Positions 1 to 39,299 of a stretch of 39,299 bases of DNA are shown piece after piece. Origin of the DNA: an uncultured archaeon (GTDB taxonomy: Archaea; Micrarchaeota; Micrarchaeia; CABMEP01); assembly GCA_902385155.1 (NCBI GenBank), contig CABMEP010000035.1, positions 1-39,299 of the forward strand. Reading direction: 5' to 3'. The position numbers and the translations under genes were made by a program. The notes under the pieces are model-generated. The model was not told the DNA's origin. It saw only the letters and a program-made list of their open reading frames with translations, and made no database searches. Each line of letters begins with the position of its first letter. Position 1 is the first letter of the stretch.

Positions 1-226
1 CCGTGTTCTGGCGGGTGTGGCCGTCCATGCGGATCAGGCCGTGGCCTTCGTCCTGCGGGTGGGCGGGCCATACGACTGCCACCGTGGTCTTCTTCGCCTT
101 CAGCTCTACGATGTCTCCTGTCGTAGCATTCAGCTTCTTCATGGCGACGGAGTCAAGCCTGACGATTCCTCTCGCCACGTCCGTCTTCAATGCCTCTGCG
201 ACCTTCAATTCGATATGTTCTGTCAT
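1..226 (-). CDS. cdc48: CDC48/VAT family AAA+ ATPase, N-terminal part (runs off window start)
   Basis: Manual translation from ATG at 226: MTEHIELKVAEALKTDVARGIVRLDSVAMKKLNATTGDIVELKAKKTTVAVVWPAHPQDEGHGLIRMDG, a typical CDC48 N-domain. GGTGAT SD just upstream. Not in the ORF track because it is truncated. Confidence 0.9.
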   Translation of the reverse strand, partial: MTEHIELKVAEALKTDVARGIVRLDSVAMKKLNATTGDIVELKAKKTTVAVVWPAHPQDEGHGLIRMDGHTRQNT

Positions 227-286
227 GATTATCACCGTTGGATAGGGGTAGCATCGCACGCGCGTACCGACCTTGGACTCCTCGAT

Positions 287-335
287 TCCTACTCCATCCT
301 AAACTTTTTATACGTATTGCATTTCCGGAGTAGGA
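287..335. promoter_or_regulatory. 9-bp inverted repeat (TCCTACTCC / GGAGTAGGA) flanking the probable cdc48 TATA box
   Basis: Arms at 287-295 and 327-335 enclose an AT-rich TATAAAAAG (minus strand, ~305-313). Confidence 0.4.
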
Positions 336-341
336 TTAGAG

Positions 342-450
342 CGAGCCCGAAGGGAATTTCGGCGCTGCCGGAATCGTCTTCCGACCGCACGTTCGAACCC
401 TCAGCCTCCTGGTCCGAAGCCAGGCGCTCTATCCGTTGAGCTACGGGCCC
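342..450 (-). tRNA. tRNA-Arg(TCG) with 36-nt intron at position 59/60 (356-391)
   Basis: Acceptor GGGCCCG/CGGGCTC, anticodon arm CTGG-CTTCGGA-CCAG, T-stem GAGGG/CCCTT. The insert forms a strict BHB: central helix TTCG/CGAA, bulges AA^C and AT^T, inner helix GTGC/GCGC. Removal restores T-loop TTCGAAT. Confidence 0.92.
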
Positions 451-522
451 ACTGCCGGATGAATAAGGAAAGAGAGGAATAAAAGGTGAACTGAAGCGAC
501 GGCGTAAAAGAAAAATAAAAAA

Positions 523-613
523 TAGCGGGGAGTGGATTTGAACCACCGATCTCCGGGTTATGAGCCCGGCGGGCACTCCAAGCTACCCTTAGGGAACATC
601 TGTTTACCCCGCT
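523..613 (-). tRNA. Initiator tRNA-Met(CAT) with 16-nt intron at position 9/10 (589-604)
   Basis: A1-U72 pair, acceptor AGCGGGG/CCCCGCT, three G-C pairs next to the CAT loop. Removing AACAGATGTTCCCTAA gives a canonical 75-nt iMet cloverleaf. Junctions fit a BHB-like motif (GGGG/CCCT, bulges TA^A and AA^G). Confidence 0.85.
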
Positions 614-1464
614 AGCTTGGATATTACAAAACGCCTGAATTGAATAGGCGTTAACACTTTAATACCCTTCCGTAAGTAGCGTGTGTATTCTTCAGCGCGG
701 TTTCTTGTTGTTACAACAATCATTTTGACATCAGGGATCTCGTTTTTGATAAGATAGAACTTTTTGTTCAATCTATTTGATTTTTGTTCCGGATCATCCC
801 AACACGTCGCTTCAATAAGAAGATTTGGAGCCTGTTTTATAGAAAAATCTACAGATACATATCCATTTCTATTTTTAACCTTGAAAATCCGTTCATATTT
901 GTAATCAAATCCAGCCACCTGGAGTACAGATGCAACATAAACTTCAAGCCAATTGTACATTTTTTCTCCATTCGGACCGATCGATCCTCTATGGATTTGT
1001 TTTAATGCGCTCAGAGACCATCTCCTTCTTGAATTTACGGATGCGCCATGAATTCCACGTTGTCGTATTGCAAGTGTGGCACCGCCCAATTTGCATTTAG
1101 CACACCATCGATTATAGAATTCATCTCCATTAAGGAGTTCCAAAATCTTTTGTTCGCCTTTTATCGAACCGTGTTTCGCCTTTTTGATCCATTCTTTTCT
1201 AAAGTTAGGGTCTTTCATTAATTCCTTAAGTCGCGTTTTGACACGTATACTCATTTTTGAAGTGTATCTCAATCGATATGTCGGATCCTTTAATTTTTGT
1301 ATGATTGCCTTCGCACCATTTGAACGAATTGTTTTGAGATATGATGTGTTTCCTAACTCTGTCCTTAAACTTTCTTTTAGTTCCCTAAGTTTCATATGGT
1401 GTTTTATAGATAAATCAGCCAAGCGTTGTCCTGACTGGAACTCTTCAACAAGTTTACTGAACAT
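604..1464 (-). CDS. Putative site-specific endonuclease: basic N-terminal region plus C-terminal PD-(D/E)XK/Vsr-like domain
   Basis: 286 aa, AT-rich, Lys/Arg-rich. C-terminal pattern LE...FDYKYE...VDF...LLIEAT resembles restriction-fold nucleases. Own TATA box at 1494-1487. Last codons and stop overlap the tRNA-iMet 5' exon. Confidence 0.7.
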   Translation of the reverse strand: MFSKLVEEFQSGQRLADLSIKHHMKLRELKESLRTELGNTSYLKTIRSNGAKAIIQKLKDPTYRLRYTSKMSIRVKTRLKELMKDPNFRKEWIKKAKHGSIKGEQKILELLNGDEFYNRWCAKCKLGGATLAIRQRGIHGASVNSRRRWSLSALKQIHRGSIGPNGEKMYNWLEVYVASVLQVAGFDYKYERIFKVKNRNGYVSVDFSIKQAPNLLIEATCWDDPEQKSNRLNKKFYLIKNEIPDVKMIVVTTRNRAEEYTRYLRKGIKVLTPIQFRRFVISKLAG

Positions 1465-1486
1465 GCTTCAAATCAAAAATTAGTCA

Positions 1487-1494
1487 TATATAAA
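1487..1494 (-). promoter_or_regulatory. TATA box of the nuclease gene (probably leaderless transcript)
   Basis: TTTATATA ends 22 nt upstream of the ATG at 1464. Confidence 0.6.
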
Positions 1495-1521
1495 CATTTC
1501 TCTAGTTCATTTCGTGTGATT

Positions 1522-1535
1522 TACCCTACCCTGCT
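1522..1535 (-). pseudogene. Orphan copy of tRNA-iMet nt 1-14 (AGCAGGGTAGGGTA), or alternative 5' exon
   Basis: 13/14 identical to the spliced tRNA 5' end AGCGGGGTAGGGTA. Lies ~23 nt downstream of a TATA-like element (1566-1558). Confidence 0.7.
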
Positions 1536-1557
1536 ACGAGATGTATATTCCAGCTAT

Positions 1558-1566
1558 CTTTATATT
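1558..1566. promoter_or_regulatory. Probable bidirectional TATA element serving the tRNA 5' fragment (-) and the pilin-like operon (+)
   Basis: CTTTATATT lies ~22-23 nt from both the GTG at 1588 and the tRNA fragment start at 1535. Confidence 0.5.
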
Positions 1567-1587
1567 CCCTCGCCGTTTCGGAGTATC

Positions 1588-2325
1588 GTGCGCGGGGTGC
1601 TTTCGTTCCTCTATGCGTTCGCTGCGATCGCTTCGATCCTTTTCGTCTATTCGTACTATTCCTCGCTGAAAGGGGACATCGACTCGACGGAGCATCACCT
1701 CCTTGTCCTCGAAGACAGGCACGCGCGCGAAATGGAGCTGAAGCGGGCCGTCACGGACACGATACGGCACTCCGTGAATATGACTCTGAGTCTAGATCCG
1801 AACGCGGATCCCGAAGCGATACAGGAACGCATCGGCAATGACCTATCCTTGCTCAGGGGCGTCGAGGGCGCGGAGGGATACAAGAATTACTCATACGGCG
1901 ATTTCCGCAGCAGGTTCACTGTCAGATTCTGGTGCGGCAATCCATCGAAAGAAGAGCTTGATCGGGTAGCCGAGACCCATGACTGGTCCAAAAAGAGCGA
2001 TTACATCTGCGAAGGATGCCATTATCTCGACGAGGAGTTCGCGTACATTACCTTCGATTCGGATGGGAACGTCATCGGCGGCGGCACAAGGAACCTGTGC
2101 GCCCAGCTGCTCTCTGTCGATAAGGGCAACAAGATCATCTCGGTCTCCGCGTCCCAGCTGAAAAACGCGATTCTCCGCCACCGTATAATGATCGCGGATC
2201 CGCTTTCCGAAAGCGTCCTGCTTTCCGGCGATTCAATGTTCGGAGTGATGGTCTACGACAGCGCTGAAGACGTGTCATCGGTCGCAGTCATCCCGATGTC
2301 TACTGAAATCAGGTGGATTGGATGA
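1588..2325 (+). CDS. Class III signal peptide-like (pilin-associated) protein
   Basis: Restarted at GTG 1588: MRG|VLSFLYAFAAIASILF hydrophobic helix. First of four tightly coupled similar genes. Confidence 0.65.
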   Translation: MRGVLSFLYAFAAIASILFVYSYYSSLKGDIDSTEHHLLVLEDRHAREMELKRAVTDTIRHSVNMTLSLDPNADPEAIQERIGNDLSLLRGVEGAEGYKNYSYGDFRSRFTVRFWCGNPSKEELDRVAETHDWSKKSDYICEGCHYLDEEFAYITFDSDGNVIGGGTRNLCAQLLSVDKGNKIISVSASQLKNAILRHRIMIADPLSESVLLSGDSMFGVMVYDSAEDVSSVAVIPMSTEIRWIG

Positions 2326-2639
2326 GGGGTCAACTGTCGTTGGAATTCCTGGTGGTTCTGGCGGTCTACCTGGCGTTCGTAGGCGCGCTGGTGTCCGTTC
2401 AGCTGCATTACATCGACAGCTCGCGTTTCGCTTCTACAAAATCCCACATGCAGGCGACCCTGCTTTCCATCGAAGGGACGGAGAATGCGGTCAACAACAG
2501 ATACCTGCACGTAGGTTGGGGCCCGGGCGATTGCGCCATACTCGGCAGATTGGTGCTGTGCGGGACCGCGCCGGGCCTGATAGAGATCCCATTGGGTTAT
2601 TCGGAGATGAATGATATTGACAACCGATGCGTGTCGTAA
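2322..2639 (+). CDS. Type IV pilin-like protein, class III signal peptide (QxSxE motif)
   Basis: MRG|QLSLEFLVVLAVYL. ATGA overlap with the previous gene. Confidence 0.8.
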   Translation: MRGQLSLEFLVVLAVYLAFVGALVSVQLHYIDSSRFASTKSHMQATLLSIEGTENAVNNRYLHVGWGPGDCAILGRLVLCGTAPGLIEIPLGYSEMNDIDNRCVS

Positions 2640-2658
2640 CGGCCGGCCGGACGCCGGA

Positions 2659-3078
2659 ATGAAGGGATTCTTCAGCTTCGATGCGGTACTCGCAGTAGTG
2701 GTGCTGATCTCAATGATCTCGTTCACCGCGTTGATGATAAATTCTATAGAGCGTTCAGCGGACGCTCTCGCTGGCCGGGAGAACCAGATGCGACTCCTCG
2801 TTCTGTCCGATATATTCGTAAGGAGAGAGTTTGCGGAAACGACCCGTTCTGCCGTCCATTCGAATGTCATCGATCTAGCATCGATATCCTCCGCTGCCTC
2901 CGCATCGAATTTCTCGGCATTCCGCATGTCAAACGTCAGCATAGAATTGACTGGCGCCGACGGAACAGTTATCGGGTCATCTAGCACCCTCCAGGCCGAC
3001 GCGTATTGCATCCAACGGATAGTGTTCGTGAAAGGACCATATGACGGCCCAGCGGTCCTGAAGGTGTGCGGTTCATGA
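2659..3078 (+). CDS. Type IV pilin-like protein, class III signal peptide
   Basis: MKG|FFSFDAVLAVVVLISM from ATG 2659. Confidence 0.75.
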   Translation: MKGFFSFDAVLAVVVLISMISFTALMINSIERSADALAGRENQMRLLVLSDIFVRREFAETTRSAVHSNVIDLASISSAASASNFSAFRMSNVSIELTGADGTVIGSSSTLQADAYCIQRIVFVKGPYDGPAVLKVCGS

Positions 3079-3455
3079 AGGGCCAGGTGTTCACTCTTGA
3101 GGCGCTGATCGCGCTGCTGTTCCTTGCATCATCATTCACCGTGATCTCCGCGCTCAAACAGGAGACGCGATCCGATTTGTATGATTACGTGTCTGTCGCT
3201 GACACGTTCGAGGTCTTGGAGAAGCAGTACCATGTCCAACTTGCGGATTCCTGCAGAACGGGCGCCTTGTCCCCAGATGTAACGGATCTCTTCAGATTCA
3301 TAGAGGGCCAGACTGGAAAGAGGATGTTCGTCGATTGCGGCCGTCTTGCCGTGCCTAACGACTGCGATCCGTCCCTGGCCATCATCAGGATGACTACGTA
3401 CGACGAGTTCGGGACGATCGTCTGGAGGCGGGTGAGCATCGGCATCTGCAGGTGA
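3075..3455 (+). CDS. Type IV pilin-like protein, class III signal peptide
   Basis: MKG|QVFTLEALIALLFL. ATGA overlap with the previous gene. Confidence 0.8.
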   Translation: MKGQVFTLEALIALLFLASSFTVISALKQETRSDLYDYVSVADTFEVLEKQYHVQLADSCRTGALSPDVTDLFRFIEGQTGKRMFVDCGRLAVPNDCDPSLAIIRMTTYDEFGTIVWRRVSIGICR

Positions 3456-3722
3456 TTATCTCCTGCGCGCCTTGGCCTTTGTCTTCCTTGGCGCCATCGC
3501 AGGGGACTGTTTGCTCCTGATCTTTTCCTGCAGTGCGATTGTTGTCGCGAATCCCGTTCCGATCGCCGAAGCGCTCACCAGCGCGGTGCTCACTTCAGGG
3601 GAGAAGAAGGCCCCGATGGTCATCATTCCGAGGCCGGCTATCGTGCCTCCGAAGACGCCTTCGAGGATGATAGGGACGCTCTCATGCGCATGGAGCTCCT
3701 TCGGAAAGAGGATCTCTTTCAT
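3456..3722 (-). CDS. Small membrane protein, two hydrophobic helices, basic C-terminal tail
   Basis: 88-aa ORF filling the gap, with an AT-rich TATA-like element ~25 nt upstream. Confidence 0.6.
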   Translation of the reverse strand: MKEILFPKELHAHESVPIILEGVFGGTIAGLGMMTIGAFFSPEVSTALVSASAIGTGFATTIALQEKIRSKQSPAMAPRKTKAKARRR

Positions 3723-3797
3723 CGGACTGGATTCGGATGGTTCTTATTTAACCCTTTCGGTAAGTTAAATAAACTTCAGCAACACAATAGTGTGGAA

Positions 3798-3917
3798 GCC
3801 AGAGTAGCTCAGCTTGGTTAGAGCGCCAGACTCATAAGTTTCACTCAAGACCCTGTGGAAACAGAACGGTGGAATTAAGAAATCTGGAGGCCGAGTGTTC
3901 AAATCCCTCCTCTGGCA
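3798..3917 (+). tRNA. Elongator tRNA-Met(CAT) with canonical 37/38 intron (3837-3881, 45 nt)
   Basis: Acceptor GCCAGAG/CTCTGGC, anticodon stem CCAGA/TCTGG, BHB with inner helix GTTTCACT/GGTGGAAT. Met versus Ile2 identity is inferred from the general sequence pattern. Confidence 0.88.
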
Positions 3918-3940
3918 TTTCCTGCGTACGCAGTGGTCTA

Positions 3941-5017
3941 ATGGTCGCCGACATCATATCACGGACTCTATTCAATCTGGATGTGCCGGCGCTCACCGCG
4001 ATTAGCTCCTTTCTGGATATGGCCACGTGGCCGTTCCTGCTGCTCGCATGGCTCTATGTCGTTCTTTCAAAGGACCCCGGGCTGGCTTCATTGCGGAAGA
4101 AGGCGGACGTTGCGTTCATCGCCGCGCTGCTTCTGCTGGCCGCGCTCCAATACACCAAGACGACCGTGGATACGCCGCGTCCGTGCGAAACGGCGGATGC
4201 GGTCGGCAAGGGCGACTGCCCCGGCGACGGGTCGTTTCCGAGCGGCCACACCGCGATAGCCGCGCTGTTCACGGCGTTCGCGCTCGGCACGCCGCTGTTC
4301 ATCCCCTCTCTTGCCTTTTATGGCATGGTCGCGTTCTCGCGGGTGTATCTCGGATTCCATTACCTCAACGATGTGCTGGCGGGAACCGCATTCGGCCTGA
4401 TGTCGTATTTCCTGATCTGGTCCCTCGTGCGGCCAAGAGAACGGCTTCCATCAAACAAGGGAGGATTCTTCCTTCGCGAGATCGCGCACGTGGGATTCGG
4501 CCTGTCGGTGATGCTCCTCGTGGCCGTCGCACTACATTTCGTCGCGTCATGGGGGATCATGTCGGCGGCGCTCATCACATCGGCGCTCCTATGCTTCCTT
4601 CTCGTCATGGACATGAGATGGTCCGGCCGGAAAATCCCGCTTATAGGCCGGCTTTTCGGGAAGATTGGGATCAGGGATACATTCCCGGGCGAGGGCGCGT
4701 TCTGGTTCCTGGCCGGCTCTCTCCTCTTGCTCACCATGGTCACCGATTCATCCAAGGTGATGACATCGATCTTCATAGTGACGGTCGGGGACATCGCTTC
4801 GGCGATGTTCTCGTCATCGAGGACGGAGCGGTCGATATTCAAGAACAAGACGCCCGCGTCCTTCGCCGCTTTCGTGATCTCGACGCTTCCAGCGACATTC
4901 ATCGCGGGGTGGGGCGTTTTCCCGCTTTTGCTGGCGGCCGCCGCAATCGAATCACTGGACCTGAAGGTGAACGACAATTTCCTGATGCTTCTGCTTTGCA
5001 CCGTATTCTTCGCCTGA
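3941..5017 (+). CDS. PAP2 lipid phosphatase fused to a dolichol/phytol kinase-like (CTP_transf_1) membrane domain
   Basis: PAP2 motifs K-x6-RP, PSGH, SRVYLGFHYLND. C-terminal REIAH, GDIASA, KNKT and NDN motifs typical of dolichol kinase-like proteins. Start moved to 3941 to clear the tRNA. Confidence 0.8.
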   Translation: MVADIISRTLFNLDVPALTAISSFLDMATWPFLLLAWLYVVLSKDPGLASLRKKADVAFIAALLLLAALQYTKTTVDTPRPCETADAVGKGDCPGDGSFPSGHTAIAALFTAFALGTPLFIPSLAFYGMVAFSRVYLGFHYLNDVLAGTAFGLMSYFLIWSLVRPRERLPSNKGGFFLREIAHVGFGLSVMLLVAVALHFVASWGIMSAALITSALLCFLLVMDMRWSGRKIPLIGRLFGKIGIRDTFPGEGAFWFLAGSLLLLTMVTDSSKVMTSIFIVTVGDIASAMFSSSRTERSIFKNKTPASFAAFVISTLPATFIAGWGVFPLLLAAAAIESLDLKVNDNFLMLLLCTVFFA

Positions 5018-5061
5018 TCCGCCAGTGATCCTGCGGAAAAAAGCCGTTCCTTGATCGATGT

Positions 5062-6882
5062 TCAGATGAGAGAATCGAGCTTTTCGGTTATCTTCGCCAT
5101 CTCGGAGACCACGAATCCGATCGTCTCCCCGCTTTTCACAAGGGCCACAAGCACGATGGTCCTTCCCCCGTAGATGATCGTGTCCCCGCTCGTGCTCTTC
5201 AGCATGACGAACCGGGTCTTTCCTCGCTCCAGCTCCATCGAAGCCATCTCGGCATTGGCGATAACCTTCGCGCTCACCGCGGCGATCATGTTCTGGTCCA
5301 CTTCCTTGGGCAGCATGGCTGCGATCAGGAGGCCGTCCTTCCTCATCGCCGCGACGCCCTCCATCTTCCCTGCCTGCATGAGCCCGTTGAGGAGCTGTAT
5401 CACTTCTTTCTTCTCCACGATCACGGTCTTTATCTTGACCAGCGCGCCGTTGTCTATCGTTATGGCCTCTCCGAGGTGCTCCGCCATGTATCTCGCAAGG
5501 GCCCATCTCCTCCAGCGCTGGGGTATCTTTACGAGCATTTCGGGCCCTACCCTGTCGTTCTCGAGCAGCATCTCGTCTATGGAATTCCGCCATACGGGCC
5601 AGTCAGTGAGCACTTCCTTCTTCCCGGCCAGGCTGTCTACCGCCGTCTGGATATCGGATATCGCTTTCGCTATCTGCGGCATGTACTGCTCCGCATTCTC
5701 GTCGTTCACGTCCTTGATGAGACGCTCGAGCCGCCTCCTTTCCACATCCGCGACGACCTCTTCCGTCTCGGTGTCGATCCCGGACTCGGACGAGGTCATG
5801 ATGCTGTTCTCCAATGAGTCTATCATTCCACTGATGTCCCTCAGCCTGGCTCTGGCGATGTCCAACGGGGTCATGAAGTACCTCTCTCCGAGGAGCATCC
5901 CCTTCACTACGTCGATCGCCGCGTAGTAGATGGATATCACACCTATCGCGATCACGAATGCGCCGATCGTCTTGGGGATGTTGGACCCGAGCCGCAACAG
6001 GGTCTCTAGATCCGCGGAACCCGGCGCCTCAGTAGTCAATAGCGCGATCGCGCTTCCGACCACCATCAGGCCCACGCCCGCAGCGATCCACACGTTGTTG
6101 TCCTTCCTCCCGTGGCCTAGGAAGTTGTACACTTCCGTGGTCAACGGTGTCTTCTTGACCAGGCTCACCACGTAGGCGGCGACCAACGACAGCAGCTCGA
6201 GATAAAGGAGAACAATCACGAACAGCAGCGCGCCGTAGATCCCGGACGCGATGTAGAAATTCATGTTCGTTTTCAGGAGCCCGTAGAAATTGCTTCCGAA
6301 CTGGGTGACGGTCACGAAGAATGGGACGGCGTTCGGGTCGATCACCTGGACCTCTATGTATGGCGATTGCGCGTACCTCTCCACCCAGGTCTTGTCTATC
6401 TCCTGGAATGCGACGGTGCTGTACTCGACGGTCTTTCCGACCTCCTCCCTTCCGCTGAACGTGAATTTCCACGATACCGTGATTGGCGGTTCCCTCCTAA
6501 GGAGCTCGCTGTATTTGGGCGTGAAATTGACCCGTTCCAGCGTAGTGGTCAGGGACGAAGGTATCACTTCTCGCACGGTGACATCCGTTATCTTGTCCGT
6601 CGCCTTGCTGAGGATGTTGAGCCTCACGATCACCGTGTTGCCCACATCCCTTTGGACGAGGAGCTCCCGCTTGATCGTTACCGGCCCCACGTCTTTCGAC
6701 GCGAATACGTATATCGCCTGGTCCGGGACGCCGTCGCCGTTCACATCGACAAGCCGTTCGGTCTCTATCGTCTCCTTCTCTGATGGATAGACGTTCTTCT
6801 GGACGCAACCGGACAGAACGACCGCGGCTATCGCGACGACGAGAAACAGAATCAACATTCGCGATGGATTCCCCGAACTCAT
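5062..6882 (-). CDS. Multi-domain membrane (lipo)protein with C-terminal Roadblock/LC7 domain
   Basis: Signal peptide with LSGC lipobox, DVNGDGVPD Ca-loop, beta-rich ectodomain, ~3-4 TM helices, helical linker. C-terminal GVAAMRKDGLLIAA...MIAAVSA Roadblock pattern. Confidence 0.75.
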   Translation of the reverse strand: MSSGNPSRMLILFLVVAIAAVVLSGCVQKNVYPSEKETIETERLVDVNGDGVPDQAIYVFASKDVGPVTIKRELLVQRDVGNTVIVRLNILSKATDKITDVTVREVIPSSLTTTLERVNFTPKYSELLRREPPITVSWKFTFSGREEVGKTVEYSTVAFQEIDKTWVERYAQSPYIEVQVIDPNAVPFFVTVTQFGSNFYGLLKTNMNFYIASGIYGALLFVIVLLYLELLSLVAAYVVSLVKKTPLTTEVYNFLGHGRKDNNVWIAAGVGLMVVGSAIALLTTEAPGSADLETLLRLGSNIPKTIGAFVIAIGVISIYYAAIDVVKGMLLGERYFMTPLDIARARLRDISGMIDSLENSIMTSSESGIDTETEEVVADVERRRLERLIKDVNDENAEQYMPQIAKAISDIQTAVDSLAGKKEVLTDWPVWRNSIDEMLLENDRVGPEMLVKIPQRWRRWALARYMAEHLGEAITIDNGALVKIKTVIVEKKEVIQLLNGLMQAGKMEGVAAMRKDGLLIAAMLPKEVDQNMIAAVSAKVIANAEMASMELERGKTRFVMLKSTSGDTIIYGGRTIVLVALVKSGETIGFVVSEMAKITEKLDSLI

Positions 6883-6988
6883 AGAGTGAATTTGTTTAAG
6901 TATTTAAAAAGGATTACTCTCTAGACAGAACGCGCGCGTCCTCTGTCCGCAAAGGAAATCTTGATAAATCCGGGGGAGATTGGAGAGC

Positions 6989-8275
6989 ATGGCCCCGATT
7001 GAAGTGAACTCCGATCTGCACCTGCACGGCCAATTCTCCGGAGCCGTCTCCGCTGACATGGTCCCGTCGAGGATAGGGGAGCAGGCGATCCTCAAGGGAC
7101 TGCATCTTGTCGGGACGGCGGACATACTGAATGACCGCTGGCTCCGGATGGTAAAAGACCAGCTGTCGCAAGAGGCGGGCAACGAAGGGGTGTTCATCCA
7201 CAAGAACGGGACGAGATTCATACTGCAGACTGAGATAGAGGACGCGATGAGGGTGCACCATATACTGCTATTCCCTTCCTTGAGCAAGGTGCAGGAAGTC
7301 AGGGAGCGTTTCTCGAGCAAGTGCAAGGATCTCGACACGGAAGGCAGGCCGAAGATACACCTGAACTCTGCAGAGATCGCGGACATCGCATTGGCCGCGG
7401 ACTGCCTTGTCGGCCCGTCCCATGCGTTCACGCCATGGACCGCGATGTACAAGGAGTACAATTCCTTGGAGAAATGCTACGGATCGAACGCAAGCAGGAT
7501 CGCATTCATAGAACTCGGACTGTCCGCGGACACCGACATGGCCGACAGGGTCTCGGAGCTGGGCCGCGTGACATTCCTCAGCAACAGCGACGCGCACAGT
7601 CCCTGGCCGAACAAGATGGGGCGGGAATTCACCACGCTCTCCATGGAAGGGATATCGTTTTCGGAAATGTCGAAAGCGATCAAGCGCGAAGGCGGACGAA
7701 GGCCTATCCTCAATGTCAAGCTCAGTCCGAAGGAAGGGAAGTACCACCGCACCCGCTGCATGGGGTGCCTGACGTTCTTCACCCATGGCGATGCGATGAG
7801 GCTGAGGTGGAGATGCCCGGCCTGCGGCAAGCCGATAAAGAAAGGCGTGCTCGAGCGGATCGACGAGCTCGCCAGCAGCAAGGAGCCAGTCCATCCCGAC
7901 CACAGGCCGCCTTGCGTCCACATCATCCCGCTGTCGGAGATCATCGGGCTTTCCCTCGGGGTGAAGAACGTCTATTCCGCGAAAGTGCAGGAGATGTGGC
8001 GGCTATTCATCAACAAGTTCAGGAACGAGATCTCGGTTCTCACCACGGCGCCGATCTCCGAGCTCGAGTCGGTGGACAAGAGGACAGCGGAGATGATCCG
8101 GCTCTTCCGCGAAGACAAATTCAGTTACATCCCCGGTGGCGCGGGGGAGTACGGGGTGCCGGTCCCGCCCGGAAAGGACGCCAAGATGAAAGTGTGGGAC
8201 GGCGCCAAAGTGGTCACTAAAGACATCAACGCCACGGTGGATTCGAAACAGCGGTCGCTATCCGAATTCCTATGA
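6989..8275 (+). CDS. endoQ: Endonuclease Q family (PHP domain, TIGR00375-like) DNA repair endonuclease
   Basis: DLHLHG, GTAD, HAFTPW, ELGLSAD, SNSDAHS, GKYH, CxxC...CPxC zinc ribbon, GGAGEYG, C-terminal PIP-box-like QRSLSEFL. Confidence 0.9.
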   Translation: MAPIEVNSDLHLHGQFSGAVSADMVPSRIGEQAILKGLHLVGTADILNDRWLRMVKDQLSQEAGNEGVFIHKNGTRFILQTEIEDAMRVHHILLFPSLSKVQEVRERFSSKCKDLDTEGRPKIHLNSAEIADIALAADCLVGPSHAFTPWTAMYKEYNSLEKCYGSNASRIAFIELGLSADTDMADRVSELGRVTFLSNSDAHSPWPNKMGREFTTLSMEGISFSEMSKAIKREGGRRPILNVKLSPKEGKYHRTRCMGCLTFFTHGDAMRLRWRCPACGKPIKKGVLERIDELASSKEPVHPDHRPPCVHIIPLSEIIGLSLGVKNVYSAKVQEMWRLFINKFRNEISVLTTAPISELESVDKRTAEMIRLFREDKFSYIPGGAGEYGVPVPPGKDAKMKVWDGAKVVTKDINATVDSKQRSLSEFL

Positions 8276-8299
8276 AAAAGGAAAATTAGTTGAAAAAAA

Positions 8300-8554
8300 T
8301 CAACCGAAGTTCTTCTTGTCAACGATAACGTAGTCGGACGCGGCGAGGATCGCTGTGTATGGAACATACACGAAGCCTTCCTCCTTCCTCATCTTCCTGA
8401 CGGACAGATTGTCGGGGTTAGGTTCAACCACAAGCGTCTCCAGCCTGCCATTCTTTTCGTTGATCACTATGTCAACGAGTCTTCCAACTTCCTCTCCGTC
8501 GTTCGTTATCAGTTTTCTGCCTGCCAATTGTCGCGCTAACAGGAGTTTAACCAT
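8300..8554 (-). CDS. PRC-barrel domain protein (CdpB-like)
   Basis: LAGRKLITNDGEEVGRLVDIVINEKNGRLETLVV...VPYTAILAASDYVIV is a PRC-barrel signature. Confidence 0.85.
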   Translation of the reverse strand: MVKLLLARQLAGRKLITNDGEEVGRLVDIVINEKNGRLETLVVEPNPDNLSVRKMRKEEGFVYVPYTAILAASDYVIVDKKNFG

Positions 8555-8670
8555 ACATCCACCTTCTGTATCGGTTTTAGAATGTAACTTTAAAAAGGTA
8601 TCTTAAAACCGAGGGGCGACGGGAGAACGTCGCAGAGTCGTATTTTAAAGCCGCCGCACATAATATCCGC

Positions 8671-8772
8671 GTGGGGATGGCAGAGCCTGGTCAAATGCGC
8701 GGGACTTAAGACCTGCACGGGAGGACATCCCGTGCCCTAGCGGCTTCGTGGGTTCAAATCCCACTCCCCACA
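8671..8772 (+). tRNA. tRNA-Leu(TAA) with 16-nt canonical intron (8711-8726)
   Basis: Acceptor GTGGGGA/TCCCCAC, anticodon stem CGGGA/TCCCG, long variable arm, T-arm GTGGG-TTCAAAT-CCCAC. TTTTAAA TATA upstream. Confidence 0.9.
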
Positions 8773-8879
8773 TTCCCTTGTTTTTGCGTACAACCAATCC
8801 GACGTTAGATCCAGCAGTATCGATGTCTATCTTTCGGCGTCGGGCATATCTTTAAAAGGTAAGAAACCCTTGAAACAGC

Positions 8880-11800
8880 ATGCCTCGTTCTAGGGGAGTC
8901 AGAGGCCGCATATTTTCGGTTCCTGCGGCGTTCATTGTCATCTTTCTTATATCATTTGCACCATCAGCATGGGCGGACTGCAGGCCGAGCTACAGCGATT
9001 CGATCGCATCCGCGCAGGACATTCCTGGCGGATTCCAATCAATCACATGCAGTGTCGTTCTGCCGGCGAAATATGTGATCAGCGGCTGCCTGGGGCTTGT
9101 CGGCGACACCTGCCTTGAAAGCGTGGTCCCAGACGTCACATCCCTGAATGCGACACTCACAGCAGAGGAGGCGGCGAACTTCTCTAAGGCGGTCAATGAC
9201 CTGAACCGTTCCGCGGATTATATCATACGTGCTCAGAATAAGAGGAATGAGATAATCTACGATGGGATCGTAGCGATACATGGCCGCAGTTGCACGGCGA
9301 CAACCTCTTTCATACTGGGCTTTGAGCAAATAATTGGGAACCCACTCGACAGTTTCATCGGAAGAGATGACAGCACAAGCAATCTCTCTTTGTCTTTGTT
9401 CACGCAGCCCCAGGGATTGGATCAGGCGATAATGGATTGCGTCCTCTCGGGGGTGGCTGCAGACGGGACCGCCGGGGAGATCATCGCCAACGAGCGCAGC
9501 GCGCTCGAGGCGGCGAGCATGGGCCTGAACTCCGCGATGGACGTCCTGCAGAATGAGGCAGATGCGCTCTATTGCGAGGGCGGCGGGTACGGGGATCACA
9601 GCCTCGCCGCAGCAGTCATGTACGACAAGGTCAGGAACTTCATAAACATGTCGAACACCCAGACGACAGACGGTTCCGCGGATTTCGGCATGCGATGGGC
9701 GTCACTCTGCGGCAACATACAATTCCTTAAGAGCGGGTACGGCTCCTCTGGCGTGACTGACTGCAGGACCGCCAGGATACTTAACTCTGCTATCAGCGCG
9801 AACAGCATATTCCCCCTGCTTGTCGACATGTACCGCGAGGTCAGGGACGCAAGAATCCAGTTGAAGGCGGATCTGGCGTCTGCCAACCGCTCCGCGTTAG
9901 AGCAGTTCCAGTACGCGATGCAGGCCAGGAAACGGATGCAGGAGAACCAGTACAATCTGATCAACGCAGACGTGGTCAGCTATTTCACCAACGTGTCGAA
10001 TGATCCGTCCGCAGTCATTCCTTCAGAATCATTCCGTTCCATGGATAATAGTCTCAACAGCACGGGGACATCTCCCGGCGCGAACACCCTCCTCGCAGAG
10101 GCGAACAAGACGCTGCTGCTGAAAGAGCAGTTCTATTACGCCATCGCGATCGAGAAGCTGAATAGAGCGGAACGGCTGTCGACAGAGTCGATTGGAGTGG
10201 CCAACCGTACGGAATCATTCGTATCCTCTCTCCTCGAAAACGCAGAGCGGATAACCGCGGCGAAGAGGGCATCCGCGGAATCCGCGATCGCGAGCTTCAC
10301 CGCGAGAGGCGGCGTCGAGTCCATCCAGCAGCAGCTCGCGGTAAGGAGATTCAACGATACAGAGAAGGAATACCTGAAGGATGAAGGCAGGGCGGGCGTC
10401 CGCCTCAGGACCCTGATGAACGCGTCGATGCGCTATGACGAGGCCGCGGACCTGGTGTCCGCGAAAGGCATAATGATCGCTTCGAGCATCGGCAGCCTGG
10501 GCCAATCCATACAGCTCCTGAATTCCGTGATCAGCCTGGCGAAATCGGACGGAGTCAACGTCTACGACGCCGAGCAGCTCGTGAAGGACAAGTCGTTGCT
10601 GGTCCAGTACGCGAATACCACCGCAGTGGAGGCGGATTCCGCGAAGGCGGAGATAGACGCGATGGCCGCCACGCTCTATGTCCGGGCCCCCCAGCAGTAT
10701 TCGGACCTGTCCGCCAAGAGGAGAGTGGCGCTCCAGACGCTCGACGCGCTCGGCGAGGCCCCCGGCGCTCCGGACATGACTCAGATACGGTCCAACGTGA
10801 GCTATCTGGAGGGGTTCGTCTATTCGAACGGGTCATTCATTCCGGATAATATGCTCGGGCACTACAAGGCCGCGCGGGCGACATATGACAACATCATCAC
10901 GGAGCTGTCGAAGCGCGTATCCGAGGTGCTGAAGAGCTACCTGCCAAAGAAGGCGAAAGTCATAAAGACGTACCAGACCGTTCCCGTTGTCGATTCCGCC
11001 GGGGCCGTCACCACGTCGATAGACATCGTGAACGATCTTCCCGTCAATTCGAGCTCTCCTGTCACGGTGAGCATACAGAACGTCCCGGTCAACGTGAACA
11101 GCAACTTCACGTTCGGGCAGGACGGAGTCAGGGCCGCCGCATCAGGCACAGGCGTCGACATCTACCTCTCGGGAGTCAACGAGATGTCCACGTATTCGAT
11201 ACAGGTAGTCACCCCGTACAGGGTGGCGGAGCTCCAGAAGAAGTCGGTGAGCAGGGTGTCCTTGACGCAGTACGAGCTCATCGAGAAGACCGATTATACG
11301 ATAAGGGTGAAGGACGACCTCGATTCACTCACGCTGAACGACGCCACGAGCGCCGACGACTGCACCGCGTACGTCAACGGCAAGGAGCACTCTCTCCTGT
11401 TTGTCGGGGGCAACTTCAGCGCCCGGTTCTCTCCGGTCTATGCGGGCACGGTACAGGCGAGCGTCGTATGCACGACATTCAACCCGATGGAAGTGATAGA
11501 ATCCAATTCGACGGGCACGGACAACAATCTCGACTACCTTTTGAGCGTGAGGAGCACGAAGTCCAGCCTGGAGAACGTCGGCATGACGCTGACATTGAAG
11601 GCGAACCCGAACCTGATCATTCCGACCTCCATCCGGGTATCGGACGGGTCGGACGCGGCGCCGAAGGACTTCTCATATGCGCTCGTTGGCGGCAACTACG
11701 TGGCCAAATGGACGATACCCATCCTCTCGCAGTCGTTCCAGGTGTACAGGGTGTTCTACACCACCACGGACATCGACCAGTACTACAATGAGCTGAAATC

Positions 11801-13121
11801 GCTGGTCAGCTCCGCTTCCGCGGCGGAGAAAGTCGACGTCTCCGCGTACGTCCGCGACGCGGAGTACAGGGTCGGCGTGGGCCACTACGCCGACGCGACC
11901 GAATCGCTGCGCCGCGCCCAGAGGATCATAGACCAGGGCAGGAACGACAGGCTGCAGAGGGAGGCAGTGGCGAACCGCCTGTCCACGGTCTCGGACAAGC
12001 TGTCCGCGGTAAGGAACGCGTCGTCCGGGATACTGTCCCTCGCTTCCTCGTTGAGCATGCCGGACACCATATTCGAGCTGAACAAGCAGCTGGCGGAATT
12101 CGACTCCAAGAAGACGCAGGCGGACCTCTACCTTTCCATGAATGACACAGGCGCCGCGCTGTCCGCGGTCAAGGAGCTGGAGAAGATGTCGGAGTCCACG
12201 AGCCTGGACAAGACATTCTACTCGAAGCAGGAATCGCTGTTCAAGTCATTGAGCAAGCAGAAGTCGACATCGTTCGCGCTGGGCGCGTTCGGCGACACGA
12301 CAGACCTCATCAACACGATCGAGGCAGCGGAGAACACGCTGAAATCTGTGAGCGTGGACATCGCCTCCGGCGCGTATTCCTCCGCGATCGCCACGATGTC
12401 GAACGTCTCCAGCGGGGTGTCCTCCATGGACAAGACGCTGTCGAACAGGACGGGATCCATGGCATCCGAGGCGTCAGCGATCCTTGCGGAAGCGAAGTCG
12501 GCGGTCGGCGGATGGAAACTGCTGAAGGACGGGGTGGCGAACGCGCTGAAGGTCAATTCGGACAATCCAGGGACGAGGGTGGACACCACGTCATTGGCGT
12601 CCTCCGTCAGCGATACGGACAAGAAGGCGACCGAGCTGTCGGCGCTCTACGACAAGCTGAAACAGTACGGCGCCAACGACATACTCCTCAACATCGCCGA
12701 GTTCAGGCAGCTGAAATCGAAATCATCGGACGTCTCCGACGGCGCGGCCTATCTCGAGGGCATAAAGGACGACTATAAGGCGGTCGCTCAGGAATCGCTT
12801 AACGATACTCGCACGTTCATCGAGCAGCGCCTGGCGAACGCGAGCTCCAATGACGAGAAGCAGGTCCTCACGTCGATGCAGCCCCTCCTGATCGCGGCGA
12901 AGGACTCATACGATTCCGGCCTTTACCTCAATTCCATGATCCTCACAGATCACATAAGGAACAGGATAGCGGGCTTTGTTGCGACACCGCAACCGATCGT
13001 CGACCCATTGGTGATATACGTCGTGATAGTCGTCGTGGCATCCGTCGCCGTAGTGGTGCTGTTGTTCAGAAAAGAAGAGCCAAAGAGCCCAAGGCTGATT
13101 GAGAGGTTCAAGCTGGATTGA
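8880..13121 (+). CDS. Large cell-surface protein (1413 aa), signal peptide and C-terminal TM anchor
   Basis: N-terminal hydrophobic signal (…PSAWA|D), helical - beta-rich - helical architecture, many N-x-S/T sequons, C-terminal VIYVVIVVVASVAVVVLLF followed by RK. Confidence 0.85.
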   Translation: MPRSRGVRGRIFSVPAAFIVIFLISFAPSAWADCRPSYSDSIASAQDIPGGFQSITCSVVLPAKYVISGCLGLVGDTCLESVVPDVTSLNATLTAEEAANFSKAVNDLNRSADYIIRAQNKRNEIIYDGIVAIHGRSCTATTSFILGFEQIIGNPLDSFIGRDDSTSNLSLSLFTQPQGLDQAIMDCVLSGVAADGTAGEIIANERSALEAASMGLNSAMDVLQNEADALYCEGGGYGDHSLAAAVMYDKVRNFINMSNTQTTDGSADFGMRWASLCGNIQFLKSGYGSSGVTDCRTARILNSAISANSIFPLLVDMYREVRDARIQLKADLASANRSALEQFQYAMQARKRMQENQYNLINADVVSYFTNVSNDPSAVIPSESFRSMDNSLNSTGTSPGANTLLAEANKTLLLKEQFYYAIAIEKLNRAERLSTESIGVANRTESFVSSLLENAERITAAKRASAESAIASFTARGGVESIQQQLAVRRFNDTEKEYLKDEGRAGVRLRTLMNASMRYDEAADLVSAKGIMIASSIGSLGQSIQLLNSVISLAKSDGVNVYDAEQLVKDKSLLVQYANTTAVEADSAKAEIDAMAATLYVRAPQQYSDLSAKRRVALQTLDALGEAPGAPDMTQIRSNVSYLEGFVYSNGSFIPDNMLGHYKAARATYDNIITELSKRVSEVLKSYLPKKAKVIKTYQTVPVVDSAGAVTTSIDIVNDLPVNSSSPVTVSIQNVPVNVNSNFTFGQDGVRAAASGTGVDIYLSGVNEMSTYSIQVVTPYRVAELQKKSVSRVSLTQYELIEKTDYTIRVKDDLDSLTLNDATSADDCTAYVNGKEHSLLFVGGNFSARFSPVYAGTVQASVVCTTFNPMEVIESNSTGTDNNLDYLLSVRSTKSSLENVGMTLTLKANPNLIIPTSIRVSDGSDAAPKDFSYALVGGNYVAKWTIPILSQSFQVYRVFYTTTDIDQYYNELKSLVSSASAAEKVDVSAYVRDAEYRVGVGHYADATESLRRAQRIIDQGRNDRLQREAVANRLSTVSDKLSAVRNASSGILSLASSLSMPDTIFELNKQLAEFDSKKTQADLYLSMNDTGAALSAVKELEKMSESTSLDKTFYSKQESLFKSLSKQKSTSFALGAFGDTTDLINTIEAAENTLKSVSVDIASGAYSSAIATMSNVSSGVSSMDKTLSNRTGSMASEASAILAEAKSAVGGWKLLKDGVANALKVNSDNPGTRVDTTSLASSVSDTDKKATELSALYDKLKQYGANDILLNIAEFRQLKSKSSDVSDGAAYLEGIKDDYKAVAQESLNDTRTFIEQRLANASSNDEKQVLTSMQPLLIAAKDSYDSGLYLNSMILTDHIRNRIAGFVATPQPIVDPLVIYVVIVVVASVAVVVLLFRKEEPKSPRLIERFKLD

Positions 13122-13139
13122 TCGGGTCGGAGGGAAGGA

Positions 13140-13253
13140 TCACTCTTCTATGTCGCCTTCGTCTTCCTCTTCGTCCTCCCATTCCTCGCCCTCTTCCTCT
13201 TCGAGGTCGTCTTCCTCATCCTCATCTATTACGTTCTCGTCGCCTGCTGGCAT
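13140..13253 (-). CDS. Hyperacidic 37-aa small protein
   Basis: MPAGDENVIDEDEEDDLEEEEGEEWEDEEEDEGDIEE*. GGTGA SD 7 nt upstream and TTTAAAAA TATA at ~13289-13296. Below the ORF-track cutoff. Confidence 0.7.
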   Translation of the reverse strand: MPAGDENVIDEDEEDDLEEEEGEEWEDEEEDEGDIEE

Positions 13254-13335
13254 AGGATTTTCACCTTGCCCAATAAGCACAGTAAATATTTTTAAACCCT
13301 CATCAGGCGGCGTTTCCAGCCGCCAACGTCTGATT

Positions 13336-13848
13336 TCAGGGCACGATGCGGCTGAGCTTGATGTAGGTGACGTCGCCTTCGGTGTCCACGATCGCCCATA
13401 TCATCTTCTTCTTCACGGAGTGGGATATCCTGATCGCGCCCGCGATCTCGTAGACCGACGTCTTCATCTCTTCCGGCACCGGCTGGACGAGCAGTTCGGA
13501 ATGCCCCTCTCCGACGCGTATGCCCTTGTCGTACACGCGGAAGTAGGTGCCGTACTTGAGCCCCGTCCTGACCACGTATCCCTTGGAGCGGAGGTCGCGG
13601 TAGACCGCGTATTTCATGTCCAGTTCCTTCTCCGCCTTCTTGAACGCCAAGAACAACGAGTCGAATGCCATCCGTTTCTTGCCGTCTAGGACCGATATCC
13701 GCTTCTTCTCCACGAGGTAGAGCGCCTCGACCGGAGCGAGCAGCAGCCGCTCTCCGACCTCCTCTCCGAATCCCCTTTCCTTCAGCATCTTCGCCGCAGC
13801 CGGCTCGTTCTCCATCACTTTATTACCTGTGAATATCGCCATGTCCAC
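13336..13848 (-). CDS. endA: tRNA splicing endonuclease, single-unit catalytic subunit
   Basis: EALYL, VYRDLRSKGYVVRTGLKYGTYFRVY, HS and SVKK motifs carry the Tyr/His/Lys triad. The start may be 13842. Confidence 0.93.
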   Translation of the reverse strand: MDMAIFTGNKVMENEPAAAKMLKERGFGEEVGERLLLAPVEALYLVEKKRISVLDGKKRMAFDSLFLAFKKAEKELDMKYAVYRDLRSKGYVVRTGLKYGTYFRVYDKGIRVGEGHSELLVQPVPEEMKTSVYEIAGAIRISHSVKKKMIWAIVDTEGDVTYIKLSRIVP

Positions 13849-13948
13849 CAGTGTCCGGCGGCCGATTTAAACCCTCGCTTTTCACGTCAGAGCGGACGTC
13901 GTAAAAAGGTTATTAAAGCCTATGAGAAAATAGGTGCAGGTGATCCTG

Positions 13949-14329
13949 ATGGCAGATGATTCTAACGAACCTATCAACGAGAACGGCGAGGCGGAGCTCT
14001 CGCCAGAGATGGACGAGAAATTGCCTTTCCCGACCGCGCGAGTTGTACGGCTGATGAAGGAAGGGATGACCAAGCCGCACCAGATCCGCGCTGAGGTCAA
14101 GGTGGCGGCGAACGAGTTCCTCGGCGAGATCATGAAGGACATCGCCCAGGAGATGGACAAGGAGGAGGTATTCACGCTCACGACGGAGCACTTCAACAAG
14201 GCGGTCAAGAAGTACAAGATGATCGCCTACCAGGCGAAGCGGATAGAGAAGATCAAGAAGCTTCTCGAGAAGCAGAAGACCGAGGTCGAGGAAGTGATCA
14301 TGGAGATCGACCTCACCCGCGAGCTCTGA
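13949..14329 (+). CDS. Histone-fold protein (HMf/NF-Y-like) with acidic N-tail and C-terminal coiled coil
   Basis: LPFPTARVVRLMK...IRAEVKVAANEFLGEIMKDIA...TLTTEHFNKA follows the histone-fold pattern. GGTGA SD before ATG 13949. Confidence 0.75.
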   Translation: MADDSNEPINENGEAELSPEMDEKLPFPTARVVRLMKEGMTKPHQIRAEVKVAANEFLGEIMKDIAQEMDKEEVFTLTTEHFNKAVKKYKMIAYQAKRIEKIKKLLEKQKTEVEEVIMEIDLTREL

Positions 14330-14344
14330 TCCAACGGTGCGCAG

Positions 14345-16363
14345 ATGGCTGATGAGCGGAAGAGAGAGTCTGGTCTGGAGATCCTCGGAGCGGTAGCATT
14401 TCTCCTGCTCTTACTGCTGCTCTGCGCCCTCAAGGTGATCTGCCCCACCGGCGAGTGCTCCAGCGGATTTACGAAGTGCCAGAACTGCCCCGGCGGCTGC
14501 TGCCTGCCAGACGGCACGTGTCCTTGTCCTACAGGCTCATCGCCCTGCAAGGACAAATGCCCTTCGACGACCAATTGCGCGAGCGGCTGCTGCGGTGACG
14601 ATTGCAACTGCGTCATCACCCCAGAGTGCCCCCCGGGCAGCCAATGGAGCAGCCAACGCGGATGCTGCGTGATACTCGAAGGAGTCAGGCGCGGCGAATG
14701 CCTCTCTGTCTGCGCTACGGACACGACAAGGCCCGGCGGCTGCCTCCCGAATATCGACGCATGCGACAAGGACGGCTGCTGCCCGCTGGGCTCGTTCGGT
14801 TGGGACTCCAACTCGTTATGCTGCATCGATCAGCAAGGGGTGTGCATGTCGCTGTGCGCCACCGATCCCACGAGGATCTATTGCCCCTCTCCCTCTGTCG
14901 GCTATTGCGGCGCGGATAACTGCTGCCCGATGAATGCGCATTGGGATTACATCCAGCAATGCTGCGCCGACATGTTCGGAAAATGCGTCTCCGGCGATTC
15001 GTCCGGATGCCCGACTGGATCGGTCTACGATTCGACGCTCGGCTGTTGCGTAATCCCGTCTGAGCCGGGCTCATGCACGACCAGTCCGAACAATTGCCCG
15101 GCCGGAACGCACCCGGACGTCACATCCGCATGCTGCGTGTACGACGGCACGAACATCTGTTTCGGATCCTGCGTCGCTCCGCTTTATTTCGATGCGGTCC
15201 TGAAATGCTGCGTCGACCCGTCGGTCCCGAACGCCTGCGCGTCGGATTCCGGCATCACCTGCCCGGACGGCACCACGTTCAACTCGTTGATCGGCTGCTG
15301 CGTCTACGACGGCACCGACATGTGCTATTACAGCTGCATCCCCCCGGCCTCGTTCGATCCCGTCAAGAAATGCTGCGTGCTGCCGGGGACAGACGTCTGC
15401 GTCGATGGCTGCCCCGCCGGCTCTTTCTATGATGACACGCTGAAATGCTGCGTCTATGCCGGGACATCGATATGCTTGGGCGGCTGCCCGCAAGGCACAG
15501 TCCTCGACTCGGCCCTGGGCTGCTGCGTGTATGCGGGTTCCGCCATATGCGTCGGAAGCTGCCCCGCCGGCACCACATACGATGCGACCCTGAAATGCTG
15601 CATCTATACGGGATCAAAGATATGTTACGGGGGCTGCACTCCGCCGGCGTTTTACAACCCCTCGCTGTTCTGCTGCGTTCTTTCTGGGACGCAGACCGAA
15701 TGCACATCGAACTGTCCGCCCGGAACCGCATACAATGATACAATTGGCTGCTGCGCCTACCCCGGGACGACCATCTGTTTCGGGACCTGTCCGGCCGGCA
15801 CTGAATACGACGGCAACCTGAAGTGCTGCGTCTACGAGGGCTCAGACATCTGCTCAGACAGCTGCCCCGCAGACACCATGTACGATGCGACCCTCAAGTG
15901 CTGCGTCTATGCTGGTTCCAACATCTGTTACGGGGGCTGCCCCTACCCCTCGGTGTACAGCCCGGCGCTGAAATGCTGCGTGCTGCAGGGCGATCCCACC
16001 ACATGCATCAACACCGGATCAGGCGGGGTATGCACATTGCCCAACGTCTATGACGAAACGCTGAAATGCTGCGTCCTTCCGTCGAATCCTGGCGTATGCG
16101 CGGGATCTCCGTCGGGTCTGGTGAGTTGCGATTATAGCGGGACCGCGGGCGCCTGCGCGTCAGGCCTGCTATGCAGCTCGCCCAGCAACTGCGTCGACCA
16201 GGGCAGGAAATGCAACGATCTCCGGCTTCCGATGGGCACATGCAAGGGAACCGGGATATCGTGCAGCGCTTCCTCGCAATGCTGCTGCGGCCTGAATTGC
16301 CAGATGTTCGCAGGAAACGGCGTGTGCTGCCCGGGCGGAATCTGGACCTGCTTTACTGGATGA
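14345..16363 (+). CDS. Membrane-anchored cysteine-rich tandem repeat protein
   Basis: N-terminal TM helix. About 106 Cys in 672 aa by manual count. ~14 tandem C-x11-CC-x7/8-C units plus 3 divergent ones. Confidence 0.85.
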   Translation: MADERKRESGLEILGAVAFLLLLLLLCALKVICPTGECSSGFTKCQNCPGGCCLPDGTCPCPTGSSPCKDKCPSTTNCASGCCGDDCNCVITPECPPGSQWSSQRGCCVILEGVRRGECLSVCATDTTRPGGCLPNIDACDKDGCCPLGSFGWDSNSLCCIDQQGVCMSLCATDPTRIYCPSPSVGYCGADNCCPMNAHWDYIQQCCADMFGKCVSGDSSGCPTGSVYDSTLGCCVIPSEPGSCTTSPNNCPAGTHPDVTSACCVYDGTNICFGSCVAPLYFDAVLKCCVDPSVPNACASDSGITCPDGTTFNSLIGCCVYDGTDMCYYSCIPPASFDPVKKCCVLPGTDVCVDGCPAGSFYDDTLKCCVYAGTSICLGGCPQGTVLDSALGCCVYAGSAICVGSCPAGTTYDATLKCCIYTGSKICYGGCTPPAFYNPSLFCCVLSGTQTECTSNCPPGTAYNDTIGCCAYPGTTICFGTCPAGTEYDGNLKCCVYEGSDICSDSCPADTMYDATLKCCVYAGSNICYGGCPYPSVYSPALKCCVLQGDPTTCINTGSGGVCTLPNVYDETLKCCVLPSNPGVCAGSPSGLVSCDYSGTAGACASGLLCSSPSNCVDQGRKCNDLRLPMGTCKGTGISCSASSQCCCGLNCQMFAGNGVCCPGGIWTCFTG

Positions 16364-16381
16364 GTGCCGGATCGAACGGTG

Positions 16382-17767
16382 TCAGCCCGCCATGATCCTT
16401 TTTGCTATATAGGATGAGTCGAAGGCGACCAGGTCATCGTATCCCTGCCCTATCCCCAGGTACAGGACGGGCACCCCGGTTGCTCTCTTGATGGATATCA
16501 CAGTGCCTCCCTTGGCGTCGACATCCATCTTGGTGAGTATCACGCCATCGAGGCCTATCGCCTTGTGGAATTCGGAGACCTGCGACAGGAGCGCGTTGCC
16601 CGATATGCCCTCTCCGACAAAGACCTTGAGGTCCGGCTGCGCCACGCGCTCTATCTTCTTCAGCTGCTCTATGAGGTTCCTGTTGGTCTCCTGCCTTCCG
16701 GCGCTGTCTATGAGCACGACGTCGATCCCCTTCGCCTTGGCGTATTTCACCGCGTCGAATGCGACTGCCGCCGGATCGGAGCCGTAGTCGTGCTTTATCA
16801 CCGGTACATTGAGCCTTTTCGCATGCTCGCTCGTCTGCTCAATGGCGGCAGCGCGGAACGTATCCGCGGCAGCTATGACGCATGTCCTGTTGTTTTTGTT
16901 GAGCATGTGGGCGAATTTCGCTATGGCTGTCGTTTTTCCGGCCCCATTTGGGCCTATGAATAGTACTCTCAGCGGCTTCTCCTTCTTGGCCATCAGTTCG
17001 AACAGGTCGAAGCGATCCTGTTTCGTCACTTCAAGGATTGAATCGGATATCGCCTTCTTCACGTGCCCTTCCAGCTGGCTTGACTTGACCGAGCTGCCCA
17101 CGAGCTTGGATTTCACATCCTTCGCGATCTCTTCCGCCACGGGCAACGCAACATCCGCCGTCAGGAGCTGCATCTCGAAATCCTCCAGGACGGAACTGAC
17201 GTCTCCCTCCTTTATGGTCACTTCCGGCATCACCACCGATTTCAGCTTGGTGAGGAGGCTCGGCGCGACATTGAATTCCTTCTGCTTCAGCTCGCTCTCC
17301 CTGGGCATGGCTGGCTGCGGGGCGGGGGCCTGCGGGATCGGTGCCGCTTGCTCATGGCGTTTCTCCTCTTTCTGTCCATGCGCCGGTTTGGTGGGAATCT
17401 GGACCTTTGGTTCAGGCCTCTCGAATTTCACCGGATAATGGAACGGCACAGGCTGCGCGTGAGCAGCTGTTTTTCTCTGGACTGTCTCTTGCGGTCTGAT
17501 TTCCGGGGATTTCGGTTCTTCATGAACGGCCGCATGCTGCGGTCTGGCCTCTTCCCTCTGCGGCGGAATCGTGGCGGCCTCGGCTTCCTTGTCCCGTATC
17601 GGCTTGAGCTCCGCCTGCGAACGCTTCGGCAGCTCGAAGACCGCCTTCTCCTCTATCTCCGCCTTGATCTCCGCGGGGGCCGGCTCCTCCGGCTTGCGCT
17701 CGCCCGCCACTTTCTTCGATAATGAGTCTACGAATCCTCCGATCTTCTTCTTCAGGAGGTCGAACAT
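16382..17767 (-). CDS. ftsY: Signal recognition particle receptor FtsY
   Basis: MFDLLKKKI N-terminus, GPNGAGKTT, DTFRAAA, DSAGR, TKMDVDAKGG, GIGQGYDDL. Confidence 0.97.
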   Translation of the reverse strand: MFDLLKKKIGGFVDSLSKKVAGERKPEEPAPAEIKAEIEEKAVFELPKRSQAELKPIRDKEAEAATIPPQREEARPQHAAVHEEPKSPEIRPQETVQRKTAAHAQPVPFHYPVKFERPEPKVQIPTKPAHGQKEEKRHEQAAPIPQAPAPQPAMPRESELKQKEFNVAPSLLTKLKSVVMPEVTIKEGDVSSVLEDFEMQLLTADVALPVAEEIAKDVKSKLVGSSVKSSQLEGHVKKAISDSILEVTKQDRFDLFELMAKKEKPLRVLFIGPNGAGKTTAIAKFAHMLNKNNRTCVIAAADTFRAAAIEQTSEHAKRLNVPVIKHDYGSDPAAVAFDAVKYAKAKGIDVVLIDSAGRQETNRNLIEQLKKIERVAQPDLKVFVGEGISGNALLSQVSEFHKAIGLDGVILTKMDVDAKGGTVISIKRATGVPVLYLGIGQGYDDLVAFDSSYIAKRIMAG

Positions 17768-17776
17768 GAGACAACC

Positions 17777-18193
17777 TCACTCGCGCCTTTCCGACTTGAG
17801 TATGCGCCTGGCCTCGTCGTCTATCTCCTTCAGCCGGGAGGAGATCGCGTGCATGCTCTGGAGCAGCTCCTGCCTCGCGTCCGCGAGCTCCTTCTTCTTC
17901 TCGTTGAGGAATTCGGTCGCGCCGGCCGGGTCCTTCTCCACCATCACATTCGCGCCGACATTGAGCATGAGCCTGTTCACCTGCTTCAGCTCGCCCCTTA
18001 CGAAGACGCCGGAGCCGATGTTGAACATGCTGCTCTTGCCGTCCTTCAGGCTCGCGAGCGCCTGGAGCGTGCGATCCATCTCGGCCTCTACCTGGTTGAG
18101 CGCCTGCATCTGGTTCTGGATGTCCTGCGCGTACCTCTGGTGGTAGTTCGCCTCGGCGGCGAGAACCTCGAACTGCTCTTGGTTTGTAGCCAT
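17777..18193 (-). CDS. pfdA: Prefoldin alpha subunit
   Basis: Coiled coil - IGSGVFV...LNVGANVMVEK - coiled coil. Conserved position before ftsY. Confidence 0.93.
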   Translation of the reverse strand: MATNQEQFEVLAAEANYHQRYAQDIQNQMQALNQVEAEMDRTLQALASLKDGKSSMFNIGSGVFVRGELKQVNRLMLNVGANVMVEKDPAGATEFLNEKKKELADARQELLQSMHAISSRLKEIDDEARRILKSERRE

Positions 18194-18210
18194 GGATGTC
18201 ACCTAGGCCA

Positions 18211-18384
18211 TCAGGCCTTCGTTATCTTCTCTATGATTATGTTCCTCTGCACCATCCTGTACGTATTCCCGAAGTAGGAGAAGACAATGTGTTTCACCAT
18301 GCTCTCCCGCGCTACATCGAATATCTTGGAGAACGGTTTCGTCTTGTTGCCTATCTTGAACTTGCCTGTCACTTTGAACTTCAT
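18211..18384 (-). CDS. rpl18a: 50S ribosomal protein LX/L18a (eL20)
   Basis: Manual translation MKFKVTGKFKIGNKTKPFSKIFDV...VFSYFGNTYRMVQRNIIIEKI (57 aa). Syntenic between aIF6 and pfdA. Confidence 0.88.
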   Translation of the reverse strand: MKFKVTGKFKIGNKTKPFSKIFDVARESMVKHIVFSYFGNTYRMVQRNIIIEKITKA

Positions 18385-18433
18385 GCTTTCACCTTCCTAT
18401 CAATGAACATTAATCCGATGATCAATCGACCAT

Positions 18434-18850
18434 TCACTTAACCTGGAGACCATTATCAACCTTTCTGTCGACCGTCAGGAGCACCACGCCTTCCGCGGAT
18501 TCCCCGACGGCGAGGAGCATCCCGTTGGATTCCACGCCCCTCAGCTTCCGCGGCTGGAGATTCGCCACGATCACGATCTGCTTGCCGACAAGGTCCGCCG
18601 GAGCGTACGATCTCGCTATCCCCGCGACCAGCTGCCTCTTCTCGGTTCCGACATCTATGGTCAGCCTGAGGAGCTTGTCCGCCCCCTGCACCAATTCGGC
18701 TTCAAGCACCGTAGCGACTCTCATCTCGACCTTGCAGAATGCATCGTAATCTATCCTTTGCGGCGTTTCCTGCGCCGCCTCGGGTTTCGTTTCCTGGCTG
18801 GTTGCCGGCTGCACTGCAATGGCCTTGTCAATATCGGAGTTGGATTCCAT
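18434..18850 (-). CDS. Stand-alone tRNA-binding OB-fold protein (MetRS C-terminal/Trbp111-like)
   Basis: IDYDAFCKVEMRVA...ADKLL...RQLVAGI...NLQPRKLRGVESNGMLL. Confidence 0.9.
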   Translation of the reverse strand: MESNSDIDKAIAVQPATSQETKPEAAQETPQRIDYDAFCKVEMRVATVLEAELVQGADKLLRLTIDVGTEKRQLVAGIARSYAPADLVGKQIVIVANLQPRKLRGVESNGMLLAVGESAEGVVLLTVDRKVDNGLQVK

Positions 18851-18878
18851 CGTCACACCGTTCAGCTATCGATACGCC

Positions 18879-19571
18879 TCACTTGATGAGGCCGAGCGAC
18901 TCCTCTATCCTGTGGAGCTCGAATCCCGTCGTGAGGTCCCCGAACACCACGCTCTTGTCGTTCGCGACGATGCCGAGCGACACGAACGGCATCCCTCCGT
19001 TCGCGGTGCCGACCCCTCCGTCGACCTTGAAGAGGCTCTTCAGGGCATCCATCTCCTCTTCCGTGATGTGCGGATGGGTTATGAATCCCTTGTTCGTCGC
19101 GGCCACCGCGGCCCCCACTGTCTTGTAGCCGGCGATGGTCCTCGCCTCTATGTCCACCTGGAGCACGTCCGATATCTCCTTGGCCGTGTCGTCGTTGGCG
19201 AAGTCGGGATTGATGAGCGCTCCCGAATCGTTCAGCGCGATGTTGTTGCCCAGCGCGGTGAAGTTGGTCCTCATCTTGAGGACGTTGATGTCCGATCCCG
19301 CCTCCTTCAGCGACTTCTTGAGGAGATCGACTTCCCAGTCCTCCACCACTTCGGATATGATTATCCCGTTGCTGTTCATCACGCAGTAGAGGCCGATGAG
19401 CGGGCTCTCCGCGAAAGTGGTCTTGACGATCTTCGTCCCGAGCAGGTCGGCCATGCGCGTGAACTTGTCCGGCGCGGACACCCCGATGAGGGTGACTTCG
19501 TTGTTGGTGCGCGCGTAGAATCCTATGAATGGATTGCCATAGAAGGTGAACTTTCCGAATTGGTCGGACAT
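18879..19571 (-). CDS. eif6: Translation initiation factor aIF6
   Basis: GNPFIG, LIGLYCVMNSNG, ALGNNIALND, TVGAAVAATNKG, GTANGG...GIVANDK. Confidence 0.96.
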   Translation of the reverse strand: MSDQFGKFTFYGNPFIGFYARTNNEVTLIGVSAPDKFTRMADLLGTKIVKTTFAESPLIGLYCVMNSNGIIISEVVEDWEVDLLKKSLKEAGSDINVLKMRTNFTALGNNIALNDSGALINPDFANDDTAKEISDVLQVDIEARTIAGYKTVGAAVAATNKGFITHPHITEEEMDALKSLFKVDGGVGTANGGMPFVSLGIVANDKSVVFGDLTTGFELHRIEESLGLIK

Positions 19572-19581
19572 GCGCTCACCC

Positions 19582-19977
19582 TTACTTGGCGCCTTCGACC
19601 TTCTTCTGCTCGAATTTAGGCTTTGGCTGCGCTTTCTCGGGGGCTTTCTCCTGCTTCGGCTCCGCCTTCTTCTCGGCGGGTTTCACCGCCTTGACTGGCT
19701 TTGCCTTCTTCGGCTTCTCCGCCTTCTTCTCTGGCGGCATCGCGAACACCATCCCCTTCTCGTCGGTGACGATCTTCACCTTGATCTTGTGGAGAGGTGC
19801 CATGCCTCCGTGCTTGAACAGCTCCTCGAGCAGCTCATTGTCGATCCTCACATTGGAGATATCGGTCTTGGAGTGCCTGGCGACGAGGCTCCTGATGAGC
19901 TCGACCGCCCTCCTGTGTCTCTTCGTCACCGGCTTGCGGATGACGTCCTTCAAATTAGCGATAAATATCCTTTCCAT
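19582..19977 (-). CDS. rpl31e: 50S ribosomal protein L31e with Lys/Pro/Ala-rich tail
   Basis: ERIFIANLK...KRHRRAVELIRSLVARHSK...VRIDNEL. Operon position. Confidence 0.92.
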   Translation of the reverse strand: MERIFIANLKDVIRKPVTKRHRRAVELIRSLVARHSKTDISNVRIDNELLEELFKHGGMAPLHKIKVKIVTDEKGMVFAMPPEKKAEKPKKAKPVKAVKPAEKKAEPKQEKAPEKAQPKPKFEQKKVEGAK

Positions 19978-19981
19978 GCTA

Positions 19982-20146
19982 TCAATCCTTCTCGGTTACC
20001 TGAAGCCTTCCGCTCCTCCAGTGCCTTCTCGCGGGTGTGGAGGAAACCTTCCTCGCGGTCTTCAACCTGACGAACAGCGGCACAGGCTTCGCTCGTTTGG
20101 CCGCCCTGACCAGGCGAGACTTCTTCTTCGGTCCTTTCTTTCCCAT
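19982..20146 (-). CDS. rpl39e: 50S ribosomal protein L39e
   Basis: Manual translation MGKKGPKKKSRLVRAAKRAKPVPLFVRLKTARKV...RRHWRSGRLQ (54 aa). Confidence 0.92.
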   Translation of the reverse strand: MGKKGPKKKSRLVRAAKRAKPVPLFVRLKTARKVSSTPARRHWRSGRLQVTEKD

Positions 20147-20147
20147 G

Positions 20148-20444
20148 TTACTTCCTCCTTATCTCGATTGTCCCTGTCTTCCTTTCGACAGAGGCGCTCA
20201 GCAGCGTCAGCAATTCCCGTTCTGTTATCTTCCGTCCTGTCTTCTTGTACATGTATACGAGGCCATTCACTGCCTTCGCGTATACTTCCTGATTTGATAT
20301 CCGGACGTTCATCAGCCTGTCGTACGCGGGCTGCTCCAGTATCCTCGCCAGCACGATCTTGATCTGCGCGTCGGCCTGTTGAGCCTTCTGCGCTTCCTCA
20401 AGGCGCTTCCGCATCTCTTCATGCGGTGTGCTTGCGCCTTCCAT
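20148..20444 (-). CDS. PDCD5-like DNA-binding protein
   Basis: ILEQPAYDRLMNVRI...ITERELLTLL...IEIRRK. Syntenic after rps19e. Confidence 0.9.
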   Translation of the reverse strand: MEGASTPHEEMRKRLEEAQKAQQADAQIKIVLARILEQPAYDRLMNVRISNQEVYAKAVNGLVYMYKKTGRKITERELLTLLSASVERKTGTIEIRRK

Positions 20445-20468
20445 GATTCTCACTTATGATTGCGCGGA

Positions 20469-20885
20469 TCAGGCCTTGCCGACTTTCTTCGCGACTCCGT
20501 TCAACAGCGCGATCCCCTTGCTGGAGATCTTCCTGCCGTCCTTGATCTTCATGACGAGGCCCGCCCTCTCCAGCTGCTGCAGAGGCTTCCTGACTGAGGA
20601 TCCGCCCGCCCTGGTGAAGTGCATCCTTCCGCTCCTGCTTCCCGGCTTGCCGCCGTATTTCTCGCGGAGCGCTCCGACGCCCTGCGGTCCCTTGACATAA
20701 AGGGTCCTCAGTATGGACGCGCAGCGCTTGTACCAGAACTTCGGGTCGTCCGGCGCCCTTTCCTTGTGGGCTCCGCTCTTCACGTACTGCACCCACTCCG
20801 GCGGGGCTACGGTCTTGTCGTCGTTGAGTTTCTCGGCGACGGCATTGATGAGCCTGTTCGGCTCGATATCGTAAGCTGTGATCAT
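20469..20885 (-). CDS. rps19e: 30S ribosomal protein S19e
   Basis: PEWVQYVKSGAHKERAP...WYKRCASILR...GVGALREKYGG...LQQLE. Confidence 0.97.
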   Translation of the reverse strand: MITAYDIEPNRLINAVAEKLNDDKTVAPPEWVQYVKSGAHKERAPDDPKFWYKRCASILRTLYVKGPQGVGALREKYGGKPGSRSGRMHFTRAGGSSVRKPLQQLERAGLVMKIKDGRKISSKGIALLNGVAKKVGKA

Positions 20886-20904
20886 TCTTCATCCCTCATT
20901 GGCA

Positions 20905-21216
20905 TTATTTCTTCTTCTCGGTATAACCAAAACGTCGGAGCGCTCCGCATTCGCAGCGGTACTCAACAGTCCTGTTCCGCCGGTTCAATCGGACGGTCAC
21001 GTTATAACCAGGAATCCAGTATCTGCTACATACTTTGCATATTCTTTTTTTAAACCTTTCCGGCATCCTCACGCGGTATCTCGTCGACATCCTCCCCGCG
21101 AGCGCGACGTAGCGCTTGGCCCTGGACGGATTTTTCCTCTGGTTCTCCTCTGCGAGCCCCATCAGCCTTCCGATCCGTTCCAGGATCAGCGCGTGGAGCT
21201 TCGGGTCTGTCTTCAT
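20905..21216 (-). CDS. rnp4: Ribonuclease P protein component 4 (Rpp21)
   Basis: ERIGRL...A.RYV.LA...KKRICKVC...IPG...CECGALRRF. Confidence 0.93.
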   Translation of the reverse strand: MKTDPKLHALILERIGRLMGLAEENQRKNPSRAKRYVALAGRMSTRYRVRMPERFKKRICKVCSRYWIPGYNVTVRLNRRNRTVEYRCECGALRRFGYTEKKK

Positions 21217-21248
21217 CGTTTTCACGTCGTGCAGGATGCGAGCATGAG

Positions 21249-21364
21249 TGGGCCGGCGGAGATTTGAACTCCGGACCTACAGTTGACCTAAGCCTGTCCT
21301 GATATTAGTGTATCAGAACGCGCCATATAAGACTGCCGCTCTGACCAGGCTGAGCTACCGGCCC
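21249..21364 (-). tRNA. tRNA-Ile(TAT) with canonical 37/38 intron (21285-21325, 41 nt)
   Basis: Acceptor GGGCCGG/CCGGCCC, anticodon stem GCAGT/ACTGT, loop CT-TAT-A^A. BHB central helix CTTA/TAGG with bulges TA^T and TC^A. Confidence 0.88.
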
Positions 21365-21448
21365 CCGGCTGATAGGACGCCGGATAAGAATTTAAACGCT
21401 CCCCGATGCCCGCGCGGCGCCGTTTCGCCGGATATTCGCCGCCGCGGC

Positions 21449-22129
21449 TCATTTCTCGCCGGTCTCGATCTCGTCGCACTCCTTCTTGTAGGCGCAGTAC
21501 TGGCACATCCACCTGTTCTTGCTGGACTGCCTCGCCTCCGGATGCGGGACCGAATTGTTCTTGAGCGATAGATGCAGTTCCCTGAACCTGCTGATGATCG
21601 TCTCCGCGAGCTTGGGGTCGTAATTGGTCGCGAAGCTCTTGCTCTTCAGCGTGTTCTTCTCCACGTACAGTATGACTCCCTTGTGTATTCCTGTGGCGTG
21701 CATGTAGAACTGCAGCTGCATCATGTACTGCTCGGACGGCTCGCGCAGGAAGTCCACCGACTTGGTGGATTTCACCTCGACGAGGAGCTTCTCCCCGTTG
21801 TGTTCCAGCCTGATGATGTCGTCGATCCTTCCGCTGATCTCGAACTCGTCTATCTTCATCTTCAGCGGCAGTTCGCTGTCTATCAATGTGACCTCGGGTG
21901 TCTTATCGCTCTTGAGGACTTCCACCACGAATTCGTGAAGGAGGTTGCCCGCCTCGAATATCTTGGTGACGTTGGGCTCGATCTGCTTCGGCATCTTGAA
22001 TGAGAACCACGATTTCCTGATGCACTGCCCGACCTCTGAAGGGTAGTAGCGGCCGACGGTCTTCGTCCGCGCCTCGCGGTAGAGGTACTTGTCTATGATC
22101 CTGTCGAAGTCTATGCTGTCCCCGTCCAT
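21449..22129 (-). CDS. cas4: Solo Cas4-family RecB-like nuclease
   Basis: PSEVGQC, G...H, SGRIDD, VEVKS, QLQFYM, C-terminal CQYC-x5-C Fe-S ligands. No CRISPR array or other cas genes in the window. Confidence 0.85.
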   Translation of the reverse strand: MDGDSIDFDRIIDKYLYREARTKTVGRYYPSEVGQCIRKSWFSFKMPKQIEPNVTKIFEAGNLLHEFVVEVLKSDKTPEVTLIDSELPLKMKIDEFEISGRIDDIIRLEHNGEKLLVEVKSTKSVDFLREPSEQYMMQLQFYMHATGIHKGVILYVEKNTLKSKSFATNYDPKLAETIISRFRELHLSLKNNSVPHPEARQSSKNRWMCQYCAYKKECDEIETGEK

Positions 22130-22130
22130 C

Positions 22131-22835
22131 TCATCTCCTCTTCCGTGGCTTTGCCTTCTGTTCCAAAGCCGGTTTCTTTGTCTTGCTCTTCACTCTTTTC
22201 TTGCATCTCTTCCCGAGCGGGCAGCTGTCGCATTCCGGCCTAACCTTGCAGTGCCGCTTCCCGAGCTCTACGATCAGGGCGTGGTATTCGTTGAACAGCC
22301 GCTCGTTCCTAGGCAGCTTCTCCTCGAATCTCTGTTTCAGTTCATGGTACCTTATGGTTTCGTCTTCCGCGAGGCCGTATCTTTCCGCCATCCGTTTGGT
22401 GTATGCGTCGATCACGAATGTCGGGACGTTCCCCGCGTAAAGCAGTATGGAATCGCACGTCTCCGGACCGATCCCATCCATGGAAAGTAGTTCCTCCCTC
22501 GCCGCAGGGATCGGCATCGAGTATGCGCCCCTGATCCGTTCGTAGGATCGCGCCATGTCGATTATCCTCCTGCTCTTCACCTTGTAGAATCCCGCCGGCC
22601 TCACCAGCTTCTCGACGAAGGCCGCCTCCGCTTCCGCGAGACGCCTGGGGTCGAGCAGCCCGTGGTCCTTGAGGTTCGCTATCGCCTTCTCGACATTGGA
22701 CCATTGCGCCTGCTGCGTCAGTATCGCGCCGACTATGACCTCGAAATCGGTATCCGCCGGCCACCAGTTCCGTGGGCCGTAGGCTGAATGGAGCTTCTTG
22801 TATACCCACATCAGCTGCTTGCGCGTCGGTTTCAT
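22131..22835 (-). CDS. Endonuclease III-like HhH-GPD DNA glycosylase family protein with 4Fe-4S motif
   Basis: FEVIVGAILTQ, GIGPETCDSILLYA, VIDAYT, HALIVELGK and C-x6-C-x2-C-x5-C. Confidence 0.9.
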   Translation of the reverse strand: MKPTRKQLMWVYKKLHSAYGPRNWWPADTDFEVIVGAILTQQAQWSNVEKAIANLKDHGLLDPRRLAEAEAAFVEKLVRPAGFYKVKSRRIIDMARSYERIRGAYSMPIPAAREELLSMDGIGPETCDSILLYAGNVPTFVIDAYTKRMAERYGLAEDETIRYHELKQRFEEKLPRNERLFNEYHALIVELGKRHCKVRPECDSCPLGKRCKKRVKSKTKKPALEQKAKPRKRR

Positions 22836-22921
22836 CTGATCAACAATAAGAGATGCAGTCTCGGTATTTTATTGTTGCCCCAGCGGGTTTCGCGTGATCG
22901 CCTTCGGTGCGCGCACCGGGC

Positions 22922-23635
22922 CTACTTGGGGAAAAGCGATTTGATGAAATCCGTGACTCCCTTGGTATCCTTCTTCTTCAGTATGCCCAGCCTCTTCATC
23001 GCGGAGATCACTCTCCCCAGCGCGACGGTGGGCTTGATCCCGCGCTGGGTATAGTATTGGAACAGCTTGGAGGCGACCTCCTTCGTCGGCTCTTTCATTC
23101 CCTTCCTTCTCGCCTCTTCCACGAGCTTCGAGAGCTGCTCTCTTTCCTTCAGCAGTATCTCCTTCCTGATGGCCTCGTCGCGCGCGATCTCCATCCTCTT
23201 CAGCCCTGCGGCCGGCGCCTTGGCCTTCGCCGTCTCGGCCGGGGCGAGCTTCTCCGCCGCCTCGCGTTCTGCCGCGGTTTTCTCCTTGACCGTCTCTTCC
23301 TTGTGGACCTCCTCCTTGCGCGTCTCCTCGGATTTCTTCTCCTCTTTCTTGTGCTCCTCCTCTATGAGCTTGACCGCCAGCTCCTCCTTCACGACAGGCT
23401 CGTATTTCTCGGCGCCGTACACTCCGTGCACCGGGGTCTTCACGAACCTGACTTCCGTCAGCGGCCTCGCCTCGCCGAACGCCATTCCCTTGTCCGCGCC
23501 CTTCTCTATCTCCCCTTTCTTCGACTCCATCTCCGGGCTGCGCTCCTCCTGCTTCTCCCTCTTCTTGCGCTTCTGCTCCCCCTCCTTGCGCTCCTCCTCT
23601 TTCTTCTCCTCTTCCTTGAAGGCGGATTCCGGCAT
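22922..23635 (-). CDS. Hypothetical Glu/Lys-rich protein
   Basis: Start moved to ATG 23635 (MPESAFKEEE) to avoid tRNA-Lys. Strong GAG/AAG codon bias. TTTAAAA upstream. Confidence 0.7.
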   Translation of the reverse strand: MPESAFKEEEKKEEERKEGEQKRKKREKQEERSPEMESKKGEIEKGADKGMAFGEARPLTEVRFVKTPVHGVYGAEKYEPVVKEELAVKLIEEEHKKEEKKSEETRKEEVHKEETVKEKTAAEREAAEKLAPAETAKAKAPAAGLKRMEIARDEAIRKEILLKEREQLSKLVEEARRKGMKEPTKEVASKLFQYYTQRGIKPTVALGRVISAMKRLGILKKKDTKGVTDFIKSLFPK

Positions 23636-23719
23636 CGTTCTCGGAGCTATGTCATTTAGGGGGGTTTTAAACCTGACGAACGTCGCTGCGCTCACCGCAG
23701 AGGATGAAAGAATTAGAAG

Positions 23720-23794
23720 CGGGCTCGGTGGGATTTGAACCCACGACATTTCGGTTAAGAGCCGAACGCTCTGGCCAAGCTGAGCTACGAGCCC
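23720..23794 (-). tRNA. tRNA-Lys(CTT), intronless
   Basis: Acceptor GGGCTCG/CGAGCCC, anticodon arm TTCGG-CTCTTAA-CCGAA, T-arm GTGGG-TTCAAAT-CCCAC. Confidence 0.96.
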
Positions 23795-24012
23795 ATTCGC
23801 ACTGATGCAAAATGCGCAGACAGAATATACATCCAATATTTATATAGTCTACGCGCCAGCGATTTTTGTCTTTTTTAGGCCGAAATCCGGTTTCAGCCGC
23901 TGATTTTAACTTCGGTAGGTTTTCGCGAAATCCCGGAACGAAGGTTTTTATAAAGCAAAGAAAAATCCGGAAGTAATTTAAACACTGGAACGATTTATCC
24001 TCGAGGCGCGAC

Positions 24013-24798
24013 ATGGCAGAACGACAAACAAATCCCAACGTCCAGGCAGTATCGAACAAGACCGTCCAGGACTATCTCACTTCTAATTTTGGGGAAGAGT
24101 CTGTCAAGATAATAAGGGCCGCGACGGAGGACATGACCGACGACGCCCTCGCCGTTAAATGCAAGCTCAAGGTGTCCGAGATCCGCATGGTGCTCAACAA
24201 GATGCACAGCATGAGGCTCGCGGAGTACACGAGGATAAAGGACAAGGACACCGGATGGTACTCGTACATCTGGCGGGTGAACCTCGGCGGGATATACGAG
24301 GTGCTGAACCAGTCCATGCAGGGCGAGATCAACCAGCTCAACAACCAGCTCGAGGAGAACACCACCGTGCTCTCGTACATCTGCTCCAAGTGCTCGAAGA
24401 GCAATGTGATCGACTTCGAGATCGCATCCAAGCTCGCGTTCAGGTGCCCGAACTGCAAGAGGCGCCTCTACGAGAAGAAGAACAGCAACGACGAGATCGT
24501 GTCCAGGCTCGGCGAGCTGAAGACCAAGCATACCGCGTTCCAGGGCCACATCCGGAAGCACGAGGAGATGAAGCGCCTGGAGGCGCAGAAGCGCCTCGAG
24601 GAGATGAAGGCCGCCAAGGAAGCGGCAATGAAGCGGGCGGCGGAAGAGGCGGAGGCCGCGAAGCTCGCGAAGATCGCCAAGAGGAAGGCGGCCGTCCAAG
24701 CGAGAGCTGTCGCGAGGAAGGCGCTGAAGGCCAAGCTGATGAGGGCGAAGGCGCCCAAGATGAAGGCCAGGGCGAAAACCGCGAAGAAGAGGCGCTGA
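24013..24798 (+). CDS. tfe: Transcription factor E (TFEalpha) with long Lys/Ala-rich tail
   Basis: TDDALA...EIRMVLNKM...KDKDTGWYSYIW winged helix and CSKC...FRCPNC zinc ribbon. Confidence 0.93.
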   Translation: MAERQTNPNVQAVSNKTVQDYLTSNFGEESVKIIRAATEDMTDDALAVKCKLKVSEIRMVLNKMHSMRLAEYTRIKDKDTGWYSYIWRVNLGGIYEVLNQSMQGEINQLNNQLEENTTVLSYICSKCSKSNVIDFEIASKLAFRCPNCKRRLYEKKNSNDEIVSRLGELKTKHTAFQGHIRKHEEMKRLEAQKRLEEMKAAKEAAMKRAAEEAEAAKLAKIAKRKAAVQARAVARKALKAKLMRAKAPKMKARAKTAKKRR

Positions 24799-24865
24799 AC
24801 ACATCACATCTCGACTGCGCCGCGCTCGGCATAAGGATTAAAATACTCACCAGCGATAGCTGGCC

Positions 24866-25054
24866 ATGGAAATGACTCGTTTTGAGAAGGCGCGAGTGGT
24901 TGGAGCGCGAGCACTCCAGCTTGCGATGGGAGCGCCACCGCTGATCGAGCTGCCGAGCCACGTGTTCGAGCCGTTCGAGATCGCGAGGCTCGAGTTCGCT
25001 GCGGACGTGGTTCCGCTGACGGTCTACAGGCCGACATCGGCGGCTTCTGAATGA
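24866..25054 (+). CDS. rpoK: RNA polymerase subunit Rpo6 (K)
   Basis: TRFEKARVVGARALQLAMGAP...IARLEF...VPLTV. Confidence 0.96.
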   Translation: MEMTRFEKARVVGARALQLAMGAPPLIELPSHVFEPFEIARLEFAADVVPLTVYRPTSAASE

Positions 25055-25064
25055 GGTGTGATAC

Positions 25065-25613
25065 ATGCTGGAAATAATCGCAGGTCTAATCGTAGTGGTG
25101 GCCATCGTCGGCGTGCTCATGTACAACGGCCTGGTCACCCTCAGGAACAACTCCAAGAACGCATGGGCGCAGATCGACGTCCAGCTGAAGAGGAGGGCGG
25201 ACCTCATACCGAACCTCGTCGAGACTGTCAAGGGATATATGAAGCACGAGCGCGAGACCCTCGAGTCGGTGACGAAGGCGAGGACAGCCCTCATGTCGGC
25301 CACCGGGCCGCGCGAGAAGGCGAAGGCGGAAGGCCAGCTCGCGGGAGCGCTGAAGACGCTCTTCGCTGTCGCGGAAAGCTACCCGACGCTCAAGGCGAAC
25401 GAGAACTTCATGCAACTGCAGGAGGAATTGAGCGGAACGGAGACGAAGATCGCGTACGCGCGCCAGCTCTACAACGACGTGGTGCTGCAGTACAACAACT
25501 CGATCCAGACCATCCCGTCCAACATCGTCGCCGCGCTGTTCGGCTTCAAGGAGATAGAGTTCTTCAAGACCGAGAGCGAGGCGGAAAGGCAGCCTGTGAA
25601 GGTCAAGTTCTGA
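25065..25613 (+). CDS. lemA: LemA family protein
   Basis: YNGLVTLRN...[26 protein letters not shown]...[12 protein letters not shown]...ARQLYN. Confidence 0.96.
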
Positions 25614-25614
25614 G

Positions 25615-25670
25615 CTGGAACCCATGGTTCCGGCGGCCCCCAGGCCCAGTTCTCTTTTTTATTCTTTGTT
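25615..25670 (+). terminator. Possible terminator after lemA (short hairpin plus T-tract)
   Basis: GGAACC-CAT-GGTTCC followed by TTCTCTTTTTTATTCTTTGTT. Confidence 0.35.
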
Positions 25671-25684
25671 CATGAATACCTAGC

Positions 25685-26578
25685 ATGACCCTTTACGAAG
25701 AGATAGGAGACAACAACCGCGCGACGGTCGCGATGTTCATCCTCTACGCGATCCTCTACGGGGCGGTGATCTTCGCCTTTCTCGCGGTCATAGGGATATC
25801 TCCTTCGTTCCCGCTGTTCACGGTCTCTACTGTAGCGACGCTGCTGGTGTTCTACCTCATCGTGTTCCCCAACGCGCCGCAGGCGATACTGTCCATGACC
25901 GGGGCTCGCGAGCTGAGGAAGAAGGACGATCCCTACCTGTTCAACATCGTGGGGGCGCTCGCCATCGGGGCGGGCATCCCCATGCCGAGGATATACATCA
26001 TAGAGAGCGACGCGCTCAACGCGTTCGCAACCGGCCCGGACCCGAAGCGTTCGCTCGTCGTGATAACCACGGGGCTCAGGGGCAGGCTGAACCGCCTGGA
26101 GCTCGAGGGCGTGATGGCGCACGAGATGTCGCACATCAAGAACTACGACATCCGCTCCATGCTCGTCGCGACGATGTTCGCCCTGGCGATAGCGCTCGTC
26201 GCGGACATCGGCATCAGGTCGGTGTTCTACAGGCGCAGGGACGACCGTGGCGGCGGCTCCGCCATCATAATGCTGCTGGCGGTAGTCGGCCTGATCCTCG
26301 CGCCGATGATATCCGCGCTCATCAGGCTCGCGATATCCCGGAACAGGGAATACGCAGCCGACGCGAGCGGCGCGATGCTCACTCGCTATCCGGCGGGGCT
26401 CGCGAGCGCGCTCCAGAAGATACAGAAGGAGTACGCGAAGGGGAACAACGAGATCGAAGGCGTCAATGACGCCACACGGCACCTGTTCATATTCGATCCG
26501 GCGAAGAAGAGCCTTCTCGGCCTGCTCAGCACCCACCCCCCTATAGAGGACAGGATCGCAAGGCTGAAGAAGATGTGA
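25685..26578 (+). CDS. htpX: HtpX-like M48 zinc metalloprotease
   Basis: NAFATG, HEMSH zinc motif, SRNREYAADA, STHPPIEDRI. Confidence 0.95.
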   Translation: MTLYEEIGDNNRATVAMFILYAILYGAVIFAFLAVIGISPSFPLFTVSTVATLLVFYLIVFPNAPQAILSMTGARELRKKDDPYLFNIVGALAIGAGIPMPRIYIIESDALNAFATGPDPKRSLVVITTGLRGRLNRLELEGVMAHEMSHIKNYDIRSMLVATMFALAIALVADIGIRSVFYRRRDDRGGGSAIIMLLAVVGLILAPMISALIRLAISRNREYAADASGAMLTRYPAGLASALQKIQKEYAKGNNEIEGVNDATRHLFIFDPAKKSLLGLLSTHPPIEDRIARLKKM

Positions 26579-26620
26579 AATCAGCGGCTGTCGCTTCGCC
26601 GTTAGGGGGAATCCATTTTT

Positions 26621-27502
26621 TCAGAGAGTGAGCGTTTGGAGCAGCAGCCTCACGCTGCTCTTCTCTATCAGGTTCAGCATCGCGGCATGCGCCAGTTCCG
26701 CGTCATCGAAAATCCCGAACACCGCGCCGCCAGATCCAGCCAGGAGCGCTCCCAATGCGCCGCTGTCGCGCATGGTCTTCTTGACATCAGCCAATTCGGG
26801 ATGTAGCCTGAACGCCACGAGCTCGAAGTCGTTGCGCATGTGCTTGGCTATTCCGGCCCAGCTGCCGGACCTTAGCGCCGCGAGCATCGGGCGCTCGTCC
26901 GCCTCGGTTCTTTCGATCCTGTCGATCTCCTCGTATAGGAACGCTGTTTTCCTGCCGTTCATGTTGCTGAGGTAGCTGTTCGGGACCGCAATGCACGCAT
27001 GGATCGGCTTGAGCGCAAACTCCTCGATTATTTCGTCTCCTCTTCCTTCCGCGTAGCACGTCCTCTTCCGCAGCGCCTGCGGGACATCCGCTCCGATCAA
27101 TGATCCTATCTCATCCATCCTCGCCCGATTAAGCCTCATCCTCCACGCCTCGTTGAGGGCTCTTATCACCGGTGCGGCATCGATGGCGCTGCCCCCGAGC
27201 CCGCTCGAGAGGGGAACATTCTTCTCTATCGCTATGCTGATGCCCGTCATTGCCGGATCCCTCCCAGCAGCCCTCATCATCAGCTCCGCTGCACGATAAG
27301 CGGTGTTGCGCCCGTCTTTGGGCACGAGCGGATTGTTGCACTTGACGTGTATGCCGGGCTCCTTCGACTCCTCCACCAGGACCTTGTCGTGCAGCTCCCT
27401 TATGGGCTGGAACACCGTCTTCAGCCGGTGGTAGCCTCTTTCGTCCCTCGGTCCTACGGACAGGAACAGGTTGACTTTCGCATGGGCCTTGATCATGGTC
27501 AC
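26621..27502 (-). CDS. ispE: IspE-like GHMP kinase (4-diphosphocytidyl-2C-methyl-D-erythritol kinase family)
   Basis: AHAKVNLFL, GYH.L.TVFQ, KNVPLSSGLGGS..DAA, GADVP, NDFE, GSG..VFG. Confidence 0.85.
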   Translation of the reverse strand: MTMIKAHAKVNLFLSVGPRDERGYHRLKTVFQPIRELHDKVLVEESKEPGIHVKCNNPLVPKDGRNTAYRAAELMMRAAGRDPAMTGISIAIEKNVPLSSGLGGSAIDAAPVIRALNEAWRMRLNRARMDEIGSLIGADVPQALRKRTCYAEGRGDEIIEEFALKPIHACIAVPNSYLSNMNGRKTAFLYEEIDRIERTEADERPMLAALRSGSWAGIAKHMRNDFELVAFRLHPELADVKKTMRDSGALGALLAGSGGAVFGIFDDAELAHAAMLNLIEKSSVRLLLQTLTL

Positions 27503-28158
27503 AGTGCCTCCTCGAACGGCCTGAGGACGAACTTCTTCTTCGGCCTCTCCCCTTCCCGGGCCGAGCGTTCCTTCTTCTCGTTCTCTTCAAGCTTCTTCCT
27601 GAGATCTGTGACTTCGGTCTTCAATGCGGTGATCTCCTTCATGACCAGCTCCATCGGGTCCGCCTTCTTCTCCTTCTTGGCGGCGGCGCGGTCGCTGATC
27701 TCCTTCACTATCTGCGATGCGTTCTTCACCCCAGGGAAATTGACTGTCCGGTCCCCGTGCACCACAACGGTCGCTATCCCCAGGTAATCGTCTATGAATT
27801 TCAACCCCACCTCTCCGACATGCGCGCTCTTTATCCCGCTGTAAGGAACTATGGTCTGGTTCTTGCCTATGAGCCCTGACGAGAGCGTCACTGCCGTGTC
27901 GTCGTACTTCATCGATATGGTCCTCTTCAGGAGGTTGACGTAGAGGAACTCCAGTATCGCGAGCAGCGCGAACGATCCGGCCGCGAGGGTCATGATGACC
28001 GCGCCGTTGTCGCTTCCGGCCGCGAGCTCCACCCGCATCCCTGCGAATTCCAGGAATCCTATCAGGACGTTCACCGTCGTCCAGAATACAGCCAATACTA
28101 TCGCCGTCTTCACGATCAGCGACAATGCGTAGTTCTCACTGATTGCAACGTCCGCCAT
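27499..28158 (-). CDS. Membrane protein with bacterial PH-like domain and C-terminal coiled coil
   Basis: Two TM helices, then Y...VTLSSGLIGKNQTIVPYSGI...YLGIATVVV pattern. Confidence 0.7.
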   Translation of the reverse strand: MADVAISENYALSLIVKTAIVLAVFWTTVNVLIGFLEFAGMRVELAAGSDNGAVIMTLAAGSFALLAILEFLYVNLLKRTISMKYDDTAVTLSSGLIGKNQTIVPYSGIKSAHVGEVGLKFIDDYLGIATVVVHGDRTVNFPGVKNASQIVKEISDRAAAKKEKKADPMELVMKEITALKTEVTDLRKKLEENEKKERSAREGERPKKKFVLRPFEEAL

Positions 28159-28159
28159 G

Positions 28160-28792
28160 TCATTCCTCTCCTTTCAGCTGGTTGTAGTATATGTTGTTGA
28201 ACTCGTATATGTTGCGCTCGTCCCCGAACCATTCCTTGAGCAGCGTCTCCTTGTCTCCGCTCACGCTCGCCTTGCTAGTGGTGTCGAGCAGGCGCCACTG
28301 CTCCCCGAATTTGTAGCCGACCGCGACCTTGATTCCGCTGTCCACTCCCACGATCACGTACGAGTCCGGGTTGTCCAGCGCGATCAGCAGGGAGCAGAGG
28401 AAGACCGCCTTGTCCATGGGGTCGCCGCCCCTCAGGTTCATCATCTCCTTGGGCGTGAGCCAGAAGTCTATGAGGGACTTCACTGTGCGCATCTCGCGCA
28501 CCGTCTTGTGGGCCGCCTCCGCAGCTATATCGAAGTGCTGGTCATAGATGTACGGCCTCATGGCCGACGTGATCTCCTCCTTCGCCTTCTGGACCGTCTC
28601 GTCGTTCGGCCTGATCATCGCCTTGAGGTCAGCGATCGTCTTCGACTCGCTGTGCTCTATCATCTGGCGGTACCTTCCCAGCACCAGCTCGTATAATCGT
28701 ATCTTGTCCTGGAGGATGTTGGCTTCGCTCCTCCTCTCCACGAACTCGTTTCCCTCTCCCTTCCGGAAAGGCAGGAATTCCCTCGGGGCCAT
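28160..28792 (-). CDS. Hypothetical protein with degenerate transglutaminase-like fold
   Basis: FWLTPKEMM...GDPMDKAVFLCSLL...WRLLDTT matches the TGase-like pattern but lacks the catalytic Cys. Confidence 0.6.
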   Translation of the reverse strand: MAPREFLPFRKGEGNEFVERRSEANILQDKIRLYELVLGRYRQMIEHSESKTIADLKAMIRPNDETVQKAKEEITSAMRPYIYDQHFDIAAEAAHKTVREMRTVKSLIDFWLTPKEMMNLRGGDPMDKAVFLCSLLIALDNPDSYVIVGVDSGIKVAVGYKFGEQWRLLDTTSKASVSGDKETLLKEWFGDERNIYEFNNIYYNQLKGEE

Positions 28793-28882
28793 GTAAATAG
28801 GGCCATTTCCGGCTATTTAAACAATGCGGACGTACCTCTTCCAGTATTGTCTTAGCAAAGGCCGCGGTTGCCTATTTCCGTA

Positions 28883-29863
28883 TCAGCACGCGCCCATGCA
28901 GGACTCGGTGCACGCCACGAACGACGGCTTCGCCATGCAGTCGTCTATGCATGAGGCGTTGATCGCCATCTTGCATGTGGAGTTGTCGCTCTTCCTGGTC
29001 TTGAGGCAGTCCAGTTTGCACTGCTCCTGGTCGCCCGTGTAGCAGACGTTGTTCGGGCAGTTGCAGTCCACCATGCATGTGGTGGTTGCGTTCATGTCGC
29101 AGTCGCGGCTCTTGTCGAGCGCGCACGAAGTGAGGCATTCCTTGTAGACGTCATTGGTCTTCGCGCATCCGGCCACGCAGTCGGGCATGCATTGGGAATA
29201 CATCTTGACCATGGTTGTGGCGGACGATGCATCGAACGACTCGACTGCCGCGGGGTCGACCTGGTTGATGTCGAACACGATCGTTACGGAATACGTCTCG
29301 CTTTCGTTCGTCATGTTGAGGCTTAACGGGATCTCCACGATGCTGGAGGGTATCGTGAGCGGGGTCGCCTTCTTCTCGGACACCACCCCAGGTATCGCCG
29401 TGCTGGTCACGTACACCGATTCCGCGCTTATGATGTTCATCCTGATCTTGTCGTAATTACCGAGCGTGGTGTTCGCTGAAGAGAGGGGCTCCTTTCCGCC
29501 GCTGACCGCCGCGAGGTCCACTGTCGTCGCGTTGTCGGAGACCGTCGTCCATCCTTCCGATCCGTGGATTTCTATCTTGCCCAGGACCACGTTGAAGGAA
29601 TCCAAGCCCTTGCCTATGGGCGAGGACGCCGAGGACGAGAATCCGGTATTGAGGATAGCCTTCCTGGTCTCCAACGGGATGACTGGCGTTGTCGTCAGGT
29701 TCTCTTCCTGTGTCTGGTTTATGGCCGGGCCCGTGCTCTCGTTGACGACGGGTGATTCCGGTGCGCTCTCATTCTTCTGCGGCGCCTGCTGCGTGCAGCC
29801 GAACAGGAAAACCGCGCCCACGAGAAGGAGCGCCACCATCATGAATCCGAATTTAGTCGCCAT
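28883..29863 (-). CDS. Lipoprotein, DUF4382-like domain plus Cys-rich C-terminus
   Basis: LFGC lipobox, IEIH...W...VDL...GNYDKIRM...VTIVFDI pattern. 18 Cys in the last ~100 aa. Confidence 0.7.
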   Translation of the reverse strand: MATKFGFMMVALLLVGAVFLFGCTQQAPQKNESAPESPVVNESTGPAINQTQEENLTTTPVIPLETRKAILNTGFSSSASSPIGKGLDSFNVVLGKIEIHGSEGWTTVSDNATTVDLAAVSGGKEPLSSANTTLGNYDKIRMNIISAESVYVTSTAIPGVVSEKKATPLTIPSSIVEIPLSLNMTNESETYSVTIVFDINQVDPAAVESFDASSATTMVKMYSQCMPDCVAGCAKTNDVYKECLTSCALDKSRDCDMNATTTCMVDCNCPNNVCYTGDQEQCKLDCLKTRKSDNSTCKMAINASCIDDCMAKPSFVACTESCMGAC

Positions 29864-29907
29864 AACATCACGTTCCATCATATCAATGTCAGTTCACTCT
29901 TACGCTA

Positions 29908-30795
29908 TTACACTCCCGCAATCAGTCTTAAAACATTGCGCAACCCGGGCGCCAGCCCGAACACGATGATCAGGAGGTATATGAAATTCATCTCATGCCC
30001 GTCCGCGCTCTCCTTCTCTATCACCCAGGACGCGACGATCGCGAACAGCACCTTTATCGCGAGGTAGAGCCCCGTGCCGTACACGATCACCTCGCCGAAG
30101 AACCGCTCCACAACGTGCTGGCCGAAATAGCACAGCCCCTTCTCCAGGCATTCTGGCGACATCCGGTTGAACACCTCTATCGCCACGAAGCTCGCGGCGC
30201 CGTCCAATGCGTGGGCGAACACGGCGATCCTGCTCTGCATGCTGCCTATCCCGTACCTGCTGAATATCTCGTTGGACAGGTAGTAGAACACCATCACTAT
30301 CACGAAGATCATCGCGGCGTACGGCCAGTTCACCATGAGCGGCGACAGCAGCAGGAGATGCGGGAGCCAGAGCGCGAGCCCGATCGCCGGATATAACCTC
30401 GGCTTTTTCAGTGCCGCGCTGACCAGTATGGCTGCGATCGTTATCGCCGCCGTCATTATGTATATCCCAGGCGTGACTGTCAGCGGCCCGTAGTTGTACG
30501 CTCCCGAATCGACGACCTTGCCGACCAGCCCGAACAGGGCGTCCCTGTGCTGCTGCATCGCCCCCGAGTCGATCGAGTCCGTGACCACCCGCATCGTCGA
30601 GCCGAGAAGGACGAATGGGATGGTGTAGAGTATGAATTCCCTGGTGAATCTCCTCTTGAATACCTTGAACAGGAAGTAGGCGGCCGCCATGGCGATGACC
30701 GCGTAGACGAGCGTGTTAACTATGTTGTAGCCGCTGTGCTCGGCTATGGGCTGCATGAAATACTGGTTGATCATGTCGCTGATGGGGTCCGCCAT
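29908..30795 (-). CDS. DUF63 family membrane protein
   Basis: GYNIVNTLVYA, RVVTD, VTPGIY, AHALDG, QHVV, GLAPGLRN. Confidence 0.88.
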   Translation of the reverse strand: MADPISDMINQYFMQPIAEHSGYNIVNTLVYAVIAMAAAYFLFKVFKRRFTREFILYTIPFVLLGSTMRVVTDSIDSGAMQQHRDALFGLVGKVVDSGAYNYGPLTVTPGIYIMTAAITIAAILVSAALKKPRLYPAIGLALWLPHLLLLSPLMVNWPYAAMIFVIVMVFYYLSNEIFSRYGIGSMQSRIAVFAHALDGAASFVAIEVFNRMSPECLEKGLCYFGQHVVERFFGEVIVYGTGLYLAIKVLFAIVASWVIEKESADGHEMNFIYLLIIVFGLAPGLRNVLRLIAGV

Positions 30796-30818
30796 TCAAT
30801 CATCATCCCGATGCGGTG

Positions 30819-31580
30819 TTACGCTTTCCGCCATTCCGCTCCTGCTTCACTGGTGAGCTTCAATACCTTTTCCTTCTGCGGAGCCTTCAGTCCCTTCCAG
30901 TCTATCAGCACGACATCTATATCCTCCGTGGTCCGTTCGAATGCCTGCATGAACGCGTCAGCTGTGACGGCGTCAGCGGCGTAATTGGGCAGCACGTGCG
31001 CCACCGCGATGTTGCCTTCCAGTTCCATCCTGTTGAACGCCGGGCAGTAGTGCCCCCCGCCTATGCAGAACGCGACCTCCTTCACTTCGATCTCTTTCCT
31101 TGCGTCGTCTATCCGCTCTATGGCCGCGGCGACCGCTTCGGCGTGTCTCTCGGTCTTCCACTCCTTCTCCGTGCTTCCTATCTCGGTGAAGCAGCACGGC
31201 GTCATGCAGAGCGGCCCGTGGTGGTCCACCTCCATCCCGATCCCTATGTCGATCCCCGCCTTTTTCTTCTGCGTGTCGAGCGCGACCGCCATCGCCTTCA
31301 TGCTTATCGGATCGCTTTCGGATATCTGCCCCGGCTTCCCGCCCATCTCGGCGGCGTTCCAGTTTCCCGGCACATGGACAGTGAATGTCGGGGTGCCGCT
31401 TTCGCTCCTGTGCTTGCTGGCGAAAATGAGGAAATCGGCCGTCATCCGCTCCACGTCTTTCTCCGCGTAGAGCAGGCCGGATTCCGTCCCTGTGATGGTT
31501 ATCCCTGCCTCGTCCTTCTCCAGCTGCTTCGCGATGTTGGTTCCGGCCGGATCCTGCGTGGAGTATATGACTGCATCCAT
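30819..31580 (-). CDS. dtdA: Archaeal D-aminoacyl-tRNA deacylase (DTD2)
   Basis: DPAGTNI, SKHRSE, TVHVPGN, EVDHHGP, EIGSTEKEW, GGGHY, IDWKG. Confidence 0.93.
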   Translation of the reverse strand: MDAVIYSTQDPAGTNIAKQLEKDEAGITITGTESGLLYAEKDVERMTADFLIFASKHRSESGTPTFTVHVPGNWNAAEMGGKPGQISESDPISMKAMAVALDTQKKKAGIDIGIGMEVDHHGPLCMTPCCFTEIGSTEKEWKTERHAEAVAAAIERIDDARKEIEVKEVAFCIGGGHYCPAFNRMELEGNIAVAHVLPNYAADAVTADAFMQAFERTTEDIDVVLIDWKGLKAPQKEKVLKLTSEAGAEWRKA

Positions 31581-31611
31581 TCGATCACCGTATCAATCGG
31601 CCGGCTTGGCA

Positions 31612-32487
31612 TCAGAACATGGAGTAAAGGAGCTGGTTCCCGAACAGTATGTAGATCACGAGCGCAACCAGGACGTAAGGGAGGAACATCGGCAGGTCGA
31701 GCACCGGCCATTTCCTCCTGAGCTTGCTCATCCTCTTCAGCTGGCCCTTGTCGACGAGCCTGCCTATCGAGTGCCTGCTGATTAATCTGCTGTCAAGGAG
31801 CTCGACCGCGAGCACATCCTCTCTTTCCGGCCTCCTCGTCCATTTCACCATCGATCCCATTATGACATCCTTGTAGAGGGTGAAGAATATCGCGGAGACG
31901 AACAGTATCTCCATCAATGCGATCAGGTTGACGGAGAACGTCGGCAATTGGGAGAACATGTAGACGAATGCGCCGAACGACAGGAGGAGCATGAACGATT
32001 GGCCCAGCTGCATCGCGCTGAACTTCACCTCTCCGCGGAACGTCCTCCTCAGCGCGTCGGGCGCGTACCTCACGACGATCCATATCGCGAACAGCAGCAC
32101 CGCGATGGAAGTCACGACCAAGATGGACGGCATCTGGAATTGGCTGAATATCGTGTCCTCCTGCGTTCCGAGAAGCGGGCCGCTGACGACCGGTATAGAC
32201 GCGTATATCGCGGCGAGCACGAGCACATCCGCTCCGCCGAGCTGGCCGATGCGGTAGAGGAAATACATCGACCCTATCATCACAGCGGCGATCGGCAGGT
32301 TCTGCAGGAAGGCGGACGGGTCGAATATGTTCACCACGACCGCGATCCCGAGGAATGCATACAGCAGCATGTCCGGGACGTTCTTCCTGTTGAACACGTC
32401 GTAGTATGCCGCCGCGCCCGTTCCTGCGACCGCAATGAGCATCCTGAGCAATTCGAATTCCATCAGATCACATATCGTCGCGATCAT
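31612..32487 (-). CDS. Prepilin/preflagellin peptidase (A24 family)
   Basis: AAYYD and GGAD catalytic aspartates, C-terminal LPMFLPY. The start may be 32463. Confidence 0.85.
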   Translation of the reverse strand: MIATICDLMEFELLRMLIAVAGTGAAAYYDVFNRKNVPDMLLYAFLGIAVVVNIFDPSAFLQNLPIAAVMIGSMYFLYRIGQLGGADVLVLAAIYASIPVVSGPLLGTQEDTIFSQFQMPSILVVTSIAVLLFAIWIVVRYAPDALRRTFRGEVKFSAMQLGQSFMLLLSFGAFVYMFSQLPTFSVNLIALMEILFVSAIFFTLYKDVIMGSMVKWTRRPEREDVLAVELLDSRLISRHSIGRLVDKGQLKRMSKLRRKWPVLDLPMFLPYVLVALVIYILFGNQLLYSMF

Positions 32488-32514
32488 TCGCGCTGACTCT
32501 GCTTTGTATCCATC

Positions 32515-33624
32515 TTACCAGAACTCTTCAAGCCACTCACTGTGTATCGCGGTGACCGTGAGGTCGGAGCACTTCGCCTTCCGGTTCAGCATGGATGAGA
32601 CGCTGGGCTGCGTCCTGCCCTCGTCGCCGCTGATGAATTCCTTGATGTAGGTGCCGGACTGCGTAGTCATGATGAGCTTGAAATGGGACTTGTCGATCCA
32701 TATCGAATCAAGGCGCTTCACAGTCCTCTTGCGGATGAGATCGGCCCTGCGGTTGGCCACCCTCAGCGGAGTCCTCTGCGCGAGAGGCACACTGCCAGGC
32801 AGCTTCTGGAGGTCCGGCTTGGATATCGGCTTGTCCAGCTCCACCGTCGCCTCGTATGTCTTGTCGAACTTGGCGCGCTTTATCACTTCCACCCTGTTCT
32901 TGTCGCAGAACCTGAGCGCTTCGACCGCAGCGATGCCCTTCGCTGACTTGTTTATCGCCAGCTGCGCCTTCCTGGCGTCGAACTTCCTCACCTGCGGCCT
33001 GACCACTTCCATCACGAACGGCCTTCCGCCGCCCGCCATGAGGACGTCTATGTCCTCCCTTCCCGCGCCATGGAGGACCGCCTTCTGCCCTTTCGTTATC
33101 CTGAGCAGCGGAGCCTCTATCTCCGCTTCCACCGACTTCTCATCGGAATCCACCCGTTTGGTCTGCCTGACGTTGCGCTTGAGCTTCCTGTACCTTCCGT
33201 ACAAATAGACGGATGCGACCTGGGTCTCTATCCCGCCGGTGACGACATCGATCATCGCCCTGACGTGCGGATCCAGCCTGAACTTGTATTTGGAATTCTT
33301 CTCCACCCACTTGCCTATCTCCCTGTTGAGCTCCCCTTTCACGCTCTCGGCTTTGGCGAGGTCGACCATGTCCCAGATGCCCTCCTCGTACCGTTCGCTG
33401 TCCTTGGTCAGCCGGGTGCCCACCGAGAATGTCTCGGCGCCGGGAACCTTGTCTATCGCAGTGACTATCTTCCCGCCGAGATCGGCCACCCGCAGGAAGC
33501 TGCCAAGGCATAGCTTGCAGTCCCGCTCCTTCACCACTTCGGCTTTCGCTGGCTTGGCTATTCCGTTGCGTTTCCAGCATCGCTTGCACAATGAGACTGC
33601 GGCCATGGAGCAATATCCTCTCAT
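32515..33624 (-). CDS. pus10: tRNA pseudouridine(54/55) synthase Pus10
   Basis: N-terminal CxxC/CxxC, GRYRKL.R...QT, HGAGREDIDV, QRTP.RV..RR, GTYIKEFISGDEGRT.PS. Confidence 0.95.
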   Translation of the reverse strand: MRGYCSMAAVSLCKRCWKRNGIAKPAKAEVVKERDCKLCLGSFLRVADLGGKIVTAIDKVPGAETFSVGTRLTKDSERYEEGIWDMVDLAKAESVKGELNREIGKWVEKNSKYKFRLDPHVRAMIDVVTGGIETQVASVYLYGRYRKLKRNVRQTKRVDSDEKSVEAEIEAPLLRITKGQKAVLHGAGREDIDVLMAGGGRPFVMEVVRPQVRKFDARKAQLAINKSAKGIAAVEALRFCDKNRVEVIKRAKFDKTYEATVELDKPISKPDLQKLPGSVPLAQRTPLRVANRRADLIRKRTVKRLDSIWIDKSHFKLIMTTQSGTYIKEFISGDEGRTQPSVSSMLNRKAKCSDLTVTAIHSEWLEEFW

Positions 33625-33710
33625 GGTTTAAAATGGCTACCAGCGTGCAGGTTTCCCCGTTGTCAGCGGTCCAGCGTCTCATTTTTTAATATTCGCTGAG
33701 TATTCAGCGA

Positions 33711-35246
33711 ATGGAAACCGGGAACGTGGAGATAAACGAGAACGACCACTGGGTGGACCTGCTCGCCAGACGCATCGTCAACGAGAAGAAGCCCCCATAC
33801 GTGATCACCTCCGGCATCACCCTCAGCGGCCCGATGCATCTCGGGACGCTGTGCGAGGCGTTCTTCCCGGTAGCGATAGGCGCAAAGGTGGCCGAATCGG
33901 GCAAGCCGGTCAAGAACTACTTCATATCGGACGACCTCGATGCCTTCGATTCGGTGCCGGCCGTCCTTTCGCAATACACCGCGGTGCTCGCGCCACATCT
34001 CGGGAAACCGTTGGCCCACGTTCCGGATCCGACCGGCAAGTCGAAGTCGTTCGGGGACTACTTCCTTGACGAGATGAAAGGCGTCATGAGGAAGTTCGAG
34101 GTCGCGCCCGAGATAAGGCGGATGAGCGAGGAATACCCGTCAGGAAGGTTCGATTCGTACGCGCGCCTCTATCTCAGGGAAGTGGAGGAAGCGAAGAGGA
34201 TAGTGGCTGAGTCATCGCAGAGGGATCTGCCGAAGGACTGGAGCCCGATAATGCCCATCTGCGAGAAATGCGGCAAGATAGCGACCACCATGGTCACCTC
34301 GTTCGACGAGGAATCGTACAGCTACACCTGCGGCCGCGACGTCAAGTACACCAAGGGCTGCGGATTCTCCGGCAAGAACAGGATTTCCGATCACAAGTAC
34401 AAGATCACATGGAGGCTGCATTGGCCGTCCTGGATGGACTCGTTCGGCACCAGCGCGGAAGGCGCGGGCATGGACCATCACACCAAGGGCGGCTCGTGGG
34501 ACACGCTGGTCCAGGTGTTCAAGGAGATGTTCAAGAAGGAGCCGCCGATAGGGTACAAGTTCGGGTTCTTCCTCCTCCGCGGCGCAAAATACTCCAAGTC
34601 CAAGGGAGTGGGCATGGGCGTGGCGGATTTCATGATGCTGGCTCCCCCGGAGCTGATCAAGTACTTCCTTCTCAGGGCGGACATAGACGAGAACAAGGAT
34701 TTCGATCCCACCGGCCAGTCTCTGATGAGGCTTTACGATGATTACGAGACCGCGAGCGAGGTCGACCTCGCCAACACCGACCGGGCCGGCGAGAAGAAGC
34801 ACGCCGCGTTCCTCATCGCGGGGAAGAAGAACTGGAAGGCGAAGTTCCTCGATGTGCTCCTGCACTACCAGATCTACCGCGACTGGAACAAGGTCGGCGC
34901 GGCGCTGGAGGACCCGGCCGGAGTGAAATACCTCTCCCCCTACATATCCCAATGGATAAAGATCGGATTCGTGCCGGAAGACTACTCGTTCACGATCAAC
35001 CCGACAAAGCCGGAGTCGATGGCCGGCGTCATCGAGTTCGCAGGCAAGCTCGACGACAGCCTGGACGCGTTGGCGATACACAACCTTGTCTTCGAGGTCG
35101 CGAAAGAGAAGAGCATCCCTCCGGCGGCGCTGTTCGGGTCGCTCTACATGGCGATCATCGGCAAGCCGAAAGGGCCGAAGCTGGGCAAGCTTGTCAAGGC
35201 ACTCGGGCCGAATCTTGTCAGGGAGATGCTGAACAAGTTCAAGTGA
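33711..35246 (+). CDS. lysS: Class I lysyl-tRNA synthetase
   Basis: HWVD, SGITLSGPMHLG, DDLD, VPDP, PICEKCG, K..WR..WP..W, G.DH, YSKSKG, GPKLG. Confidence 0.96.
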   Translation: METGNVEINENDHWVDLLARRIVNEKKPPYVITSGITLSGPMHLGTLCEAFFPVAIGAKVAESGKPVKNYFISDDLDAFDSVPAVLSQYTAVLAPHLGKPLAHVPDPTGKSKSFGDYFLDEMKGVMRKFEVAPEIRRMSEEYPSGRFDSYARLYLREVEEAKRIVAESSQRDLPKDWSPIMPICEKCGKIATTMVTSFDEESYSYTCGRDVKYTKGCGFSGKNRISDHKYKITWRLHWPSWMDSFGTSAEGAGMDHHTKGGSWDTLVQVFKEMFKKEPPIGYKFGFFLLRGAKYSKSKGVGMGVADFMMLAPPELIKYFLLRADIDENKDFDPTGQSLMRLYDDYETASEVDLANTDRAGEKKHAAFLIAGKKNWKAKFLDVLLHYQIYRDWNKVGAALEDPAGVKYLSPYISQWIKIGFVPEDYSFTINPTKPESMAGVIEFAGKLDDSLDALAIHNLVFEVAKEKSIPPAALFGSLYMAIIGKPKGPKLGKLVKALGPNLVREMLNKFK

Positions 35247-35263
35247 GCCGACGGCAAGGGTCG

Positions 35264-36046
35264 TCAGAGCGCGGCGAACAGTCTCTTTATCTCGTCCAGG
35301 GTGAGAGTGAACACCCTCCTCTCGCCCAATCCCAGCCGTTCGGCCGCGCTGTCCGCCTTCGGATAATTGGTCTCAAGCTCCCCGGCCCTCAGCGCGGAAT
35401 GGACTGTGTTCTTCCTGTGCGAGAAGAGCCGTTCTATGAACTTGTCCCTATCCGCATCGCGCTTCTCGTCGGTCTTGGTGAGCATCACCATCGCCGAATC
35501 CACCTGCGGCATCGGCCTGAACGAGCCGCGCTTCACGGATCGGAGGTAGATCGGCCTGAAATAGAGCTGGGTCATCACGCTGAGGCGCGACCAGTCCCTC
35601 TCGCCGGGCTTCGCCACCATCCTCTGCACGAATTCCTTCTGCAGGCAGAGGAGCGCCTGCTCGAAACTGAACTCGGGGAGCTTGAACAGCAGCGGGGATG
35701 AGATCACGTACGGCACGTTGCTGATTATCAGGTCTATTCTCTTGGCTTTGGCCCGCTTCATTATGTCCGCTTCCGATAAGCCAAGGAAATCGGCGTGTAT
35801 CACGCGGACGTCCTTGTCCTCGTCGAATTCGAACAGCTCGGTCAGGGCCTCCACCATGACCTCGTCCTTCTCCACGATGATGAGCTTCTTGGCCGTCTCC
35901 GCGATCCGCTTGCTGAGGTTGCCTGTCCCCCCGCCTATCTCCAGCACTGTCTTGCCTTCAGGCCCGAGCATCGCCGTCTCGTAGTCCAGCGCCTTCTCGT
36001 CCATGAGCATATGCTGCCCGAAACGCCTTGTCCGTTGGTGGGTCAT
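35264..36046 (-). CDS. ksgA: 16S rRNA dimethyladenosine transferase KsgA/Dim1
   Basis: FGQHML, VLEIGGGTGNL, SNVPYVISSP, QKEF..R, F.PMPQVDS. Confidence 0.95.
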   Translation of the reverse strand: MTHQRTRRFGQHMLMDEKALDYETAMLGPEGKTVLEIGGGTGNLSKRIAETAKKLIIVEKDEVMVEALTELFEFDEDKDVRVIHADFLGLSEADIMKRAKAKRIDLIISNVPYVISSPLLFKLPEFSFEQALLCLQKEFVQRMVAKPGERDWSRLSVMTQLYFRPIYLRSVKRGSFRPMPQVDSAMVMLTKTDEKRDADRDKFIERLFSHRKNTVHSALRAGELETNYPKADSAAERLGLGERRVFTLTLDEIKRLFAAL

Positions 36047-36104
36047 ATCATCAGCGCTATCAGCTATCCTTCATCCTATTAAACATGGAGCTTCCGCTCG
36101 AGCG

Positions 36105-36141
36105 GAGAGGATAAAGAAAAAGGAGAGAAAAGAAAAAGAAA
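36105..36141 (-). terminator. Oligo-pyrimidine terminator after the Yip1 gene
   Basis: Minus strand TTTCTTTTTCTTTTCTCTCCTTTTTCTTT directly after the stop codon. Confidence 0.5.
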
Positions 36142-36149
36142 CGGAGCGT

Positions 36150-36713
36150 TCAGCCGAAAGAGCCGGCCTGGGTCAGACCGTACATCACGAGCATCGCGGC
36201 TATCGCGGCGCCCACGATGAACGCGACTATCGCCAGGACGATTCCCGGGATCAGCCACGCGAGGACCGCCTTCACCGTGTCCAGCTTGTGCACTTCCTTG
36301 ATGGAGAGCGTGAGCGGATAGAGCATGTAGAGGCTCAGAAGTCCGTTCAGTATCCCTCCGAGGACGGGCACTATGTTGAGCACGCCCGCTATCGCGATCG
36401 GGGCTCCGAACAGCGAGTAGAGGCAATACTGCTGGGAGAACTCTCCCTTTCCGCCCAGTATCTTCGCCATCACCCACACGACGCCGTTGCCGAGCAGGGA
36501 CATGAGCAGGGTGGCTATCGCGCCGCCTATCGCCCCGCCTATGAGGCCCATCGGTCCAGCCATGAGGCCGACCACGGCACCGCACACCGCACCGGCGAGG
36601 GTCATGACGATCGCGGCGTCAACCAATGACGCCTTCTTCTTGTTCGCCTTTGCTAATGTTTCAGCCGGCTTCGTGAGGGCCGGAATCCACATGTCAGTCG
36701 GAATGTCTACCAT
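36150..36713 (-). CDS. Yip1 family membrane protein
   Basis: LTKPAETL, AKILGGKGEF, SIKEVHKLDTVKA, five hydrophobic segments. Confidence 0.85.
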   Translation of the reverse strand: MVDIPTDMWIPALTKPAETLAKANKKKASLVDAAIVMTLAGAVCGAVVGLMAGPMGLIGGAIGGAIATLLMSLLGNGVVWVMAKILGGKGEFSQQYCLYSLFGAPIAIAGVLNIVPVLGGILNGLLSLYMLYPLTLSIKEVHKLDTVKAVLAWLIPGIVLAIVAFIVGAAIAAMLVMYGLTQAGSFG

Positions 36714-36779
36714 GACAGACGTTCCACTAGGGAGTTTAAAAACCTCACTACGACGTGGCCGGATGGCGGGCCCGGGCAG

Positions 36780-37388
36780 TTATCTCCTGAATCCGCCTGG
36801 CCGTCCGCTGTAGCCGCCGTACCCGTGCTGCTCATGCGGCGGGGTCGGGGGCCTGGTGAACAGGAAATACCTCTCCTCGCCGTTGAGCTCGGCCACCACC
36901 CGTTCGGTGATGATGTCCGCGGGGTTCAGCATGTGCGGTATGCGCTTCAGCATTTCGTCGAAGGACTCGAACGGCTTCTTGTCGCGCTCGTCGAGTATCT
37001 CCGCGAGGTGCTTCTTGCCCACCCCTGGCAATAATTCGAGCTGGTGCTGCCTGATGGTGATCGGGCCGCACTTGTTGATGAACGTGACGAACTCGGGCTC
37101 CCTCATCCTGACTATCTTCTTGATGACCGCCTTCAGCTCGCTCCTCGCCGAGCTGGATATCTGAGGCATCTCGATCCTGCCGCGGATCCTGTCCACCTCC
37201 TTCCTCAGGCTGAGCTCCTTGCCTATGTAGAGCCTGTCGCCGATGGATATCTCCAGGTCCTTCTTGGTGACCGCCTCGAGCAGGGTGAAGAAATTCTCCC
37301 CCACCATGAACACCGTAGGCTCGCGGCGTATGTCATCGGACTTGCCCGATGGTAAATAGTCTAGCACGAAACCGTATTCTTCCATCAT
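36780..37388 (-). CDS. DUF655 family putative RNA-binding protein
   Basis: EEYGFVLDYLP.G, GE..FTLLE, R.HQLELLPGVGKK. Syntenic rpl21e-rpoF-DUF655-ksgA. Confidence 0.93.
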   Translation of the reverse strand: MMEEYGFVLDYLPSGKSDDIRREPTVFMVGENFFTLLEAVTKKDLEISIGDRLYIGKELSLRKEVDRIRGRIEMPQISSSARSELKAVIKKIVRMREPEFVTFINKCGPITIRQHQLELLPGVGKKHLAEILDERDKKPFESFDEMLKRIPHMLNPADIITERVVAELNGEERYFLFTRPPTPPHEQHGYGGYSGRPGGFRR

Positions 37389-37398
37389 GGAGGTCACC

Positions 37399-37740
37399 TC
37401 AGGCTTTGGCGTACTTACCTACGATCTCCAGCACCTTGGACACCTCGTCCTCGGTTAGGGCGAACGTCTCCTTGGCGAAGAGGGGCGCCACTTCATCCGG
37501 AGTCTTCGGCATGAGGTCAGCGAGCTTGACCGCCTTGGCGCGGTTGATCTTGGCGACCGCCGCCATCAGCTCGTCTATGAGCTCGTATGCCTTCTTCTTG
37601 TCCAGCTTCGCGACCTTCTTGGAATAGTCCAGTGTCTTGGTCTGCTCGAAGCCGGCCTCCATGTCGCTGGGCATCTCGAGTATCTCCTTCACGTCCGCGA
37701 GGGGGACCTCCTTTACATCAATAGTCCTTCGTCCTATCAT
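37399..37740 (-). CDS. rpoF: RNA polymerase subunit Rpo4 (F)
   Basis: VPLADVKEIL...FEQ..TLDY..K...AVKLADLMPKT..EV. Synteny. Confidence 0.92.
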   Translation of the reverse strand: MIGRRTIDVKEVPLADVKEILEMPSDMEAGFEQTKTLDYSKKVAKLDKKKAYELIDELMAAVAKINRAKAVKLADLMPKTPDEVAPLFAKETFALTEDEVSKVLEIVGKYAKA

Positions 37741-37758
37741 ATGAATCACGCCCAATGA

Positions 37759-38043
37759 TCAGCAGCTCTTGAGGTGTATGGCTGTGGTGATGAACCTCTT
37801 TGTGAGGCTGCCGTCCTTCAGCTCGACGACATACGCGCTCCCCTGCTTGCCCACCACGGTGCCGACACGGCCGGCGTACCTCGGGGACGGGAAATCCTCG
37901 TACTTGGCGTTCGGCACGAGCTGCACCTTCGTTCCTACTTCCAGCTTGTGCATCCGCTCCGACACAGTGACGTCTCGCCTGCGCGCGTTCCTCCCGAGGA
38001 GGCGCGACCTGCGGTTCATTCTTCCCTTCGATGATCTCGCCAT
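37759..38043 (-). CDS. rpl21e: 50S ribosomal protein L21e
   Basis: SSKG...RSRLL...P.PRYAGRVGTVVGKQGSAYVVELKDG...HLK. Confidence 0.95.
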   Translation of the reverse strand: MARSSKGRMNRRSRLLGRNARRRDVTVSERMHKLEVGTKVQLVPNAKYEDFPSPRYAGRVGTVVGKQGSAYVVELKDGSLTKRFITTAIHLKSC

Positions 38044-38130
38044 ACATACCACTGATGATTATCCAACGTTCTCTATCTTCAAAAGAACTGTCATTATAGT
38101 ACATCTCGCATTTAAAAAACCAACGTTCGG

Positions 38131-38153
38131 GTATTTAAATGGCCTTTAAATAC
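38131..38153. repeat. Palindrome GTATTTAAA-TGGCC-TTTAAATAC in the divergent rpl21e/TBP-like promoter region
   Basis: Perfect 9-bp arms, each a TATA-like element. Confidence 0.55.
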
Positions 38154-38218
38154 TTTTCTTTATAAATACATACAGAGTTCTGCAGTGGCGCACATAGCGG
38201 TGCGCCGAAGGTGTATGC

Positions 38219-38497
38219 ATGGTAAGAGATGTTCCTTTCAGGATAGAGAATATCGTCGCTTCCGCGAATCTGGGCATAGAGCTTGATCTCTACACGCTCG
38301 GAAGGAAGGTGCCAGACATCGAATACGAGCCGGAGCAGTTCCCGGGCGCGATCCTGAAGCTGAAGGACCCGAAGGCGTCCCTCCTGCTCTTCAAGAACGG
38401 CAAGATCATCTGCACCGGGTGCAGGACCGAGCACGAAGTGAAGCTCGCCATCAGGAAGGCGCTCACCATCCTCCTCAAGGCGCAGAAGAAGAGATAG
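38219..38497 (+). CDS. Single-repeat TATA-binding-protein-like protein (half TBP)
   Basis: IENIVAS...LDL...EYEPEQFPGAI...LLFKNGKIICTG is one TBP repeat, 92 aa. AAGGTG SD upstream, T-tract downstream. Confidence 0.88.
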   Translation: MVRDVPFRIENIVASANLGIELDLYTLGRKVPDIEYEPEQFPGAILKLKDPKASLLLFKNGKIICTGCRTEHEVKLAIRKALTILLKAQKKR

Positions 38498-38501
38498 CAC
38501 C

Positions 38502-38518
38502 CTTCTTTTTTCTTTTAT
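38502..38518 (+). terminator. T-rich terminator after the half-TBP gene
   Basis: CTTCTTTTTTCTTTTATT a few nt after the TAG. Confidence 0.55.
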
Positions 38519-38642
38519 TCCGCACGGCCTAGCCTCCGGCCCGTCGTTCCCGGCCGCGTCCGTCCCCGATCCGCCGCACGTCAGGGCCGCTTCCAGCAAA
38601 GGATTTAAACCATGGATGGGTCAGCTAATCGTGGAGAGGAAG

Positions 38643-39299
38643 ATGGAACTGCAGAAAAGCGCCGAGCAGAATCCGATCGCGAGACAGAAGCAGATGGAAC
38701 GGATAGTGGATGCGGTCTTCCTCAACGAGGCCGCCGCCCTCAAGTATCCCAATGACAGGATGAGCGACCTGAGGTCAAAGTACGACGACTATGTCTCCTC
38801 CATAACCGCGACGGTGCGCGACCACGTCTCCAACCCGAGGAACGAGCGAGAGGTGTTCGACCATCTCGCCAGCATCTTCTATTCGAACTTCGATTATTCC
38901 GAGCGGAAGCTGGTCCTGACCGGCCTTGAGTCGAAGCCCCCGGCAGTCAACTGCTACGGCTCATCTCTCATGTTCGCGGACGTCATGGCCAGGATCGGCC
39001 TCGAGTTCCGGGTGGCGATAGCGCCGAACCACGTCTTCCTCGTGGGCAAGGAGTACCGCTTCGAGACCACGTACGACGACGGGGACGTCCTGCTGAATGT
39101 CAAGGACATCGGCAAGACCTATCCGCACTATTCCATCGGCGGCCTTGATTTCCTCCTCGCGGCGTCGTACAGCTCGGCGGGCCTGCATCTCATGGACGAG
39201 AGGCGGAACAAGGAGGCGATAGGGCTGTTCAGGAAGGCGCTCGAGATCAATCCGAAGAGCTCCGATGTCCAGTACAACCTCGGCCTATCCTACTGGAGG
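38643..39299 (+). CDS. Transglutaminase-like domain plus TPR protein (runs off window end)
   Basis: Manual translation: VNCYGSSL...APNHVFL...FETT, then EAIGLFRKALEINPKSSDVQYNLG TPR motif. Confidence 0.75.
   Translation, partial: MELQKSAEQNPIARQKQMERIVDAVFLNEAAALKYPNDRMSDLRSKYDDYVSSITATVRDHVSNPRNEREVFDHLASIFYSNFDYSERKLVLTGLESKPPAVNCYGSSLMFADVMARIGLEFRVAIAPNHVFLVGKEYRFETTYDDGDVLLNVKDIGKTYPHYSIGGLDFLLAASYSSAGLHLMDERRNKEAIGLFRKALEINPKSSDVQYNLGLSYWR

Follow-up and report, generated by a model that had tools for sequence, protein, structure and literature searches.

The manner in which archaeal tRNA genes acquire endonuclease-spliced introns is unsettled, and the locus described here raises the matter in an unusual form: can a contiguous tRNA gene depend on its own 5′ leader for the removal of an intron, and how would such a gene come about? 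The window analysed is a stretch of 39,299 nucleotides, contig CABMEP010000035.1 of an uncultured member of the Micrarchaeota. In it, a gene for initiator tRNA-Met (tRNA-iMet; positions 523..613, minus strand) is interrupted by 16 nt between tRNA positions 9 and 10, and overlaps the 3′ end of an open reading frame (ORF) that encodes 286 amino acids. Minus-strand segments are given below with descending coordinates where they are read 5′ to 3′, and comparison loci carry the prefix L. The reading that we favour, with a probability of roughly 70%, is that 613-523 is a single-copy, working initiator tRNA gene with an endonuclease-type intron at 9/10, that splicing is assisted by the leader, and that the arrangement lies within a nuclease-bearing insert.

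The interrupted initiator tRNA gene

Archaeal initiators are marked by A1:U72, the anticodon CAU and an anticodon stem that ends in three consecutive G:C pairs. The present gene shows all of these features, with CAT as its anticodon and the G:C pairs at the stem base. Both exons, 613-605 (exon 1) and 588-523 (exon 2) on the minus strand, match the uninterrupted homologs. The CCA end is absent from the encoded sequence, and a T-rich tract directly 3′ of the discriminator base (505..522, minus strand) is a likely terminator. The Rfam tRNA model matched 531-589 with 33.8 bits, covering model positions 9-63 only, and ARAGORN made no call for this gene either with or without its intron mode; standard tRNA finders miss such genes because of their interrupted, leader-dependent design. 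Among the 43 tRNA hits in the genome, the gene at 613-523 is the sole CAT tRNA with A1:U72. Since the genome is 82.7% complete, a second initiator tRNA gene may nevertheless exist.

Alignment with 49 other inserts at 9/10 places the intron at 589..604 (minus strand); the boundaries 590-605 are equally possible, as a one-base shift of both cuts gives an identical product. Excision of 604-589 yields AGCGGGGTA-GGGTAG, the canonical 5′ tRNA sequence, and this junction is present uninterrupted in family relatives and in 66 of the 401 genomes of the phylum. The 16-nt intron proposed by the first-pass annotation, a reading of the DNA made before any comparison, is thereby confirmed. The annotation also called the site very unusual, which holds within the family of this genome, where none of the five relatives carries the insert, but not for the Micrarchaeota at large, where the 9/10 insert is widespread. 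The pattern was found at 19 genome-contig loci, at 24 metagenome loci and at 8 loci beside homologs of the ORF. Pooling gave 50 distinct sequences, which were used for alignment and covariation; these loci share ancestry, so that counts and p-values derived from them overstate their independence.

A proposed splice motif completed by the 5′ leader

The core of the splice motif is a central helix of 4 bp, including one G-U pair, between G4-G7 of the tRNA (GGGG; 607..610, minus strand) and the intron sequence CCCT (591..594, minus strand). The central helix is paired in 197 of 200 cells (98.5%) over the 50 insert loci. Directly after CCCT comes a 3-nt bulge, AAG (590-588), and the 5′ side of the motif holds TAA at 606-604. 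The first-pass annotation had identified the C3-G11 pair, the AAG bulge and the GGGG/CCCT helix correctly, but in place of its 3-nt TAA bulge RNAfold favours a 2-nt 5′ bulge followed by a 3-bp inner helix (A-U, A-U, C-G), or alternatively a loop; the 5′ side departs from the canonical form, in which a solid helix closes a bulge of 3 nt. The motif is of the relaxed class (hBH/BHL-like) rather than a strict bulge-helix-bulge, as the weakness of the inner helix had already led the annotation to state.

On the exon side, the leader segment TCCAAGCT (614..621, minus strand) pairs, together with A1 (613), with the D-loop. The sequences at 621-613 (TCCAAGCTA) and 585-577 (TAGCTTGGA), both on the minus strand, are exact reverse complements over 9 bp, in agreement with the original observation. 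The 3′ strand of this helix (577..587, minus strand) comprises nt 11 (G587) and nt 13-20 (TAGCTTGGA, 585-577), and the complete exon-side helix consists of the 9 bp and the pair C611:G587 (C3:G11), with a G612/G586 mismatch, in register with the central helix. An exon-side helix of at least 2 bp is attained only through the leader, because without it just C3:G11 and A1:U13 are left. The segment TCCAAGCT doubles as codons of the 286-residue ORF (..S K L), and the motif is indeed completed from inside a protein-coding gene, as had been proposed.

Comparison across loci indicates that this pairing is maintained. In-register leader:D-loop pairs number on average 5.2 of 8 in 41 insert loci versus 2.6 of 8 in 33 distinct uninterrupted initiator tRNA loci, and six or more are formed in 22 of the former versus a single one of the latter, where 6 of 8 is the maximum. 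A chance origin of the match in the window is therefore unlikely. Over the 50 insert loci, the whole splice structure is 74% paired, compared with 29-57% when the partners are slid against each other. Compensatory changes occur at leader positions -5:17a (AU 18, UA 10, GU 7), -4:17 and -3:16, with leader and D-loop variants that are kept complementary (CCA with tgg, CCT with agg, CTT with aag, T16 with a). Covariation of leader and D-loop among homologous loci, which the first-pass annotation had named as a check, is thus present; none of 500 shuffles reached the observed percentage of pairing or the covariation score, a significance to be read in the light of the shared ancestry. In about one third of the insert loci the in-register leader helix is weak or absent (e.g. 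L008, L026, L030, L040), and most of these have either a long intron whose inner helix is strong or a leader segment that pairs out of register. Loci L019 and L073 are near-identical in both flanks, the sole difference being a 10-nt leader extension and a 14-nt intron.

RNA folding calculations depend on the segment chosen. For 630-523, the range that the first-pass annotation had proposed for RNAfold, the minimum-energy structure keeps the acceptor stem and is not the splice fold (z -1.38; 21 of 200 shuffles fold equally well), and between 634-520 and 634-523 the splice fold and the alternative swap within 0.2 kcal/mol. RNAfold thus shows no clear preference for the splice fold in the full precursor. 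Because the splice fold was not returned for 630-523, explicit conformers and nascent segments were evaluated. The splice fold has an energy of -33.3 kcal/mol versus -31.5 kcal/mol for the cloverleaf with the insert, and for all nascent 5′ segments between 58 and 108 nt in length it is the minimum-energy structure, which supports the non-cloverleaf, splice-competent form that had been suggested. With free folding, at least five leader-D pairs appear in the minimum-energy structure of 36 of 42 insert loci and 14 of 33 uninterrupted loci. Since free folding separates the two kinds of loci weakly, the in-register counts and the covariation over 50 loci are relied on here.

The leader is probably produced from a promoter of its own. 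A TATA-like box, TATTAAA (658..664, minus strand), lies inside the 3′ end of the ORF with its centre ~48 nt upstream of A1, and as the proposed promoter of the interrupted tRNA it would give a leader of ~20 nt. Insert loci have the centre of their nearest TATA-like box at a median distance of 43.5 nt upstream (34 of 50 scored), and for uninterrupted loci the value is 29.5 nt (28 of 32 scored); the box is shifted ~14 nt further upstream in insert loci only. Loci that have lost all or part of the ORF (L033, L012, L029, L038, L043, L046, L048) retain a TATA-like box at the same distance, which suggests that the tRNA has a promoter separate from that of the ORF.

The processing enzymes are encoded in the genome. 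A 423-residue ORF on contig C21 is a full-length homolog of the ARMAN-2 splicing endonuclease EndA (PDB 4FZ2), with an E value of 8e-124 over residues 51-423, and RNase P RNA is present with 90.2 bits. An alpha-type protein of 170 residues is encoded in the window itself, at 13336-13848. The endonuclease is of the ARMAN-2 (epsilon-2), broad-specificity type, and its specificity is presumably that of the ARMAN-2 homolog, which cuts relaxed motifs in vitro (PMC3239211).

The following pathway is proposed. Transcription would start from the TATA-like box within the upstream ORF and yield the ~20-nt leader. In the emerging 5′ part of the transcript, leader nucleotides -8 to -1 and A1 would pair with D-loop nt 13-20, C3 with G11, and G4-G7 with CCCU of the intron. 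The resulting relaxed bulge-helix-bulge (bulge-helix-loop-like) would present both splice sites unpaired, one on either side of the 4-bp helix, for cleavage by the epsilon-2 endonuclease, and the tRNA halves would then be ligated. The acceptor and D stems could form only after splicing, whereupon RNase P would remove the leader. Splicing is expected to precede RNase P because the exon-side helix depends on the leader.

The nuclease-fold ORF and the probable insert that carries it

The 286-residue ORF spans 604..1464 (minus strand), from the ATG at 1464-1462 to the TAA at 606-604. Its stop codon is made up of T8 and A9 of the tRNA and the first base of the intron, an overlap with the 5′ splice site that the first-pass annotation had recognised and that recurs in L031, L033, L050, L016 and L032. 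The protein has N-terminal helical (HTH-like) modules and a C-terminal PD-(D/E)xK domain. The structure model has a pLDDT of 80.2, with values of 79-93 in ten-residue blocks over residues 171-280. In Foldseek searches with this model, the best rows were all nucleases of the restriction-endonuclease-like fold (E values of 2.6e-3 and weaker), and structure comparison gave middling VIA Z scores with Can2 (9.5), AF1548 (8.9), PspGI (8.7) and the catalytic domain of I-Bth0305I (7.7). The modelled C-terminal domain displays the alpha-beta-beta-beta-alpha-beta core of that fold, and its nuclease activity is putative. Residues E174, D206, E218 and K228 are invariant; residue 220 is a threonine, and the canonical lysine of the ExK motif is missing (E218-A-T220).

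No match above cut-off was obtained for the ORF in Pfam, NCBIfam or PHROGs, and a match to GerD (26.7 bits, below the cut-off of 29.5) was dismissed as a helical-repeat artefact. Among 30 relatives, Pfam yielded nothing beyond weak Phage_endo_I and EcoRII-C matches in distant members, and a word-based homolog search retrieved 4 proteins only. Homologs occur in 14 of the 401 genomes, in at least six families, and their distribution is patchy: a single homologous site holds intact copies, broken ones (L021/L045 and L095/L098) and truncated ones, and in L033 no more than the last 54 codons are left. Besides the window's own, 10 of 11 strong ORF loci are directly followed by a tRNA-iMet gene interrupted at 9/10. 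At L093 the ORF is present without the 9/10 insert.

The gene order in the window is CDC48, tRNA-Arg, tRNA-iMet, the ORF and orf269, and the ORF is missing from five syntenic family relatives. Its GC content is 31-43%, versus 57% for the genome. Just upstream of the ORF lies an uninterrupted 5′ fragment, AGCAGGGTAGGGTAA (1521..1535, minus strand), which corresponds to tRNA nt 1-14/15 with 2 mismatches, carries a G4-to-A change, and appears to be the relic of an older tRNA gene. The TATA box of that gene, AATATAAA (1559..1566, minus strand), is centred 27.5 nt upstream of the first base of the relic, the spacing typical of uninterrupted genes. A further TATA-like box, TTTATATA (1487..1494, minus strand), ~26 nt upstream of the ATG, might drive transcription of the nuclease gene as a leaderless mRNA. 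Fragments equivalent to the relic are found in L031, L016/L085 and L032. Altogether, uninterrupted 5′ tRNA fragments upstream of the ORF occur in 5 of 55 insert loci (4 distinct) versus 0 of 36 uninterrupted ones, and each sits behind a TATA box at native spacing. With at most one mismatch allowed, ~0.01 matches to a 14-mer would be expected over the 68 kb scanned; 4 distinct insert loci have one, and none of the 36 controls does. No old 5′ fragment was found upstream of the ORF in L050, L086-L092, L094, L021 or L098; a 9-nt resemblance in L050 was not counted. In the window, the old fragment overlaps the start of orf269 on the opposite strand.

The boundary of the insert falls in the D-loop, at nt 14-19, next to the leader-complementary stretch. 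Sequence corresponding to tRNA nt 1-14/19 is present at both ends of the insert, with the intron in the functional copy and without it in the old one. From this anatomy we infer a low-GC insert of ~0.93 kb whose 3′ end is formed by the replacement promoter, the leader, exon 1 and the intron, and which lies within an older tRNA-iMet gene; of that gene, the promoter and the initial 14-15 nt are preserved upstream. The insert contains no match to an integrase family, its sole gene being the nuclease-fold ORF, and a tyrosine recombinase of its own, as in tRNA-targeting integrative elements of the SSV or pNOB8 type, was not found in it. A single giant intron that would contain the ORF and extend from the old fragment to the 3′ splice site was also considered. 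This was rejected because the 3′-strand bases beside the central helix are not complementary to its start, and it is further disfavoured by the G4-to-A change in the old fragment. The first-pass annotation had overlooked this context, in which the ORF, the leader and the intron make up one insert within an older tRNA gene.

Alternative explanations, intron entry and related systems

Other explanations of the locus must be considered. The gene at 523..613 could be a non-functional copy with a plain insertion, the working initiator lying in the unassembled 17% of the genome; the completeness of 82.7%, the lack of an ARAGORN call and the partial Rfam match would agree with this. The exons, however, show perfect conservation when set against uninterrupted homologs, 50 distinct loci share the interrupted design with a near-invariably paired central helix, and no other initiator was seen among the tRNA hits, all of which makes decay extremely improbable. 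Rather more serious is the possibility that the leader:D-loop complementarity is a by-product of insertion, such as an inverted copy of the target, that has no part in splicing, the endonuclease requiring only the central helix and the bulges. The insert boundary does adjoin the complementary stretch, a motif without one of its flanking helices is tolerated by broad-specificity endonucleases (PMC3239211), and about one third of the insert loci have no good in-register helix. Such a scar would not account for compensatory changes that maintain pairing as the D-loop varies, for a promoter shift confined to insert loci, or for the difference between L019 and L073, which involves the leader extension and the intron together. 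As the exon-side helix also shrinks to two pairs without the leader, we consider a mere scar quite improbable.

Two further proposals concern the ORF. The first-pass annotation suggested that the tRNA is matured from the nuclease mRNA and that loss of the stop codon, at the splice site or through RNase P, down-regulates the nuclease. The shared stop codon in the window and five other loci is in line with such coupling, and inspection of the sequence revealed no terminator-like T-run between the ORF and the tRNA, so that read-through transcripts are plausible and would be cut. Retention of the TATA-like box in loci with a truncated or lost ORF, however, points to a separate tRNA promoter. Moreover, L088, L090, L092 and L094 have an extra copy of the first 7-8 bases of the tRNA 1-25 nt ahead of the functional A1, and in L090 the frame ends at a TGA directly before A1. 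The coupling is thus unsupported and unnecessary, and seems unlikely. Alternatively, the ORF might encode an ordinary repair or restriction nuclease that is packed against the tRNA, with the old fragment as a chance likeness within orf269. That these genomes are compact, that the fragment overlaps the annotated start of orf269 and that several ORF-bearing loci have no detected fragment would all suit a resident host gene, but its low GC content, its absence from the syntenic relatives, its patchy and partly degraded occurrence and the recurrence of the 14-mer at native TATA spacing render this very improbable.

Given an insert inside an older tRNA gene, the 9/10 intron may be the self-protection device of a homing-type nuclease element, and such elements a route by which introns enter tRNA genes; we offer this extension tentatively. 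The nuclease would cut uninterrupted tRNA-iMet genes within the region of nt 9-19, and repair would copy in the nuclease gene along with the replacement promoter, the leader and the 5′ exon. The short intron would break the DNA target, and in the transcript an intact tRNA would be regained through leader-assisted splicing. Once the element is fixed, its nuclease gene would decay, leaving an orphan intron and a long leader, as may have happened in L033, L012 and L019. If true, this would constitute a concrete and repeatable entry route for endonuclease-spliced introns into archaeal tRNA genes.

A case of intronless homing in phage T4 is that of SegB, which is located in a tRNA gene cluster. The free-standing Seg and Mob homing endonucleases of T4 resemble the present ORF in being lone nuclease genes beside or within a conserved target, in their patchy distribution and degenerate copies, and in the modular arrangement of DNA-binding and nuclease domains (PMC2790892, PMC13096335). 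They are described as GIY-YIG or HNH enzymes of a phage, with immunity provided by sequence polymorphism, whereas the element proposed here has a predicted PD-(D/E)xK-like fold and resides in a cellular archaeon, its homing is putative, and a spliced intron is the candidate immunity device.

In the published ARMAN-2 examples found, the tRNA introns lie at 37/38, 53/54 and 59/60, and their helices are formed by exon and intron (PMC3239211, PMC3488258, PMC12397907). The present intron is like other non-canonical archaeal introns (those of ARMAN-2, with the epsilon-2 enzyme, and of crenarchaea, with alpha2-beta2 EndA) in being short, in lying outside 37/38 and in having a 4-bp central helix within a relaxed motif. 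ARMAN-2 belongs to the same phylum, and its enzyme is a close homolog. Unlike the ARMAN-2 introns so described, the exon-side helix here is built from the untrimmed 5′ leader. In this the locus approaches the split and permuted tRNAs of Nanoarchaeum equitans, Caldivirga, Thermofilum pendens and red algae, where sequences outside the tRNA build the bulge-helix-bulge and the part concerned can undergo its normal end maturation only after splicing (PMC4090602, PMC4033280, PMC3218864). In the split and permuted genes these reports cover, the leader pairs with the trailer of another transcript or with the other end of the precursor and is itself severed at the motif. The present gene is contiguous, and its leader would serve as a scaffold on the D-loop of the same molecule and be removed later. 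For Methanopyrus kandleri, end trimming is reported to precede intron removal (PMC3695527). The same steps (RNase P, 3′ trimming and intron removal) would operate on the present precursor, but the leader-dependent motif would require the reverse order. The literature found contains no leader-built motif for a contiguous tRNA gene, no 9/10 intron and no mention of this nuclease family, although supplementary tRNA tables may list such an intron. On the basis of the sequence comparisons, a 5′ leader may be a required structural part of the splice signal in a contiguous tRNA gene.

Intron gain by integration of a mobile element has been modelled for tRNA-Thr(GGU) of Caldiarchaeum subterraneum, and the intron was proposed to protect the element (Sugahara et al. 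2012, PMC3293823). That locus, like the present one, comprises a 5′ tRNA fragment, an insert with one ORF of ~270 residues and a rebuilt tRNA with an extra intron. As reported, it is one locus in one population, the intron is at 24/25, and the ORF is predicted to function in DNA binding or recombination only (PMC3293823). A leader-built motif is not part of that description, whereas here a family of nuclease fold recurs at tRNA-iMet across many Micrarchaeota lineages. The integration model of intron gain, which in the literature found was argued from the one Caldiarchaeum locus, becomes testable, as the present locus and its ~50 relatives display all of its stages: empty genes, whose predicted leader is very short; loci in which the nuclease gene, a long leader and the intron sit among the remnants of an older copy; and loci that keep the leader and the intron although the nuclease gene is truncated or gone.

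Initiator tRNA-Met gene and its proposed leader-built splice motif

The gene at 613-523 on the minus strand was read from the sequence as an initiator tRNA-Met, because its acceptor strands (AGCGGGG and CCCCGCT) provide an A1:U72 pair, its anticodon loop is CTCATAA, and its anticodon stem is closed by three G:C pairs. A1:U72, a CAT anticodon and an anticodon stem closed by three G:C pairs characterise archaeal initiator tRNA-Met. The T arm is normal and is followed by a T-run. Sixteen additional bases (604-589) lie between nucleotides 9 and 10; ARAGORN did not call the gene, and the Rfam tRNA model matched it partially, over model positions 9-63 only (33.8 bits). The assembly comprises 965 kb in 67 contigs with 57% GC, and its named relatives are all Candidatus Micrarchaeota. 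No second tRNA with CAT and A1:U72 was found among its 43 tRNA hits, the genome being 82.7% complete.

[quoted passage not shown] Its elements are all present: the 9-bp complement between 621-613 (leader plus nucleotide 1) and 585-577 in the D-loop, the C611:G587 pair (C3-G11), the central helix of 610-607 with 594-591, the AAG bulge, and the TAA at 606-604, which is also the stop codon of a 286-aa ORF (604..1464, minus strand). Excision of 604-589 yields AGCGGGGTA-GGGTAG as predicted, a sequence that occurs exact and uninterrupted in five family relatives, several of which have introns elsewhere, and, again uninterrupted, in 66 of the 401 genomes drawn from the phylum. The structural observation holds and has good comparative support. 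The accompanying proposal that tRNA maturation lowers the nuclease is unsupported.

Comparative evidence was gathered with a pattern permitting 5-35 additional bases after T8, which matched 19 loci on genome contigs and 24 in metagenomes; with further 9/10 inserts beside ORF homologs, 50 distinct sequences entered one alignment. Of the 200 cells of the central helix, 98.5% are paired; for the named structure the figure is 74.0%, falling to 28.9-57.1% after the partners are shifted by 1-3 columns. The expected covariation of leader and D-loop was borne out, with changes on both sides at -5:17a (AU 18, UA 10, GU 7), -4:17 (GC 12, GU 6, AU 3) and -3:16 (GC 28, AU 2, GU 2). None of 500 shuffles matched the observed percentage paired or covariation score, a result inflated by kinship of the sequences. 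As a stricter control, loci with the insert were compared with uninterrupted loci: of 8 possible in-register leader:D-loop pairs, the 41 insert loci form 5.17 on average and the 33 uninterrupted loci 2.61, and at least six are formed by 22 of the 41 and by 1 of the 33. Leader pairing in register is poor in about a third of the insert loci, mostly those with 28-34-nt introns and strong inner helices, and many of these employ a more upstream leader segment, e.g. ACTCC with GGAGT. The leader helix was absent from free folding of five loci (L008, L024, L026, L030 and L040).

The non-cloverleaf form that had been predicted was not the minimum-energy structure when 630-523 was folded with RNAfold; this minimum retains the acceptor stem (z-score -1.38, with 21 of 200 shuffles folding equally well). 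Explicit scoring of 634-520 gave -33.3 kcal/mol for the splice fold, in which the leader:D-loop and central helices form, -31.5 for the cloverleaf with insert, and -37.2 for the overall minimum; the two folds are therefore roughly equal in energy. All nascent 5' segments of 58-108 nt have the splice fold as their minimum-energy structure, and thus it would form before the cloverleaf during transcription. The minimum of 634-523 (-37.0) likewise includes it. The motif is classed as relaxed because RNAfold favours a 2-nt bulge with a 3-bp inner helix on the 5' side.

Processing enzymes and promoter position

A 423-aa protein on contig C21 (L082, 784-2055) matches ARMAN-2 EndA (PDB 4FZ2) over nearly its full length (E 8e-124) and is of the ARMAN-2-like, three-unit type; the accessible text of the ARMAN-2 EndA report describes in vitro cleavage of strict and relaxed motifs (PMC3239211). 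The window also encodes a 170-aa alpha-type splicing endonuclease with both Pfam domains (13336-13848, minus strand). Thus two splicing-endonuclease genes, alpha-type and ARMAN-2-like, occur in one genome; published ARMAN lineages, in the portions of those accounts available, are described with one type or the other. The genome also has RNase P RNA (90.2 bits). A splice motif that depends on the leader would imply that intron removal precedes end trimming for this tRNA, an order reversed relative to Methanopyrus, where the accessible part of the report places intron removal after end trimming (PMC3695527).

About 17 of the 43 tRNA hits exceed 90 nt or are only partly matched. Many other tRNA genes carry introns, several of them non-canonical (window 3798-3917 and 8671-8772, plus strand; 21249-21364, minus strand; contigs C59, C60 and C51), with sites in the D-loop of tRNA-Gly on C60 and in the anticodon stem of tRNAs on C59 and C60. 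Directly downstream of the initiator gene, tRNA-Arg(TCG) (~330-450, minus strand) has an apparent ~35-nt T-loop insert near 59/60; its Rfam match is confined to 394-450 (30.2 bits) and ARAGORN did not call it.

Archaeal transcription usually starts ~26 nt past the centre of the TATA box. Boxes were scored by a simple pattern, and loci without a match were left out of the medians. In insert loci the nearest TATA-like box is centred a median 43.5 nt from A1 (interquartile range 39.5-47.5; 34 of 50 with a box) versus 29.5 nt (27.5-33; 28 of 32) in uninterrupted loci. Uninterrupted genes would therefore be nearly leaderless, and interrupted genes would have a ~17-nt leader, just long enough for the pairing segment. 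The box assigned to the window's gene is TATTAAA at 664-658 (minus strand). Two loci, L019 and L073, have a near-identical upstream gene, exon 2 and 3' flank and share a near-identical second canonical intron; a 14-nt 9/10 intron and 10 nt of additional leader, found together, set them apart.

The overlapping nuclease-fold ORF

The 286-aa ORF (GC 31-43%) matched no curated family. It nonetheless belongs to a real, conserved family, with 123 representatives at E <= 1e-3 (26 at E <= 1e-30; many fragments) and 63 invariant columns across seven sequences 34-65% identical to the window's ORF. In its structure model (pLDDT 80.2) the N-terminal half is helical and the C-terminal domain is predicted to be restriction-endonuclease-like: the top Foldseek rows are all nucleases of this fold (E 2.6e-3 and weaker), and VIA Z values are 9.5 for Can2, 8.9 for AF1548, 8.7 for PspGI and 7.7 for the I-Bth0305I homing endonuclease domain. 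E174, D206 and E218 are invariant, with threonine in place of the usual lysine. One distant relative joins an HNH domain to a similar N-terminal module.

The ORF family occurs in 14 of 401 genomes, spanning at least six families. Among 11 strong loci, the window's own left out, 10 have a 9/10-interrupted initiator gene directly after the ORF; the exception, L093 (G348:C74), is uninterrupted at 9/10 but has introns elsewhere. The L093 homolog is partial (profile positions 97-281), and its tRNA has at least three inserts (D-loop, anticodon stem and variable region). By tblastn, 8 of 44 insert loci have the ORF upstream of the tRNA, 10 of the 44 having <800 nt of upstream sequence, as against none of 36 uninterrupted loci. 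Every intact copy terminates in (L/I/T)-A-G-stop, the stop codon falling on T8-A9. Four loci of one lineage (L088, L090, L092 and L094; G170, G124, G299 and G177) contain a second copy of the tRNA's first 7-8 bases (AGCGGGG..) 1-25 nt upstream of the functional A1, apparently coding the ORF's AG tail; as a spare acceptor strand, this copy could hold the 3' end while the real strand builds the splice motif.

Probable relic of an older tRNA gene and proposed origin of the insert

Family synteny is CDC48, tRNA-Arg, initiator tRNA-Met and orf269 (1516-2325, plus strand in the window), and in this comparison the ORF intervenes between the tRNA and orf269 only in the window, L031 and L033 (a 54-codon stump). 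Directly upstream of the window's ORF lies an uninterrupted 5' tRNA fragment, AGCAGGGTAGGGTAA (1535-1521, minus strand), corresponding to nucleotides 1-14/15 with two mismatches; the centre of a TATA box at 1566-1559 (minus strand) precedes it by 27.5 nt, as in uninterrupted genes. Equivalent fragments occur in L031 (15 nt), L016/L085 (18 nt) and L032 (19 nt), amounting to 5 of 55 insert loci (4 distinct) versus 0 of 36 controls, with ~0.01 expected by chance; in several ORF-bearing loci none was detected upstream of the ORF. Short ORF 3'-end remnants including the box persist in L012, L029, L035, L038, L043, L046 and L048.

On the simplest reading, the ORF, leader and intron form a single ~0.93-kb element that entered the D-loop region of the tRNA gene. 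The element would bring a replacement promoter, leader and 5' exon, leaving a replacement tRNA copy interrupted at 9/10, and the locus would preserve stages of element-borne intron gain. Parts of this arrangement resemble known systems, as far as the accessible portions of the sources extend: Micrarchaeota are known to have the epsilon-2 enzyme and relaxed non-canonical introns (PMC3239211, PMC12397907), a BHB built by leader pairing is known in split and permuted tRNAs (PMC4090602, PMC3218864), and one Caldiarchaeum locus has the same layout of fragment, insert and reconstituted tRNA with a new intron (PMC3293823). The parts of the literature that were covered contained no account of 9/10 introns, of the present nuclease family, or of a contiguous tRNA gene whose splice motif is built by its leader.

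In the window, the fragment and the 5' end of orf269 as annotated overlap: the GTG at 1516 falls within the relic, and the first ~7 codons would therefore read tRNA sequence in reverse complement. Over 11-25 residues, the N terminus of orf269 does not align with family relatives lacking the insert. In one family (L087, L088, L090 and L091) a conserved ~13-nt motif (GCGGAAATGAACC-like) precedes the TATA box of the ORF, ~60-90 nt upstream of the ORF start, and may be the insert's left boundary there. Distant nuclease-domain relatives in L096 (G267:C1; E 7e-10) and L097 (G218:C3; E 1.5e-7) immediately precede another tRNA gene (GCCTCGGTAGCTCAGTC...), one with a ~32-nt D-loop insert, and the habit of a nuclease beside an interrupted tRNA may reach past the initiator tRNA.
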